Assembly: GCA_963796105.1 (NCBI GenBank)
Contig: CAWCKJ010000003.1
Location: forward strand, 224,001-288,000
Direction of reading: 5' to 3'
DNA from: a candidate division FCPU426 bacterium
Lineage (GTDB): Bacteria > Oederibacteriota > Muellerivitia > Muellerivitales > Muellerivitaceae
DNA length: 64,000 nucleotides
Below are positions 1 to 64,000 of the stretch, piece after piece (positions within the stretch are counted from its first letter, which is position 1; the number at the start of each line of letters is the position of its first letter). The notes under the pieces were generated by a model. The model ran no database searches, was not told where the DNA came from, and saw nothing but the letters and a program-made list of their open reading frames with translations. Position numbers and translations under genes: made by a program.

Positions 1-45
1 CTAAACGCGCATTTTTTGTCAAAATTCCATTTATGATCCATGCTA

Positions 46-74
46 TTGACCGTCTAAAAACCCTGTGTTAGTTT
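46..74 (+). promoter_or_regulatory. Putative sigma70 promoter of the gap operon
   Basis: TTGACC (46-51), 17-bp spacer, TG-n-TAGTTT (69-74). Confidence 0.4.
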
Positions 75-170
75 ATCGCTTCATTAACGGTCGCTTTAAT
101 ATGTTTTTCGTGATTTTTGGCCTTTTGGTTAAGTTGAAATGGGTCTTAAATACCGGGCACCGTTGGGTAG

Positions 171-1247
<1,077 letters not shown>

Positions 1248-1264
1248 AATCAGTAAAAATGTTT

Positions 1265-1303
1265 GAAGCCGCGGAGACGCTAAAGGGTGTTTTCGCGGCT
1301 TTT
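1265..1303 (+). terminator. Stem-loop after gap (terminator or mRNA-stabilising hairpin)
   Basis: AAGCCGCG...CGCGGCTT followed by Ts. Confidence 0.5.
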
Positions 1304-1308
1304 CCTTA

Positions 1309-1752
1309 ATGGGTGAAAATATGTGGTATCCAGTTGTTTGGTGGGTTGTAACCGCGGTAGTTTTTTTCATTTTGGAGTTGGTGACCACATCGTTTTTTTT
1401 CATGTGGATTGGAGCCGGAGCCGTTGTTACCGCTTTACTTAGTATGGTGGTGGACAAATCCTGGATCCAGTACACCACTTTTGCTTTTTCATCCATTCTT
1501 TTAATAGCATTCACCCGCCGTTGGGCCTCTCTTTTATCCGGTAAAGCAACCCGTCCCTCCAACGTGGACTCTCTTGTGGGCCAAATTGCTTTAATTACAA
1601 AAGTTTCCTCCGCCTCTTCCTGGCAGGGTTATCTCAAAGTGGGAGGAGAATCCTGGAAGGCCGAATCGGAAAACAGGGAACCATTGGTTGAAAATAGTCA
1701 AGCTACTGTAGTCGCGGTGAGATCGAATGTGTTGGTTGTTAAAGTTTTATAG
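1309..1752 (+). CDS. NfeD family membrane protein (short form)
   Basis: Hydrophobic N-terminus, 'LVGQIA...GYLKVGGESWKAES' OB-fold C-terminus, directly upstream of an SPFH gene. Confidence 0.9.
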   Translation: MGENMWYPVVWWVVTAVVFFILELVTTSFFFMWIGAGAVVTALLSMVVDKSWIQYTTFAFSSILLIAFTRRWASLLSGKATRPSNVDSLVGQIALITKVSSASSWQGYLKVGGESWKAESENREPLVENSQATVVAVRSNVLVVKVL

Positions 1753-1773
1753 TTATTAAAAAGGAGAACACTT

Positions 1774-2691
1774 ATGGAAGGTCCTTCACTTGTAGTTCTT
1801 GTTATTTTTGCTTTTATCTACGCTTCATTGGCAATCCGAATCGTTCGCCCCTATGAGAAGGGACTTGTGGAAAGAATGGGGAAATATATTAGGACCAGCG
1901 AGTCAGGGTTAACCGTTCTTGTCCCGTTTTTCGAGAAAATGATCAAGGTGGATATGAGAGAACAGGTCATTTCTGTCCCCCCTCAGGAAGTCATTACAAA
2001 AGACAACGTCGTCGTGACGGTTGACGCCATCATTTATTTTCATGTAACTGATCCATTCCGGGTTGTTTATAACATCCGCTCATTTGAGATGGCGGCGGTT
2101 AAGTTGGCTCAAACGAACTTGAGGAATACGATTGGAGAATTGGACCTTGACCAAACCCTGAACAGCCGCGAACGAATCAACTCCCAGCTCCGCGAAACGA
2201 TGGATGAAGCCACGGACAAGTGGGGTGTCAAAGTTACTCGGGTAGAAATTCAAAAAATCGATCCCCCGGCTGACATTGTCAACGCCATGAGCGCTCAGAT
2301 GAAAGCGGAGCGGACCAAGAGAGCCGCTATCATCGAGGCGGAGGGGATAAAACAGGCCGCCATTACCAAGGCGGAAGGCGAAAAGCAATCGGCGATTCTT
2401 AAGGCGGAGGGCGAGGCGGGCGCCATTGAGCGTGTGGCCACAGCTAATAAATTCCAAAAAATCGCCCTCGCCGAGGGTGAGGGGCAAGCCATTCTAACGG
2501 TGTTCAAGTCTATTCATGACGGCAATCCTACCCAGGATTTATTGGCCCTCAAGTACATGGAGATGCTTGGGCGTGTCGCGGATGGCCAAGCCACCAAAAT
2601 CTTTTTGCCGTTGGAAGCTTCGGGGACATTGGGGGCCTTGAGCACGATCGCAGAGGCATTTAAAACAGATATTAAACAAAAACAAAAATAA
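1774..2691 (+). CDS. SPFH/stomatin-family (QmcA-like) membrane protein
   Basis: N-terminal TM, 'VPPQEVITKDNV', 'DKWGVKVTRVEI', AEG repeats. Confidence 0.95.
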   Translation: MEGPSLVVLVIFAFIYASLAIRIVRPYEKGLVERMGKYIRTSESGLTVLVPFFEKMIKVDMREQVISVPPQEVITKDNVVVTVDAIIYFHVTDPFRVVYNIRSFEMAAVKLAQTNLRNTIGELDLDQTLNSRERINSQLRETMDEATDKWGVKVTRVEIQKIDPPADIVNAMSAQMKAERTKRAAIIEAEGIKQAAITKAEGEKQSAILKAEGEAGAIERVATANKFQKIALAEGEGQAILTVFKSIHDGNPTQDLLALKYMEMLGRVADGQATKIFLPLEASGTLGALSTIAEAFKTDIKQKQK

Positions 2692-2774
2692 GCAACGTGT
2701 AACAGTTTTTCCGGGATTGTTCATTCTGGTTGAATTTATTTCGGCCGTTTAATCTAAAAAGAAAGGGAAGGGCG

Positions 2775-3980
2775 ATGGCAACTTACAACAAAATGAGCGT
2801 AGAGGATATTCAGCCGGCAGGGAAAAAAGTTTTTGTTCGCGTGGATTTTAACGTGCCCCAGGATGAGTCGCTCAAAATCACTGACGATACAAGAATCAGG
2901 GAATCCCTTAAAACCATTCAGTATCTTTCCGGGAAAGGCGCAAAGGTAATCCTTTGTTCCCATCTGGGCAGACCTAAGGGCAAAAAAAATGAGAAATACA
3001 GCCTCAAGCCTGTTGCCGTTCGGCTTTCGGAATTGTTAAAGAAACCCGTTGTTATGATGCCGGATTGCGTGGGGGACTCGGTGAAGGCCGAGGTCGCCAA
3101 AATGAAGGACGGTGATGTGGCTTTGCTCGAAAACGTCCGCTTTTATGACCAGGAGGAAAAAAACGACCTGGTTTTCGCGAAACAACTTTCTGAATTGGCT
3201 GATATGTACGTCAATGATGCTTTTGGCACCGCCCATAGGGCTCATGCATCAACGGAAGGCGTTACTAAATATCTGAAACCCTGCGCGGCTGGGTTTTTAA
3301 TGATGAAAGAAATCAAGTATCTTGGCGGGGCGGTCTCCAACCCGGCCCGACCGTTTGTTGCTATTATTGGGGGCGCGAAAATCTCCGGAAAAATCGATGT
3401 TATCCAAAACCTTATGGTATTGGCTGATACCGTCATCGTCGGCGGGGGAATGGCCTATACCTTTTTCAAATCCCAAGGTATGGAGGTAGGCAAATCATTA
3501 TTGGAAATGGATAAAGTTGATTTGGCCAGGACCACCCTGGAAAAATCTAAGTCCCTGGGAAAGCCATTGCTGCTTCCCGTGGACAATGTCATCGCGCCGG
3601 ATTTGAAAGAGGGAGTCCCAACTAAAGTTGTCCCCTCCAACCAGATTCCCGCAGACTGGGAGGGTCTGGATGTGGGTCCGGAGACGCTTCAAAAATATGA
3701 GGAAGTATTGGCCAAGGCTAAAACCATTTTTTGGAACGGGCCTGTCGGGGCGTTTGAAGTTAAGCCGTTTGACAAGGGAACGCTCGCAATCGCCAATATG
3801 ATGGCCGCGGCCACTGCGCGGGGGGCATCCACCATCGTTGGGGGCGGGGATTCTGTTGCGGCTGTCACGCAAATGGGTCTGGAATTTAAGATGTCGCATG
3901 TTTCAACGGGGGGGGGCGCTTCCCTGGAATTTATGGAAGGCAAACAATTGCCTGGCATTGTCGCTTTGACTGATAAGTAA
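2775..3980 (+). CDS. pgk: Phosphoglycerate kinase
   Basis: RVDFNVP, SHLGRP, VNDAFGTAHRAHAS, STGGGASLEF motifs. Confidence 0.98.
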   Translation: MATYNKMSVEDIQPAGKKVFVRVDFNVPQDESLKITDDTRIRESLKTIQYLSGKGAKVILCSHLGRPKGKKNEKYSLKPVAVRLSELLKKPVVMMPDCVGDSVKAEVAKMKDGDVALLENVRFYDQEEKNDLVFAKQLSELADMYVNDAFGTAHRAHASTEGVTKYLKPCAAGFLMMKEIKYLGGAVSNPARPFVAIIGGAKISGKIDVIQNLMVLADTVIVGGGMAYTFFKSQGMEVGKSLLEMDKVDLARTTLEKSKSLGKPLLLPVDNVIAPDLKEGVPTKVVPSNQIPADWEGLDVGPETLQKYEEVLAKAKTIFWNGPVGAFEVKPFDKGTLAIANMMAAATARGASTIVGGGDSVAAVTQMGLEFKMSHVSTGGGASLEFMEGKQLPGIVALTDK

Positions 3981-4094
3981 ATTCAGATCAAAATTTACGC
4001 CCTGGGGTTTTTCGAGGTTTACACCTGTTGATCCTGGGGCGTGAATTTAATTCATCCGCCTGAGAATAATTAAAACATTCCATTTGGAGGATTT

Positions 4095-4844
4095 ATGAGA
4101 AAGTCCATCATTGCCGGAAATTGGAAGATGTACAAGACTGTTAAGGAATCGGTGGATTTCGTTAAACAGCTTGATGAAAAGTTCAAGGGTATTCAAGACC
4201 GTGAAATTGTTGTTTGCCCCTCATACCTATCAATACCGGCTGTTTCGGAAGCACTCCGCTTCTCAAACATTTCTGTTGGAGCCCAAGATGCGCATTGGGA
4301 AAACGAAGGAGCTTTTACAGGCAATGTCAGCCCCTCTGTGCTGAAAGAAATAGGCGTGAAATTTATTATCCTTGGCCATTCGGAAAAAAGGCAATATGAC
4401 GCTGAGACTGACGGGAAGATCAATCGGAAACTGAAAAACGTCTTGAAAAACGGCTTGAAAGCCATTGTTTGTGTGGGTGAAACCCTTCAAGAACGGGAAA
4501 CATCCCGGACCGAAAAAGTTATTGAAACCCAGGTTCAAGGTTGTTTTGAGGGAATAAGTTTGGGTGATTTAAGTCAAATTGTGATAGCTTATGAACCGGT
4601 TTGGGCGATTGGTACGGGTAAAACAGCTTCACCTGAACAAGCCAATGAAGTCCATTCCTATATCCGGTCCTTGATTAAGAATAAATTTAATTCGGAAGCA
4701 GCGGACTATTTAAGAATCCAATATGGCGGGAGTGTTAAACCAGATAATGTCAAACAACTCATGGCGCAAAAAGATATTGATGGCGCTTTGGTGGGCGGAG
4801 CAAGCCTGAAAGCAGATTCCTTTTCGGCGATTGTTCAATATTGA
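4095..4844 (+). CDS. tpiA: Triosephosphate isomerase
   Basis: AGNWKM, GHSE, AYEPVWAIGTG, YGGSV, LVGGASL motifs. Confidence 0.98.
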   Translation: MRKSIIAGNWKMYKTVKESVDFVKQLDEKFKGIQDREIVVCPSYLSIPAVSEALRFSNISVGAQDAHWENEGAFTGNVSPSVLKEIGVKFIILGHSEKRQYDAETDGKINRKLKNVLKNGLKAIVCVGETLQERETSRTEKVIETQVQGCFEGISLGDLSQIVIAYEPVWAIGTGKTASPEQANEVHSYIRSLIKNKFNSEAADYLRIQYGGSVKPDNVKQLMAQKDIDGALVGGASLKADSFSAIVQY

Positions 4845-5036
4845 ACCAAGTCTGTTTTAACCTTATTTGAGGCCGGTTTCCTGATTGATCCGTGAAAACA
4901 AGTTCGTTTTCCGATGGGAAGCTTTTTCTTCAGCTTGGTTTAGCGTAAAATGCAATGGTTTCACTTTAGTATCGAATAAAATTCTTTGTTTCAAAAAAAA
5001 TGATTTAAACATCCTTTATTAAACTGGGAGCATAAG

Positions 5037-5426
5037 ATGATTGCTTTGATAAACAGTCTTTTTGTGATAGTAGCGATTCTTTTAATTGGGGTGGTATTGA
5101 TTCAACAACCCAAAACATCCGGAGGGTTGTTTTCGGGAACCAGTCAAAGCCTATTGGGTACTGGGGGAAAGACCTTTTGGGTTAAGTTCACGGTCACTGT
5201 CGCGGCTTTATTTATGCTTCTATGTCTCATTTTGAATGTTTTACCACGCTATCAGCAACAGGAAAGTGCGGTAATGGGAGTTATTGAGAAACAACAGAAA
5301 GCGGCTGCCGCGCCACAGGCCAATGCTCCCGTTCCTTCTTCCGTGAACTCGCAAAACAAATTACCCGCAGGAAGTGTTCCAGCTCCTTCACAAAACTTGC
5401 CGGGATCCAATCTGCCTAAGAAATAA
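5037..5426 (+). CDS. secG: Preprotein translocase subunit SecG with Pro/Ala-rich C-terminal tail
   Basis: Two TMs, 'VLIQQPK..GG..SG', canonical position after tpiA. Confidence 0.85.
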   Translation: MIALINSLFVIVAILLIGVVLIQQPKTSGGLFSGTSQSLLGTGGKTFWVKFTVTVAALFMLLCLILNVLPRYQQQESAVMGVIEKQQKAAAAPQANAPVPSSVNSQNKLPAGSVPAPSQNLPGSNLPKK

Positions 5427-5480
5427 GCTGCTGTTTTTGTTTGTGCGTATTAAGAATATAAACCAAGGAAATTGGCGCAT

Positions 5481-6548
5481 ATGATTAACGAAAACAAAGC
5501 CCGTTCAACCTTGAAGCAAATCGCGAAATTTTGCGGTGTGTCCCATACGACTGTTTCTATGGTCATCAACCAGAATCCCAGGATTTCCCCTGAAACCCGG
5601 GAAAAAGTTATGGCGGCCATCAAAAAGTTCAACTATTACCCGAATGTGGCCGCCCGAAGCCTCGTCATGTCAAGAACCAATACTATTGGTATTTTCGGGA
5701 CTATGTTTGACTCGCCTTATTACAATGAGATCATCCGCGGGATAGAAATGGAATGCCGTCACGCGAATGTGGATTTGAAAATTTATAATTGCAATGGAAG
5801 TCTTGAGGATTTCAACGATATTTATGACCGTATCCTGGGGGAGCGTCGCATTGACGCAATCATTGCTCTATCCGTTCCGATGGAGGATGCGGTTCTGGAA
5901 CGTTTCCAGAAGGAAGAACTCCCTCTAATCATCCTTCAACCTGTAGCTATTGAAGGACCTAATCACCTTTTGGAAAACATACCCACCCTTCAAGCCGAGG
6001 ACCAAAAAGGCATTTATAAAGCTATTTCTTACCTCATCTCTCTGGGGCATAAAAAAATAGGTTTTATCAACGGCCCTGAGCACCTGAAAATTTGCCAGGA
6101 CCGATTGACAGGTTATCGTGACGCCCTGAGGGATAATAACATCCCTTTTCAAGACTACTTAGTGGCCTATTCCCATGTCAGACCTGACGCTTTTACCATG
6201 GACGCTGGATACCAGTTATCCAAGGATCTCTTGGACCAATTCCCGGATATGACCGCAATTTGCTGCGTGTCTGACACCATGGCTATCGGAGTCATCAAGG
6301 CGGCTCGGCAAAAAGGACGTTCTGTCCCAGCGGATTTATCCATCATCGGTTTTGACGATACCTATGTCGCGCGTTTGGCGGACCCCTCGTTGACCACTCT
6401 CCATCAACCACTTCTAGAAATGGGCAAATCTTCCGTTATTATCGCCCACTCGATTCTTAATAAGAAAAATGTTGAATACCTCCATAGAGGCTTTGATGTG
6501 GAGCTGATCATCCGGGAATCAACCGCGAAACCCCGTAAAAAATCCTAA
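5481..6548 (+). CDS. LacI-family transcriptional regulator
   Basis: 'TLKQIAKFCGVSHTTVSMVIN' HTH, 'SIIGFDD', 'LTTLHQP', 'LIIRES'. Confidence 0.95.
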   Translation: MINENKARSTLKQIAKFCGVSHTTVSMVINQNPRISPETREKVMAAIKKFNYYPNVAARSLVMSRTNTIGIFGTMFDSPYYNEIIRGIEMECRHANVDLKIYNCNGSLEDFNDIYDRILGERRIDAIIALSVPMEDAVLERFQKEELPLIILQPVAIEGPNHLLENIPTLQAEDQKGIYKAISYLISLGHKKIGFINGPEHLKICQDRLTGYRDALRDNNIPFQDYLVAYSHVRPDAFTMDAGYQLSKDLLDQFPDMTAICCVSDTMAIGVIKAARQKGRSVPADLSIIGFDDTYVARLADPSLTTLHQPLLEMGKSSVIIAHSILNKKNVEYLHRGFDVELIIRESTAKPRKKS

Positions 6549-6584
6549 CGTTTCTATCGGGGAATTTTTTATTCCTCTCGTATA

Positions 6585-8225
6585 ATGTCGGCCATGTCAA
6601 TAAACCTCTCGTTCCCTAAGCGCCTTATTCTTTCCGCGGCAAGCGCCGGTTTGGTTTGGCTAAGTTTCCCGAACGTTCTGGAGAAAACCCTCCATCCCAT
6701 TGGAGCTCCATTGGCTTGGATCGCCCTGATACCCTTGTTTTTTGCTTTAAAAAATCAAACGCCTAAGCGAGCAGCCATATTGGGATGGTTATTTGGTTTT
6801 GTGCAATTCGCGGCAATACTCTATTGGATCTCAATACTAGAGGAAGCCAAGGAATTAGGCCCCTTGGCCTGGGCCGCCCTGGTTTCATATTTGAGCCTTT
6901 TTTTTATGGTTTTTGGTTTTGGCTTTTCTCATTTGGAAAGAAGATTTAAAAATTCCGTTGTTTGGATCGCCCCATTTCTATGGACCGCGTTGGAATTTCT
7001 TCGCGGAACTCAACCCTGGGGAGGCTTTAATTGGGGGGAAATCGGCTACAGCCAGGCGCCTTATCCTGCTGTCCTATATGTGACGTCCTTTACGGGTGAG
7101 TATGGATTGACCTTTTTGATCGTTTGGACAAATTTTGCCCTCGCGAATATGTTGATGGATTTCATTGAGCTGAGAATTAATCCAAAACCATTAATTGGGT
7201 TAAATAAATCAACCAAGTTGAAATACCTTATTCCGATGACGGTTGTTTTCATTAATACATCTCTCGGTCACCTCAACCTTGAAAAAACAGCACTGGAAAA
7301 AAGAGGAATCGTTGTCCTTCTGCAGCCATGTATCGATCAAGCCGTCAAGTGGAGCCGTTCCTACGAAGAGGAGACTTATAAACGCTTTGAAGCGCTTATT
7401 CAGGATTGCGCCTCGACTAATCCTGATTTAATCGTTTGGCCTGAAACAGGCGCTCCAAGTCTTTTGCGCTGGAATCCTAAATCATTGAGCCTGGTCAAGA
7501 ATATTGTTTCGCGATCAAAAACACCCCAGTTGGTGGGTTGTTTGGATTTATCACGCGGTAAACCTGGAACTATTTTTTATTTCAACGCCGCAATCCATTT
7601 TGACCCAAGCGGTGCAATTCTGGGAGTTTACTGCAAACGTCATTTGGTTCCATTCGGCGAATTCATGCCGTTTCAAAAATACCTTTCTTTCCTGGGCCCC
7701 ATCGTCCAAAGCCTCGGAAGCTTTGAGCCTGGTCCTGCTTACGTAAAATTTCCGGCCAAATCATTCACCTATTCCCCTACTATCTGTTATGAGGCGACTT
7801 TTCCAGGAGATGTCCAAAAAGCTCTTAAAAATAACGCGGATGCCCTTGTCAGTATCAGTAATGACGCTTGGTATGGGAATACCGCCGCTGCATTTCAGCA
7901 CGCATTAATGGAAGTGGTCCGAGCAGCGGAAGAAAGAAGACCCCTATTAAGAGCCGCGAATACTGGTATATCTCTTATCACGGATCCTTTTGGACGAATA
8001 TTGATTTCGACGAAATTATTCGAGAATAGATTCCTCGCGGGAGATGTTTGGCTCGCGAAAGACAATAAAACAATCTATTCAATGTTCGGAAATTGGTTCA
8101 CGTGGTTTTGTTGTTTAGCGACAATCTTCTTTTTTCTTCTATTGATCGTTAATAAAAAGGGTTTGTCTGAGGGTAAGACAGGAATACCCGCTACTCCACC
8201 ACCACGGGAATTGTTGCCGCTTTAA
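6585..8225 (+). CDS. lnt: Apolipoprotein N-acyltransferase
   Basis: Multi-TM; WPET, KRHLVPFGE, ICYE, SNDAWY, RAANTGIS motifs. Confidence 0.95.
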   Translation: MSAMSINLSFPKRLILSAASAGLVWLSFPNVLEKTLHPIGAPLAWIALIPLFFALKNQTPKRAAILGWLFGFVQFAAILYWISILEEAKELGPLAWAALVSYLSLFFMVFGFGFSHLERRFKNSVVWIAPFLWTALEFLRGTQPWGGFNWGEIGYSQAPYPAVLYVTSFTGEYGLTFLIVWTNFALANMLMDFIELRINPKPLIGLNKSTKLKYLIPMTVVFINTSLGHLNLEKTALEKRGIVVLLQPCIDQAVKWSRSYEEETYKRFEALIQDCASTNPDLIVWPETGAPSLLRWNPKSLSLVKNIVSRSKTPQLVGCLDLSRGKPGTIFYFNAAIHFDPSGAILGVYCKRHLVPFGEFMPFQKYLSFLGPIVQSLGSFEPGPAYVKFPAKSFTYSPTICYEATFPGDVQKALKNNADALVSISNDAWYGNTAAAFQHALMEVVRAAEERRPLLRAANTGISLITDPFGRILISTKLFENRFLAGDVWLAKDNKTIYSMFGNWFTWFCCLATIFFFLLLIVNKKGLSEGKTGIPATPPPRELLPL

Positions 8226-8259
8226 AGTTTTTTTGGGGATAAATCCAATTGAGCTTGGA

Positions 8260-9315
8260 TTAAATCGGATGAAGCCCGCGTTTTGTGAGCCCCGTGGTCT
8301 CATCTAAACCGAACATTAAATTCATGTTTTGGATCCCAACTTGAGCTCCGCCTTTTCCGATGCTATCCAGGACGCTGAAAACAACTATGCGATTGCGGGT
8401 TTCATCATAATCCAATCCAATAAAGCTAAAGTTCGTTCCTGAGACGCTATTTACCCAGGGATATGGCTTGTATTGCCATGACGCGCTTTCCTCTTTCGGA
8501 AGATCCCAAATTTTAACGAAATACTCTCCTTTATAAAAATCCTTATAAAGTTTCAACAATTTATCTCGGGAGATTTTTCGAGTTGGAAATGCGTGGCAAA
8601 TATCCAGGATTCCTCGAACAATGGGAACGTAAATGGGAGTGAAATTGATTTTCACCTTTTTCATTGCCAGCAAACCCAACTCCTGTTCCATTTCAAAAGT
8701 ATGCCGATGCCCGACGACATTATATGGGATGAGATTATTGCCGATTTCTGCGTGATGGGCCGGGCGGGACAGATCAGCGCCGATTCCTGCGGTTCCCGAT
8801 AAGCCATCCACAACTAGGGTGGAAGTATCTACCAAGCCCTCCTTAACAAGCGGGGCTAAACCCAGGATGGCGGCGGACGCGAAACATCCTGGATTCGCGA
8901 TCACTCTGGCTTTTTTAATTTCCTCGCGGTGTAATTCTGATATCCCATAAACGGCCTCTTGCGCCAATTTCCAGGATTTGTGTTTTTTCTTGTAAACTTT
9001 TTCCCAAAGTTTGCGGTCGGAGAGGCGGAAATCAGCCCCGAGATCAATGACTTTAGATCCTTCTTTTATGAATTTAGGGGCTAATTCCATCGGGACGCCG
9101 GTAGGTAGAGCCATAAAGACAACATCACAAGGGGTGACCTGGTCGGGCCTGATGAATTTAAAACCGGAATCATAAAGGTTTGGATGATAATCCGCTACAT
9201 TTGCGTCACTTCGGCTGGTGGCCCAGCTTATTTCAACTTCCGGATGGTCCATCAGGGTGCGCAGTACTTCTCCGCCCATATAGCCACTCGCGCCATAAAT
9301 ACCAACTTTGATCAT
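8260..9315 (-). CDS. argC: N-acetyl-gamma-glutamyl-phosphate reductase family protein (ArgC/LysY-like)
   Basis: GASGYMG, DLGADFRL, IANPGC, GHRH motifs; several residues diverge from consensus (see findings). Confidence 0.8.
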   Translation of the reverse strand: MIKVGIYGASGYMGGEVLRTLMDHPEVEISWATSRSDANVADYHPNLYDSGFKFIRPDQVTPCDVVFMALPTGVPMELAPKFIKEGSKVIDLGADFRLSDRKLWEKVYKKKHKSWKLAQEAVYGISELHREEIKKARVIANPGCFASAAILGLAPLVKEGLVDTSTLVVDGLSGTAGIGADLSRPAHHAEIGNNLIPYNVVGHRHTFEMEQELGLLAMKKVKINFTPIYVPIVRGILDICHAFPTRKISRDKLLKLYKDFYKGEYFVKIWDLPKEESASWQYKPYPWVNSVSGTNFSFIGLDYDETRNRIVVFSVLDSIGKGGAQVGIQNMNLMFGLDETTGLTKRGLHPI

Positions 9316-9378
9316 TGGAAACCTCTTTGATTTTCACATGGTTCAAAAGCAAAAAATTCATTTAATAACTTCTCAAAA

Positions 9379-9454
9379 TGGTGACCCCAACGGGAGTCGA
9401 ACCCGTGTTGCCGGGATGAAAACCCGGCGTCCTAGGCCTCTAGACGATGGGGTC
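9379..9454 (-). tRNA. tRNA-Glu(TTC)
   Basis: Cloverleaf GACCCCA...GGGGTCACCA; anticodon arm CCGGG-TT-TTC-AT-CCCGG; encoded CCA. Confidence 0.95.
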
Positions 9455-9492
9455 GTCCAAAAATTCCTTGAAAAAAGCCTAAAAGAAAGCAA

Positions 9493-9521
9493 ATTTTAGG
9501 TGAGCGGGGAATGGAAGTCAA
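9493..9521 (-). promoter_or_regulatory. sigma70 promoter for tRNA-Glu (and possibly argC)
   Basis: Minus strand TTGACT, 17-bp spacer, TAAAAT, ~40 nt upstream of the tRNA. Confidence 0.65.
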
Positions 9522-9891
9522 GGAAGGATGAAAAGCTTGTCAAAGGACGGCCTTCCGGGTCGCCAATTTGGGTGGGCAAGGTAACCCGGCACCCATTATC
9601 CGGTGGGCCAAGGGCAGGTAAACTCACGAATACACGGCAAAGGTTTAGGGTTTGCTGAAAGCCATTGCACCGATACGTACCGACATCAACATGTGAAGAA
9701 TGAAGGAACTTAAAGTGTTCTAATTTCTTATGTTGATTGACTAGCCCCCCTACAAAAGCGAGGCAATTATCCGTAAAAATCCAACTCTCGGGCTTTGTCG
9801 CGATTTCTTTCTGCTGAAAACCGGATGACGATTCTCTTTTCTCCCGCTATGATACATCTTTATTTATCGATTCAATTCCTGGGGTTAATGG

Positions 9892-10428
9892 ATGTACGGA
9901 AAATCGTTTTTGATTATTCTTTGTGTTGTTTTAATAATAGCCTTAATCACGGGGGAAGCCATGGCTAAGAAAAAAAAGAAAACGAAAGCGAATCCCAAGG
10001 TTATTTTCGAGACTACACAGGGTCCTTTTATTGCCGAACTTTTTTCGGATGTTCCGACAACGACAAAAAATTTCGCCGAATTAGTTTCTGCGGGGTTTTA
10101 TGATGGCTTGACATTTCACCGTTACGTCCAGGGATTCGTTATTCAAGGGGGAGATCCCACTGGAACAGGGGGCGGCGGCTCAAGTAAGACGATTCCTCTT
10201 GAGATTACCGCTCACCAGCATGTCATGGGTGCCTTAGGCATGGCGCGTTCCGCTGACCCCAATTCCGCTTCCAGCCAATTTTATGTGTGTTTGGCGGATG
10301 CGCCTAATTTGAACGGCGGTTATACTGTATTTGGCCGTGTCTTAGAGGGTATGGATAATGTTTTAAAATTAAGGCAAGGGGACAAAATGACTAAAGTTAC
10401 CCTTCGGATAAAAGACATGGGAAAGTAG
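9892..10428 (+). CDS. Cyclophilin-type peptidyl-prolyl isomerase with N-terminal signal or anchor
   Basis: FYDGLTFHR..GFVIQGGDPTGTG, SASSQFY, YTVFGRV motifs. Confidence 0.95.
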   Translation: MYGKSFLIILCVVLIIALITGEAMAKKKKKTKANPKVIFETTQGPFIAELFSDVPTTTKNFAELVSAGFYDGLTFHRYVQGFVIQGGDPTGTGGGGSSKTIPLEITAHQHVMGALGMARSADPNSASSQFYVCLADAPNLNGGYTVFGRVLEGMDNVLKLRQGDKMTKVTLRIKDMGK

Positions 10429-10488
10429 CTGATTATAAGTTTTCTCTGCAATGAATCCTTTTGTGAAATGAAAGTGGGTTAACTTAAT

Positions 10489-11526
10489 ATGGCTATTACG
10501 ATAAAAGATGTAGCTCAAAAGGCTGGCGTGTCTGTTGCGACAGTCTCTAGGGTTGTAAATCAAAAGGACATTCATAAGGTTGGTCAAAAAACCCAGCAAC
10601 GTATCGAAAAAATCCTTAAGGAAATGGGCTATTACCCCAACACCATGGCTCGGGGTTTGAAAACCCGAAAATCCTACAACATTGGCGTTGTCTTTTTTTG
10701 GTACGACAAACCCTCCTTGAGTGATTTTTATTTGACCCGTGTTCTAGACGGAATCATCAGTTTTATCAGTGAAAAAAAATACAACATTCTCATGAATACC
10801 TTTAGTCGGAATATTCAAAACGAGGGTGTTTACGCTAATTTCGTCAATTCCGGGTTGGTGGACGGCGTGCTTGCCATAGCACCGCCGGTTGAGTCTTGTT
10901 TTTACAGGGATTTAAAACAAGGCGCGCTTCCATACGTGCTGGTTAATTACCAGGTGAATGATCCGGATGTTTGTTTCGTCGATTGTTTGAATACCCAGGG
11001 AATCATTGATGTTGTGGATCACCTGATCGCCTTGGATCATAAGCGAATTGGCTTCATCGCGGGGGATATCCAGTATTCCAAAAATTCATTGGATCGTTTC
11101 AACGCGTTTAAATACATCATGAAGAAACGCGGGCTTCATTACCATGATGAGCATGTTTATTATGGGAATTGGAATGAAACCAGCGGAACGAAGGCGGTTG
11201 AGACTTTTTGGAAAACTAAAAATCCGCCAACCGCCGTTATCGCCTCAAGCGATACGATGGCCCTTGGCGCCATCAAACAGCTTCGAAAACAGGGGTTGAG
11301 AGTTCCACAGGATGTGGCTGTGGTGGGTTTCGATGATTTAGCGACTGAGTCAGGTTTGACGACAGTCCATCAGCCGGCTTATGACATGGGTTACGAGGCC
11401 GCGAAGATGTTGTGGAATCAGATTGAGAAAAGGCCGTTAGAATATACCCATCGATTTTTCCCGACCAAGCTTGTGGTGCGGGAAAGCTGCGGTTATTACT
11501 TGAGAAATCCGCAGGAGAAGCAATGA
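10489..11526 (+). CDS. LacI-family transcriptional regulator
   Basis: 'TIKDVAQKAGVSVATVSRVVN', 'AVVGFDD', 'LTTVHQP', 'LVVRESCG'. Confidence 0.95.
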   Translation: MAITIKDVAQKAGVSVATVSRVVNQKDIHKVGQKTQQRIEKILKEMGYYPNTMARGLKTRKSYNIGVVFFWYDKPSLSDFYLTRVLDGIISFISEKKYNILMNTFSRNIQNEGVYANFVNSGLVDGVLAIAPPVESCFYRDLKQGALPYVLVNYQVNDPDVCFVDCLNTQGIIDVVDHLIALDHKRIGFIAGDIQYSKNSLDRFNAFKYIMKKRGLHYHDEHVYYGNWNETSGTKAVETFWKTKNPPTAVIASSDTMALGAIKQLRKQGLRVPQDVAVVGFDDLATESGLTTVHQPAYDMGYEAAKMLWNQIEKRPLEYTHRFFPTKLVVRESCGYYLRNPQEKQ

Positions 11527-11539
11527 AAAGCGCTTTTGT
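11524..11539. promoter_or_regulatory. Candidate LacI-family operator
   Basis: Perfect 12-bp palindrome AAAAGCGCTTTT (11526-11537) with central CG, upstream of the glycoside hydrolase gene. Confidence 0.5.
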
Positions 11540-11604
11540 TTTAGACGTGTTTGTGTTGCTTAAAAAAACTTTGACATTGAACCAACTTTTGAAAAGGAGT
11601 ATAT

Positions 11605-14499
11605 ATGCGTTCCGTGAAATCAATTAAATCTCTTCTGATTTTTGCGTTGCTTTTTGTTTTATCAGTTCCTGTCTGGGCGGACTTTACCGCCGATCTAACT
11701 GACACGGCTACTCCCATCCGAATTGACGGTGACCTTTCCGACTGGACTCTTCCTCCGGTCATTAATTTTGATAAAAAAGAGCAAGTTGTCCTTGGCCAAA
11801 ACGATTGGAACTCTATTTCCGACTTGCGGGCCAGTATTTTCATGACTTATGACAAGGATAACCTATACATCGGCGCGGACATCACCAGCAAGACACCCCA
11901 GTTTAATACCCAAGAAGGGAATAACTTATACAATGGCGATAATTTGGAACTTTATGTTGGCACGGATCTATCCAACCCAAAACGAACTACCTACGCACCC
12001 ACCGATGTTCAAATATTCATTTCTCCGGGTAAGAATGGGGAAAACCCTTCAGTTTTCAGCGCTACGGATAAAGCGCCAATACCGGGAGCCAAAGTTGCTA
12101 CTAAGCTGACTAAATCGGGTTACACACTGGAAGCATCCATCCCTCTCAAGTTTTTCTATAAGATCAACGTTGGCCCCGGCAAAACCATCGGATTCGATTG
12201 CGCCTTGGATGATGTAGGCGCCTCTTCTAAGGCCCGAGACATGCAGATGTGTTGGACCCAGCAACCCAATAGCTGGCAAGACGCCTCCCAATTCGGAATC
12301 TTAACTTTCAAGGGAAGCACTGTTTACGTCAATACCGAGCCTAAAGTGGCCATGCCGAACGCCGCCGCCAATCAGGAATTGGATCCAAAGGCCGGGGCGA
12401 AAAACTCCTCCACTGACGGGGTATTGCTTTGGGGATTCAATGGTGATTTGGGCGGTTTTTCCGGTTCGGTAAGCCTTTCAACTGATATTACCAGCGAGGG
12501 CACAGGAGCCCTCTTGATAAACGCTGATGGTTCTCAAGGTTGGAACCAAAATCTCGCGCTTACTGCTGATATTCCCAATGCGGACAAATGGACCGATTTG
12601 AAGTTGATAACCTTGGATGTTTATTTCCCTGTGGGAAGTCTCGCTAAATCCAATTACACCGAAATTTACCTGGTTTCCCAGAGCCAAGCCAATAATTGGA
12701 ATGAAATCAAAATGAAAGCCCAGGAAGGGTGGAATCATTTTAAGAATGAAGTGGACGCCAGCCAATTCAAGGGAATTTACAAAATGTACATTGTCCTTAA
12801 TTCGGGCGGGCCCATCCAAGGATCGGTTATCGTCGATAACATCAGGGGAGTCTATAAGGGCGCTACCGCAGTTTTAAAGGGCTCCGTGACGACACAAGAT
12901 GGAAAACCTGTCGTAGGCGCGATCCTTGCGGTCGCGAAGAAACTTGTCAATTCAGCGGCTGATGGAACTTTCGAGATGAATATTCCCGCTGATGAATACA
13001 CAGCAGAGGCCTTTTGCCCGGGTTTTGATCCCTACAAGGAAAATATCAAGGTTAACTCGAACGGGGTAAATACTTGGAACCCAATTTTGAAACCCAGCGA
13101 AGCCCTCTTGAAACCTGTAGTTGCGGATGTCTATTTTGATAGAAAAGTCCGGACCATTAATCCTCATTATATTTTCGGCAATAATCTCGCGGCCTGGGAC
13201 ACTCCTAAATGGTATACCGACCCGATTGCCGTGGAAAGAGTGAAGGCCATCACTTCTTATATCCGGATTCCAGGAGGAGCCTACGGGAATATTTGGGATT
13301 GGAAAACCGGTCAAGTCATGCAAAAGGATGGGGTGTCAGTTTCTTGGACGCCTGATTTCCGCTGGCCGGATATGGTTAATTTCGTCAAAAATAATAATTT
13401 TGAGCCTATTTTAATCGCGAACATCATGACTCGTGACGTGCAGAACTGTCTTGATTGGATCGCGGACGCGAAAGCCAGGGGATTGAATGTCAGGTACGTC
13501 GAAATGGGGAACGAGCCCGACTACGAGCCCGATATGGCTTACCAAGGCCAAAATCAATATTGGACGGTCATCGATAATTATTGCAAGCATTATTTGGAAT
13601 TCGCAAAAGCCATTCGCGCGAAATATCCGGATATCAAGCTCATGGGCCCGGCTTGCGCCCAGGTTTCGAACCGGGAAAGAAAAGAGGGTTCCCCTTGGCT
13701 TGCCACGGATGCCTCTCCTTGGTGGGTGGAGAAATTCCTGGAAGAGTGCGGGGCCTACGTGGACGTTGTTTCCGTCCATACATACCCCTATTGGAACAAT
13801 GACAGCGATCCGGCGTTATTGTCAAAGACGAATCTTTGGCAGGAATATGTTCCTAAAATACGCGAGGCGATCAAAAAGAACATTCCCGATAGGTATGATC
13901 AAATTGAAATCTCGGTCAGCGAGTGGAACTCCGGCGACGAGAATTCCGCAACCGCCCGTTTGGTCAATGGCGTTTTTTGCGCGGACTTCCTGGCCCAGAT
14001 GATGTTATGGGGGGTCAACCAAACGAATATTTGGGATCTTTACACCCAAAAACCGGCTCAAGGGGGCGGTCATGGGGTCTTGGATCCCATGAACGATCCG
14101 GATCAGCCTTACGCCCAACGTTCCGATTATTGGGCGCTATACATGCTGGAGCATTATTTCGGGACTACACTCTACCAGGCTGTTTCATCCAACCCGGACT
14201 ATCTCTCGGTTTACGCCAGCACGAATGGAAAGAAAAAATACCTGCTTTTCGTGAACAAGGACCCGAAAAACACATTTAAGACTTCAGTGAATCTCGGGAA
14301 AAGCGTCAAGGGAAAGATGAAACTTGATTTTTACCGTTTAGGCTCACAGGAATACCAATGGAGCGAAAATTTATATCGAGCCGTTATTAACAAAGGCCCC
14401 TCCCATCTGAAAGGGAATCTTGCCGTGGGAAGCCACTTTGAGGCCTCTTTCCCGCCGTACTCCATAACCTGCATTGAAATGACTCCGCTGAAGAAATAA
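11605..14499 (+). CDS. Secreted modular glycoside hydrolase: CBM9/DOMON-like domain, second beta-sandwich, carboxypeptidase-regulatory-like domain, clan GH-A catalytic domain
   Basis: Signal peptide; 'IDGDLSDW...YDKDNLYI...GYTLEASIP'; 'RIPGG', 'EMGNEPD' (acid/base), 'SVHTYP', 'VSEWN' (nucleophile). Confidence 0.85.
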   Translation: MRSVKSIKSLLIFALLFVLSVPVWADFTADLTDTATPIRIDGDLSDWTLPPVINFDKKEQVVLGQNDWNSISDLRASIFMTYDKDNLYIGADITSKTPQFNTQEGNNLYNGDNLELYVGTDLSNPKRTTYAPTDVQIFISPGKNGENPSVFSATDKAPIPGAKVATKLTKSGYTLEASIPLKFFYKINVGPGKTIGFDCALDDVGASSKARDMQMCWTQQPNSWQDASQFGILTFKGSTVYVNTEPKVAMPNAAANQELDPKAGAKNSSTDGVLLWGFNGDLGGFSGSVSLSTDITSEGTGALLINADGSQGWNQNLALTADIPNADKWTDLKLITLDVYFPVGSLAKSNYTEIYLVSQSQANNWNEIKMKAQEGWNHFKNEVDASQFKGIYKMYIVLNSGGPIQGSVIVDNIRGVYKGATAVLKGSVTTQDGKPVVGAILAVAKKLVNSAADGTFEMNIPADEYTAEAFCPGFDPYKENIKVNSNGVNTWNPILKPSEALLKPVVADVYFDRKVRTINPHYIFGNNLAAWDTPKWYTDPIAVERVKAITSYIRIPGGAYGNIWDWKTGQVMQKDGVSVSWTPDFRWPDMVNFVKNNNFEPILIANIMTRDVQNCLDWIADAKARGLNVRYVEMGNEPDYEPDMAYQGQNQYWTVIDNYCKHYLEFAKAIRAKYPDIKLMGPACAQVSNRERKEGSPWLATDASPWWVEKFLEECGAYVDVVSVHTYPYWNNDSDPALLSKTNLWQEYVPKIREAIKKNIPDRYDQIEISVSEWNSGDENSATARLVNGVFCADFLAQMMLWGVNQTNIWDLYTQKPAQGGGHGVLDPMNDPDQPYAQRSDYWALYMLEHYFGTTLYQAVSSNPDYLSVYASTNGKKKYLLFVNKDPKNTFKTSVNLGKSVKGKMKLDFYRLGSQEYQWSENLYRAVINKGPSHLKGNLAVGSHFEASFPPYSITCIEMTPLKK

Positions 14500-14533
14500 C
14501 AACTTTTCGGCGTGTAAAAGCGCCGAAAAGTTG
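14500..14533. terminator. Inverted repeat or terminator after the GH gene
   Basis: Perfect 13-bp arms CAACTTTTCGGCG / CGCCGAAAAGTTG. Confidence 0.6.
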
Positions 14534-14606
14534 ACAAATTTCTTGGCCTTGTAAAACCCGTGTGTTAAATTGTTTTTCACGAGTTTTCCTGAAGGAGTTT
14601 TACTCC

Positions 14607-16694
14607 GTGTCCGAAGACAAAGCCGTCCTCATTAAAACCGCTTATTCCTATTATCAAAAAGGGGATTGGGACAGGGCAATCGAGGAATATCACAAACTGG
14701 CGGATTTGGACGCCAAAGATTTGAACGTTCACAACATGCTGGCCGATATTTACGCGAAAAAAGGCGATGTTTCCGAGGCCCTCCAGCAATACGATCTTGT
14801 CGCCCAGGGATTTGACCAGAAAAATCTCGTCGACAAGGTTCTCCAAGTTTATAAACGCATGTTGAAGCTTACCCCCAACGACCCTGATCTTCTTGCTGCC
14901 GTTAAAAACCTCATGGATAAATACTTGACTCGAGCCACCCAAGCCGAGGAAAAGGAACCGGAAAAAGCGGCCGAAATATACCGTTCTATTCTCAAGGCGG
15001 AGCCCACTCGGATTGATGCCAATTTTCAATATTCAAAACTCTTGATGAAATCCGGCAAAAAGTTTGAGGCCATTGAAGGTTTAATGTCCCTTACCGCCAC
15101 ATTGGATCCAACCACTCAAACGGGGAAGTTAATCGAAATTCTTAAACTCGTGGCGGATTTGGATCCGGTGAATATCGATGCCCGGGAGCAATTAGTCGCT
15201 CTTCTTGAAAACGGCAAAATGATTGATGCGGCCGTAAAAAGTCTCCAGGACTTGATTGAGATATTTATCAGCCGAAATGATTTTGGCAAAGCCGAGGAGG
15301 CGGCCAAGAAAGCTATTCAACTTGGCGATCAAAACACTTATTACCATTTGGGAGTCGTTTATTTCAATCAACAAAAATACGATGAAAGCTGGGTTGCGTT
15401 CGAGAAGTTTTTAGAGCTTCAAGGCGCGCATGTCGGCGCGTTAAAGTATCTTGCCCTGGCTTTTCTACGGTTAAACCGCAATGGCGACGCGGTCAAGGTT
15501 TACTTAAAAATCCTGGATGTTTATTACAACGAGAATCTTCTGGATGAGGCCCGGGAGGTACGCCAGACCATCCTGGAACTAGAGCCGGAAAACCCCGATT
15601 TGAAGAAATACGCCCTTGAAAAGGATTTGCCACCACCGATTCCATTGACCCCTGATCCCTCGGCTTTAGAGGCTGCCCGGCAGGAGGAAGAACTTCAGAT
15701 TCGAAACCACTTTACTCAAGCCGAGACCTTTTCCGAGAAAGGGCTCTTCGAGCAGGCTATCGATGTTTACCTCGACATGCTGAAGAAATGGCCTCAATTA
15801 TCCGAGGTGCGGGTGAAGTTACAGCAGGTTTACGCCCTGATGGCGAGGGCCATGGAGCCGCCTGAAAAACAACTGTCCCCTGATGAGATCAAAACTGAAC
15901 TGGAAAAGGAATTGAGGGAGCAAATCCGGAGGGAATTGGAGGAACAGGCAAGGCAGACGCGGGAAGTCCAGGACGAGATGGAGCGCAAAAGGGAATTGGA
16001 CCAGGTGAAAATGAAGCAGGAACTTGAGTCGAAAATCTTGGAACAAGTTCAACGCACACAGGAAGAGGAGTTGCGTCAGCGTTTGAACAAGGAATTTGAG
16101 GAAAAACAACGGCTTTTGGATCAGGAGCGTGAACAGCTGGAGAAGGAAAAAGCTCAATCCTACGAACGGCTGAAATCGGAATTGGAAGAAACTAAAACTT
16201 CCCTGGAGAAAAAAATCCGGGAAGAGATTGAGAATGAGTTTAACGAAAAGAAGAAAATAACAGAATCGTTGGAAAAGGAGAAGGCGAGGGAAGCTCAAAT
16301 GAGGGAGCTTTTAATTAAGGAAGAAGAAGAACGAAAGCAATATGACTTAAAGAAAAGGGAGCAGGAAGAGGATAGGGCGCGCATCAACCAGGAGATACTT
16401 CAAGGAATGGAAAGGTTGAGGATTGAGAAGGAAAAAGAAATTAAAACCTCCGGAACATCCGTCCTTAATCTGGACCCTGATATTGACAATGCCAACGAGG
16501 CGGTCAAATCTTCCAGATATTCCCAAGAAAGTCTCGAGGATCCTTTTATCCGCCAAACTCTCGCGGATATTTACGCCAAACAGGGGCTTTTCGTGGAAGC
16601 ATTGAAAATATATGAAAAAATCCTGGTAGATGAGCCGGAAAACCAGGATGTGAAGGAGAAATTGAGGAATATCCTGCGGATGAAAGGCATCTGA
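14607..16694 (+). CDS. Tetratricopeptide-repeat protein with long coiled coil and C-terminal TPR
   Basis: Repeated TPR patterns; E/K/R/Q-rich segment; GTG start at 14607 after AAGGAG. Confidence 0.85.
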   Translation: MSEDKAVLIKTAYSYYQKGDWDRAIEEYHKLADLDAKDLNVHNMLADIYAKKGDVSEALQQYDLVAQGFDQKNLVDKVLQVYKRMLKLTPNDPDLLAAVKNLMDKYLTRATQAEEKEPEKAAEIYRSILKAEPTRIDANFQYSKLLMKSGKKFEAIEGLMSLTATLDPTTQTGKLIEILKLVADLDPVNIDAREQLVALLENGKMIDAAVKSLQDLIEIFISRNDFGKAEEAAKKAIQLGDQNTYYHLGVVYFNQQKYDESWVAFEKFLELQGAHVGALKYLALAFLRLNRNGDAVKVYLKILDVYYNENLLDEAREVRQTILELEPENPDLKKYALEKDLPPPIPLTPDPSALEAARQEEELQIRNHFTQAETFSEKGLFEQAIDVYLDMLKKWPQLSEVRVKLQQVYALMARAMEPPEKQLSPDEIKTELEKELREQIRRELEEQARQTREVQDEMERKRELDQVKMKQELESKILEQVQRTQEEELRQRLNKEFEEKQRLLDQEREQLEKEKAQSYERLKSELEETKTSLEKKIREEIENEFNEKKKITESLEKEKAREAQMRELLIKEEEERKQYDLKKREQEEDRARINQEILQGMERLRIEKEKEIKTSGTSVLNLDPDIDNANEAVKSSRYSQESLEDPFIRQTLADIYAKQGLFVEALKIYEKILVDEPENQDVKEKLRNILRMKGI

Positions 16695-16778
16695 TTCGTT
16701 TTCCACCCATCTAATTTCTGTTCGTTTCCCCACCCCGATAAACCGCTTCAATTTCGGCCGATTCTCAACCGGCTAAAT

Positions 16779-18707
16779 TTAATGTGCCAGTATTTTCGAG
16801 ACTATATTTCTTGCGGAAACATTACCCGGCTGATCTCTTAATAATCGTTCCAAACAAGTTAAAGCAAAATCATTCTTATTCATCTTGAAATAAAGGAAAC
16901 CAAGGTTGTAGTACAGGTCAGAATATCGACCTTGAGTCATTTGAATGGCCTCTAGGAATAGCGATTCCGCAATTTCCGCATGGCCGGTTCGGGCGCAGAA
17001 AATGCCCAAGTTTGAAAGACCAATCGGATAACTTGTTCGCCTGTAAAAATCGGAAATGCAATTATCGAATTTGGATGGGGAAGATATTTGAATTAACTTC
17101 GCGGCTTCAAGGGGAAGGGATTTGGAAATGCCTCGGTCCGCGAGGAGTTGGGAATAATCCACTGCTTGGATATTATCCGTATAACCTTTTCTCAAATAAA
17201 CAGCGTCCGATTCATCCAAATAGACCAACCGCCATTCGGGCATCCCATTGAGTTGCAATATCCATTGCGGGGGATCATTCAGGCTTAAAAATATGATATC
17301 CGCTTGGTATTTGGCGGCTAATGAACTTAAACCCCCGTTTTGGAATGACGCCATATACTCAGTGAAAAGATCCTTACCCATCACATGAAGACGTCCGTCG
17401 ATAAACGTTTTTTGGCGTCCTTGCCACTCCAACCAATCTCCGGGATCAAGGGAATTGAGAATTCGACCATTCAATTTATTTTTGGTGAGGAATTGGGCGG
17501 CTCGGATAGGTTGAAGTTCGGTATTGATTCCTATGCCGAATCGTTCAGCGCGTTTGGAGGTGACGTAATAAGCGCTTGTAATGACCCGCAAACAAAGTCC
17601 AAGAATAATCAAAGTGAAACCAAATGGGATTATGCGTTTGTTCTTTAGGATTTCAGGAAATTTCCATTTCCAAACACCTTTCAGGTCATTCCAACAGGTT
17701 GCCGCGATAGGGGCGCAGGACAGCGTGAAAAGGGGGATATTGCGAATAGCAACCGCGGAAATGGAAAACATCGCTAAAGGCATTAAAATTTCATGTAGTT
17801 TTCTTTTTTTAAACGTAAATACAATTAATAACAATAATACGATGCTGAATAACATGTAGGTAATCACATTATTGAATTGTGCGGATAACGCAAGTCCATT
17901 CAAGCCCCATGGGGATTTCAATTCCTGGACTGAATTTTTAAATACATCACTAGAGTTCAATTCTAGAAGATGTTTTATCGGGAAATACAGGCCTTTCATA
18001 AAGTAAGGATTAAGCCATGTGGCTGCTAGGGAAAGGAATCCCCAAAAGAATAATTTCCGATCGACTTTGCGATTGCGGAAGTATGAGGAGACGCAATAGA
18101 TCCCGATCAGTCCCCACCCGATAAAAAAAAGGCCTTCGGTATTCGCCCAGAACCATTGGATCATTGGAAGAAGGAATAATCGATCCCTCGACTGATCTAA
18201 CCATGACTCTAAAACCCAAAGAGTCAACCCCATGAGTATCCAGCTAAGGACTTCCGGCCGTGATCGAAAACGGAATTCGGACGCGAAGAGAACAACCGCA
18301 AATAGCAATAAGGAGAACCCATGTGACTCACCGGTTTTATATAAGCGAAGAAAAACTAACCCGAAAGCCAAGAGGATTAACCCGATATGAAAAACAGATA
18401 TAAGTGGATAACCGCCAAATTTGTAAACCAGGTATAAGGGAATTTGATAAAGCCATTGCATATCGGTATAGGAATGGTTAGGAACTGTATAAGTAAATGG
18501 ATCGGTAGAAGGGAATTGATGGTTTTCAAGGATCCATTGGCCCGATCTTAAGTGAAACCCCAGATCTGAATCATCGATGAGCCTCCCCGAAAGAAGCGCG
18601 AGAAGAAGAAAAGAGGCTAAAAGTGGATAAATCCATTGGCCGGACGAACGATATGGATAGGATTCCGAATCTGGCAAAGGATGATCCTGATTTTGTTGAA
18701 TGTCCAT
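16779..18707 (-). CDS. Multi-pass membrane protein (GT-C glycosyltransferase-like) with C-terminal TPR
   Basis: About 11-13 hydrophobic segments; 'DSDLGFHLRSGQWI...DPFTYT' loop after TM1; 'FIDGR'; TPR at C-terminus. Confidence 0.65.
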   Translation of the reverse strand: MDIQQNQDHPLPDSESYPYRSSGQWIYPLLASFLLLALLSGRLIDDSDLGFHLRSGQWILENHQFPSTDPFTYTVPNHSYTDMQWLYQIPLYLVYKFGGYPLISVFHIGLILLAFGLVFLRLYKTGESHGFSLLLFAVVLFASEFRFRSRPEVLSWILMGLTLWVLESWLDQSRDRLFLLPMIQWFWANTEGLFFIGWGLIGIYCVSSYFRNRKVDRKLFFWGFLSLAATWLNPYFMKGLYFPIKHLLELNSSDVFKNSVQELKSPWGLNGLALSAQFNNVITYMLFSIVLLLLIVFTFKKRKLHEILMPLAMFSISAVAIRNIPLFTLSCAPIAATCWNDLKGVWKWKFPEILKNKRIIPFGFTLIILGLCLRVITSAYYVTSKRAERFGIGINTELQPIRAAQFLTKNKLNGRILNSLDPGDWLEWQGRQKTFIDGRLHVMGKDLFTEYMASFQNGGLSSLAAKYQADIIFLSLNDPPQWILQLNGMPEWRLVYLDESDAVYLRKGYTDNIQAVDYSQLLADRGISKSLPLEAAKLIQISSPSKFDNCISDFYRRTSYPIGLSNLGIFCARTGHAEIAESLFLEAIQMTQGRYSDLYYNLGFLYFKMNKNDFALTCLERLLRDQPGNVSARNIVSKILAH

Positions 18708-19169
18708 ATCCTATTCCTTTAAAAATCGTTAAATCCCAAAATTCGATAACAAGTAATCGGCAAACCGGAAATGCCTTCTAGCCGACCATAAAAAGGTTTT
18801 AATGGCAATAGAGAATTGAGGTAATTGCGACCACTTAAAAGGCAATGTATTCATTAAAATATTTTTCCACGAGGGAATAAACATCTTCCAACTCCATCTA
18901 TAAGGTTAGTAGGGAACAAGGGAATGGGAAGAGCATGGCTAAAGTCGTGATTTGCCGTATTTTTTCAATTAAGTTGTTATGTCCCTGGAACCGCTTTCGA
19001 TGTTTTTAGACTAAAAACTGATGATTTGATATGATTTTACAAGGAAAAATCTTGAGTTTTATGGTATTTTAAGCAAGTTTTACGGGGAAATATTCCCGGG
19101 ATTAAAAGACCCTTTATCGGTATATTACTTAAATGGCCTTTTAAAAAATTCTTTTTGGGGGACGGACCC

Positions 19170-20894
19170 ATGAATTCATTGCGCAATTTTGTGTTGGGAA
19201 TCGCATTAATTGTTGTTGGAGGAACCATTTTCTTTTTCGGGTGTTCCCGAAATATCACTCAGCCTCCCCTCACATCACCCAGTATTACGAATACACCTAC
19301 AAATAGCCCAACACCGACTTACACCAAGACCTACACAAATACAATTACACCAACTATTACATATACACCTAATGGCCCCACGAACACACCAACCATTTCT
19401 CCAACACAAACATACACTTTAACTCCAACCGATACCATTGCTCCAACAAATACTCTGTCCCCAACACCTACCCCGCCTCCCGATCCATTGCTAATCGATG
19501 ATATGGCTGATGGCGATAATCAAGTGGTTCAAGTATCAGGAAGAAGCGGCTATTGGTCTACAACTGCTGATCCGTATGGCTCTACAGTTTCGCCTTCTAC
19601 TTCTGGCGCAAATACGTTTGTTATGTCCGCATCCACTGATAATCTTTACGCTAATTCTAACTATTGCGCTCGAATGACTGGTACAACGGCTCCCTTCAGT
19701 ACCGCGAATTATCCTTATGTGGCAATGGAAGCTAATTTCGTACCTTCTGGCTCCTATAACATCAGCGCAAATGCACCGGCGGGACCAGCTATTACTGGTG
19801 TTCAGTTTGATATGAAAGCCATTATTACTGGTGATCCCAATCATGACGTTATTACGGGAATTAATAATGTGTGCTTTTCACCCGCTGTTCGCTTCATGAT
19901 TGCCGATGGAACAACAACCACGTCATCGGACGCTAATGGAGTAAACCTAACTCCTGCGAACGCTAATTGGAACACTTATACTGTCTATTTCAATCAGATG
20001 ATGACCACTGATATTGCCGTGACCGATGTCCTCCAAACCCATGTATTGGATCAGACAACCGCAATGCAAGTTCAATGGGAAGTGACATTCCCCGCAGCGA
20101 ATTATGATATCTCCGTCGGAAATATCAGATTCATTACGTCAAATCCTCCACCGGCGGCTGTTCCACCTTCTTGGCCCGCGGCCTTGATTGATAACTGCGA
20201 GCAAAATACGAATTTTGCTTTGATCAACAGCGGCCGTGGTGGAGTCTGGTTCAATATGGCTGATAATTCGGGGAATTGTCCTACCAACTCATCCGCTTAT
20301 CAAGATACAATTTGCCCAATTAATGGTGGATTGCCCATGATTATGAGCCCTGGTGGTTCTCCGGCCAGCCCTGGTTATTGCGCGCGTATTACTGGGACCG
20401 GAATGCATAATGCGAGTCCCTATCCTTTCCCAGGAATGGGCGTCCATTTTATGCCAGCAATACCAGATACCTCTGCTGGTTGCCCGCCTGGAGTAGGTTT
20501 TGACCAGCCATACAATATTCAAACGTCACCTGGCGGTTCCTATACTGGTTTCCAGTTTTACGCTAAGGTTGGAGCCGGTAGCCAAACATCTGTGCAGGTG
20601 ATGGGAGCCGATGCCACGACTGATCCTAACTTACAAACCCCTCAGTGCGGTACTAACACTCCTGGATTATGTGACGCTACAGATTGGTGCAATGCCAATC
20701 ACGTCAAAACAATAACGGTAACGACCAGTTGGGTAATCTACCAAGTTCCATTCGCTCAATTAGTTAATCCGAGTTGGTGCACGCATAATTCCCACAATGG
20801 AGGAGCATTTGATCCTACCGAGTCAATAGGTATCCAATGGCAATTGGCGACAGGGAACTACGACTTCTCTGTGGATGATGTCAGCTTCTATTGA
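19170..20894 (+). CDS. Lipoprotein with Thr/Pro linker and two tandem carbohydrate-binding-like beta-sandwich modules
   Basis: Lipobox FFFG-C; TPT repeats; internal duplication (LID..., YCAR.TG, G.QF..K, QW...YD.SV..). Confidence 0.75.
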
Positions 20895-20917
20895 TATTTA
20901 ATTTAACTTTTGTTTTT

Positions 20918-20951
20918 AAAAAAAGCTCGGCTGAATAGTCGGGCTTTTTTA
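20918..20951 (+). terminator. Rho-independent terminator
   Basis: A-run, AGCTCGGCT-gaat-AGTCGGGCT hairpin, T-run. Confidence 0.8.
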
Positions 20952-21166
20952 TTTTCAGGCTTAAATCCATTTAACGTTAACCCAATAGGTTCATAAATTT
21001 ATTTAATTGCCGTCAATGACGAATATTTGAATGTAACGATGCGTGTTTTTATTATTTATTTCAAAAGATACGCTTAAAATCTTTTTATTTTGATGTATAA
21101 TTTTTTTATCTTTAAAACACCTTTTATTGAACTGAAAGGTGAAAATTTAACCTCTCGGGGGATGTC

Positions 21167-22780
21167 ATGGGTTCATTGCGAAGCTGGCTAGTCGGAATCG
21201 TATTTGCTTTTTCGGCCATTTCAATAGTCATGTTCGGTTGTTCCCGACAGCTAGCGACCCCGGTGGGAGCTCCCAAACCCACACCTCTCCCCACTCGAAC
21301 CGGAACGCCAACTAATACGGGAACCCCGACTAAAACCCCAACCATCACCAACACTCCAACTCCAACCATAACACCCACTCCACCACCAACCCTTGTGGCG
21401 ACACCTGCAAATACTCTTGTCATTTCCGATATGGAGTGTGATTGCCCCTCCCTCTACACGCAAAACGGGATCAATGGTTTCTTTTTCACGACTACAGACC
21501 TAATTGGGACTTCGATTTCTCCAGTGGTGGGATCTTATTTTCTGCCCTCGAACCCAGGATACAATTCAAATTATTGCGCCAGGATAACTGGAACCGTTTC
21601 AATGCCCACGACCGCCATCACCCCGGGAGCTACTGCTTGTACCATCATTTCTTATCCATTCGCGAGCCTTGAGGCCAATTTTGTGACAAACGGGACTTAC
21701 AATATCTCATCAAGTATTTCCGGGGCAACTGGGATACGGTTTGACCTGAAGGCGGCCATTACCGGGTCATGCATTCCTCCGCCAATTCGTTTCATGATTA
21801 CCGACTCCGTCACCAGCGTTACTCAAGACGCCAATGGTTATATGATCATCCCTTCCACAGGTTGGACAGGGTCTTGGAACCCAGTCACCGTATATTTTGA
21901 CCAAATGATGACGGAGGGCCGGGTCACTCCCATGAGCCACGCGCTGGACCTGACGACCGCCACCCAGATGCAATGGCAAATAACTTATCCCGGCGCAGGT
22001 TATGACATATCCGTGGACAACGTCAGTTTCGTAACATCCGCAGATCCAAATCCAGCGTCAGTTCCCCCAAGTTTTCCAGCTTCATTGATTGATAATTGCC
22101 AATTAGGCATCAATTTCTGCCCCAATATAATGGGGCCCAATGATTCCAGAAGCAGGGGAGGGCCTTGGTTCGTTTACGCCAATAATCCCGCCAATAGCTC
22201 GAACGGAAGCGATATTATCTGCCCCGCTAATGGTGGATTTCCGTTCCTTATGAGTCCTGTAAACGATCTTCCTGGAGCGACTTATGCGGCACGGATGACG
22301 GGTATTATGGGGGCGAACGGATACCCTGGTATGGGTGTCCATTTCCTTCCGGCGGATTCATGTGGTTATGACCAACCCTACAATATTCAGGCCTCCCAGA
22401 CCAGCGGCCCTTATACAGGAATCCAGTTTTACGCCAAGGTTGGTTCAGACGGCCAAGACAGTACGGTGCAAGTTGTGATACCAGACTCGACAACAGATCC
22501 AAACATTCGAAACCCCATTTGCAATAGTTCATATTGTAATGGAAACAAATCAGACCTCGTTGATTTGGCAGCTTCTTTCAATCCCTGGGGTGAATTCTAT
22601 GACACTTGGATGTTGATACAATGCCCATTTACGAGTTTTACTCCGCCTAGTTGGGCCAATTCAAATCCAGTGAAGACACTTCAGACTAATGAGGCTATCG
22701 GAGTACAATTTCAGGTTAACTCCAACAGCACTGCTAATGGCTATTTTGATATTTGGATCGATACACTTAGTTTCTATTAA
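21167..22780 (+). CDS. Paralogous lipoprotein with Thr/Pro linker and two tandem carbohydrate-binding-like modules
   Basis: Lipobox MFG-C; co-linear similarity with 19170-20894 (YCARITG, GMGVHF.PA, DQPYNIQ, QFYAKVG). Confidence 0.75.
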   Translation: MGSLRSWLVGIVFAFSAISIVMFGCSRQLATPVGAPKPTPLPTRTGTPTNTGTPTKTPTITNTPTPTITPTPPPTLVATPANTLVISDMECDCPSLYTQNGINGFFFTTTDLIGTSISPVVGSYFLPSNPGYNSNYCARITGTVSMPTTAITPGATACTIISYPFASLEANFVTNGTYNISSSISGATGIRFDLKAAITGSCIPPPIRFMITDSVTSVTQDANGYMIIPSTGWTGSWNPVTVYFDQMMTEGRVTPMSHALDLTTATQMQWQITYPGAGYDISVDNVSFVTSADPNPASVPPSFPASLIDNCQLGINFCPNIMGPNDSRSRGGPWFVYANNPANSSNGSDIICPANGGFPFLMSPVNDLPGATYAARMTGIMGANGYPGMGVHFLPADSCGYDQPYNIQASQTSGPYTGIQFYAKVGSDGQDSTVQVVIPDSTTDPNIRNPICNSSYCNGNKSDLVDLAASFNPWGEFYDTWMLIQCPFTSFTPPSWANSNPVKTLQTNEAIGVQFQVNSNSTANGYFDIWIDTLSFY

Positions 22781-22805
22781 AAGCTGTTTGTTGTTTAATT
22801 TTCGC

Positions 22806-22835
22806 AAAGCCCGGCCGAGGCCGGGCTTTTTTTTT
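22806..22835 (+). terminator. Rho-independent terminator
   Basis: AAAGCCCGGCC-ga-GGCCGGGCTTT followed by a long T-run. Confidence 0.85.
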
Positions 22836-22874
22836 ACGCCTTGAAAACACTTCAGGAAACACAAACAATACACC

Positions 22875-24863
22875 ATGCCCTTTGAACTCACCTCTACCTT
22901 TAAACCAACAGGGGATCAGCCCCAAGCCATAGAAAAACTTTCCAGTAATCTTAAGGATGGTATAAAGCATCAGACATTGTTGGGGGTGACGGGTTCCGGC
23001 AAAACCTTCACAATGGCCCAGGTCATCCAGGAAGTCCAACGGCCCGCTCTTATTATCTCCCACAATAAAACTCTTGCCGCACAGCTCTATGGGGAATTCA
23101 AGGAGTTCTTCCCTAAAAACTCCGTGGCCTATTTCGTCAGTTATTACGATTATTACCAGCCGGAAGCCTACATACCGCACACGGACACATTCATTGAGAA
23201 GGACGCGGCGATCAACGTCGAATTGGACCGTCTCCGCCTCGAAGCGACGGCCATGCTCCAGGAACGGCGGGATGTCATCATCGTGGCCTCGGTTTCCTGC
23301 ATTTATGGCTTGGGTTCCCCGGAACATTACAAGGAAATGAGGGTGGTGGTCCGGCCAGGGCTTGTCACCCCCCGCGACAAATTCCTCAAGGAACTTGTGG
23401 AAATCCAGTACACCCGGAATGACATCGATTTCAGCCGTGGGAAATTCCGGGTAAAGGGGGACGTTGTTGAGATTTATCCCGCCTATGACGAAAACCCCTT
23501 TCGAATCGAGTTTTTCGGGGATGAAATCGAGAGAATTTCCGAGTTGGACCCTGTCACCGGAAAGGTTTTGAACCGCAGAACGGTTCTTCCCATTTACCCG
23601 GCGAAACATTATGTCATGCCTGAAAAAGTCCTTCATGGGGCAATCGACGCCATCCGCGAAGAACTTCGCGGGCGTTTGACCGAGTTAAAAAACCAAAACA
23701 AGCTTGTTGAGGCGCAAAGGCTGGAACAACGAACGATGTTCGACCTTGAGATGATCGAGGAAGTGGGCTATTGCCAGGGAATCGAGAATTACAGCAGGCA
23801 TTTTGAGGGGAGGAAACCGGGCGAATCCCCTTACACCCTTTTGGATTATTTCCCGGATGATTTTATTACTTTTATAGATGAATCCCATGTCACTCTTCCT
23901 CAACTTCATGGCATGTTCAATGGCGACCACTCACGTAAGAAAAACCTTGTAGATTTTGGTTTCCGGCTGGGTTGCGCCTTTGACAACAGGCCCCTTCGCT
24001 TTGAGGAATTCAAGGAAAAGATCGGCCAAGTCATTTACGTTTCGGCGACACCCGCGAAGGAGGAATTGGGCTTCAGTAATGGAAAAGTGGTGGAACAGAT
24101 TATCCGGCCCACAGGCCTCATGGACCCTGAAATCGAGGTGAGGCCCGCATCAACCCAAGTGGATGACCTGGTGGGAGAAATCCGCGGCAAGGTAAAAGCC
24201 AAACAAAGGGTTTTGGTCACGACCTTGACCAAGAAAATGGCGGAGGACTTATCGAATTATCTCAAACAATTGAATATTCAAGTGGCCTACCTGCACTCCG
24301 ACATAGACACACTCGACCGGATCAGGATCATCCGGGACCTGAGGATGGGGGTGTACGACGTTTTGGTGGGGGTAAACCTGCTCCGCGAGGGATTGGACCT
24401 TCCGGAAGTGGGTTTAGTCGCCATTTTGGATGCTGATAAGGAGGGGTTTTTAAGGTCCGAAGTGTCCCTTCTCCAAACTTCCGGCCGAGCCGCGCGCAAC
24501 GTGGATGGGAGGGTTCTTTTTTACGCTGATAAAGAAACGGGCTCTATTCGTCGAACGTTGGATGAAACTAAAAGGCGGCGTGCCCTCCAAGGCGATTACA
24601 ACAAGGAACACGGAATCACGCCGACAACCATCAAAAAACAAATCCGGGAGATTTTGGCGACTGTTTACGAGGCGGATTATTACACCATCCCCGTGGCCGC
24701 TGAAAGCGGGGAAGATTACGTGGTGCCGGAGACCCTGCCGGCAAAAATAGTCGCCCTGGAAAAGGAAATGCTGGAGCAAGCTAAAAAATACGAGTATGAG
24801 AAAGCCGCGGAACTTCGGGACCAAATCCGCCATTTGCGCGAAAGAATCAGAAAACCAGGTTAA
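22875..24863 (+). CDS. uvrB: Excinuclease ABC subunit B
   Basis: [35 protein letters not shown]-terminal UVR motif. Confidence 0.98.
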
Positions 24864-24888
24864 AATATCCAGAATAATTTATAAACTA

Positions 24889-25148
24889 CTCAACTTTGGC
24901 AAATCGAAGGTTGCATCCCGTTTTCCCTCTAAAAAAGGGGTATTTCAGTTTGTGGGTACCATAGGGGTTTTCCCTATGAGCGCCTTTAGAATAAGGGGGA
25001 GCCCTTCGAGAACCTCAGGGCCCTGAGCGACGTCGAAGGGTTAGGTTTTCCGTATCGTTCTGAAAAAGACTAATACCCCCCTAACCCCCTTTTTCAAAGG
25101 GGGGGATTCTTATTAGCGCCATTCTTTTCGATATTTGTCAAAGTTGAG
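24889..25148. mobile_element. MITE/REPIN-like element, family A, copy 1
   Basis: Terminal inverted repeats CTCAACTTTGGCAAAT / ATTTGTCAAAGTTGAG with TA on both sides; internal CCCCC..GGGGG hairpins; related to 37325-37548. Confidence 0.7.
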
Positions 25149-25213
25149 TAAACTAAACTTTATTCCCAGACTGATATTCGCAAATTATTCAACCTCGAGA
25201 ACCGGGAGCTATT

Positions 25214-27136
25214 TTGAGATTAACCGCGGCGCTTTTCCTTTTTTCTTTCGCTTTTTTCCTTGTTCACGTAGTGCCAACGGTTTACTACGGTGATTGCGGG
25301 GTTTTACTGACCGCGATCGAAACAGGGGGAGTGCCTCATCCTAATGGTTTTCCGGCCTATATGCTTGCGGGAACCTTGATCTCGATTTTTGAAAAGAACG
25401 CCTTCTGGATCAACTGCTTATCCGCGCTGGCATCAGCCCTGGCCGTGGTTCTGATCTTCCACTTTACCGCGAAGATCCAAAAATCGAATGAAAGCGTAAT
25501 AACAGGCGGAGGGGTTCCATTAGCCGCGGTATTTGTCTTTTTGTCTTCCTCGACCCTCATGCTTCATAGTTTGGTCGCCAGGGTTTACACATTGAATTTG
25601 GCCCTCGTATTGGCATTTTTCGTTTGGGGAATCCGGAAGCCATTAAACCGGAATTGGGCGGTTGGATTGGGTTTTTTTCTGGGTTTAGCCGCGTCAACGC
25701 ATTCCCTTTTTTTAGGGGGAATAGCCTTTATTAGTTATTTGCATTGGGATAAACGAAGAGAAATCCTTTCATTAAGTCCATGGGTAATATCCGGGCTGTT
25801 ATTTTCCATGAGTCTTTACCTTTGGATTCCCTTGCGAGCCAAGCAACAACCACCAGTCAATTGGCTTCCAGTAAATGATTTTAAGGATTTTTGGGATTAC
25901 ATAACCCTGGCTCATTACCGGTTCAAATTTATTGACCGGGATTGGCTTGGAACTGGGTTGTTTATCAAGACATTAGCCATGAATTTTTGGAGGGAATGGC
26001 CATTTCCCATTTGGATTCTAGCCATATTGGGAGCGGGTAATTTAAGGAAAAATCAATCCCGGGTTTTTGGGGCGTTGGTCTGTTGGATTTTGTTCGTATT
26101 GTTGATGATGTTCAACTATGGGTATGAAGTGGATTTGCATATTTCCTACCGGTATCTGCTTCCGGTTTACGCCGCATCCGCCATTTTCTCGGCATTTGGC
26201 TTGGAAAAACTATTCAGATTTTTTTCACCCAATCAAACTGAAATAAAACGTCCTTTACCTATCTGGTTATCAGTTCTTTTGGTAATAGGACTTCTTTTTC
26301 CTGTACAGCGTTGGAATGCCATGGCTCTAGCCATTTCCTGCTATGACTACGCGCTTAATTTCCTGAAGCCGCTCCCAAAAGACGCGACGGTGGAAGTAAT
26401 TGGGGATGATCAAATATTCCCCCTTGCCTATGCGGTCATTGACCGCAATTTGCGGAAGGATTTGAACATCGTGGATTGGTCCGGACGGGATTTATTCCCC
26501 TACGGGTTGGATAATCTGGCAAAAGTCCCAGGATTGGATAGAAACAAGCTCGAACAGGATTGGCTAATCAAATCGGGCCAATTGTTCCTGCCCACCGAGA
26601 GGAACGTGCCGGATTCTTTCCTTCTACAACCGTATGGAATGGTTTACAGGATCTCGAGTAAGGAAAATGATATTTCTAAATTATTGTCCCCTGATCCGAT
26701 TGCCATGTTCCGTTCAAGACATTATGGGGTTGAAAACTCGGACATTGAATCCGAGGAAATTCTCGCTGAATTACCTCTACAGGAAGCAAATTACTATTGG
26801 AATCAAGGCGAAAGATCCAAAGCGTTGTATTCAGCGGAAGAAGCCTATGGGTATGGGAAGGAGTCAATACATACTCTCCTGGGCCTTTCAACCCTATATG
26901 GGAAAATGGATGAAAATGATAAATCAATGGGTGTCCTTCAAAAGGCCCTTGCGTTACAACCTCATTTGGATACGGCATTGGAGAATGTGGGAATTCTGTA
27001 CGGTAAAATGGGAAATTACCCTAAAGCTTTGGACTTTTTAACCAGGGCATTAAAATGCAATCCCAACAACCCAAGTACGCAATTCTATTACCGGCGTGTC
27101 CAGTCGCTTCTATCTGGCAATAAAACAAGTCAGTGA
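25214..27136 (+). CDS. DUF2723/TMEM260-like membrane glycosyltransferase with C-terminal TPRs
   Basis: 'PTVYYGDCGVL....GVPHPNGFPAY', multi-TM, 'YLWIPLRA', 'GDDQIFPLAY', TPRs. Confidence 0.8.
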   Translation: MRLTAALFLFSFAFFLVHVVPTVYYGDCGVLLTAIETGGVPHPNGFPAYMLAGTLISIFEKNAFWINCLSALASALAVVLIFHFTAKIQKSNESVITGGGVPLAAVFVFLSSSTLMLHSLVARVYTLNLALVLAFFVWGIRKPLNRNWAVGLGFFLGLAASTHSLFLGGIAFISYLHWDKRREILSLSPWVISGLLFSMSLYLWIPLRAKQQPPVNWLPVNDFKDFWDYITLAHYRFKFIDRDWLGTGLFIKTLAMNFWREWPFPIWILAILGAGNLRKNQSRVFGALVCWILFVLLMMFNYGYEVDLHISYRYLLPVYAASAIFSAFGLEKLFRFFSPNQTEIKRPLPIWLSVLLVIGLLFPVQRWNAMALAISCYDYALNFLKPLPKDATVEVIGDDQIFPLAYAVIDRNLRKDLNIVDWSGRDLFPYGLDNLAKVPGLDRNKLEQDWLIKSGQLFLPTERNVPDSFLLQPYGMVYRISSKENDISKLLSPDPIAMFRSRHYGVENSDIESEEILAELPLQEANYYWNQGERSKALYSAEEAYGYGKESIHTLLGLSTLYGKMDENDKSMGVLQKALALQPHLDTALENVGILYGKMGNYPKALDFLTRALKCNPNNPSTQFYYRRVQSLLSGNKTSQ

Positions 27137-27153
27137 ACATTAATAATCATTTA

Positions 27154-27292
27154 GGGCACCTCTGAAAATTGCTGTTCTTCTTCTCCCTGGAGGGGAGAAG
27201 GATGGGATGAGGGTGAAATGTCTTGAGTAAATACCCCTCACCCTACCCTCTCCCGCAAGGGGCGAGGGTTTAAATGAATATTTAGAGATCCC
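27154..27292. mobile_element. MITE/REPIN-like element, family B, copy 1 (inverted relative to copies 2 and 3)
   Basis: Ends GGGCACCTCTGAAA...TTTAGAGATCCC; internal hairpins CTTCTCCCTGGAGGGGAGAAG and CCCTCTCCCGCAAGGGGCGAGGG. Confidence 0.75.
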
Positions 27293-27366
27293 TTTTATTT
27301 TGGTTTTCAAACGTTATTTGACGTGAAATTCTAATGACTCGTGTGATTTAGAAAGGTTGATAAGAA

Positions 27367-29178
27367 TTGACTTCAGAGAATAACGAAAATAATTCCATGG
27401 AAATGTTGAAAAAAAAAGCAGGATTATTTCCTGAAAAACCAGGTGTTTACCTTTTCAAAAACACCTTTGGAATAGTTCTATATGTGGGAAAGGCTATTTC
27501 CTTAAAGAAAAGGGTCGCCTCTTACTTCAACGCCAAAGGCCAACAAAGCCCCAAGGTCCGCGCCATGATGGCCCAAGTCATGGATGTGGAATACGTCTTG
27601 ACAGCGGATGAGAACCAGGCCTTGCTCCTGGAAAGCAATTTAATCAAGAAACATAAGCCCCGATACAACGTTTTGCTTCGCGATGACAAAAGTTACCCTT
27701 ACCTAAAATTGACGGTTCAAGAGGACTTTCCGAGAATATTCATGACCCGAAAACCCACTGATGACGGCTCCAAGTATTACGGACCCTACCCTAACTTGAA
27801 GATTCGCGAGACCCTCAAAGTCATATACCGCTTTTTCAATCTCCGGGATTGCGACATTGAAATCACAGGTAAAGCTGACCGCGCCTGCATGAGCTATCAA
27901 ATCAAACAATGCCCAGGTCCCTGCATTGGGGCTGTTGATAAGGTGCAATACCATAAATTAGTCGAGAAAGCGGCGTGGTTCCTGGAGGGTCGAAACGAGG
28001 ACCTTTTAAGTTTCGTTCAATCGGAAATGAATGCCGCTTCCGATCGGAGGGAATACGAGGAGGCGGCCAAATACAGGGATCTTTTGACAACCCTAAGGCA
28101 GATGGAAAGCGGTTATACCGTCATTACCAATGAAAAGCGGGATCTGGACGTATTCGCTCTTGCCCAAGGGATGGGGAAAGTTTTCGCGTCATTGTTGCGA
28201 GTCCGCCAGGGGAAAACCATCGATCACGTGAGACTGGTGCTGGAAAATGAGCTGGAACAGCCTTTGGAGGATGTTTTTTCTATACTCCTGCGTCAATTTT
28301 ACACTTCGGGTATTTTCGTACCGGACGAAATACTTTGTCCGATTAAATTGACTGATTCCCCCCAGGCGGAAAGCTGGCTTACTAATAAAAAAAATAGCGC
28401 TGTCATTATTTCTTCCCCGATGGAAAATTGGCACAAAGACTTGATGGATATTTCGGAAAAAAACGTTCTGGAAGCCTTGAAGGAGGATTTGAACCGTATC
28501 GAAGTGTTGAAAGATTTGAAAATACTTCTCGGCTTGAATTCGGTTCCCAGGAACATTGCTTGTTTTGACATTTCCAATCTTCAGGGCTCTTTCACTGTCG
28601 GTTCCGCTGTTTATTTCCGGGATGGAGTACCGGAAAAATCCCGCTATAGGAAATTCAAGATCAAGGAATTGAAAGGGCAGGATGACTATTTGGCTCACCA
28701 AGAAATGATGAGCCGTTATATCAGACTCATTGAAAAAGAGGGAAATCCCATTCCTGATCTTTTCCTGATAGATGGGGGGAAGGGCCAACTCGGGGCGGTG
28801 GAATCGATCCTTCGGGAAAAACTATCCATTGATTATGGCTTGGCTTCGCTAGCGAAGAGGGAAGAAGAGGTTTTTGTCCCAGGCTTCGATAAACCCGTCG
28901 ATTTCCGCGGGCATCTCAAGGCCAGGTATTTATTACAAAGGATAAGGGACGAATCGCACCGATTCGCGGTGGGTTATCACAGGATATTGAGAGACCGCCA
29001 AATGATCCACTCAGCCCTTAAAAATATAAAAGGAATGGGGCCCAGGCGAACCAAAGCTCTTTTCATGCGTTTTGATAATATTCAGGAAATGGAAAAAGCG
29101 ACCTTGGAAGAATTGGAGGCTGTCCAAGGAATTTCTTCAGACCTCGCAGATAAGCTTTTTAAGGCTTTTCATTCTTGA
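27367..29178 (+). CDS. uvrC: Excinuclease ABC subunit C
   Basis: GIY-YIG ('PGVYLFK...YVGKA'), FDISN, IDGGKGQL, RIRDESHRFA, HhH; alternative start ATG 27397. Confidence 0.97.
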   Translation: MTSENNENNSMEMLKKKAGLFPEKPGVYLFKNTFGIVLYVGKAISLKKRVASYFNAKGQQSPKVRAMMAQVMDVEYVLTADENQALLLESNLIKKHKPRYNVLLRDDKSYPYLKLTVQEDFPRIFMTRKPTDDGSKYYGPYPNLKIRETLKVIYRFFNLRDCDIEITGKADRACMSYQIKQCPGPCIGAVDKVQYHKLVEKAAWFLEGRNEDLLSFVQSEMNAASDRREYEEAAKYRDLLTTLRQMESGYTVITNEKRDLDVFALAQGMGKVFASLLRVRQGKTIDHVRLVLENELEQPLEDVFSILLRQFYTSGIFVPDEILCPIKLTDSPQAESWLTNKKNSAVIISSPMENWHKDLMDISEKNVLEALKEDLNRIEVLKDLKILLGLNSVPRNIACFDISNLQGSFTVGSAVYFRDGVPEKSRYRKFKIKELKGQDDYLAHQEMMSRYIRLIEKEGNPIPDLFLIDGGKGQLGAVESILREKLSIDYGLASLAKREEEVFVPGFDKPVDFRGHLKARYLLQRIRDESHRFAVGYHRILRDRQMIHSALKNIKGMGPRRTKALFMRFDNIQEMEKATLEELEAVQGISSDLADKLFKAFHS

Positions 29179-29363
29179 GCTTTTTATAGTCCGAATATAC
29201 CAAAACACCTTTAAAAGCTCTTAAACACCCTCAAATATTCAGAAAATATAACAATTAGAAAACATATATTTTTAAAAGTTCTTATTTAACCACTGCGTCA
29301 GTAAAATGACATCCAAAGCGAATCACTCATGTTTTCACCTATACCAGGAGCCAAGATAACTGA

Positions 29364-31244
29364 ATGAAAAAGAAAGTCCCTTTTCTAAAGGAAAATATTT
29401 TAGCCGAATTGATCAGCCGGTCTCTTTTTGTCGGCGTCATCATATTATTTGTGTATGGGGGTTTCGCTTATTACGTTTCGAAGAAAACCTTCGACTCCGC
29501 CATGGGGGACCGGCTCTTAGCCATCGCTCGATTAACCGCCGGCCAGACACAACCCGATTGGCTGCCTTACCTCGAGGGTAAAGGGGAGCTTTATGAGAAA
29601 TACCGTTCTTTCTTGCGGCAAAAAAAACTCGAAAGCCAGGCCAAAAACATATTTTTAATGGATTTTGACGGACGGGTTCTTGTTGACGCTAACGGTCTCT
29701 ACAACTTCAAGGAAATCAATTGGCTGAGGGACCTGGACACGGTTCCGTTTCAAGCGGCCTTGAAGGGCGTTCCCGGCACATCCATCCTGTTTCGGGAAAC
29801 AGACGGCGGGATTTACAAAATCGGCTACGCTCCCATCTATGACAAGAATAATAAAATAACGGCGTTGCTCGGGGTGGAGGCCAGCGCCAACTTCATTGAG
29901 GGGTTGAATCAGTTCGCCGAGATATTATTTTATTTCGGCATGCTTTGTCTCCTGTTAATGGGCGGCTTGGTTTACGCGTTCGGCAGGAAATTCATCTCAC
30001 CGATCAAGGAAATGGCCGCCGCGTCCCTTAAAATCGCGGAAGGGGATTTCAGCCCGCGGGTAAAGGTGACGTCCTCCAATGAACTCGGAGCCCTCGCCAA
30101 CGCCTTCAACGAGATGGCCAAGGGCCTTGAAAGCCACAATGAGTACATTTTGGAAAGCATGTCCAACGGACTTTTAGTCCTGGATTTAAAAGGCCACGTC
30201 ACCACTTTTAACCGGGCTGCCTGCAATATTCTGGGCAAGGAGCAGAAAAATGTTTTGGGTTTATCTTACGAAGGGGTCTTTAGAGACCAACCGGTTTTTC
30301 TGAACGCGCTCAAGGCCGCTCACCAAGAACACCGCCATCACGTGGATCACGAAATCACCCTTTCGGATGAATCGCCCAAAATCCTCAGGCTCCGAAGCGC
30401 CCCCTTGTTGGGTCCCGACGGACAGGAGTTGGGCACGGAGGTGTTGTTTAACGATGAAACCCAGCTTTGGAAATTAAGAGCTGAGATTAAGAACTCCGAA
30501 AAAATGGCGACCATCGGGGAACTGGCAGCCGGCATCGCCCATGAAATTAGGAATCCCTTGGGCGCGATGAAGGGGTTCGCTGAAATCCTTCAAAAGAAGC
30601 TCGATTCGCATCCCGAAGCCCGTGAAATGGTAACGGATATCGCCTCTGAAATTGAGATTTTGAATAAAATCGTGACTAATTTCCTTACGTTCGCGAAACC
30701 CATGAACCTGGAAATGCAGGAAGCCGACCTGACTGAGGTCATAAAGGGGTTGCTTCCCATTGTCCGAAAAGAGGCCCAGCAGAAAAAAATAACTATCAAG
30801 TTCATTCCCCACGGTGATATCCAGGCCAGAATGGACATTGAGCAGTTTCGAAGAGTGGTATTGAATCTCGCCTTGAACGCCGTCCAAGCCTCTTTCAAGG
30901 GCGGGGAAGTGTCCATTTCAACCAGGAAATTCTCATTGCTAGAGCTTAGGAGTTACTTGGAGGACCAGGGACTACGGGATATAGTCCCAAAAACCACGGA
31001 AGTTTCCTGGTGCTGCGTTTGTGTCGAGGATGACGGGCCCGGCATAGCTCCGGAGCATCTTCAAAGGCTATTCACCCCTTTTTTTACGACCAAGTCCGAG
31101 GGCTTCGGATTGGGACTCTCCATCACCCGAAAAATCATGGAACCCATGGGGGGCAGTGTCGCGGGAAATAACAAACCGGAAGGCGGAGCGGTGTTTCTGG
31201 CACTTTTACCGGCAATTGAAATTATGAAGGAGGCTGAATCGTGA
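29364..31244 (+). CDS. Sensor histidine kinase (periplasmic sensor, HAMP, PAS, HisKA, HATPase)
   Basis: Two TMs; 'ELGALANAFNEM'; 'AGIAHEIRNPL'; 'NLALNAVQA', 'DDGPGI', 'GFGLGL'. Confidence 0.95.
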   Translation: MKKKVPFLKENILAELISRSLFVGVIILFVYGGFAYYVSKKTFDSAMGDRLLAIARLTAGQTQPDWLPYLEGKGELYEKYRSFLRQKKLESQAKNIFLMDFDGRVLVDANGLYNFKEINWLRDLDTVPFQAALKGVPGTSILFRETDGGIYKIGYAPIYDKNNKITALLGVEASANFIEGLNQFAEILFYFGMLCLLLMGGLVYAFGRKFISPIKEMAAASLKIAEGDFSPRVKVTSSNELGALANAFNEMAKGLESHNEYILESMSNGLLVLDLKGHVTTFNRAACNILGKEQKNVLGLSYEGVFRDQPVFLNALKAAHQEHRHHVDHEITLSDESPKILRLRSAPLLGPDGQELGTEVLFNDETQLWKLRAEIKNSEKMATIGELAAGIAHEIRNPLGAMKGFAEILQKKLDSHPEAREMVTDIASEIEILNKIVTNFLTFAKPMNLEMQEADLTEVIKGLLPIVRKEAQQKKITIKFIPHGDIQARMDIEQFRRVVLNLALNAVQASFKGGEVSISTRKFSLLELRSYLEDQGLRDIVPKTTEVSWCCVCVEDDGPGIAPEHLQRLFTPFFTTKSEGFGLGLSITRKIMEPMGGSVAGNNKPEGGAVFLALLPAIEIMKEAES

Positions 31245-32635
31245 GCACTTTATTATTGGTGGATGATAAATCAAGCATGCGGAAGGTCCTGCGCCAAACA
31301 TTGGAATCGGAGCAAGTCATGATCCTTGAGGCCGAGGACGGGGAAAAAGCCGTTGAGATCATTAAAACTAAACACGTGGATCTGGTCATCACGGACATAA
31401 AAATGCCCCGCATGGATGGAATGGCCCTGCTCAAAATGATCAAGGAAACGGACGCGGAAATAGTCGTGATTATCATGACCGCCTACGGAACCATCGAAAC
31501 GGCAGTCGAGGCCATGAAATTGGGGGCCTATGACTACATCACGAAACCTTTTTCGACGGAACAAGTCAAGCTGACAGTCGATAAGGCAATTGAGCGCCAA
31601 AAGTTGCTTTATGAGAACAAATACCTTCGTGAAAAGCTGAATGACCAATACAACTATAAGCGCATCATCGGCAACAGCTCCAATATGCAGCCCGTATATG
31701 AGTTAATCGACAAAGTCGCGCCGACGGACACCGCCGTTCTTATCCGGGGGGATTCCGGCACGGGAAAAGAGCTGGTGGCGCACGCGATTCATTTCAACAG
31801 CAGGAGGAAGGACGGCCCCTTCATCAAAGTGAACTGCGCCGTTTTAGCCGAGGGGGTCTTGGAAAGCGAGCTGTTCGGCCATGAGAAAGGGTCCTTTACC
31901 GGCGCGGCGGGGAAAAGGATCGGCAGGTTTGAGCTGGCCAACGGAGGCTCGATCTTTCTTGATGAAATCGGGGATATCAGCCCCTCCACCCAAGTCAAGC
32001 TCCTCAGGGTCCTGCAGGAAAAAGAATTCGAGCGGGTTGGAGGCGTCGAAAGCCTGAGGACGGATGTACGGGTCATCGCGGCCACCAATAAAAACCTGGA
32101 GGAGGGAATTAAAAAGGGCCAATTCAGGGAAGATCTCTTCTTCCGATTGAATGTGGTCCCGATTTTCGTCCCCCCTCTCAAGGAGCGTAGGGATGATATC
32201 GAACGTTTAAGCTATCATTTTTTAAGCCGTTACAGCCTCGAAGCGAACAAAAAGATCACGAAAATTGAAAAGCGCGCCCTTGAATTGATGTCCAGGTACA
32301 ACTGGCCGGGTAACGTAAGGGAGTTGGAAAACACGATTCAGCGGGCGGTCGTTTTATCGGATTCTGACACCATTTACCCCTCCAGCCTGCCCCTGGATGT
32401 TCAAACCTACCAAAAAGACGATTACATGCACTATTTAAACGATAACGCGAGCCTGACGGAAAAAGTGGAGAATTACGAAAAAGAGCTCATCTTGAAAGCC
32501 ATGGAAAAATCTAATCATGTCCAGACAAAAGCCGCCAAGTTGTTGAACATCAACCGGACCGCTTTGATCTATAAGCTGAAGAAATATGGATTGTTCTCCG
32601 ATGCATCGCTTGAAATCGAGGAAAAACCTGAATGA
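31241..32635 (+). CDS. Sigma54-dependent response regulator (NtrC/AtoC family)
   Basis: Receiver domain, GDSGTGKE, ESELFGHEKGSFTGA, WPGNVREL, Fis-type HTH. Confidence 0.97.
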   Translation: MSTLLLVDDKSSMRKVLRQTLESEQVMILEAEDGEKAVEIIKTKHVDLVITDIKMPRMDGMALLKMIKETDAEIVVIIMTAYGTIETAVEAMKLGAYDYITKPFSTEQVKLTVDKAIERQKLLYENKYLREKLNDQYNYKRIIGNSSNMQPVYELIDKVAPTDTAVLIRGDSGTGKELVAHAIHFNSRRKDGPFIKVNCAVLAEGVLESELFGHEKGSFTGAAGKRIGRFELANGGSIFLDEIGDISPSTQVKLLRVLQEKEFERVGGVESLRTDVRVIAATNKNLEEGIKKGQFREDLFFRLNVVPIFVPPLKERRDDIERLSYHFLSRYSLEANKKITKIEKRALELMSRYNWPGNVRELENTIQRAVVLSDSDTIYPSSLPLDVQTYQKDDYMHYLNDNASLTEKVENYEKELILKAMEKSNHVQTKAAKLLNINRTALIYKLKKYGLFSDASLEIEEKPE

Positions 32636-33606
32636 AGCTTATCCCCGTTATATTTCTTTTTTCCTGCTTTTTGGCAATTCCAGAATTGAGTTATTGCGGC
32701 CCCGGGGAAAAAAACCTTCCAGCTGAAACGAGTTTTGAATTTTCCGATTCCCATTGGGTTAAAGTCCTCGCGGAATTCGAGGAATCCGTCAAAGGTTTGA
32801 CCACGGATTTGGAAAACCTGCAAAACCAAAAAAAGGCGCATCAAGAAGCCATCGCAGGCTTGGAAAGCAAAATCAATGATCTCCGGCAAAAGGAAAAAGA
32901 GGGCTCGAATTTGTTCGAGGAAATACGCTTGAAGGGTTTGTTGAATGATTTGAAGCAAAAGCTGGAGGAAAACTCGGAAATAGAGAGGCAATGGGTGGAT
33001 GTCCAGAAATCTTTTGAGCAAAAGGCGTTATCCCTACAGGAGCTTTATAATGAGCGCATCGAATATGAATTGAATAACACCCCGCCTAACGCCTCGCCCG
33101 CCTTATTGGATTCCCGGCTTACCGAATTGGCATCTATCGCCCAAAAACGGAACCAGGTTGATGCTGTCCTGTGGAAATATAAAAAATCCGACGTTGATCA
33201 AAAAATACCCCCTTTGACATTTTTAAAGAAGTTCAACTCCAGGGATAGTGAAAACCTTCAATCGGTCCTTGATCTTCTCATGGATAGGAAAAAAACCATG
33301 GAAGTCAAAATGGAAAAATGGTCCCAGGAAGAGGATGAACTCGTAAACGAATTGAAGTTACAGGGCAAAATGCAGGAATTTCTCGACGACATACAGCGCT
33401 CGAACGAGGATTTAGGCTTGCCTCATGGTAATTTGAAACGAAATGATCTGGAAGGCATGCTTGGCAAAAATAAGCGCGCCACGTTGGAGAGCCGGCTGAA
33501 TGATGTCCGCAAAAGCGAAACACAAGGCCAGGCAATGTTGGAAGAAATCGTGAAACTTATTGACAAAATCAACGGCCAAATTAACCTCTTAAAGAAGGGG
33601 CGTTAA
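32632..33606 (+). CDS. Exported coiled-coil hypothetical protein
   Basis: Signal peptide, helical L/E/K/Q-rich sequence, ATGA overlap with upstream gene. Confidence 0.7.
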   Translation: MKLIPVIFLFSCFLAIPELSYCGPGEKNLPAETSFEFSDSHWVKVLAEFEESVKGLTTDLENLQNQKKAHQEAIAGLESKINDLRQKEKEGSNLFEEIRLKGLLNDLKQKLEENSEIERQWVDVQKSFEQKALSLQELYNERIEYELNNTPPNASPALLDSRLTELASIAQKRNQVDAVLWKYKKSDVDQKIPPLTFLKKFNSRDSENLQSVLDLLMDRKKTMEVKMEKWSQEEDELVNELKLQGKMQEFLDDIQRSNEDLGLPHGNLKRNDLEGMLGKNKRATLESRLNDVRKSETQGQAMLEEIVKLIDKINGQINLLKKGR

Positions 33607-33607
33607 A

Positions 33608-34690
33608 ATGAAAAAGAAAGAATTATTGTTATTCACGCTTTTTCTTTTATCCGCGTTCAGCTTACGGAGCGTCGGCAACGCGGACGAACCCGGATTCAAC
33701 GCGAACGCGACGGTTCTTCCGGCGGTATTCGGCTTGCGCTTGGATGACAATGTCGTGGGACAATTTGATCCAATGTCGCGTGTTTCGGATGAAATATACT
33801 CTTTGAATTTGGGGGGGCAAGTAAAAGCCGATTACTCCTATTTCAAGGGAAAACTCGAGTATCACGTCGGGGGGGATCAATATCAAAACTACCTTTATCT
33901 GGATAACTTAAAAAATGATTTTGTTTTATTGTTGTCGATGAATATCGGCGAATTCACTTTTTACGGGCTCAAGGAATATTTTTTCCGCGATAGCTCCTAT
34001 GATTACTTCAATTACACGGATGATGATTCTACAGGGGGTATCGACTGGACCCCGCCAGGTTCCTGGAATTTAGAAATAAAATATAAGGATTTTACCCGTA
34101 AATACGACAGCCCAATGGATTACATCAGGAACATGAATTTGATCGATGATGCCTTTTTCGGGAGCATCACGAAGGAAATCACCGAGGAATTATCATTGAA
34201 AGCCGGGGGTGGATACAACAACCGGCAATACAACCGCCTCGCGTTGGATTCTAACCTTAACCCGACCCCTGACCTGCAAACCGACTCGACTTGGACCATC
34301 CTTTTGAACGCCAGGATCTATTTTGACCAAATTCTTCATGAAATCACCCTGGAACATGATCAAACTCAATCAAACAGTTTTGGCTATTCCAACGCCGTCG
34401 ATAGCATTTCATGGGCGGCAGTTGTTCGGCCGGTTTCCACCCTCTACCTGGAGTTGTTTTTCCGATTGTATGACAAAACCTATAGTGATAAACCTTTGGC
34501 CTACCTGCCGGATTACAAGATTGTCGTGGATGAGGACAGCCAAGACTTGCTTTCAGTGAAAACAAGCTGGGAGTGGACTACCGGCTGGTCCAGCAGTATA
34601 AGTTTAAGCCGGGAGAGGGCTGAAACCATTTTCGCCAATCAATACTACATTAAAAACGTGGCTGCGATTCAAATCAAAAAATCTTTTTAA
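33608..34690 (+). CDS. Putative outer-membrane beta-barrel protein
   Basis: Signal peptide; Y/D/N/S-rich alternating strands; terminal Phe ('AAIQIKKSF'). Confidence 0.65.
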   Translation: MKKKELLLFTLFLLSAFSLRSVGNADEPGFNANATVLPAVFGLRLDDNVVGQFDPMSRVSDEIYSLNLGGQVKADYSYFKGKLEYHVGGDQYQNYLYLDNLKNDFVLLLSMNIGEFTFYGLKEYFFRDSSYDYFNYTDDDSTGGIDWTPPGSWNLEIKYKDFTRKYDSPMDYIRNMNLIDDAFFGSITKEITEELSLKAGGGYNNRQYNRLALDSNLNPTPDLQTDSTWTILLNARIYFDQILHEITLEHDQTQSNSFGYSNAVDSISWAAVVRPVSTLYLELFFRLYDKTYSDKPLAYLPDYKIVVDEDSQDLLSVKTSWEWTTGWSSSISLSRERAETIFANQYYIKNVAAIQIKKSF

Positions 34691-34734
34691 CTGGAATTTT
34701 TGCGCGGATATTTTTTTCGGGGAAAGCGAATATT

Positions 34735-35619
34735 TTGAAAAAACCGGATGATGACTTAAAAATCGACATTTCGGAAATTTTCGGGGGAGAACTTCCTGAA
34801 TTACCCGCCGAAAAAAAAACAAGCAACGAAACGGTACCCCAGGCTCAAGAGGATGCCGGAGAATTATCCAGGGATACGCAAGCCCAATACCAAGCCTGGT
34901 TTACCGCGCGGGAAAAAGAGCTGGAGAGCAAAACAAAAAACCTTGAGAAAAGAGTTGAGGAACTTCAGCTTCAATTATCCCAGACAACTAAAATGGACGA
35001 AATTCATTCTCCCGCACTCCCGCCGTCCCCTGTGGATTTTAACGCGCCTATTCCTCCTCCTTTTTTTAATACTCTTAATTCATCTCCTATAAAAACCGAA
35101 TCAAAACCATTTGATTCCCCCATATCGCATGTACCGCCTCAAAGCCCGGTCAACCCCTTGAATTTCAATGGATTAGAGTCCGATTTAAAATTCCTTATTT
35201 TTTATGACGAGTTCCGAGTCATCATCGCCCACGAAATAACCGATTTGGTCGGCGAACGTAAAACTGCGACTATGCTGGAGCGAACTTTTGAAATCGCTAG
35301 GGGAAAATACCCATCGATATTCAAAAACGCCAATTGGGATTCCGCGGGAAACCTCCTCAACGACGGGTCCTTGAATGGCCAGAAGATTATTGAGAATAAA
35401 TCATCATTGCGCTCGGCTCATGCTGAAGTCCTCCTGGATTCCGCCCTCACCAGCCTTTTAAATTTACGCCTCCAGGCTGTGGAAAAGGGCCTCGGAAGCG
35501 GCTTGAGAAATAAAGTGCGCGCTCATTTACTTCACTGGATCGGAGAAAAGTGCGACAGCGAAAAAAAACTAGGCAATGACATTTCGATGTTTAAAAGATT
35601 GTCGGCTTATATTCCTTAG
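34735..35619 (+). CDS. Hypothetical protein (coiled coil, Pro-rich linker, helical C-terminal domain)
   Basis: 294-aa ORF co-oriented with neighbours; no recognised family. Confidence 0.65.
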   Translation: MKKPDDDLKIDISEIFGGELPELPAEKKTSNETVPQAQEDAGELSRDTQAQYQAWFTAREKELESKTKNLEKRVEELQLQLSQTTKMDEIHSPALPPSPVDFNAPIPPPFFNTLNSSPIKTESKPFDSPISHVPPQSPVNPLNFNGLESDLKFLIFYDEFRVIIAHEITDLVGERKTATMLERTFEIARGKYPSIFKNANWDSAGNLLNDGSLNGQKIIENKSSLRSAHAEVLLDSALTSLLNLRLQAVEKGLGSGLRNKVRAHLLHWIGEKCDSEKKLGNDISMFKRLSAYIP

Positions 35620-35636
35620 ATTGATTAACCGTTTTA

Positions 35637-35665
35637 TTGACAACCCTAATTGTGATAGATAAAAT
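35637..35665 (+). promoter_or_regulatory. sigma70 promoter
   Basis: TTGACA, 17-bp spacer, TAAAAT. Confidence 0.65.
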
Positions 35666-35690
35666 TAAATTCATGATTGATGGTTATGCG

Positions 35691-35885
35691 ATGACGATTG
35701 ACAGTTTATTCCTTAAGCGTTGGAACCAGGACGTTCTCCAAGAGATTAACCGCCACAAGTGGTTTGAGAGTGAAAAGGCCGGTTACGACATTGGTATGGA
35801 TTTAGCCGCGTTCGACTGGCTGAATAAATATTATGAGAACTGGTGCAGGAATCAGGACTACTTAAAACCTTTTTTCCAGGGTTGA
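35691..35885 (+). CDS. Small DUF4032-like protein
   Basis: 'EINRHKWFESEKAGYDIG...AAFDW' signature; start may be 35673 or 35691. Confidence 0.7.
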   Translation: MTIDSLFLKRWNQDVLQEINRHKWFESEKAGYDIGMDLAAFDWLNKYYENWCRNQDYLKPFFQG

Positions 35886-35969
35886 TTTTTCTTTAAGCGA
35901 AAACCAAATCCTTAAAACCTCATCTAAAGCGTTTAATAGGTGGGGTTTTTTTGTTACACCGAGGTCAAA

Positions 35970-36668
35970 TTGAAACAATTTATACGTCCAATAAGTTTTA
36001 CCCGTTCTTACACGAAATTCGCGGGCGGTTCGGTTTTAATTTGCATGGGCGATACCCGGGTACTTTGCACCGCGTCAGTATCAGAGGATGTCCCGTCTTT
36101 TTTAAAGGGGAAGGGAAAAGGCTGGATTACGGCGGAATACTCAATGCTTCCCGGGAGCACGAATGTGCGCACCCCGAGGGATTCGGTCAAGGGCAAAATC
36201 AACGGCAGAACCCATGAAATCCAAAGGCTGATAGGCCGGTCTTTGAGATCTGTTTTCAAATCCGAGCTTTTGGGCGAGCGCCAAATCATTGTTGATTGCG
36301 ACGTCCTTCAAGCTGACGGCGGAACGAGAACCGCTTCCATAAACGGCGCTTATGTCGCTTTGTTTGACGCTCTTGAAAAATTACGGCACAAAGGCGTCAT
36401 TACCGTGAACCCGATGAGGGAACCAGTGGCGGCCACTAGCGTCGGGATAGTTTCAGGCAAACCGGTTTTGGACCTTTGTTATGAGCAGGATTCAAATGCG
36501 GATGTCGATTTTAATGTTGTGATGACGGGATCCGGCCGTTTTATCGAGATCCAAGGGACGGCTGAAAAAGAACCTTTCTCCAGAAAACAATTAGATTCTC
36601 TTTTGGCGTTGGCTAAAACGGGGATCGTTCAAGTCATGGCCGCCCAAAAAAAGGTCCTTCGCTCGTGA
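35970..36668 (+). CDS. rph: Ribonuclease PH
   Basis: [46 protein letters not shown]. Confidence 0.97.
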
Positions 36669-37252
36669 GGAAATTCGTCATCGCAACGCAAAACCGTGAT
36701 AAATTCTTGGAAATAAAGAGTTTTTTTGACGGTTCGAATTTGGAGCTTTTGCCCGCCTTTGATTTTCCCGGTATTCCGGAAGTAAAAGAAGATGGCCAAA
36801 CACTTGAGGAAAATTCCCACAAGAAGGCAAAAACCGTTTCTTTATTTACCGGGCACCCTGCGATGGCTGACGACACCGGCCTTTTTGTGGGGGCCTTGAA
36901 CGGAAGCCCTGGTGTTTATTCCGGACGTTTCGCGGGCGAAGGATGTTCTTACAAGGATAATGTCCGAAAACTTTTGGGTTTGATGAAAGGCATTCCGCCT
37001 TCCCGAAGAAACGCGTATTTTCGCACCGTCATCACGGTATTTTACCCTGACGGGACTTATCACCAAGTCGCCGGGGAGGTTCAGGGATTCATCACGGAGG
37101 AAACAAGGGGATCAGGCGACTTCGGGTATGACCCCGTTTTCCAGCCCTTGGGTTCGGATAAAGTATTTTCGGAAATGTCACTGGAAGAAAAAAACAAGAT
37201 CAGTCACCGGGGAAAAGCCCTTCTCGCCGCGAGAAACTTGCTTTGTACTTGA
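36665..37252 (+). CDS. rdgB: Non-canonical purine NTP pyrophosphatase
   Basis: [33 protein letters not shown]; follows rph. Confidence 0.95.
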
Positions 37253-37324
37253 ACGTGTGATTTTAGCTTTTTTAAGCTTTTGTCTTTCTGGGCAAAAGCT
37301 TAACATGTTGATAATGTTGTTGAT

Positions 37325-37548
37325 CTCAACATTGGCAAATTTTCAGGACTTTGGTTCTTCCCCCCTCTGAAAGAGGGGGATAAAGGGGAAGTTAGACTTG
37401 TTTCAGGTTTTAGCAACTACTAATACCCCCCATCCCAAAGGCGCTCATAGGGAAAACCCCCTATGGTACCCACAAACCGAAAGGCCCCTTTTTCAAAGGG
37501 GGGAATATTTATCTGAAGCATGTCTTTCGGAATTTGCCAAAGGTCGAG
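37325..37548. mobile_element. MITE/REPIN-like element, family A, copy 2 (degenerate ends)
   Basis: CTCAACATTGGCAAAT...ATTTGCCAAAGGTCGAG; shares ACTAATACCCCC..CCCCTTTTTCAAAGGGGGG and a ~45-bp module with copy 1. Confidence 0.7.
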
Positions 37549-37637
37549 TTTGATTTAATATTCAGCGTATTTATGGCATAAGTTGGGCGTAACGTATTTG
37601 GTTTGGGATAAAAGTTCATATAAGTCTGATTTTCGGC

Positions 37638-37712
<75 letters not shown>

Positions 37713-37792
37713 AAAATCAGAAATAACTAAACTAAAAAAATCATTGTCCGAAGTTTTGCTTATGTTTTCCCTTTCTCTTTTGCTTATTAAAT

Positions 37793-37869
<77 letters not shown>

Positions 37870-37880
37870 TCTTTTCTTTA

Positions 37881-38021
37881 GGGAACCTCTAAATATTCAT
37901 TTTAACCCTCGCCCCTTGAGGGAGAGGGTAGGGTGAGGGGTGTTAATTTAAGACAATTTCACTCTCATCCCATCCTTCTCCCCTCCAGGGAGAAGGGGAA
38001 CAGCAATTATTAGAGTTGCCC
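37881..38021. mobile_element. MITE/REPIN-like element, family B, copy 2
   Basis: TA|GGGAACCTCTAAATATTCAT...TTAGAGTTGCCC; near reverse complement of 27154-27292. Confidence 0.75.
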
Positions 38022-38096
38022 TTTAAATAATTTCAAACAAAGTTTGCCAATAAATGAATGTGTGGTTTTAACCTGGTGGTTGTGAAAGGGGAATAA

Positions 38097-38321
<225 letters not shown>

Positions 38322-38331
38322 CGAGGATTAA

Positions 38332-38661
38332 ATGGAAACCATCAATGCTCAAGAAATTATCCAGGAAATGGTCCGGCGGATCGTTGAGAAATTCGATCCG
38401 GTTCAAATAATTCTTTTCGGTTCCTATGCGCGTGGAACTGCCGGGCCGGACAGTGACGTGGACCTGTTGGTGGTCATGCCAATTGACAATTCCCACAAGG
38501 AAAAAAACCTCGAAGTCAGCCTGGAATTGCGTGCAATGGGTTTGGCAAAAGATGTTTTTGTGGTGACCCCGGAAGAAGTCCAAAAGTACCGCGATATCGT
38601 GGGAAGCATTATTAAGACGGCTGTTCACGAAGGGAAAATTATCTATGAGCGTGCCGCCTGA
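38332..38661 (+). CDS. Minimal nucleotidyltransferase (MNT) antitoxin
   Basis: GS-x10-DxD motif 'LFGSYARGTAGPDSDVDLL'; overlaps the HEPN gene. Confidence 0.9.
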   Translation: METINAQEIIQEMVRRIVEKFDPVQIILFGSYARGTAGPDSDVDLLVVMPIDNSHKEKNLEVSLELRAMGLAKDVFVVTPEEVQKYRDIVGSIIKTAVHEGKIIYERAA

Positions 38662-39058
38662 ACAAATATATTTAGTCCGCCAATGGATTGAAAAGGCGGA
38701 AAGCGACTATAGGAATTTCCAGAACACGCTCAAAATGGACAAAGATTGTCCCTTCGATACCGTTTGCTTCCACACCCAACAATGTGCTGAAAAATACCTT
38801 AAAGCCCGCTTGGTTTATCTTTCCATCGATTTTCCCAAGATTCATGACATTTCGGAGATCATCAAACTCTTTCCGCCCGGCCTTGGAATCCCCCTAACCC
38901 CCGCAGATCAAGAAAAGTTAACGAGGTATGCCTGGATGGGACGCTATCCTGGTAATTGGGAACCGATGAACCGTCAAGACGCCGAGGAAACGGCAGCCTT
39001 GGCCACCAAGGTTCGAACTGCTATCCGGGCAAGCTTTCCAAAGGAAATTTTGAATTAA
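38645..39058 (+). CDS. HEPN-domain protein (toxin partner of MNT)
   Basis: 'W..KAE.D', 'CFHTQQCAEKYLKA', 'KIHDI', 'RYP'. Confidence 0.9.
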   Translation: MSVPPEQIYLVRQWIEKAESDYRNFQNTLKMDKDCPFDTVCFHTQQCAEKYLKARLVYLSIDFPKIHDISEIIKLFPPGLGIPLTPADQEKLTRYAWMGRYPGNWEPMNRQDAEETAALATKVRTAIRASFPKEILN

Positions 39059-39082
39059 ACCTTTTTTGAAAGTGGGCGCGAA

Positions 39083-39424
39083 ATGAAGGGAACAATGAAA
39101 CATAAGGAATCCTTGCCGGGGGGAGCGCTTCAAGAACATGCCCAAATTCCGAAAAAGAAACGACCTGATATTTACGCCGCTTTGAAACACCCGGACCCCC
39201 ACATCAATCTCGCGCGGAATATTCTGAACTTGCGACATAAGCACGGTTTCACCCAGATTGAGCTTGCGTAACGGTCAGGAGTTACCAGCCGAACCATCCA
39301 GAACATTGAAAATGTAAATAGCGGGTACAAACCAACCCTTGACGTTATTACGGGGCTTGCCAAGGCGCTCGAGGTAAAGCCGGAAGATTTGATAAAAACC
39401 GTGGACTTGGCTGAAAATTTTTAA
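39083..39424 (+). pseudogene. XRE-family HTH regulator interrupted by an in-frame TAA
   Basis: 'NILNLRHKHGFTQIELA*RSGVTSRTIQNIEN...PTLDVITGLAKALEVKPEDL'; stop at 39269-39271. Confidence 0.85.
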
Positions 39425-39442
39425 TTTGAACAAAAAAGATTT

Positions 39443-39937
39443 ATGTTTTTAAAAGGGAAATTTATGACGGTAATGACTGATTTCGATTGGTTTAAATCTG
39501 GATTTGATTTAGAGATTCAGCTTATGGAGGAATACGTAAAAGGAGTAGAACCTCTAATACAAAAAGAATTAAACGACTTTAAGGGAAAAATTGATGCTGA
39601 AGCGACAAAGATTAGCGATCCGACCTTTAAAGATGATTTTTATGAATTTCATTCTGGAGATTATTCAAATCTTAACGAGGGATTTCCAAATATTCTTAAT
39701 GAGTCCGCTCTGATTTCAATAATGGCGATGTTTGAAAAATATTTAAATTTCTCTTGTGCTTTTTTGGCTCAAAAAAGGCAAACCAAAATGGAATTAAAAG
39801 ATATCCAAGGCAAAGGCGTTTATAGGGCGAAAGTTTATTTGAGCAAAGTAATAGGGCTAAATTTAGAAACCGTAAATTTTTACTGGGACGACTTATCTTT
39901 GATTGGGGAGATTAGAAACGCGTGCGTCCAGATATGA
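39443..39937 (+). CDS. Hypothetical AT-rich protein, possibly a C-terminally truncated HEPN-like protein
   Basis: 'SALISIMAMFEKYL' helix and terminal 'EIRNACVQI*' resembling an R-x4-H motif without the His. Confidence 0.5.
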   Translation: MFLKGKFMTVMTDFDWFKSGFDLEIQLMEEYVKGVEPLIQKELNDFKGKIDAEATKISDPTFKDDFYEFHSGDYSNLNEGFPNILNESALISIMAMFEKYLNFSCAFLAQKRQTKMELKDIQGKGVYRAKVYLSKVIGLNLETVNFYWDDLSLIGEIRNACVQI

Positions 39938-40023
39938 CAGGTGCTTGTCGACTCAATGGATTAGGCATAAAATGAAATTAATTTTGAAGATCAAAAGACA
40001 TTGATTTTAATCCGGGGGCTTAA

Positions 40024-40340
40024 GTGCTAGTTGAAAAGTCAGTTGTGGACAATTTGGTAAATCAAATCGTGGAAGCGGTCCACCCGCTTCGCATAATCCT
40101 TTTCGGATCGGCGGTCAGGGGGGATATGGGCCGGATAGCGATATTGACCTTTTGATTGTCATGCCGGAAGGAACTGACCGGGACAAGGTCAGCAAATTGC
40201 TTTATTGCCAGGTAACCGAACTTAAGGTGGCGTTTGATATGGTGGTTGCCACTCCTGATGTTCTTGAGAAATATAAAAACAATTGCGCCCTGGTTTACAA
40301 ATGGGCACTTAAAGATGGCCGTGAAGTTTATGCCGCCTGA
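40024..40340 (+). pseudogene. Frameshifted MNT nucleotidyltransferase
   Basis: 'IVEAVHPLRIILFGSAVRGDMG' in one frame continues as 'PDSDIDLLIVMP...GREVYAA*' after a 1-bp deletion near 40130. Confidence 0.85.
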
Positions 40341-40431
40341 GTGTAGTAAAAAACCATTTAAGGGTACGAGAGTAGTAAACGGCGAATGTAGGGCTCCGTC
40401 GCTTAGAGGCCTTAAGCCGGGGACCTGGATT

Positions 40432-41685
40432 TTAGGTTTTCGGCTCCTGCATAAGGAACCCCACCAACTTGGCGGTTAAGCCGCCTTTCAAGAACCTTTG
40501 GGCGGCCTGGGCCGTCTCCAAGGCCTTTTGCCCCCCGGTCACGGACAAGTGGATCTCATAAGCCTCCCCGCCCTTGTGTTTGACCTTAATATCGGGCCCC
40601 AAACCCTTCCAAGCCTCCGCCATGGGGTCTTTTTCCTTATTGGAAGCCTTTTTAGTGTCAAAATCCCTAGCTTCATTCCCGTCCTTGACCCATTCGACCA
40701 TCTTTTTGGCTAAAACTTCCGGCATTCTGTTATCAATGACGATTTCAAGGGTTTCTTCAATCAAATCAGGGTCCGCCAATTTAGCCAATATCAGCAAAAT
40801 GGACTCGGTTATCAAATATTCGGGCTCTTCTTTGCCCAGCTGCTGGGCAGGATCGTCTCCAGTCTCTGCCTGGGTGCCCAGCGGCTGGGCATTTGTAACA
40901 CCGGTATCGATCTTTGCGCCCAGAGGCTGGGCAGTATCGGTCCCAGTCTCGGCTTGGGTGCCCAGCGGCTGGGCAGTTTTAACCCCGGTATCGGCCTCCG
41001 CGCCCAGCGGCTGGGCATGGTAATCCTCTGGAAGAAGGGCTTTGTCCTTGTTCAACATAATCGAAATCCTGGCGTCCTCAGTAAGGAGACTTGTCAATAT
41101 CAAAGCATTATAAACCTTGCCTTTGGACAAGCCCAACAGCTTGGCAAGCTGTCTTTGGGACAATTTCGGATTGGCCTTATGTTCCACTTCAATCGCTACA
41201 TCCAAATCCCACCAATCCATTTCAACAAGGTTATTGTCCATAAAGGCGGAAAAATGGGTTTTTTCGGGGGGAATATCCACGATTTCACATTTCAAGGCCT
41301 CAAACCCGGCCAGCTTTGCCCCTTCCAGGCGCCTGTGGCCCCCGATCACCATATATTCGAAACCCATTTCAGCGAGCGTTTCCTTGGGTACTACCTGTCC
41401 CTCATATTCCGGTTTTCGTAGGGAAGCTTTTTCTTCCGCCGTCAGGGGACGGACTTTTAGCAGGGTTTGCTGGCCTATGGCTTTCAGGGAATCGGCCATT
41501 TCCCCGATGCAACCAGGCCTTATTAGATGCCGTGGCTGATCGATATTGGGCATTAGCTTTTTTATGGGAATCTTTTTCACCTGAACCCGGGTCTCCAATC
41601 CGGGTTCGTGGTTTGGTATCTTCTTTTTCGGGTTGGCGTCGGTCGATGCTGGATTGGGGGAAGAAGCTTTTGGATTTTTCGACAT
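40432..41685 (-). CDS. Orphan ParB/RepB/Spo0J-family protein with internal 14-aa repeats
   Basis: 'PNIDQPR', 'SLKAIGQ', 'IGGHRRLEGA' (arginine patch), HTH 'LSQRQLAKLLGLSKGKV'; GGAGG RBS before ATG at 41685. Confidence 0.88.
   Translation of the reverse strand: MSKNPKASSPNPASTDANPKKKIPNHEPGLETRVQVKKIPIKKLMPNIDQPRHLIRPGCIGEMADSLKAIGQQTLLKVRPLTAEEKASLRKPEYEGQVVPKETLAEMGFEYMVIGGHRRLEGAKLAGFEALKCEIVDIPPEKTHFSAFMDNNLVEMDWWDLDVAIEVEHKANPKLSQRQLAKLLGLSKGKVYNALILTSLLTEDARISIMLNKDKALLPEDYHAQPLGAEADTGVKTAQPLGTQAETGTDTAQPLGAKIDTGVTNAQPLGTQAETGDDPAQQLGKEEPEYLITESILLILAKLADPDLIEETLEIVIDNRMPEVLAKKMVEWVKDGNEARDFDTKKASNKEKDPMAEAWKGLGPDIKVKHKGGEAYEIHLSVTGGQKALETAQAAQRFLKGGLTAKLVGFLMQEPKT
40833..41017. repeat. 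Array of five 17-bp palindromes at a 42-bp period inside parB
   Basis: (T/C)GCCCAG(C/A)-N-GCTGGGCA starting at 40833, 40875, 40917, 40959 and 41001. Confidence 0.95.
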
Positions 41686-41858
41686 AAGGAACCTCCAAAT
41701 AAATAGTTTTTGAGGGTTGAAAAACCCATCTGCGATGGAATTTTTCAACAGTCTCAGATTTGAGCCGCTTACGTATCCAAAAATAATCCCGACCCTTCGA
41801 ATGGGTCAATAGGAAAATGTATTCCACGGTATATAATGCGAAACTAATCCAGCTTTAA

Positions 41859-43292
41859 TTGGAGCCAATTTTGTCAATCGTACCGCCGGAAATATTAAAA
41901 GCCTGCGACATTCGCGGCATTTACCCAAAACCCTTGGGAAATTCACAAGCTGAAAAAATAGGGTTGGCCCTTGGAACCCTCGTCAAGGAAGAATCCCATA
42001 GGAACATTAAAGTCGTGGTGGGCCATGATATCCGCCGGTCGAGTGTCAAATTATCCCAATACCTGATCCGGGGTTTGCACGAAACAGGACTGAAAACCCT
42101 GGACGCGGGGTTGGTTTCAACCCCTCTGCTGGCCTTCGCCACAAGGTTTAGCGGCGCGTCGGTTGGAATCATGGTTACCGCCTCCCACAATCCGCCCCAA
42201 TACAATGGGTTTAAATTCTTCACCCGGGGAATTCCAGCTTCCATTTCATGGATCAATAAATTTTACGCGCTTCTAAGAAAAGGAAATTTCAGAAAAGGCG
42301 CGGGTATTTTAGAAAAAAAAGATTTTTACCCTGATTATCGAAACGCGTTAGTGAATGAGATTGCCGTTAATTTCAATGGATTCCGGCTGGTTCTTGATCC
42401 TGGAAACGGCATGGCTTCCCTGACAGCTCCATTGATATTAAAAACACTACATTGCGACTTGAGAATGATGAACGGAAAACCTAATGGAAGCTTTCCAGGA
42501 AGGGGCGCGGACAGTTCTTCACCTCACGCATTGACCGCTGTTGGGGAAAAAGTGAAAAAATCAAAAGCTCAGCTGGGAGTGACATTTGACGGGGACGCCG
42601 ACCGGGTAAGCTTCGTGGATGAAACGGGAACCGTTGTCCCAAACGACATCATTCTTTGTTTATTCGCGAAAAAGTTCCTCAAGGTTAATAAGGTAAAAGG
42701 GGTCGTTTTCGACGTTAAGTGCTCAAATATTTTGGAAAAAACAATTCAGGATGCAGGAGGAAAACCACTTTTGGAAAGATCCGGCCATACCTTCATTTTT
42801 GACCGTATCCTTCATGAAAAGGCCCTGTTTGGCGGGGAAGCAAGCGGTCATTTTTTCCTGCCCGGACCATTTCCTGGGGACGCTCTTTATGCCTGTCTTA
42901 AACTTATGGAAATCATGAAAGAATCCGGTCAGAGCTTGTCCCAGCTCTGTCATTCCTATCCACCCCGGGTTTCAAGCCATGATATCAAGATAAAGTTTCC
43001 CACCGACAAACTTCCGCATTTATATGAAACCCTAAAAACCAGGGCGCTTCAAATGGGAGGTTCTGTTTCGAATGTGGATGGCGTAAGAGCCGTGTTTAAC
43101 TCCGGTTGGGGATTATTCCGCATGTCGGTGACGGAATCAGTCCTTTCATGCCGCTTTGAGGGGAACTCTGCCGCGGAAATATCTTCAATCGCTCAATCAT
43201 GGCTTCACGATGTCCCGGAACTTCAAGCGGAGGTTTTATCAGGTTTGCCGTCAAACCTATCAGACGTGCGCCAGGCAAAGGGCGGAAAATGA
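41859..43292 (+). CDS. Phosphomannomutase/phosphoglucomutase
   Basis: DIRGIY, TASHNP, FDGDADR, GEASGH motifs. Confidence 0.93.
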   Translation: MEPILSIVPPEILKACDIRGIYPKPLGNSQAEKIGLALGTLVKEESHRNIKVVVGHDIRRSSVKLSQYLIRGLHETGLKTLDAGLVSTPLLAFATRFSGASVGIMVTASHNPPQYNGFKFFTRGIPASISWINKFYALLRKGNFRKGAGILEKKDFYPDYRNALVNEIAVNFNGFRLVLDPGNGMASLTAPLILKTLHCDLRMMNGKPNGSFPGRGADSSSPHALTAVGEKVKKSKAQLGVTFDGDADRVSFVDETGTVVPNDIILCLFAKKFLKVNKVKGVVFDVKCSNILEKTIQDAGGKPLLERSGHTFIFDRILHEKALFGGEASGHFFLPGPFPGDALYACLKLMEIMKESGQSLSQLCHSYPPRVSSHDIKIKFPTDKLPHLYETLKTRALQMGGSVSNVDGVRAVFNSGWGLFRMSVTESVLSCRFEGNSAAEISSIAQSWLHDVPELQAEVLSGLPSNLSDVRQAKGGK

Positions 43293-43711
43293 TCTATTGT
43301 CTTTGGTGTGGTTCCGTCCGGGATCAACGCCTAGTGGAAATGGCCGCTGATTATGACCACAGGCTTAAACGGTTATGGCCAGTTTCCATAGTGGAAATAC
43401 GTGATTCCATAAAGGATATCAAGAAATGGGCTGAGGGGAAAAAGGGGCGCGGCCTTTTTGTCTCCCTGGACCCGAATGGGGAACTTATGGATTCGGATAA
43501 ATTCGGACGCTGGGTGACGGAATCCGCCAGAGAAATATATTTTTTCGCGTGGGGGACAGACGGTCCGCCGCCGGATTTAGGTATTTCTTGGGATCTTAAA
43601 CTAAGCTTATCACCCATGACCTACTCTCATGGTCTGGCACGGGTTCTCTTGATGGAACAATTGTATCGGGCTGGAGCGGTTTTGAAAGGTCATCCTTATC
43701 CCCATCATTAA
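43289..43711 (+). CDS. rlmH: 23S rRNA pseudouridine-1915 N3-methyltransferase (SPOUT family)
   Basis: 'LDPNGE...S..F', 'LSLSPMTYSHGLARVLLMEQLYRA.....GHPY.H'. Confidence 0.85.
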   Translation: MIYCLWCGSVRDQRLVEMAADYDHRLKRLWPVSIVEIRDSIKDIKKWAEGKKGRGLFVSLDPNGELMDSDKFGRWVTESAREIYFFAWGTDGPPPDLGISWDLKLSLSPMTYSHGLARVLLMEQLYRAGAVLKGHPYPHH

Positions 43712-43830
43712 GGAGTTTCGATTCGATCAAACCATATGAAATCACCCGTATTTATTTTGAAACTGTCCAGTGATTAAAATCGTCATATAGTGGAATGTAT
43801 CTATTCGTAAAATCATGCTTGGAGGAAGAA

Positions 43831-44640
43831 ATGCCTGGAAAAATGCTTACTCGAGTTTTTATGGGTTTCTCTTTTAGCCTCGTTATCGCGTTTTCCTACC
43901 CCTATGAATCCCATTCTCAGACTCTTAAAAACAATAACCCTGCGGAGTACATTGTTGAGGACATCCATGGGAACAACGTCCAGGTGTTGGAAGGGGGAAC
44001 CAAAGAATGGGAACAAACGCAAGAAGGCCAGGTTCTGGAAAACGGGGACGAGATCAAAACCGGAACCGACAGCGAGGCAACTTTAATGCTTCAATCGGAA
44101 ACATCCGTCCATTTGAGTCCCGGATCCGACTTGAAAGTGGGTCAAGTGGAGCCTAACGAGAATTCGGGGTTTGTCAGCCGGTTGGAACTGCTTTTCGGCG
44201 GAATTCTCGCGGATGTGAAAAAAAATCTACAAGACAGCCATTCCACTTTCGAGGTGGATTCCAACGGGGTGGTATGCGGAGTGAGGGGAACAGCCTTTGA
44301 GGTCGAGACAAAAGGCGACAATGTCCTCGCCTCCACCCACGAGGGAAACGTGGAAGTGACGGGGAGTAATGGCGTATCCCGAACTGTTTCCGCCGGAACC
44401 GCGTCCTCTTTCCAAAGGGGAATGTTCAGGCTTGAGAGGCGCTTAGACCGGAAACAAATCGAAAGGTTTGAAAAATGGAGGGAGTTCCGCGGGTTTGTTA
44501 TGAAAAAACGCATGAGGAGAATCGAAGCTTTGAGACACCATCTTAGAAAGCCGTGGAAACGCAGGCATCCCATGAACGGGAATAATTGGAAAAAAAAGAT
44601 GTTGAACCGAAGACCCGGATTTCATCCCGATCATACGTGA
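43831..44640 (+). CDS. FecR-domain exported protein with basic C-terminal tail
   Basis: 'GDEIKTG.DS.A.L', 'FEVDS...VCGVRGTAF.V', 'EGNVEV'. Confidence 0.8.
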   Translation: MPGKMLTRVFMGFSFSLVIAFSYPYESHSQTLKNNNPAEYIVEDIHGNNVQVLEGGTKEWEQTQEGQVLENGDEIKTGTDSEATLMLQSETSVHLSPGSDLKVGQVEPNENSGFVSRLELLFGGILADVKKNLQDSHSTFEVDSNGVVCGVRGTAFEVETKGDNVLASTHEGNVEVTGSNGVSRTVSAGTASSFQRGMFRLERRLDRKQIERFEKWREFRGFVMKKRMRRIEALRHHLRKPWKRRHPMNGNNWKKKMLNRRPGFHPDHT

Positions 44641-44751
44641 GATCCGGCGGACTCCATCGTTTTGTTTAAAGACATCTTTTAAAACGAAAAACAATACAAA
44701 CCGCAAGTCATCCCTCTGAGAAAATTATTAATGATCCCATTAAGGCTATTA

Positions 44752-44971
44752 GGGGAACCTCTAAATATTCATATAGACCCTCGCCCCTTGAGGGAGAGGG
44801 TAGGGTGAGGGGTATTTATTCAAAACAATTTCACCCTCATGCCGACCCTTCTATAAAGCTTTTAAAGAGGTCGGTATCGTACCGATCTCCTTAAATTTTT
44901 AAAGATAATCGGTACATCCCATCCTTACTCCCCTCCAGGGAGAAGGTGAACGGTAATTTTTAGTGGTGCCT
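44752..44971. mobile_element. MITE/REPIN-like element, family B, copy 3, carrying a 74-bp nested insertion
   Basis: Co-linear with 37881-38021 except for an insert at 44841-44914 flanked by duplicated CAT. Confidence 0.75.
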
Positions 44972-45028
44972 TCAATTATTTTTCCTCCTCCCCTAGCCGA
45001 AAAGACATCTAAAGGTTAGTCTAATCCC

Positions 45029-47083
45029 ATGAACGTGTCCCAGAGACTTCTTCCTGTTTTCAAAAATATGGTTTTGGAAGACCGGCCCCAGCAGAACCAA
45101 ATGGCTGAGGCCGTCAAAAACACCCTTCAAAACGGCGGATTCCTGATGGTCGAAGCCGGAACAGGGGTTGGAAAGAGTTTCGCCTACCTTCTTCCAGCCT
45201 TGGATTACGCCCTTCAATCGGACGGTCCACTGGTCGTTTCCACCCATACCTTGACCCTACAGGAACAACTTTTCCAAAAAGACCTTCCCATGGTGTTAAA
45301 GGCTTTGGAAGCGGAGGGACATGGCAGGGTCCAGGCGGTCTTACTCAAGGGAAGAGGGAATTATTTATCAAAAAGACGTTTAAAACTGGCTTTGGAAAGC
45401 CGGTCGCAATTGGATTTTGACGGGGAACCAGGCACCCTTTACAAAATACAAGAATGGGCCGAGGGATCGCTGGAGGGCACTCTATCCACGGTTGATTTTC
45501 CAATTTCAAATGAGATCTGGAGCGAGGTAAGGAGCGATCAATACCACTGTCTCGGGTCCACCTGTCCAACTTATGAAAGTTGTTTCTACCAGCAAGCACG
45601 GAAAAAAGCCTATTCAGCGAAGCTGGTTCTGGTTAATCACGCTCTTTTACTCGCGGACCTTGCCTTGAAAATGGAGTCGGAGCAGGGGGTCCTTCCCCCC
45701 TATGAGGCTCTCATTGTGGACGAGGCCCATCATTTTCCCTCCATGGCCTCTGAGCATCTGGCGTCTTCTGTGACGCTGTCCGAATGCTACGCCTTGGGCA
45801 GGCATCTTCTTTATTCCGACGATGGGGAAGGGAAAAAAGGAAAGGGCTTGTTCGCCTTGATCCCTACCCAAGGCGCCGGGGAAGCCGTTTCGGTATTTTT
45901 ATCTTCAGTTTCCGATTTTTTCTCCGGTTTTTTTCCCGGTAAGCGTGATTCCACCGTCAATCCGCGCGCCATTCATTTACCGAAGACTCCCCCCTCGCCA
46001 GGACCTCTCACGCGGGCTTTGACCACCCTGGAAGGTTTGCTGGAAAGGGCCGCTGAATCGGCACCATCGGATGAGTTGAGACTGGAGGCTTTGGGTTCAA
46101 GGGAAGAATGCCGGGAATTGGTCAGACGCCTATCATTCATTTTGGAGAGGGGATTGGGCGATGAAGCCTGTTATGTTGTGGAGCCCGACATTTATGCCTT
46201 TAAAAAAGGGGAAATGAGGGCGGGACAACTAAGGGCGATACCATTAGATTCCTCTGAATTGATTAGGGAACATCTTCTTTCCTCGGTTAAAACCGCCGTG
46301 TTTACTAGCGCGACCTTGTCCGTAGGGAAGGATTTCCGTTATTTCAAACACGCGTTGGGACTGGATGGCCCGGACGAAGCGCCCCGGGTGGTGACGCTCC
46401 AGGTGGGTTCCCCATTTGATTTCAAAAAACAGGTGACCATTCTTCTACCAAGGGGGATGCCTCACCCCCGAAGAGAGGAAGCACGCTATCAAGAAGAAGT
46501 CATTCGTTACGTCAGGGCCTCCATAAAAGATTCCCACGGAAAGGCCTTTGTCCTGTTTACGAGTTTTAAAATGCTCAGGCAGGTCGCAGAGGCCATTCGC
46601 GGCGACCTTGAGGATTGGGGCATTACCCTTTTAATCCAAGGCGAGGAAGGATGGGACAGGACCAAGCTGTTAAAGGCCTTTCGAGAGGATATCCATTCGG
46701 TCTTGTTGGGCGTCAACAGTTTTTGGGAAGGGGTGGATGTCCCGGGAGAGGCCCTTTCCAATTTGATCATCACCAAAATCCCTTTCCAGGTTCCCGAAGG
46801 ACCCTTGGTGGAAGCTCGGCATGCTCGATTAAAGGAACAAGGCTTGGAACCCTTCCGCGTGGAAAGCCTGCCCGAGGCGGTCCTCCGGTTAAAACAGGGT
46901 TTTGGGCGCTTAATCAGGACTTCCACTGACGTGGGCACCGTGACATTATTGGACCCGCGCTTGACTACAGAGTCTTGGGGGAAGATCTTCCTGGAGTCCA
47001 TTCCGGAATGCAGGATCGCGTACCTTGATAAAAACGGACAACAGGATAAAAAGACTTCTTCGGGACGTAAGCGCTCAAATTAA
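45029..47083 (+). CDS. DinG/YoaA-family ATP-dependent DNA helicase
   Basis: EAGTGVGKS, DEAH, TSATL, FWEGVDVPG, QGFGRLIR. Confidence 0.93.
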   Translation: MNVSQRLLPVFKNMVLEDRPQQNQMAEAVKNTLQNGGFLMVEAGTGVGKSFAYLLPALDYALQSDGPLVVSTHTLTLQEQLFQKDLPMVLKALEAEGHGRVQAVLLKGRGNYLSKRRLKLALESRSQLDFDGEPGTLYKIQEWAEGSLEGTLSTVDFPISNEIWSEVRSDQYHCLGSTCPTYESCFYQQARKKAYSAKLVLVNHALLLADLALKMESEQGVLPPYEALIVDEAHHFPSMASEHLASSVTLSECYALGRHLLYSDDGEGKKGKGLFALIPTQGAGEAVSVFLSSVSDFFSGFFPGKRDSTVNPRAIHLPKTPPSPGPLTRALTTLEGLLERAAESAPSDELRLEALGSREECRELVRRLSFILERGLGDEACYVVEPDIYAFKKGEMRAGQLRAIPLDSSELIREHLLSSVKTAVFTSATLSVGKDFRYFKHALGLDGPDEAPRVVTLQVGSPFDFKKQVTILLPRGMPHPRREEARYQEEVIRYVRASIKDSHGKAFVLFTSFKMLRQVAEAIRGDLEDWGITLLIQGEEGWDRTKLLKAFREDIHSVLLGVNSFWEGVDVPGEALSNLIITKIPFQVPEGPLVEARHARLKEQGLEPFRVESLPEAVLRLKQGFGRLIRTSTDVGTVTLLDPRLTTESWGKIFLESIPECRIAYLDKNGQQDKKTSSGRKRSN

Positions 47084-47288
47084 GGTCCATTCCTTCAATG
47101 AAATCCCCGAAATGATAAAGATGATGGGCTTGTGCCGATCTTCCATGAAAGTATATGGAGATCGGTACGATACAAGCCTCACTTATAGATTAATAGATGG
47201 CTGGCATGCCCCCTGTCGTTTTAAAAAGATTTCACTCTTCCATTCAATTTCAGGGTTGAACCCTGGCATTTTCCTGTAAAATGATTTC

Positions 47289-48356
47289 ATGCCCCGACAA
47301 AAAACGCCTTTAACCGCCAAGCCGCCTGAGGGACCAGCGGAAGATGAAATCCGCGTCATGAACCCTGAAAAATCCGGCGAAGATGAGGAAGCCACCCTCA
47401 GGCCAAGACATTTAAACGAATACGTGGGTCAGAAAGCCCTAAAGGAATCCCTCTCCATCGCGCTGATGGCGGCCCAGAACCGGAAGGAAGCCCTGGAACA
47501 TTTGCTTCTCGCCGGGCCCCCCGGATTGGGTAAAACCACCTTAGCTTCGATTATCGCCAAGGAAATGGGAGTTAATATCAAGACCACCTCCGGTCCCATC
47601 ATTGAAAGAGCCGGGGATTTGGCCGCCATTCTTACCAACCTTCAACCCCAAGATTTGCTGTTCATAGATGAAATTCACCGCCTTCCGCGCGTCGTGGAGG
47701 AGGTTCTGTATCCCGCCATGGAGGATTTTCAGCTTGATATCATGATCGGCAAGGGTCCCACGGCCAGGGCCATCCGCCTTCAGCTGCCTCCTTTCACGCT
47801 CGTGGGGGCTACCACCCGGGCGGGAAAAGTCAGCGCTCCTTTGCGTGACCGCTTCGGCCTGACGTTCCGGCTGGAGTTTTACCAGACCGAGGATTTGGTG
47901 GAAATCGTGAAGAGATCCGCCCAGGTTCTGAAGGTTCCGGTGACGGATGACGGCGCTCTCGAAATCGCCAAACGCTCCAGGGGCACCCCCCGTCTCGCCA
48001 ATCGATTGTTGAAAAGGGTCCGGGATTTCGCGGATGTACGCCGAAAAGGCTTGGTGGATAAGGAAGTCGCCGACTCGGCCCTGCTATTATTGGAGGTGGA
48101 CCAATTGGGATTGGACCGGATGGACAAGAGGATTCTTTCCTGCGTGATTGAGAAATTCTCGGGAGGCCCTGTGGGTATCGACACCCTCGCCATGGCTGTC
48201 GGGGAGGAGGCGGAAACCATTGAGGATCTTCATGAACCATTTCTGGTCCAAATCGGTTTTTTACAAAGGACCTCGAACGGCAGGAAAGCCACCCTGCTGG
48301 CCTATGAGCATTTAGGTTTGAAACCCCCAGCGGGATCTCAAGGGAGCCTCTTATGA
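47289..48356 (+). CDS. ruvB: Holliday junction branch migration helicase RuvB
   Basis: LRP...[31 protein letters not shown]. Confidence 0.98.
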
Positions 48357-49621
48357 ACTACGGCAAGTCGGGTTTGAAACGCTCAGAACTGTTCCTTTAC
48401 GGCATCGTGGCCTTCATGGGAGCCGTTGTGGGTTTGGTATTCCCTTTTTTAACCAAAATCAAGGCTCCAAACCCGAATTGGGTTTACGTCATTGGCATTT
48501 TTTACGGCATTTTCGCGGCGGGATTGATCCTGTGGGTGATCCAGCGAATTGTCTTAAGCCCCCTGGAGGAATTTTTAACCTGCATGGAGGGTGTCGCCGG
48601 CGGTAACCTCAACGCCGCCATCCAAGGAAAGTACAGCGGGGATTTCCAGGATTTAGCGCGTCATTTCAATACCATGCTGGAATCACTGCGCGCCTCCATC
48701 ACCCAATTGAAAAAAAGCTCAGGGGATACCCTTCATCTGGCCCAGCAGCTTACAAGGACCGTTCAACAGATGCACGGCGCCACGGAGGAAGTCTCTTCCA
48801 CTATCCAGAATATCTCGAGAGGGGCGGAGGAACAGGCCCAAAAGGTCCAGGATACCTTCAACATCATCGACAAGATGGCCGGAAACATCCAAACCTCCGC
48901 GGAATTGCTCAATAGCTCAGGAAAGGTGGTCGCGCGCTCCAAAAAAGCCTCCGAGGCGGGAAGCCTCGCGGTTCAAAAAGCCATTTCCCAAATGCAGGCT
49001 ATCCATGAGGTTGTCCAGAATTCCGCCAGGGAGGTGACCGAGCTTGGGAACCGATCCAAGGCCATCGGAAAGGTCGTGGAAGTCATCACGAGCATCGCTG
49101 ACCAAACCAATTTGTTGGCCCTGAACGCCGCAATCGAGGCGGCTCGGGCCGGGGAATCCGGCCGGGGGTTCGCCGTCGTGGCCGAGGAAGTAAAAAAATT
49201 AGCCGACGGTTCCGCGGAAGCGGCCAGCCAGATCGGTCTTCGGGTCCGGGAGATCCAAAAGGAAATTTCAGCGGTCGTCTCCAGCATGGGGGCGGGAGCG
49301 GAAAAAGTGACTGAGGGCTTAAGGGTGGTCACGGAGGGCGGCGAAGCCCTTCAGGAAATCCAGTCAGCCTCCGATGAGGTTGTCATGCATACCCAGGAGA
49401 TCTCAAAATCTTTTGAAAACCAGGCCGACCAAGCCTCGAGCGTGGTTGAGGCTATAACCAACATCGTGGCGGTCTCGGAAGAAAACGCCTCCGCGACCGA
49501 GGAAATTTCCGCATCCACGCAGGAATTGACCGCCTCCATGGAATCCATGGTCGCCGCGGCCAGGCAATTGGAAGGGGTGGCCCAAGGATTAAAGGAAGCC
49601 TCGGCTAATTTCAAGGAATAA
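48353..49621 (+). CDS. Methyl-accepting chemotaxis protein
   Basis: Two TMs, HAMP, '[37 protein letters not shown]'. Confidence 0.95.
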
Positions 49622-49863
49622 ACCCCAAAATTCGATTGTTATTGGCCTAAGATGAAAATTTTTTATTTCCCCATTCCTTCTAAACCACGTTAAATCAACA
49701 GTGATTTCAATCTTGAAAATTTAAAAAAAAATATTATTTTATAAATCTTGAATAAACCTATAAAAGCACCCAGATCCCTGAAAAAGATGCTTGAAAAATT
49801 GAATAAAATGGTTATAAATCTTCACGCTTATCGTCGAAATAGATCATCGGCAAGGTTAACGGA

Positions 49864-50808
49864 ATGATTGAAGTCAAAGATTTAGTGAAAATGTACGGTA
49901 ATTTGGCGGCGGTGGATCATGTTTCCTTTACCGTGCCGAAAGGTACGATCCTGGGCCTTTTGGGCCCTAACGGCGCCGGCAAAACAACAACGATGAGGGT
50001 TCTAACCACCTCGCTTCCCCTGAACGCGGGAAGCGTGACAGTCGCCGGTTATGACGTCGTGGAAGCCCCGCAGGAAGTGCGTAAACACATAGGTTATCTA
50101 CCTGAAGTTCCTCCCCTTTACGCCGATATGACCGTCGTTTCATATTTAAAATTCGTCTCTTCCATAAAGGAAATACCAGCGAAGAAAAGAGCCGACAGAA
50201 TCGGCGAAATCATGGAAATGCTCTCCCTCACGGACGTAAGCCGCAGAATGATTGGTCATTTATCCCTTGGTTACCGGCAAAGGGTGGGACTTGCCCAGGC
50301 CCTGATTCACGACCCGGATGTGTTGATCCTGGACGAACCCACGAGAGGGTTGGATCCCAAGCAGATTCAGGAAATTCGCAAGCTCATCAAATCCTTGAGC
50401 GGCCAAAAAACCATTATCCTCTCCACCCACATTCTGCCTGAGGTTTCGACAACCTGTGATGACGTCGTGATCATTGACCAGGGCCGGGTGGTAGCGGCTG
50501 ACTCGGTTGAAAACCTATCCCAGCGGATGGCCGGGGGAAATCTTCTGGAGGTAGAGATTAAGGGCGTCTCCGCTGATGTTGAAAAAGCATTTGGGAAAAT
50601 CGAGGGCATTACCGCAATCAAGTCGCTCGGGAAGGAAACCAAGGGAGTCTGCAAGTTTCAGATTACCACGGATGGTACCAACGATACCCGCGAGGCCCTT
50701 TTCCAATCCGTGGTTAAGAACAAATGGATTCTTTATCAACTCACCCCCGTCGGAATGAGCCTTGAAGACGTGTTTTTGAAACTGACCACGAAGGAAAGCG
50801 CCGCATGA
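49864..50808 (+). CDS. ABC transporter ATP-binding protein (GldA-like)
   Basis: GPNGAGKTT, LS.GYRQRVGLAQA, LDEPT, STH. Confidence 0.95.
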   Translation: MIEVKDLVKMYGNLAAVDHVSFTVPKGTILGLLGPNGAGKTTTMRVLTTSLPLNAGSVTVAGYDVVEAPQEVRKHIGYLPEVPPLYADMTVVSYLKFVSSIKEIPAKKRADRIGEIMEMLSLTDVSRRMIGHLSLGYRQRVGLAQALIHDPDVLILDEPTRGLDPKQIQEIRKLIKSLSGQKTIILSTHILPEVSTTCDDVVIIDQGRVVAADSVENLSQRMAGGNLLEVEIKGVSADVEKAFGKIEGITAIKSLGKETKGVCKFQITTDGTNDTREALFQSVVKNKWILYQLTPVGMSLEDVFLKLTTKESAA

Positions 50809-51518
50809 ACCTCGAAAAAATAATGGCGATCGTCCGCAAGGACTTGTCTTATTATTTTGTGTCTCCCATTGGCTACATTGTCCTGGCGATGTATTACTTC
50901 GTCACCGGGTTTTTCTTTTGGCTCATCGCAGCTGGAAGCAAAAGCGCCAATATGGCGCCCGTCTTCCAAAACTCGACCGTTATTTTCCTTTTTCTCACTC
51001 CCATTGTTACCATGCGCTTGTGGTCCGAGGAGGAGAAAACGGGAACCTCCGAGCTATTGCGCACCTCACCGCTGTCTCTATGGGAAATTGTTTTGGGGAA
51101 ATATTTTGCGGCCATTTGTTTTTTCCTGGTCATGCTGGCTGTGAACCTGGTTTACTTGTTGATCATGGCAGTGAACGGGAACCCTGATCCCGGCCCCACC
51201 TTTTGCGATTTCTTCGGGTACACCTTGGCGGGAATGGCTTTTTTCTCGCTGGGCCTTCTTGCCTCGACCCTAAGCGAAAACCAAATTGTCTCCGCGGTCA
51301 TTACCTTTGGAACCCTCTTGATGTTGTACGTGATAGGCGCGGCCAGCAACAATGTTCCTGACGCGTTGGGGGCCATCTTCAAGTATATTTCCATATTCGA
51401 GCACTTGAATGATTTCTTCATCGGAGTCATTGATCTGAATCATGTCATTTACTTCCTAAGCGTTACTTTCCTCGGCCTTTTCTTATCGGTGAAGGTCATG
51501 GAAAGCAAGAGGAGTTGA
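50805..51518 (+). CDS. ABC-2 permease (GldF-like)
   Basis: 'YFVSPIGY', 'TMRLWSEE.K.GT.ELL.TSP....IVLGK', six TMs. Confidence 0.9.
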   Translation: MNLEKIMAIVRKDLSYYFVSPIGYIVLAMYYFVTGFFFWLIAAGSKSANMAPVFQNSTVIFLFLTPIVTMRLWSEEEKTGTSELLRTSPLSLWEIVLGKYFAAICFFLVMLAVNLVYLLIMAVNGNPDPGPTFCDFFGYTLAGMAFFSLGLLASTLSENQIVSAVITFGTLLMLYVIGAASNNVPDALGAIFKYISIFEHLNDFFIGVIDLNHVIYFLSVTFLGLFLSVKVMESKRS

Positions 51519-53146
51519 AATTGGACTTTAAAGTGGTGATGAGCCAAATTCGGGAAAAGAATCAATATGTTGTTTGGAGTGGGCTTGGTTTGGTTTTAGC
51601 CGGTATTTTTGCCATGCTCATCATGAACACGACCAATTGGTGGAATCTCCTTATTTTGATAATCGGCATCCTTGCGCTGGGTTGCTTTGTCGCTGTCAAT
51701 CTCGCCGAAGTTAGGGAAGTGGGAAAAAAGCACTCCACCCAAGTGAAAGCCAATCTGGTAATGGTGGCTATAGCCATGTTGGGCGTCATAGTCGCCATTA
51801 ATTATATTTTTTCACGGCATCCGGTTCGATTCGACCTAACCGCAAACAAGCTTTACACTCTTTCGGATCAGACAACCGACATTCTTCATAAACTCGGACA
51901 GGACGTTAATGTCACATTTTTCAGTTCCGCCAAAAGATCCTCCGCGGAAGTCCAGAAAGCGCAACAACTTCTGGAAGAATACTCTAAAAACAGCACCAAG
52001 TTTCATTTCAAGGTCATTGATGTGGACAAAAGCCCAACCGAGGCAAAGCGCCTGAGCATTCATGAATACAACACAGTGGTTTTTGAAAGCGGCGACAATC
52101 GAAAAGACGTCCTTCAGCGGGACTATGTGACTTACGCCTTGCAGGGACGGCAGCCCATGCCTAAGTTTCAAGGAGAGGGCGCCTTCACCGCCGCGCTCAT
52201 CAAGATGACCAGCACTACCCATCTGACTTTTTATTTCACCGAGGGACATGGGGAAAGGGATTTAAACAGTCCCGAACCGGACGGTTTGAATACTTTCAAG
52301 GATATGCTGGATAAGGAAAATTATGCCGTCAAATCCTTGAATCTCTTGACGTCTGGGAAAATGCCAACCGACGCGGCTGTTTTGGCTATCGTCGGACCCA
52401 CCAAGCCCTTTCAGCCCTCAGAAGTATCGCTCATTGAGGATTATTTGAAAACCGGTGGTAAGGTCATTGCTTGCTTGGATCCGATCATTAAATCCGGCAT
52501 GTTGGCGAATACCGGCTTGGACCAGCTCCTGAAGCAGTATGGCGTGAAACTCGGAAACGACTTGGTTTATGACTCCACTAGTTTCGCGTTCCCGGACGTC
52601 CGGGCGGTCATTCCTCAATACGGCGCCTCGCCCATTGTCGAAAAACTCTCCAGCGAGCACATCGCGACAATCATGCCTTTCACCCGAAGCGTCCAAAAAA
52701 TCGATCCTGAGTTAAAGAACGTGAACCAATCGATTTTCATGCAAACCACATCCAACGGCTGGGGAGAAACGAACTTCAAGCTGAAATCCCCGAAATATAA
52801 CCCTGCGGTGGATACCAAACCCCCGGTTCCAATGGCTATGACTTGCGAGGTTTCCCCAGTGGACAATGCCGTGAAGAAGACGCGGTTGGTCGTGTACGGC
52901 AACTCCAATTTCTTCACGAATCAATTCCTCCAGGGCCCTGGCAACCTCGATGTCGGCTTGAACAGTTTCAGCTGGGCCGCGGAGGAAGAGGACAAGGTTA
53001 CGGTTCACCCTAAGGAAGATACCCTCCGCGTGATGAACCTCTCGAATGTCGCGGCTCAGTTCATCAAATATCTGACTGTTATCATTATGCCCGTCGGCGT
53101 CCTCTTTGCCGGCGGCATCATCTGGTACCGCCGCCGCTCCTTATGA
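51515..53146 (+). CDS. GldG-family ABC accessory protein
   Basis: 'RFDLT.NK.YTLS.QT', 'YFTEGHGE', C-terminal TM ending in RRR. Confidence 0.9.
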   Translation: MKLDFKVVMSQIREKNQYVVWSGLGLVLAGIFAMLIMNTTNWWNLLILIIGILALGCFVAVNLAEVREVGKKHSTQVKANLVMVAIAMLGVIVAINYIFSRHPVRFDLTANKLYTLSDQTTDILHKLGQDVNVTFFSSAKRSSAEVQKAQQLLEEYSKNSTKFHFKVIDVDKSPTEAKRLSIHEYNTVVFESGDNRKDVLQRDYVTYALQGRQPMPKFQGEGAFTAALIKMTSTTHLTFYFTEGHGERDLNSPEPDGLNTFKDMLDKENYAVKSLNLLTSGKMPTDAAVLAIVGPTKPFQPSEVSLIEDYLKTGGKVIACLDPIIKSGMLANTGLDQLLKQYGVKLGNDLVYDSTSFAFPDVRAVIPQYGASPIVEKLSSEHIATIMPFTRSVQKIDPELKNVNQSIFMQTTSNGWGETNFKLKSPKYNPAVDTKPPVPMAMTCEVSPVDNAVKKTRLVVYGNSNFFTNQFLQGPGNLDVGLNSFSWAAEEEDKVTVHPKEDTLRVMNLSNVAAQFIKYLTVIIMPVGVLFAGGIIWYRRRSL

Positions 53147-54522
53147 AATCCTTCAGAACGACCCTCATTTTCTTTGGAATCTTGGCCCTTTTGGGTGGAT
53201 ACATCTATTTTTTCGAGAGGGGTCCTGTCAAGAAAGCCGAGGAAAAAAGAGAAAAAGTATTTGAGAATTTCGTGGCCGACGATATCCAGGAAATCCGCGT
53301 GGAAAACCTTGGAAACAGCTTGACTCCCGCCGCTCCCCCTATTGACATAAAAAAAGACGAGAAGGACGTTTGGCAGATTCTTTCCCCGCAAAAATATCAG
53401 GCTGACGAGAACACCCTCCGTGTTTTATTGCAATCGATAGGTGACCTTAATCCTGACGCGGCCATTACCAACATCTCAAACCTGGCTGATTACGGTTTGA
53501 ACAGCCCAACCGCCCGGTGCATTCTCACCGACAAGAAGGGAACATCCCACACCTTGATCGTGGGCGACAAAGGCGTTACAGGTTCTGACACCTATATTAA
53601 GACCTCTGAAAAACCAGCTGTTTACCTAATCCCGGCCTATACCACGGACAATATCAAAAAATCCGTCAACGACTACCGTAACCGGGTTCTTTTCAAAACC
53701 GACCTTGTTGCCGCTCAAAAAGTCGAGGTTGTTTATGGCGACAAGACTTTGGTTCTTGAGAAAGACGCGCAAAACACTTGGAATATTAAATCCCCCATTG
53801 AGGAAAAGGCTGACAGCTCGAAAATCCGCGATCTTTTAAACAGTTTGAACGACATGAAAGTCAATGAGTTCGTGGATGAGCATCCGAAGGACATAAAAAT
53901 ATACGGTTTATCCAAACCGCGTGGAAAAGTCACACTATGGCCTAGTGATAAAGGGTCTCCGAAAACTGTTTTAATAGGCCGTCAGAAACTTAAGACCACA
54001 GATGATTTCGTCAAGATGGAAGGCCAGGATTCGGTTTACCAGGTGGGCGATGCCTTTGTGAAACCCATGGATTTCAAAATCAACAATTTCCGGGATAAAC
54101 TTGTTATGCAATTTGCCGCGGATGTGGCTAAATCCTTGACGATCAAATCCCCACGCACTAATGTCACCTATCAAAAAGACGATAAAGGGATATGGACTTG
54201 TCCGGGACGGGTAAAAGCCCAGGATGAGGCATCCAATCTTATTTCCCAATTGTCTGAAACAGTCATCGTGGATTTCGCCTCCAATACCGTCAATACCGGT
54301 GTCGAGAACCCCTCCTTTGAGGCGAATGTGACTTTGAAGGATGGAACTTCCCGCCTTTACCGTTTCGGCCGGATCGACAATGGCCAGGTTTATCTCGCGT
54401 CCGACAAGAGCAAGGACACCTATCTGGTTTATATCAACCCCGTTTCCCAAATGGAATCCTATTACAACTCCATTTTGACCCCGATTCCGATTGCCTCCCC
54501 GGCGCCTTTGCCGAAAAAATAG
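53143..54522 (+). CDS. DUF4340-domain protein
   Basis: N-terminal TM; repeated 'W.I.SP....AD' and 'YGL..P' modules; usual position after GldG. Confidence 0.85.
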   Translation: MKSFRTTLIFFGILALLGGYIYFFERGPVKKAEEKREKVFENFVADDIQEIRVENLGNSLTPAAPPIDIKKDEKDVWQILSPQKYQADENTLRVLLQSIGDLNPDAAITNISNLADYGLNSPTARCILTDKKGTSHTLIVGDKGVTGSDTYIKTSEKPAVYLIPAYTTDNIKKSVNDYRNRVLFKTDLVAAQKVEVVYGDKTLVLEKDAQNTWNIKSPIEEKADSSKIRDLLNSLNDMKVNEFVDEHPKDIKIYGLSKPRGKVTLWPSDKGSPKTVLIGRQKLKTTDDFVKMEGQDSVYQVGDAFVKPMDFKINNFRDKLVMQFAADVAKSLTIKSPRTNVTYQKDDKGIWTCPGRVKAQDEASNLISQLSETVIVDFASNTVNTGVENPSFEANVTLKDGTSRLYRFGRIDNGQVYLASDKSKDTYLVYINPVSQMESYYNSILTPIPIASPAPLPKK

Positions 54523-54589
54523 AATACTCAAAAGTGCCTTTTTCGGCTTTTTGATCCCAAGAACTTCCTAATTCGATTCTTTGCCTTCG

Positions 54590-54618
54590 TTGACTTTCAA
54601 TTGACTCGGCTCCATAAT
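54590..54618 (+). promoter_or_regulatory. Putative sigma70 promoter of fsa
   Basis: TTGACT, 17-bp spacer, CATAAT. Confidence 0.45.
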
Positions 54619-54667
54619 TCACTCAAACAAGGTTTGACGCGAAAATCAGGCAATTACGGAGGCTGCG

Positions 54668-55327
54668 ATGAAGTTTTTTTTAGACACCGCCAACCTGGAT
54701 GAGATCAAACAGGGAGTGGCATGGGGAATCATCGACGGAGTCACCACCAATCCCTCCCTGGTCGCCAAGGAAGGCGTAGATTTCTTCTCCAGGATCAAGG
54801 AAATCTGCTCCATCGTGAACGGATCGGTTTCGGCCGAGGTCACTGCGACTGATTTTGAGGGCATGGTCCGCGAGGGTCATGTCCTGGCCAAGCTTCATAA
54901 AAACGTGACCATAAAAATTCCCTTGATCCCCGCGGGAATCCAGGCTTGCAAAGCACTCAGTTCCGAGGGGCATGCCGTCAACGTGACTCTTTGCTTTTCC
55001 GCCTCGCAGGCTCTCTTGGCCGCCAAAGCCGGCGCCACCTATGTCAGCCCCTTTGTGGGCCGCTTGGACGACGTTTCTCAGGACGGCATGCAATTGATCC
55101 GGGATATCGTGAAAATTTACGGAAATTACGGCTACAAAACCCAGGTCCTGGCCGCCTCCTTGCGGCATCCCATTCATGTGGTGGATTCCGCGTTGGCGGG
55201 AGCCCATGTCGGCACGATGCCCTTCACCGTCATGAAAATGCTTTTTAACCACCCCTTAACTGATATCGGCCTAAAGCGATTTCTTGAGGATTGGGAAAAA
55301 GTTAAAGATAAAGTGATGAAAAAATAG
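54668..55327 (+). CDS. fsa: Transaldolase / fructose-6-phosphate aldolase family protein
   Basis: [39 protein letters not shown]. Confidence 0.93.
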
Positions 55328-55399
55328 AACCGCCTGCGACCTTCCCCCTTCAAATCCGGAGTGGGGGTGCTCATGTAATTAATTTGGAGAACAGGATCC

Positions 55400-55627
55400 A
55401 TGTCTGAATTGACTTCCTTGGGAAAATGGTTTGTCTTGACCGGCGCAACACTGATAGTTCTTGGCTCTTTCATCCTGATCCCGGGAAAAATACCATTTTT
55501 AGGACGTCTCCCCGGTGATATTCGCGTTGAAAAAGGGAATTTTTCTTTTTATTTTCCAGTCATGACCTGTATTTTGGCTTCCGGGCTGCTTTCCATCATT
55601 CTCCGGTTGGTTTCAAAGCTTAAATGA
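55400..55627 (+). CDS. DUF2905 small membrane protein
   Basis: 'LGRLPGDI......F.FYFP..TCI..S'. Confidence 0.9.
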   Translation: MSELTSLGKWFVLTGATLIVLGSFILIPGKIPFLGRLPGDIRVEKGNFSFYFPVMTCILASGLLSIILRLVSKLK

Positions 55628-55631
55628 TCCC

Positions 55632-56840
55632 ATGGTGAAGCCCCAATCCCCCCCCCTCTCCAGGTTGTTGTATTTTCTTTTTTTAATATTTCTTCTTTCA
55701 GGATGCGCCACGACGCCGATCCCGGTCTATATCCCCCATCAAGAGGCCCTGAGCCCAAGCCTTGAAAAGGAATCCAGGCCCGAGGGCCAACGCATTCGTG
55801 TCGCCATTGCGGTCAAGAAACCCTCCGTGACGTTAAGAGTACCTGAAAGCTATTCCTTGTCAGGTCTTCTTCCCGACGGCAATCAGGAATTCAACGCGGG
55901 GGCAAATCATGTCCGGGAATTCTTCCTAACCCCCGGCCGCCTTTCAAAATCAACGGCGACCATCGAACCTTCTGGAGGCTCCGGCGTGATTTCCCTGGAC
56001 GGGAAAACTTACCGGGGAGCCATGGACATCACTAAGGATTCAGGGGGAACCCTGACGGTCATCAATGACGTGCCCCTGGAGGAATACGTCATGGGTGTCC
56101 TCGCGGGGGAAGTCTCGCCCCAATGGCCCCTTGAGGCCTTGAAGGCGCAGGCCATCGCGGCCCGGACATTCGCCTTATTGAAGAGACAATCCAGAACTAA
56201 GGGGGAGGAATATGATCTTGATAATTCCGAGACTAACCAAATGTACCAAGGCACTGGATTGGTGAACGCGAACATCCAGAGCGCCGTTTTGGAAACCCGC
56301 GGCCAGGTCCTGATTTACAAGAATTCGCCCGTGGAGGCGTTTTTCCATTCCAATTGCGGTGGCCGGACATCCAAGGCCAGCGATGTCTGGGGCCGGGATT
56401 TACCGTACCTCCAGTCGGTCTCCTGTCCCTATTGCCGAAAAGGCCCCCATTTCCGCTGGGCCACCAAGATCCTCATCCAAGACCTTGTCCGGAAACTTCG
56501 GAAATCCGGGCTGGCGGTCGGGGACATCGTTCGTTTGAAAGGCCTGGAACGGGATGAAAGCGAACGCTTCCGCCTTGTTGAGATCATGGACGCCGATGGG
56601 CGCTATAAGACTCTCAAGGCGATTGAATTCCGGAAGGCCGTCGGGTCCGACCTCATCCGAAGCACTGATTTCACCGCCGTCGTGGAAGGAAACGCCGTGG
56701 TCTTTAACGGAAAAGGATGCGGCCACGGAGTCGGACTTTGCCAGGAAGGCGCTTACGGAATGGCCATGAGAGGCTACAACGCCTTTGAAATCCTCCGCCA
56801 TTACTACCGTGGAATCATGATCGAAAAACTGAAGGAATGA
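55632..56840 (+). CDS. SpoIID/LytB-domain lipoprotein (lytic transglycosylase-like)
   Basis: Lipobox LSG-C; 'LEEYV.GV..GE', 'EALKAQAIAART', 'GHGVGLCQ.GA'. Confidence 0.92.
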   Translation: MVKPQSPPLSRLLYFLFLIFLLSGCATTPIPVYIPHQEALSPSLEKESRPEGQRIRVAIAVKKPSVTLRVPESYSLSGLLPDGNQEFNAGANHVREFFLTPGRLSKSTATIEPSGGSGVISLDGKTYRGAMDITKDSGGTLTVINDVPLEEYVMGVLAGEVSPQWPLEALKAQAIAARTFALLKRQSRTKGEEYDLDNSETNQMYQGTGLVNANIQSAVLETRGQVLIYKNSPVEAFFHSNCGGRTSKASDVWGRDLPYLQSVSCPYCRKGPHFRWATKILIQDLVRKLRKSGLAVGDIVRLKGLERDESERFRLVEIMDADGRYKTLKAIEFRKAVGSDLIRSTDFTAVVEGNAVVFNGKGCGHGVGLCQEGAYGMAMRGYNAFEILRHYYRGIMIEKLKE

Positions 56841-56914
56841 CCGAGTAAATTCAAATGCCGGATGGCAAGCGATAAAGTTCAGATGACTTTTCTTTTTTGT
56901 GGAGAAGGCGCGAT

Positions 56915-57952
56915 ATGAAAACGAATCTCTTCAATTACGATTTACCGGCGAAGCTAATTGCCCAACGGCCCCTCGCAAGACGGGATGCCTCCCGCATGCT
57001 GGTCCTGGACCGGAAAACCGGACGAGTGGAACACAGCCTGGTTGGGGAACTGCCGCGCTGGCTCCTGGCTGGGGACCTGATGGTGGTGAATCAATCCAAG
57101 GTGATCCCAGCACGGCTGTTCGCCCGCAAGACCGATACCGGGGCCAGCCTTGAGATATTCCTGCTTCGTCCAGCCTTGCAGGCCTCGGGATGCGAATGGG
57201 AAGTTCTCATCAGCCCCGCGAAACGGATCAAGGGTTTTCCCAATCTCCAGCTATTACCCAAGGGAGAGGCGGCTGTCTTGGAAGCCTTGGGCGATGGGCA
57301 TTATTTGGTTCGATTCCTGAAAACAGGAAACTGGAATAATTTTTTGGGCAGGCACGGGCATATTCCCCTTCCTCCCTACATCAAGAGGAAAGACGATCTC
57401 CTTGACCGGGACAGATACCAGACTCTATTCGCGAAAAAAGAAGGCTCGGTTGCCGCCCCCACTGCCGGCCTTCATTTCACGAAACATTTGTTGGGAGAGC
57501 TTAAAAAAAGAGGCGTCCGTCAATCCCAGGTATTGCTTCACGTGGGCCTTGGCACTTTCCTTCCTGTTTCCTCAGAGGATATCGAGGGTCATGTCATGCA
57601 TCCGGAAAGATATGAGATTTCGGCTCAAACCGTCTCGAAAATCCGCGATACCCGGCGCCGCGGGGGACGTGTCGTCGCGATCGGTACCACCGTCGTGCGG
57701 GCCCTGGAATCCTCCGCCGGGGAATGTGGAATTCCTGTTGTGTCAACGGATGAAACCCGCTTGTTCATCAATCCGGGCTATATCTTTAAAACCGCTGATA
57801 TCCTTTTCACCAATTTCCACCAACCCAAATCCACACTTCTCATGCTTGTTTGCGCCTTTGCAGGAAGGGAGAGGGTTTTAGCAGCTTATGAGGAAGCCAT
57901 TCAGGAAGGGTACCGGTTTTTATCCTACGGCGACGCCATGTTGATTTTGTAA
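56915..57952 (+). CDS. queA: S-adenosylmethionine:tRNA ribosyltransferase-isomerase
   Basis: LP..LIAQ.P, PLPPYI, YQT, AAPTAGLHF, LHVG.GTF, TNFH.P.STL, YRF.SYGDAM. Confidence 0.97.
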   Translation: MKTNLFNYDLPAKLIAQRPLARRDASRMLVLDRKTGRVEHSLVGELPRWLLAGDLMVVNQSKVIPARLFARKTDTGASLEIFLLRPALQASGCEWEVLISPAKRIKGFPNLQLLPKGEAAVLEALGDGHYLVRFLKTGNWNNFLGRHGHIPLPPYIKRKDDLLDRDRYQTLFAKKEGSVAAPTAGLHFTKHLLGELKKRGVRQSQVLLHVGLGTFLPVSSEDIEGHVMHPERYEISAQTVSKIRDTRRRGGRVVAIGTTVVRALESSAGECGIPVVSTDETRLFINPGYIFKTADILFTNFHQPKSTLLMLVCAFAGRERVLAAYEEAIQEGYRFLSYGDAMLIL

Positions 57953-58222
57953 TGAAGGCTGAAATTATCCCCTTGTGTCGTCTTATTATTTCCTGTTCAA
58001 AATCCCGAGTTCATCGGAAAGCACCTTTTACTTTTCAAAAATACTTCCTTAAACCCAACCTTAATAAAACAAATAAATCTTTACAATTAAGAGGGCTACT
58101 TTTAAACTTTTAGGGCTTTTCTCCTGGAATTTGGAGAAGACGCCTTTTCTTGAAGAATTGGTCATTTCAGAATTGAAACATGGTTTTCTGACCCCCGAAT
58201 AATTGACGGTGCGAAGGAAAAT

Positions 58223-58300
58223 GGTGGGAGTAGCTCAATTGGTTAGAGCACCAGATTGTGGATCTGGGGGTTGCGGGTTCGATTCCCGTCTCTCACCCCA
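58223..58300 (+). tRNA. tRNA-His(GTG), including G-1
   Basis: Anticodon arm CCAGA-TT-GTG-GA-TCTGG; C discriminator; encoded CCA. Confidence 0.95.
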
Positions 58301-58407
58301 TTTCACGTTTCGAGTCGTAATTCCGATGGAAAAGCGGGTTTACCACTGACCTTGGGAATATCGTGTAAAGTCGAACCGGAAAATCCGTTGAATTGGAATC
58401 AGAGGAT

Positions 58408-58484
58408 GCGCCTGTAGCTCAGTTGGATAGAGCGACAGATTCCGGATCTGTAGGTCAGAGGTTCGAGCCCTCTCAGGCGTACCA
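58408..58484 (+). tRNA. tRNA-Arg(CCG)
   Basis: Anticodon arm ACAGA-TT-CCG-GA-TCTGT; encoded CCA. Confidence 0.95.
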
Positions 58485-58605
58485 TTTTTTTCGTTTTGAT
58501 AAGATGGTTAAAAATGCGGGATTTAAGGCCTTTTCAAAACCCTGTTTATTACCAAACATAAAGCGATCCTAACGATGAACTTTTGATGAAAGCTTTTCTT
58601 TCAGT

Positions 58606-58681
<76 letters not shown>

Positions 58682-58776
58682 TCATTTTAGAAGTTTGGTC
58701 AATAGAAGTTTCCGAATTTTTTTCGGCAATAAAGAGGATTAGGTAACTCGGGGATCCTTCGAAGGAAATTCCAAGC

Positions 58777-59973
58777 ATGGCTCAAGTCACTAACAACACT
58801 CCCTCGAAAAATCCCTATGTTTCCATAATCATTCCCGTCCTCAATTCTGCTCGAACCTTAAATGAGACCTTCCTCTCTTTATTCGGAGGGACGGCCATGA
58901 ACGGCAATGAAATATCCGGTATCCAATATCCCCAGGATCGGCTTGAAGTGGTGGTAGCGGATGGGGATAGTGCCGACGACACACTCGTGATTATTGAGAG
59001 TTGGCAAAAAAAATTTCCCTGCGTTCAATCCGTCCATGTACCCAATTTGAAAACCCCAGGTCAGGCTCGAAACGCCGCCTTGACTCTGGCGAGGGGTGAA
59101 ATCATCGTTTTCACGGATGGCGATTGCGCGCCCCATTCCGACTGGCTGGAAAAAATCATTCAACCCTTCTTGAATGATCCTGAAATAGGCATGGTGGGGG
59201 GAGAGGTGGAAACCTTTTCTTTTGATCCCAAAAATAAAGTTGAGCAATATTGCCAACAGATCGGATTTCTTTCAGTCGGGGACAGGGTCTCCATGAAAAA
59301 CGGCGGTTACTACCCCCCCGCCAAAAAACGCTATCCCCGCGAGGTCAATGGCAGTCCGACTTGCCCCTTTTTCTCCACATCCAACGCAGCGGTCAGCAAA
59401 AAAGCGGCCCAAGCTGTCGGCAATCATTTTTGGAGTGAAATGACAGGGGAGGACTTGGACTTTTCCCTCCGGATTTCCAATGCCGGGTACAAGTTGTTCT
59501 TTCGGCCATCCGCTGTGGTCAAACACCTTCACCGGACTAGTTTAAGGCAGTTATGCAGGCGGGTTTCCGCCGATGGCGCCTGTCATTCCTTGGCTCTCAA
59601 GACCCATGCCAGGAGAGTCCTGGAATTTCGTCTTCAGTTATGGGGAGAGTATTCGCTGGTCATCCCATTTCCCATCCAATCCATGATTTATTGGGGTGAT
59701 TTCCATTTTATGCACTTATTCGGCCTTTGGGCCTTGTTCAAAACCCTTATAACCTTGCATTCCGGGATAGTCTGGGAGAAGGATGTGCTTCTTTTATGGG
59801 GCATTTTCTTTTTTTTCTTTTTGAAATATTTCATTCCAGTCCTTAAAATTCAGCCCGCCTCTAATTTCCCGCTTTGGGCCTGGATTCGTTACCGCACCAA
59901 CCTGGCCTTGCTCCTAGGGGGCCTAAAAGGAAGCCTGAAGTACAAAAGGCTTAACATAGAATTGAGCTGGTAA
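58777..59973 (+). CDS. GT2-family glycosyltransferase with C-terminal TMs
   Basis: 'VSIIIPVLN', 'ARN', 'FTDGDC', 'GEDLDF'. Confidence 0.9.
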   Translation: MAQVTNNTPSKNPYVSIIIPVLNSARTLNETFLSLFGGTAMNGNEISGIQYPQDRLEVVVADGDSADDTLVIIESWQKKFPCVQSVHVPNLKTPGQARNAALTLARGEIIVFTDGDCAPHSDWLEKIIQPFLNDPEIGMVGGEVETFSFDPKNKVEQYCQQIGFLSVGDRVSMKNGGYYPPAKKRYPREVNGSPTCPFFSTSNAAVSKKAAQAVGNHFWSEMTGEDLDFSLRISNAGYKLFFRPSAVVKHLHRTSLRQLCRRVSADGACHSLALKTHARRVLEFRLQLWGEYSLVIPFPIQSMIYWGDFHFMHLFGLWALFKTLITLHSGIVWEKDVLLLWGIFFFFFLKYFIPVLKIQPASNFPLWAWIRYRTNLALLLGGLKGSLKYKRLNIELSW

Positions 59974-60001
59974 AACTTTATAAAACATGAAAAGAGGATC
60001 C

Positions 60002-62341
60002 ATGCGATACGGATTTTTTGACGTAGAAAATAAAGAGTATGTCATCGAGCGGCCCGACACTCCCGTCCCCTGGATGAACTACCTTCATAATGATGAATAT
60101 TGCGCCCTGATCTCCAATAATGCCGGAGGCTACAGCTTTCATCTTTCGGCCCGCGACAAAAGAATCCTGCGTTACAGGCTCAACAACATCCCCATGGACC
60201 GCCCGGGCCGTTACATCTACATCCGCGACGATATAAGCGGGGATTTCTGGTCCAACACCTGGCAGCCTGTCCTTAAGGACTTGGCCGAGTATAAAACCGA
60301 AACACGCCATGGGTTCGGCTATACGCGGGTCGCCACCTCCTATAAGGGCGTTTCTTCCGAGACCCTTTACGTGGTTCCTGTTTCCGATAACCTGGAAATT
60401 TGGAAAATCACGCTCACGAATAGAGGCTCAAACGTCCGGAATTTGACCTTGTTCTCCTACGCTGAACTCTGTCTTTTTTACGCCCAAAACGACATGATGA
60501 ATTTCCAATACACCTACAACATCGCCAAGGCATACGCGAAGGATGGAATGATCCACCACACCACCATGATCGAGAACGCTGGCCATTACGCCTTTTTCAC
60601 GGCCGATAAGAAATTCACCTCATTCGACTGCGACAGGGAAAAATTCATGGGGCTCTACCATTCCGAGGTTAATCCCCAGGCTGTCGTCGATGGAAAATGC
60701 CTCGGGTCCACCGCCGACGGCGGGAACCCCATCGCGGCCACGGCCATCCCGGTAAGTTTGAAGCCCGGGGAAACCAAATCCATCACCTATATTCTAGGCG
60801 TGGCCCCCTCCATCCAGGCGGGAGCCAAGCTCGCCGCCAATTACCGTAAAGCCGGAGCGGTGGATAAAGTCATGAGGGAACTGGAGGAACACTGGCAGGA
60901 GAAACTCGGCTCCCTTCAGGTCCAAACCCCGGACAAGGATATTAACCTCTGCCTTAACCAGTGGAACGCCTACCAGATCCACACCACCTTCAGCATGTCC
61001 CGCGGGCCCTCCATTTATGAGGGCGGAATCGGCCGGGGAATGGGTTTCCGTGACAGTAACCAGGATGCGCTCAGCGTCATCCACAGTGTTCCCAAGAAGG
61101 TCAAGAAGCTCATCACCGACCTGGCCAAGAACATGTTCAAGGATGGCACGGCTTACCACCAGTTCTTCCGCTTGACCGGGGAAGGGGATGGAAAGGGCTA
61201 TTCGGATGATCCGCTTTGGATCATTCTCTCCACGACGGCCTATGTCAAGGAAACGGGCGACATCCGTTTCCTGAGTGAAAAGGTGAAATGGGCGGACGGC
61301 GGCTCCGCCACCATGTATGAGCATCTCAGGGCACCGTTGGATTACACCTACAAAAACGTGGGAGCCCACAAGATCCCCTGCATGGGATTCGCTGATTGGA
61401 ATGACACCCTGCATATCAACGGGCCCAAACCAGGGGAAAGCGTTTGGGTCGCGGAGTTCCTTGTGAAATGCGCCAGGGATTTCGTTGAATTGGCCGACTA
61501 CCTCGGGAAAACTTCTGACGCAAAGAAGTACCGGAAAATGGCGGACGACATGGCCGTAAGGACCAATAAGGTTTGTTGGGACGGCGGGTGGTACGCCATG
61601 GCTTTCAACGGATGGGGAACCATGCTGGGTTCCAAGAAACAATCCGACGGAAAAGTTTACTTGAATACCCAAACCTGGGCTGTCATCTCAGGGGTAGCGG
61701 ACACTAAAAGGGGACCAGCCTGCATGGATGCCGTAAAAAAACACTTGGACTCAAAATATGGCGTCGCCTTGATGTATCCGGGTTACAAGCATTTCAGCCC
61801 GCGCTTGGGCGGGGTCAGCACCTTCCCTCCGGGGCTTAAGGAAAACGGGGGCATTTTCTCTCACGCCAATCCCTGGGCCGTGATCGCAGAGACCCTTTTG
61901 GGGCGTGCGGATATAGCCATGAAATACTATAAACAACTTTTACCCACGACGAAGGACAGGATTCAGGAAGTCCACAAGGCGGAACCCTATATTTACGCGC
62001 AGGCCATCGCCTCAGCGGAACACCGCGATTTCGGTTTCGCGCGTAACTCATGGTTGACCGGCGCGGCCAGTTGGAATTACGTGGCGGCGACCCAGTACCT
62101 TCTCGGAATCAGACCGCATTATTCCGGATTGATGATCGATCCCTGCGTTCCAAAGGATTGGGATCGTTACGAGGTCACCCGGCGGTTCCGCGGATCGACT
62201 TACCATATTGTCGTAAATAATCCAAAGAATTTGAGCAAGGGAGTCTTCTCACTTAAAGTGAACGGAAAAAAAATCTCGGGGAATATCATCCCGGCCACAG
62301 CCTCGAATAAAGTGGTTGAAGTCGAGGCCATCCTAGGGTAA
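60002..62341 (+). CDS. GH94 glycoside phosphorylase (cellobiose, cellodextrin or chitobiose phosphorylase type)
   Basis: 'MRYGFFD....EYVI.RPDTP.PW.NYL', 'GFRDSNQD', 'SDDPLW', 'DWNDTL', 'ENGGIFSH', 'SWLTG'. Confidence 0.95.
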   Translation: MRYGFFDVENKEYVIERPDTPVPWMNYLHNDEYCALISNNAGGYSFHLSARDKRILRYRLNNIPMDRPGRYIYIRDDISGDFWSNTWQPVLKDLAEYKTETRHGFGYTRVATSYKGVSSETLYVVPVSDNLEIWKITLTNRGSNVRNLTLFSYAELCLFYAQNDMMNFQYTYNIAKAYAKDGMIHHTTMIENAGHYAFFTADKKFTSFDCDREKFMGLYHSEVNPQAVVDGKCLGSTADGGNPIAATAIPVSLKPGETKSITYILGVAPSIQAGAKLAANYRKAGAVDKVMRELEEHWQEKLGSLQVQTPDKDINLCLNQWNAYQIHTTFSMSRGPSIYEGGIGRGMGFRDSNQDALSVIHSVPKKVKKLITDLAKNMFKDGTAYHQFFRLTGEGDGKGYSDDPLWIILSTTAYVKETGDIRFLSEKVKWADGGSATMYEHLRAPLDYTYKNVGAHKIPCMGFADWNDTLHINGPKPGESVWVAEFLVKCARDFVELADYLGKTSDAKKYRKMADDMAVRTNKVCWDGGWYAMAFNGWGTMLGSKKQSDGKVYLNTQTWAVISGVADTKRGPACMDAVKKHLDSKYGVALMYPGYKHFSPRLGGVSTFPPGLKENGGIFSHANPWAVIAETLLGRADIAMKYYKQLLPTTKDRIQEVHKAEPYIYAQAIASAEHRDFGFARNSWLTGAASWNYVAATQYLLGIRPHYSGLMIDPCVPKDWDRYEVTRRFRGSTYHIVVNNPKNLSKGVFSLKVNGKKISGNIIPATASNKVVEVEAILG

Positions 62342-62368
62342 CAAGCCGTTGAGTATAGGGTGGTTTTG

Positions 62369-62397
62369 TTGACAGCCCCTGGAAGCCATGCTATAAA
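62369..62397 (+). promoter_or_regulatory. sigma70 promoter for spoVS and tRNA-Val
   Basis: TTGACA, 17-bp spacer, TG-n-TATAAA. Confidence 0.7.
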
Positions 62398-62442
62398 AAG
62401 CTTGGTAAGTATTTATACGGTTGAACAAAGAAGGAGCCACGC

Positions 62443-62724
62443 TTGGTTGAGATAATGACTCTAAAGGTAGCCGCCAAAAGCAATCCCTCAACCGTGGCGG
62501 GAGCAATCGCTAATAACGTTCGTGACGGCAAAAGCGTTGAAATAGTGGCAATGGGCCCGGAAAGCATCAACAACACCGTCAAGGCCATCGCGATCGCACG
62601 GGGGTTTTTAAAGGGCGACGGCATGGACGCCAATTTCAAGCCTGAGTTCATCCACTTGACTATTGACGGGGAAAAGAAGAGCGCTATTAAGTTTCTTTTG
62701 TACATTGAGAAAAACACCAAGTAA
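62443..62724 (+). CDS. spoVS: SpoVS-family protein
   Basis: 'LKVAAKSNPSTVAGAIA', 'VKAIAIARGF', 'IDGE..SAIKF'. Confidence 0.92.
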   Translation: MVEIMTLKVAAKSNPSTVAGAIANNVRDGKSVEIVAMGPESINNTVKAIAIARGFLKGDGMDANFKPEFIHLTIDGEKKSAIKFLLYIEKNTK

Positions 62725-62789
62725 ACATTAAGTTCCATATAACCTCGGCCGACCTTTGGCTGGGGTTTATTTTTTTACCGACAAGAGGA

Positions 62790-62866
62790 GGGCGAATAGC
62801 TCAGCTGGTTAGAGCACCTGCTTTACACGCAGGGGGTCACAGGTTCAAGTCCTGTTTCGCCCACCA
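62790..62866 (+). tRNA. tRNA-Val(TAC)
   Basis: Anticodon arm CCTGC-TT-TAC-AC-GCAGG; encoded CCA. Confidence 0.95.
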
Positions 62867-63020
62867 TGTTTTCAACGGTTTTACGACTTCACATCCTGGC
62901 CGGCAAGGGTCCGTATCATATCCGTTTCAAACTTAGAGGCCTGTGCTTGTGCCGCCCATTTGCTGATCAGGAACTTCAAGGACTTTGGCCCCAAATAAAT
63001 AATCGAGTATACTGATACTC

Positions 63021-63302
63021 ATGATTATCGAATGGGATGCCGTTAAAGCTCGGAAAAACCAGGCTAAACACCATGTGTCTTTTGATGAAGCCACCACAGT
63101 GTTTGGAGATCCGCTGGCTTTGACCATTCCAGATCCCGTCCATAGCGACGAGGAAGAAAGGTTCGTAACGATAGGCGTTACGGCAAATTTAAAGATGGTG
63201 GTTGTTGTGCATGTTGACCATAATGAACAAATCCGGATCATCAGCGCAAGAAATGCCAATTGGCGTGAAAGGAGCGATTATGAAGAAGGTATCAAATCGT
63301 GA
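63021..63302 (+). CDS. BrnT-family toxin
   Basis: 'EWD..KA..N..KH.VSF.EA..VF.DP', 'EERF..IG', 'IRIISAR.A...ER..YE'. Confidence 0.92.
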   Translation: MIIEWDAVKARKNQAKHHVSFDEATTVFGDPLALTIPDPVHSDEEERFVTIGVTANLKMVVVVHVDHNEQIRIISARNANWRERSDYEEGIKS

Positions 63303-63477
63303 AAGGGTACTTCCGGAATACGATTTTTCCCGGGGTGTAAGGGGAAAATACGCCAAACGGTACCATCAGAAAGTCAATGTAGCCGTGTTGGAGCCGGATG
63401 TGGCCGAGCATTTCCCGAATTCGGAAGCCGTCAATCAAGCTCTGCGGTCCGTGGTGGCTGTGCGGGGTAAGAAGTGA
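63280..63477 (+). CDS. BrnA-like antitoxin
   Basis: 'EYDFS.GVRGKYA.RY', 'LEPDVA..FP.SEAVN.ALR'; overlaps the toxin 3' end. Confidence 0.8.
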   Translation: MKKVSNRERVLPEYDFSRGVRGKYAKRYHQKVNVAVLEPDVAEHFPNSEAVNQALRSVVAVRGKK

Positions 63478-63818
63478 TATGAATAAGCCTCACAAGACCG
63501 TCGAACATTGATTCAAAACCCATTGCAATTCTAAAATTCTTTGAGCCAGTCTTAGGTATTTTTTGATTTATTGTCATAATCGGGTTTGATGCGTATAAGA
63601 CAGCGTGCCAGGAACAAGGGAGCAGCAGGTACGGATAGAAACAACCATAATCCAATCCTGCTGGGGTAACCGCCTTTGACTTTCATTTGAAAATAAGAGT
63701 GCAAACTAAATTTCATTTGGACGAGAACTATCCGAAGGATTCCGAAGATTGGCTTGTTTTTTTAAGGGTTTTGGTTAAAATTGCCTTCCTCGCATCGAAA
63801 TTTTTTCAATTTTAAACT

Positions 63819-63894
63819 GGGGGCGTAGCTCAGCTGGGAGAGCACTTCCATGGCATGGAAGGGGTCGTGGGTTCGATCCCCATCGCCTCCACCA
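63819..63894 (+). tRNA. tRNA-Ala(GGC)
   Basis: G3:U70 pair; anticodon arm CTTCC-AT-GGC-AT-GGAAG; encoded CCA. Confidence 0.95.
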
Positions 63895-64000
63895 GTTTTT
63901 TAGTTTTCCCGAATCTTGTTTTTTCCTCTTCCTCTTCTTTTAATCGTTATTTCCATTAAAATAACAATCTCCTGAACCTTATCGTTCCTTGTTTGATTAA

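Follow-up and report, generated by a model that had tools for sequence, protein, structure and literature searches.

Can a gene carry, within its own coding sequence, the DNA site to which its product binds? This question is raised by an orphan parB-like gene in the genome of a candidate division FCPU426 bacterium (GCA_963796105.1, contig CAWCKJ010000003.1, positions 224,001-288,000 of the forward strand; this stretch of 64,000 nt is hereafter called the window). A previous sequence-only reading of the window proposed that an array of palindromes in this gene is dual-coding DNA, and that the gene forms a module of a protein together with its centromere or autoregulatory site. In the present study, we analyzed the array, the homologous genes and the other occurrences of the palindrome.

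Five in-frame palindromes in a parB-like gene

The features of the locus are as follows; the copies of the palindrome are numbered in the reading order of the gene.

37871..41843, accessory island of about 4 kb that follows tRNA-Arg(TCT), with a DUF433 gene, an MNT-HEPN pair, gene fragments and the ParB-like gene
40432..41685, minus strand, orphan ParB-like gene (417 aa) with a ParB N-terminal fold, an HTH domain, a C-terminal alpha-beta-beta-alpha domain and a short amphipathic tail
41230..41547, minus strand, ParB nucleotide-binding fold with NIDQPR (Box I-like), GGHRR (Box II GxxR) and MDNN (aligned with EN of Box III)
41095..41163, minus strand, HTH, residues 175-197, with the recognition helix S187-N193 (41107-41127)
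41001..41017, palindrome copy 1, one mismatch, which affects the outermost pair, AQPLG
40959..40975, palindrome copy 2, perfect, AQPLG
40917..40933, palindrome copy 3, two mismatches, AQPLG
40875..40891, palindrome copy 4, perfect, AQPLG
40833..40849, palindrome copy 5, perfect 8-bp arms, AQQLG, centre 8 codons ahead of the conserved YLITE helix
40453..40629, minus strand, C-terminal domain (helix-strand-strand-helix), amphipathic-looking tail at 40453-40482

Matches to the 17-bp palindrome TGCCCAGC-N-GCTGGGCA start at 40833, 40875, 40917, 40959 and 41001, with 0, 0, 2, 0 and 1 mismatches, respectively, exactly as the sequence-only reading had listed them. Six matches with up to 3 mismatches were observed, against a mean of 0.23 in shuffles of the sequence, and this number was reached in none of 100 shuffles. 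The period of the array is 42 bp with a higher-order unit of 84 bp (82-85% identity), and the previously suggested 84-bp duplication is seen in the 25-base spacers as well: partners at 84 bp differ at 6/25 and 7/25 positions, and other pairs at 10-15/25. On the minus strand, the palindromes encode AQPLG four times and AQQLG once, each followed by nine residues. The Ala, Gln, Leu and Gly codons of the five copies are invariant (20/20), and 23 of the 25 palindrome codons are the consensus codon; thus, the description of near-invariant palindrome codons between drifting spacers holds.

Taken by itself, the window gives weaker evidence than it might seem to, because common codons for AQxLG already make a self-complementary sequence (P=0.0056 per copy, given the codon usage of the genome), and homologues were therefore needed. 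A 151-base contig from a public run, which may stem from the same sampling campaign, is identical to 40893-41043; thus, an assembly artefact of the array is unlikely. No copy of the 17-mer was found upstream of the ParB-like gene or in its promoter region, and a promoter scan gave 5 hits where 2.5 were expected by chance, by which the reading as a promoter operator was rejected. Two other repeats were observed in the window. At 41136-41152, the codons of HTH helix 2 contain a second perfect palindrome with 8-bp arms, of another sequence and in the same codon phase; it is absent in homologues and is probably due to chance. At 21334-21391, there is a 24-bp tandem repeat (2.4 copies) of a Thr/Pro-coding type that is frequent in this genome.

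Palindromy is conserved at the DNA level

We aligned 94 unique frames of the family, dropped 8 fragments and scored the remaining 86, which correspond to 70 genes after collapse at 90% identity. The loop peptides of 20 protein homologues were unrelated to each other. Nevertheless, a perfect odd-centred palindrome with 8-bp arms was present in the loop region of 58/86 frames and one with at most one mismatch in 76/86, compared with 2/303 and 49/303, respectively, in control windows of equal length from the same genes. The centre falls on codon position 2 in 74 of the 76 frames with at most one mismatch. Under a null model of synonymous recoding, the palindromes were significant (P<=0.021) in 20 of the 21 genes tested; the exception, L008, has just palindrome copies with two mismatches, and 10/86 frames are without a good palindrome. 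Perfect palindromes at the same place in homologues are translated as peptides such as VRSAD, APSRG, ESSRF, VPNWN and YKQLI, and 64 different half-sites were found among the 70 non-redundant genes. The pattern that would speak for a peptide repeat, AQPLG kept over non-palindromic codons, did not appear, since palindromy was kept with other peptides. The constraint on the palindromes acts on the DNA and not on the peptide, as the proposal of dual coding had supposed.

The position and the spacing of the sites are also regular. In 31/70 genes, the site lies 19 codons past N193, where a predicted helix ends, and in most others 33 or 47 codons past N193, at further steps of 14 codons. Two to five copies were found in 13/70 genes, with the gene of the window having the most (five); the copy number thus varies (1-5) while palindromy is kept. 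The copies are spaced by 42 bp in 19 of 20 cases, which come from no fewer than three and probably from four separate clades. This spacing fits both four helical turns and an intact reading frame, which supports the earlier idea that it serves both, and we infer selection on phasing.

The ParB-like protein

In Pfam, the ParB_N match of the protein (E=4e-5, 23.9 bits) is below the cut-off of 26.3, and its close homologues are above it. Profile matches to Spo0J/Noc had E values down to 5e-16, and Foldseek (E 4e-8) returned Noc as the best match, together with ParB and KorB. The Box I, GxxR Box II and Box III motifs of the N-terminal ParB fold could be aligned, and the central HTH DNA-binding domain expected of the superfamily is present. 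The HTH aligns residue by residue with that of Spo0J, and the subsequent helices resume beyond the array. The array itself (residues 223-285) is a predicted disordered loop between the post-HTH helix and the conserved YLITE helix. It had been placed just after the HTH; it in fact begins 26 residues beyond it, but is still inside the DNA-binding domain, before the last helices.

In the predicted structure, the order of elements in the C-terminal region, helix-strand-strand-helix, is that of the ParB dimer domain. A fold search with this region gave no match above Z 3.4, and the Spo0J C-terminal domain (5NOC) ranked 11th (Z 3.1, rmsd 4.0, 47 aligned residues), tied with unrelated chains, so that the match to the dimer domain is no better than noise. 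No C-terminal Pfam domain was named in 25 mostly long homologues.

The scores against models of known groups were low: 38.3 bits for TIGR00180 (curated cut-off 58.45), which represents canonical ParABS, and 35.6 bits for the Noc model (cut-off 315). The N-terminus is polar and predicted to be disordered, in place of the amphipathic helix of Noc. Furthermore, KorB is characterized by a conserved operator core and an IncP plasmid context, whereas the inner bases of the present sites vary and the gene is in a chromosomal island. There is free variation of the AGC-N-GCT core within the family, and the resemblance to the AGC-G-GCT core of the IncP-1 KorB operator, which the sequence-only reading had pointed out, was therefore rejected. 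By membership, the protein is outside canonical ParABS, Noc and KorB; in its working, it may resemble Noc, KorB or BisD. The nucleotide specificity of a ParB fold is reported not to be predictable from the sequence (PMC12704722).

The palindrome co-varies with the recognition helix

If the palindrome is the binding site, it should change together with the residues that read it. K188 and N193 of the recognition helix align with ParB residues R173 and N178 (Caulobacter numbering; the correspondence of K188 was taken from the Spo0J alignment and mapped to Caulobacter in this analysis), and both co-vary with the palindrome. Among 234 five-residue windows, with overall identity removed, the recognition helix window GKVYN was the best correlate of the inner half-site (r=0.22; mean of windows 0.015, sd 0.055). 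When bases +2 to +7 were predicted at minimum tree distances of 0, 0.8 and 1.2, four helix residues (K188, G189, Y192 and N193, positions partly picked after viewing the mutual-information table) gave 3.85, 3.63 and 3.56 correct bases of 6, and the nearest tree neighbour gave 3.4, 2.8 and 2.8. Sixty control quadruplets reached at most 3.02 of 6, below the helix quadruplet at all three distances. These results support the predicted co-variation of the palindrome with the DNA-binding residues.

As for individual positions, Gln at the R173 equivalent is found with T at +6 in 12/13 genes, and Lys with C at +7 in 18/18. The same logic is described for ParB and Noc, in which R173 reads guanine and the Gln of Noc reads adenine (PMC7383237). 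A distant paralogue from another clade and another genome (L064), which has a KVYN helix, has a 17-mer identical to that of the window. On independent tree pairs (4-8 for each), none of the single residue-base pairs was significant (median p 0.06-0.5), and the direction was almost never opposite. The mutual information of single columns was noisy, with columns outside the HTH at the top for positions +1, +2, +3 and +5.

Occurrences outside the gene

A genome scan, which had been suggested as a check, found the 17-mer in non-coding DNA of the same genome: three exact copies, another with one mismatch, and a symmetric variant, changed in one pair, at three places, against 0.001-0.002 expected for each. 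Thus, contrary to the proposal, the module is not purely one of a single gene. The extragenic copies are within a dispersed element, mostly near phased tandem arrays, and they are not independent of each other because these elements are homologous. In this element, phased GTTGCGCGATT-type repeats precede two or three palindromes of the family type, which are separated by about 52 and 41 bp; from copy to copy the inner bases of these palindromes vary, with the symmetry retained (L028-L031 and L033; in the own genome, G000, at C2:257850-258070, C3:106700-106960, C3:598150-598400, C4:510120-510330 and C4:1592550-1592800). Several of these elements adjoin transposase/ATPase gene pairs, which we take to be IS21-like. 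Two 17-mer-type sites near the host parAB are 13 kb away from it and inside the dispersed element; since the copies are scattered over three contigs, the reading of the 17-mer as the host chromosomal parS was rejected.

Two or more CCAG-type sites were found in 6/61 genomes, and all six are among the 19 genomes with the family. Thirteen family-bearing genomes have no CCAG-type site, and 4/42 genomes without a family match have one. In G016, G022 and G030, the palindrome of the short-clade gene occurs twice more outside the gene, together with non-cognate variants; the four CCAG-type sites of G016 do not match its short-clade gene. The own genome also has extragenic palindrome variants for which no matching gene was found. 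In related genomes, several different family palindromes stand side by side in intergenic clusters (L115, L116, L119, L120, L123 and L124), which look like shared landing pads for several paralogues.

Other paralogues of the own genome were also observed. One, of 921 codons (L038:4319-7081; C3:513318-516080, minus strand), has at the same place, in the same phase, a perfect palindrome of another sequence, as well as a long C-terminal region without a Pfam match, and no extragenic copy of its palindrome. The segment L039:4417-4704 (C8:177416-177703) matches the C-terminal part of the ParB-like gene alone at 60% identity and is a relic of a second copy. Six distant paralogues (C4:724380, C2:127577, C4:1196524, C12:331464, C2:368832 and C12:9472; L035, L036, L037 and L040) retain the HTH and the helical DNA-binding half without the ParB N-terminal fold. 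All six start 52-206 bp from a non-coding tandem array with a period of 21, 42, 43 or 52 bp, and 2.3% of random points are within 700 bp of such an array. The paralogues without the ParB fold are candidate binders of the phased repeat arrays of their own genome.

Genomic setting and distribution

In a genome of the same genus, tRNA-Arg almost directly precedes the phosphomannomutase gene, and the island of about 4 kb is absent at that place. Besides the ParB-like gene, the island contains, at 38103-40340, a DUF433 gene, an intact MNT-HEPN pair and a 164-aa frame without a Pfam match. A decayed frame of HTH-like type is located near 39100-39420, and a second, MNT-like remnant near 40030-40340. 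The cargo thus includes genes of the toxin-antitoxin type. An origin by an integrase or with att duplication is not supported, since no integrase was found among 11 scanned ORF proteins and the 3' end of the tRNA has no second copy. Linkage to a tRNA was found in none of 12 loci of the family, and the neighbour genes vary between those homologous loci that were listed.

The family is present in 17/30 genomes of the same bacterial family and in 1/30 more distant genomes, with at most 10 matches per genome. In 133 candidate stretches from viral contigs, no relative could be confirmed, and 19 plasmid and 8 phage records gave just weak N-terminal matches and no close relative. A phage or plasmid home of the family was rejected on these searches. 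The host has a chromosomal parAB of the normal type (C4:1579473) and a second, plasmid-like parA-parB pair (C14, about 52000-54000; L002).

Possible function and alternative explanations

The palindrome is very probably the duplex DNA site of the ParB-like protein. We further consider it probable, with less confidence, that the protein is an orphan clamp of the Noc/KorB/BisD type that is not used for partition and that loads on its own gene and at scattered cognate sites. The dimer would read the two half-sites, bind nucleotide (probably CTP), close as a clamp and slide along the DNA, as ParB, Noc, KorB and BisD do; dimer binding, nucleotide-dependent closure and sliding have been described for ParB-type proteins (PMC12409273, PMC8429893 and PMC5002424). 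Loading within the reading frame would damp the transcription of the gene, and autoregulation in this way is plausible; damping of nearby transcription has been ascribed mostly to overexpression (PMC5002424). Since reader and site are physically linked in one piece of DNA, the pair could change its specificity jointly and move as a unit. In the rest of the chromosome, the few cognate copies in non-coding DNA may serve the same protein as further loading sites. In the least supported step, the loaded DNA may be tied to the membrane by the C-terminal amphipathic tail or, in long paralogues, by a transmembrane helix.

Explanations of the symmetry that need no protein reader fit the data poorly. 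A protein-level AQPLG repeat whose preferred codons happen to be self-complementary has in its favour the palindromic common codons described above and the shared ancestry of the copies, but perfect palindromes at this place of homologues are translated into unrelated peptides, and the 17-mer is also found in non-coding DNA; this explanation is largely refuted, and we give it hardly any weight. Hairpins in single-stranded mRNA or DNA, or symmetry kept by template switching, are somewhat less remote and still very improbable. The RNA of the array folds better than shuffles (z=-5.4), as any palindrome array would do; the 13 arm mismatches at positions 2-8 include five G-T and one A-C; and the centre bases of copies within a gene differ by complement in 8 of the 10 genes with a difference, as inversion gives. 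Furthermore, template switching is reported to perfect inverted repeats (PMC5941160). However, neither process predicts the fixed position, the 42-bp phasing or the co-variation with the recognition helix. The innermost pair, which could not pair in a hairpin loop, is complementary in 55/61 sites, and this suits a symmetric dimer on duplex DNA. Template switching may be the route by which both arms change at once, rather than the reason why the site is retained.

Among explanations with a protein reader, a centromere was one of the options raised by the sequence-only reading. The array would act as a sopC-like parS with which a ParA in trans partitions a mobile element or a chromosome segment. 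The protein appears to have the three-part ParB architecture, an array of 17-bp palindromes at a period of 42 bp is similar to sopC, which has 12 units of 43 bp with 16-bp inverted repeats (PMC2910045), and parS-359 is within parB of B. subtilis (PMC4442127). However, a ParA-type Walker A motif is absent from the window and from the regions upstream of 70 loci of the family (at least 1 kb of such DNA was available for 64), the ParA-binding motif LG-R/K-GL was found in 0/70 family frames and is present in the parB of the host, and many homologues begin 5-14 residues ahead of the ParB fold. The existence of host parAB elsewhere, the occurrence of up to 10 matches per genome at unrelated chromosomal places and the lack of close relatives in the searched viral contigs, plasmids and phages also speak against it. 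We thus regard a centromere as very unlikely, and the protein probably does not drive ParA-dependent partition. Another possibility is that a membrane tether is the main job, with Noc-like anchoring of the own locus and of the cognate clusters to the inner membrane and autoregulation being incidental. A transmembrane segment is predicted in 34/47 long frames of the family against 2/23 short ones, the C-terminus of most short-clade proteins is an amphipathic, weakly basic helix led by GG (moment 0.40-0.68), and Noc uses an amphipathic helix and CTP for anchoring (PMC8429893). However, the membrane calls come from hydropathy windows alone, the tail is reduced to GIF or GIFA in 4/18 close homologues, its moment in the protein of the window is modest (0.40, 84th percentile), and AlphaFold makes it continuous with the last helix of the C-terminal domain. 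We consider tethering as the main job unlikely, though less so than a centromere.

The orphan, self-loading clamp is thus the explanation that we prefer, and it may be part of a wider pattern, which we propose tentatively and regard as possible rather than probable: a self-addressed DNA clamp library. Each of the expanded paralogues (about 10 matches per genome at most) would have a private loading palindrome in the region coding for its DNA-binding domain; helix and site would be rewritten together by a simple, readable code, and the site amplified in four-turn steps. The own locus and shared intergenic site clusters would be tethered to the membrane, and the rule would extend to relatives without the ParB fold, in which phased direct-repeat arrays lie immediately upstream.

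Orphan ParB proteins are described as frequent, and for most of them no target is known (PMC12704722). Should the in-gene palindrome be the target, each family gene would itself reveal the site of its product, and the function of the members would therefore become testable at once. The 64 natural half-sites with their helix sequences extend a study of the evolution of DNA specificity that had two cases, ParB and Noc, and they offer a possible explanation of joint changes in reader and site, namely that one piece of DNA serves as both. For the labelling of loci, orthogonal clamp-site pairs are wanted; if the library exists, it would be a natural source of dozens of such pairs, readable from the gene sequences.

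Comparison with known systems

In searches of open-access papers, we found no description of a variable in-gene palindrome as a family rule in orphan parB genes, and the word "palindrom" does not occur in the main text of a survey of orphan ParB folds (PMC12704722). The single elements have precedents. In B. subtilis, the gene of ParB (Spo0J) holds parS-359, a palindromic site for its own product (PMC4442127), as is probable for the present family. However, that is one conserved 16-bp site of a parAB operon for chromosome segregation, whereas here there are one to five odd-centred sites, the sequence of which differs in nearly every gene, and there is no link to ParA. Noc of Bacillus, with its site NBS, is likewise an orphan ParB paralogue without the ParA motif and with its own palindrome, and the likeness extends to the specificity at the R173 equivalent and a possible amphipathic membrane helix (PMC7383237 and PMC8429893); specificity is conserved in the Noc family, and the Noc helix is N-terminal.

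BisD-bisS of ICEclc and KorB-OB of RK2 are ParB-type CTP clamps that are not used for partition, and by analogy the present protein may be such a clamp. bisS is an odd-centred palindrome inside coding genes, as here (PMC12409273), but it is in inrR and ssb and not in bisD, whereas the present site is in the gene of the probable binder itself. Neither conjugation genes nor a partner regulator was seen beside the ParB-like gene in the loci read. SopB-sopC of the F plasmid shares the helically phased palindrome array (43-bp period); sopC is a separate centromere that works with SopA, whereas the present array is translated and its period, 42, is a multiple of three (PMC2910045). The iterons of ori-lambda in the lambda O gene are an inverted-repeat array for a dimer within the gene of that dimer (PMC5043065), but lambda O is a replication initiator of another family, and there is no indication of an origin function here. 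Thus, a site within the gene of its binder (parS-359 and the lambda iterons), bisS in other ICE genes and the 43-bp array of sopC were already known from these sources; the lineage-wide set of paralogues, the readable code, the recurrent amplification by 42 bp and the connection with the phased repeat arrays of the genome are new.
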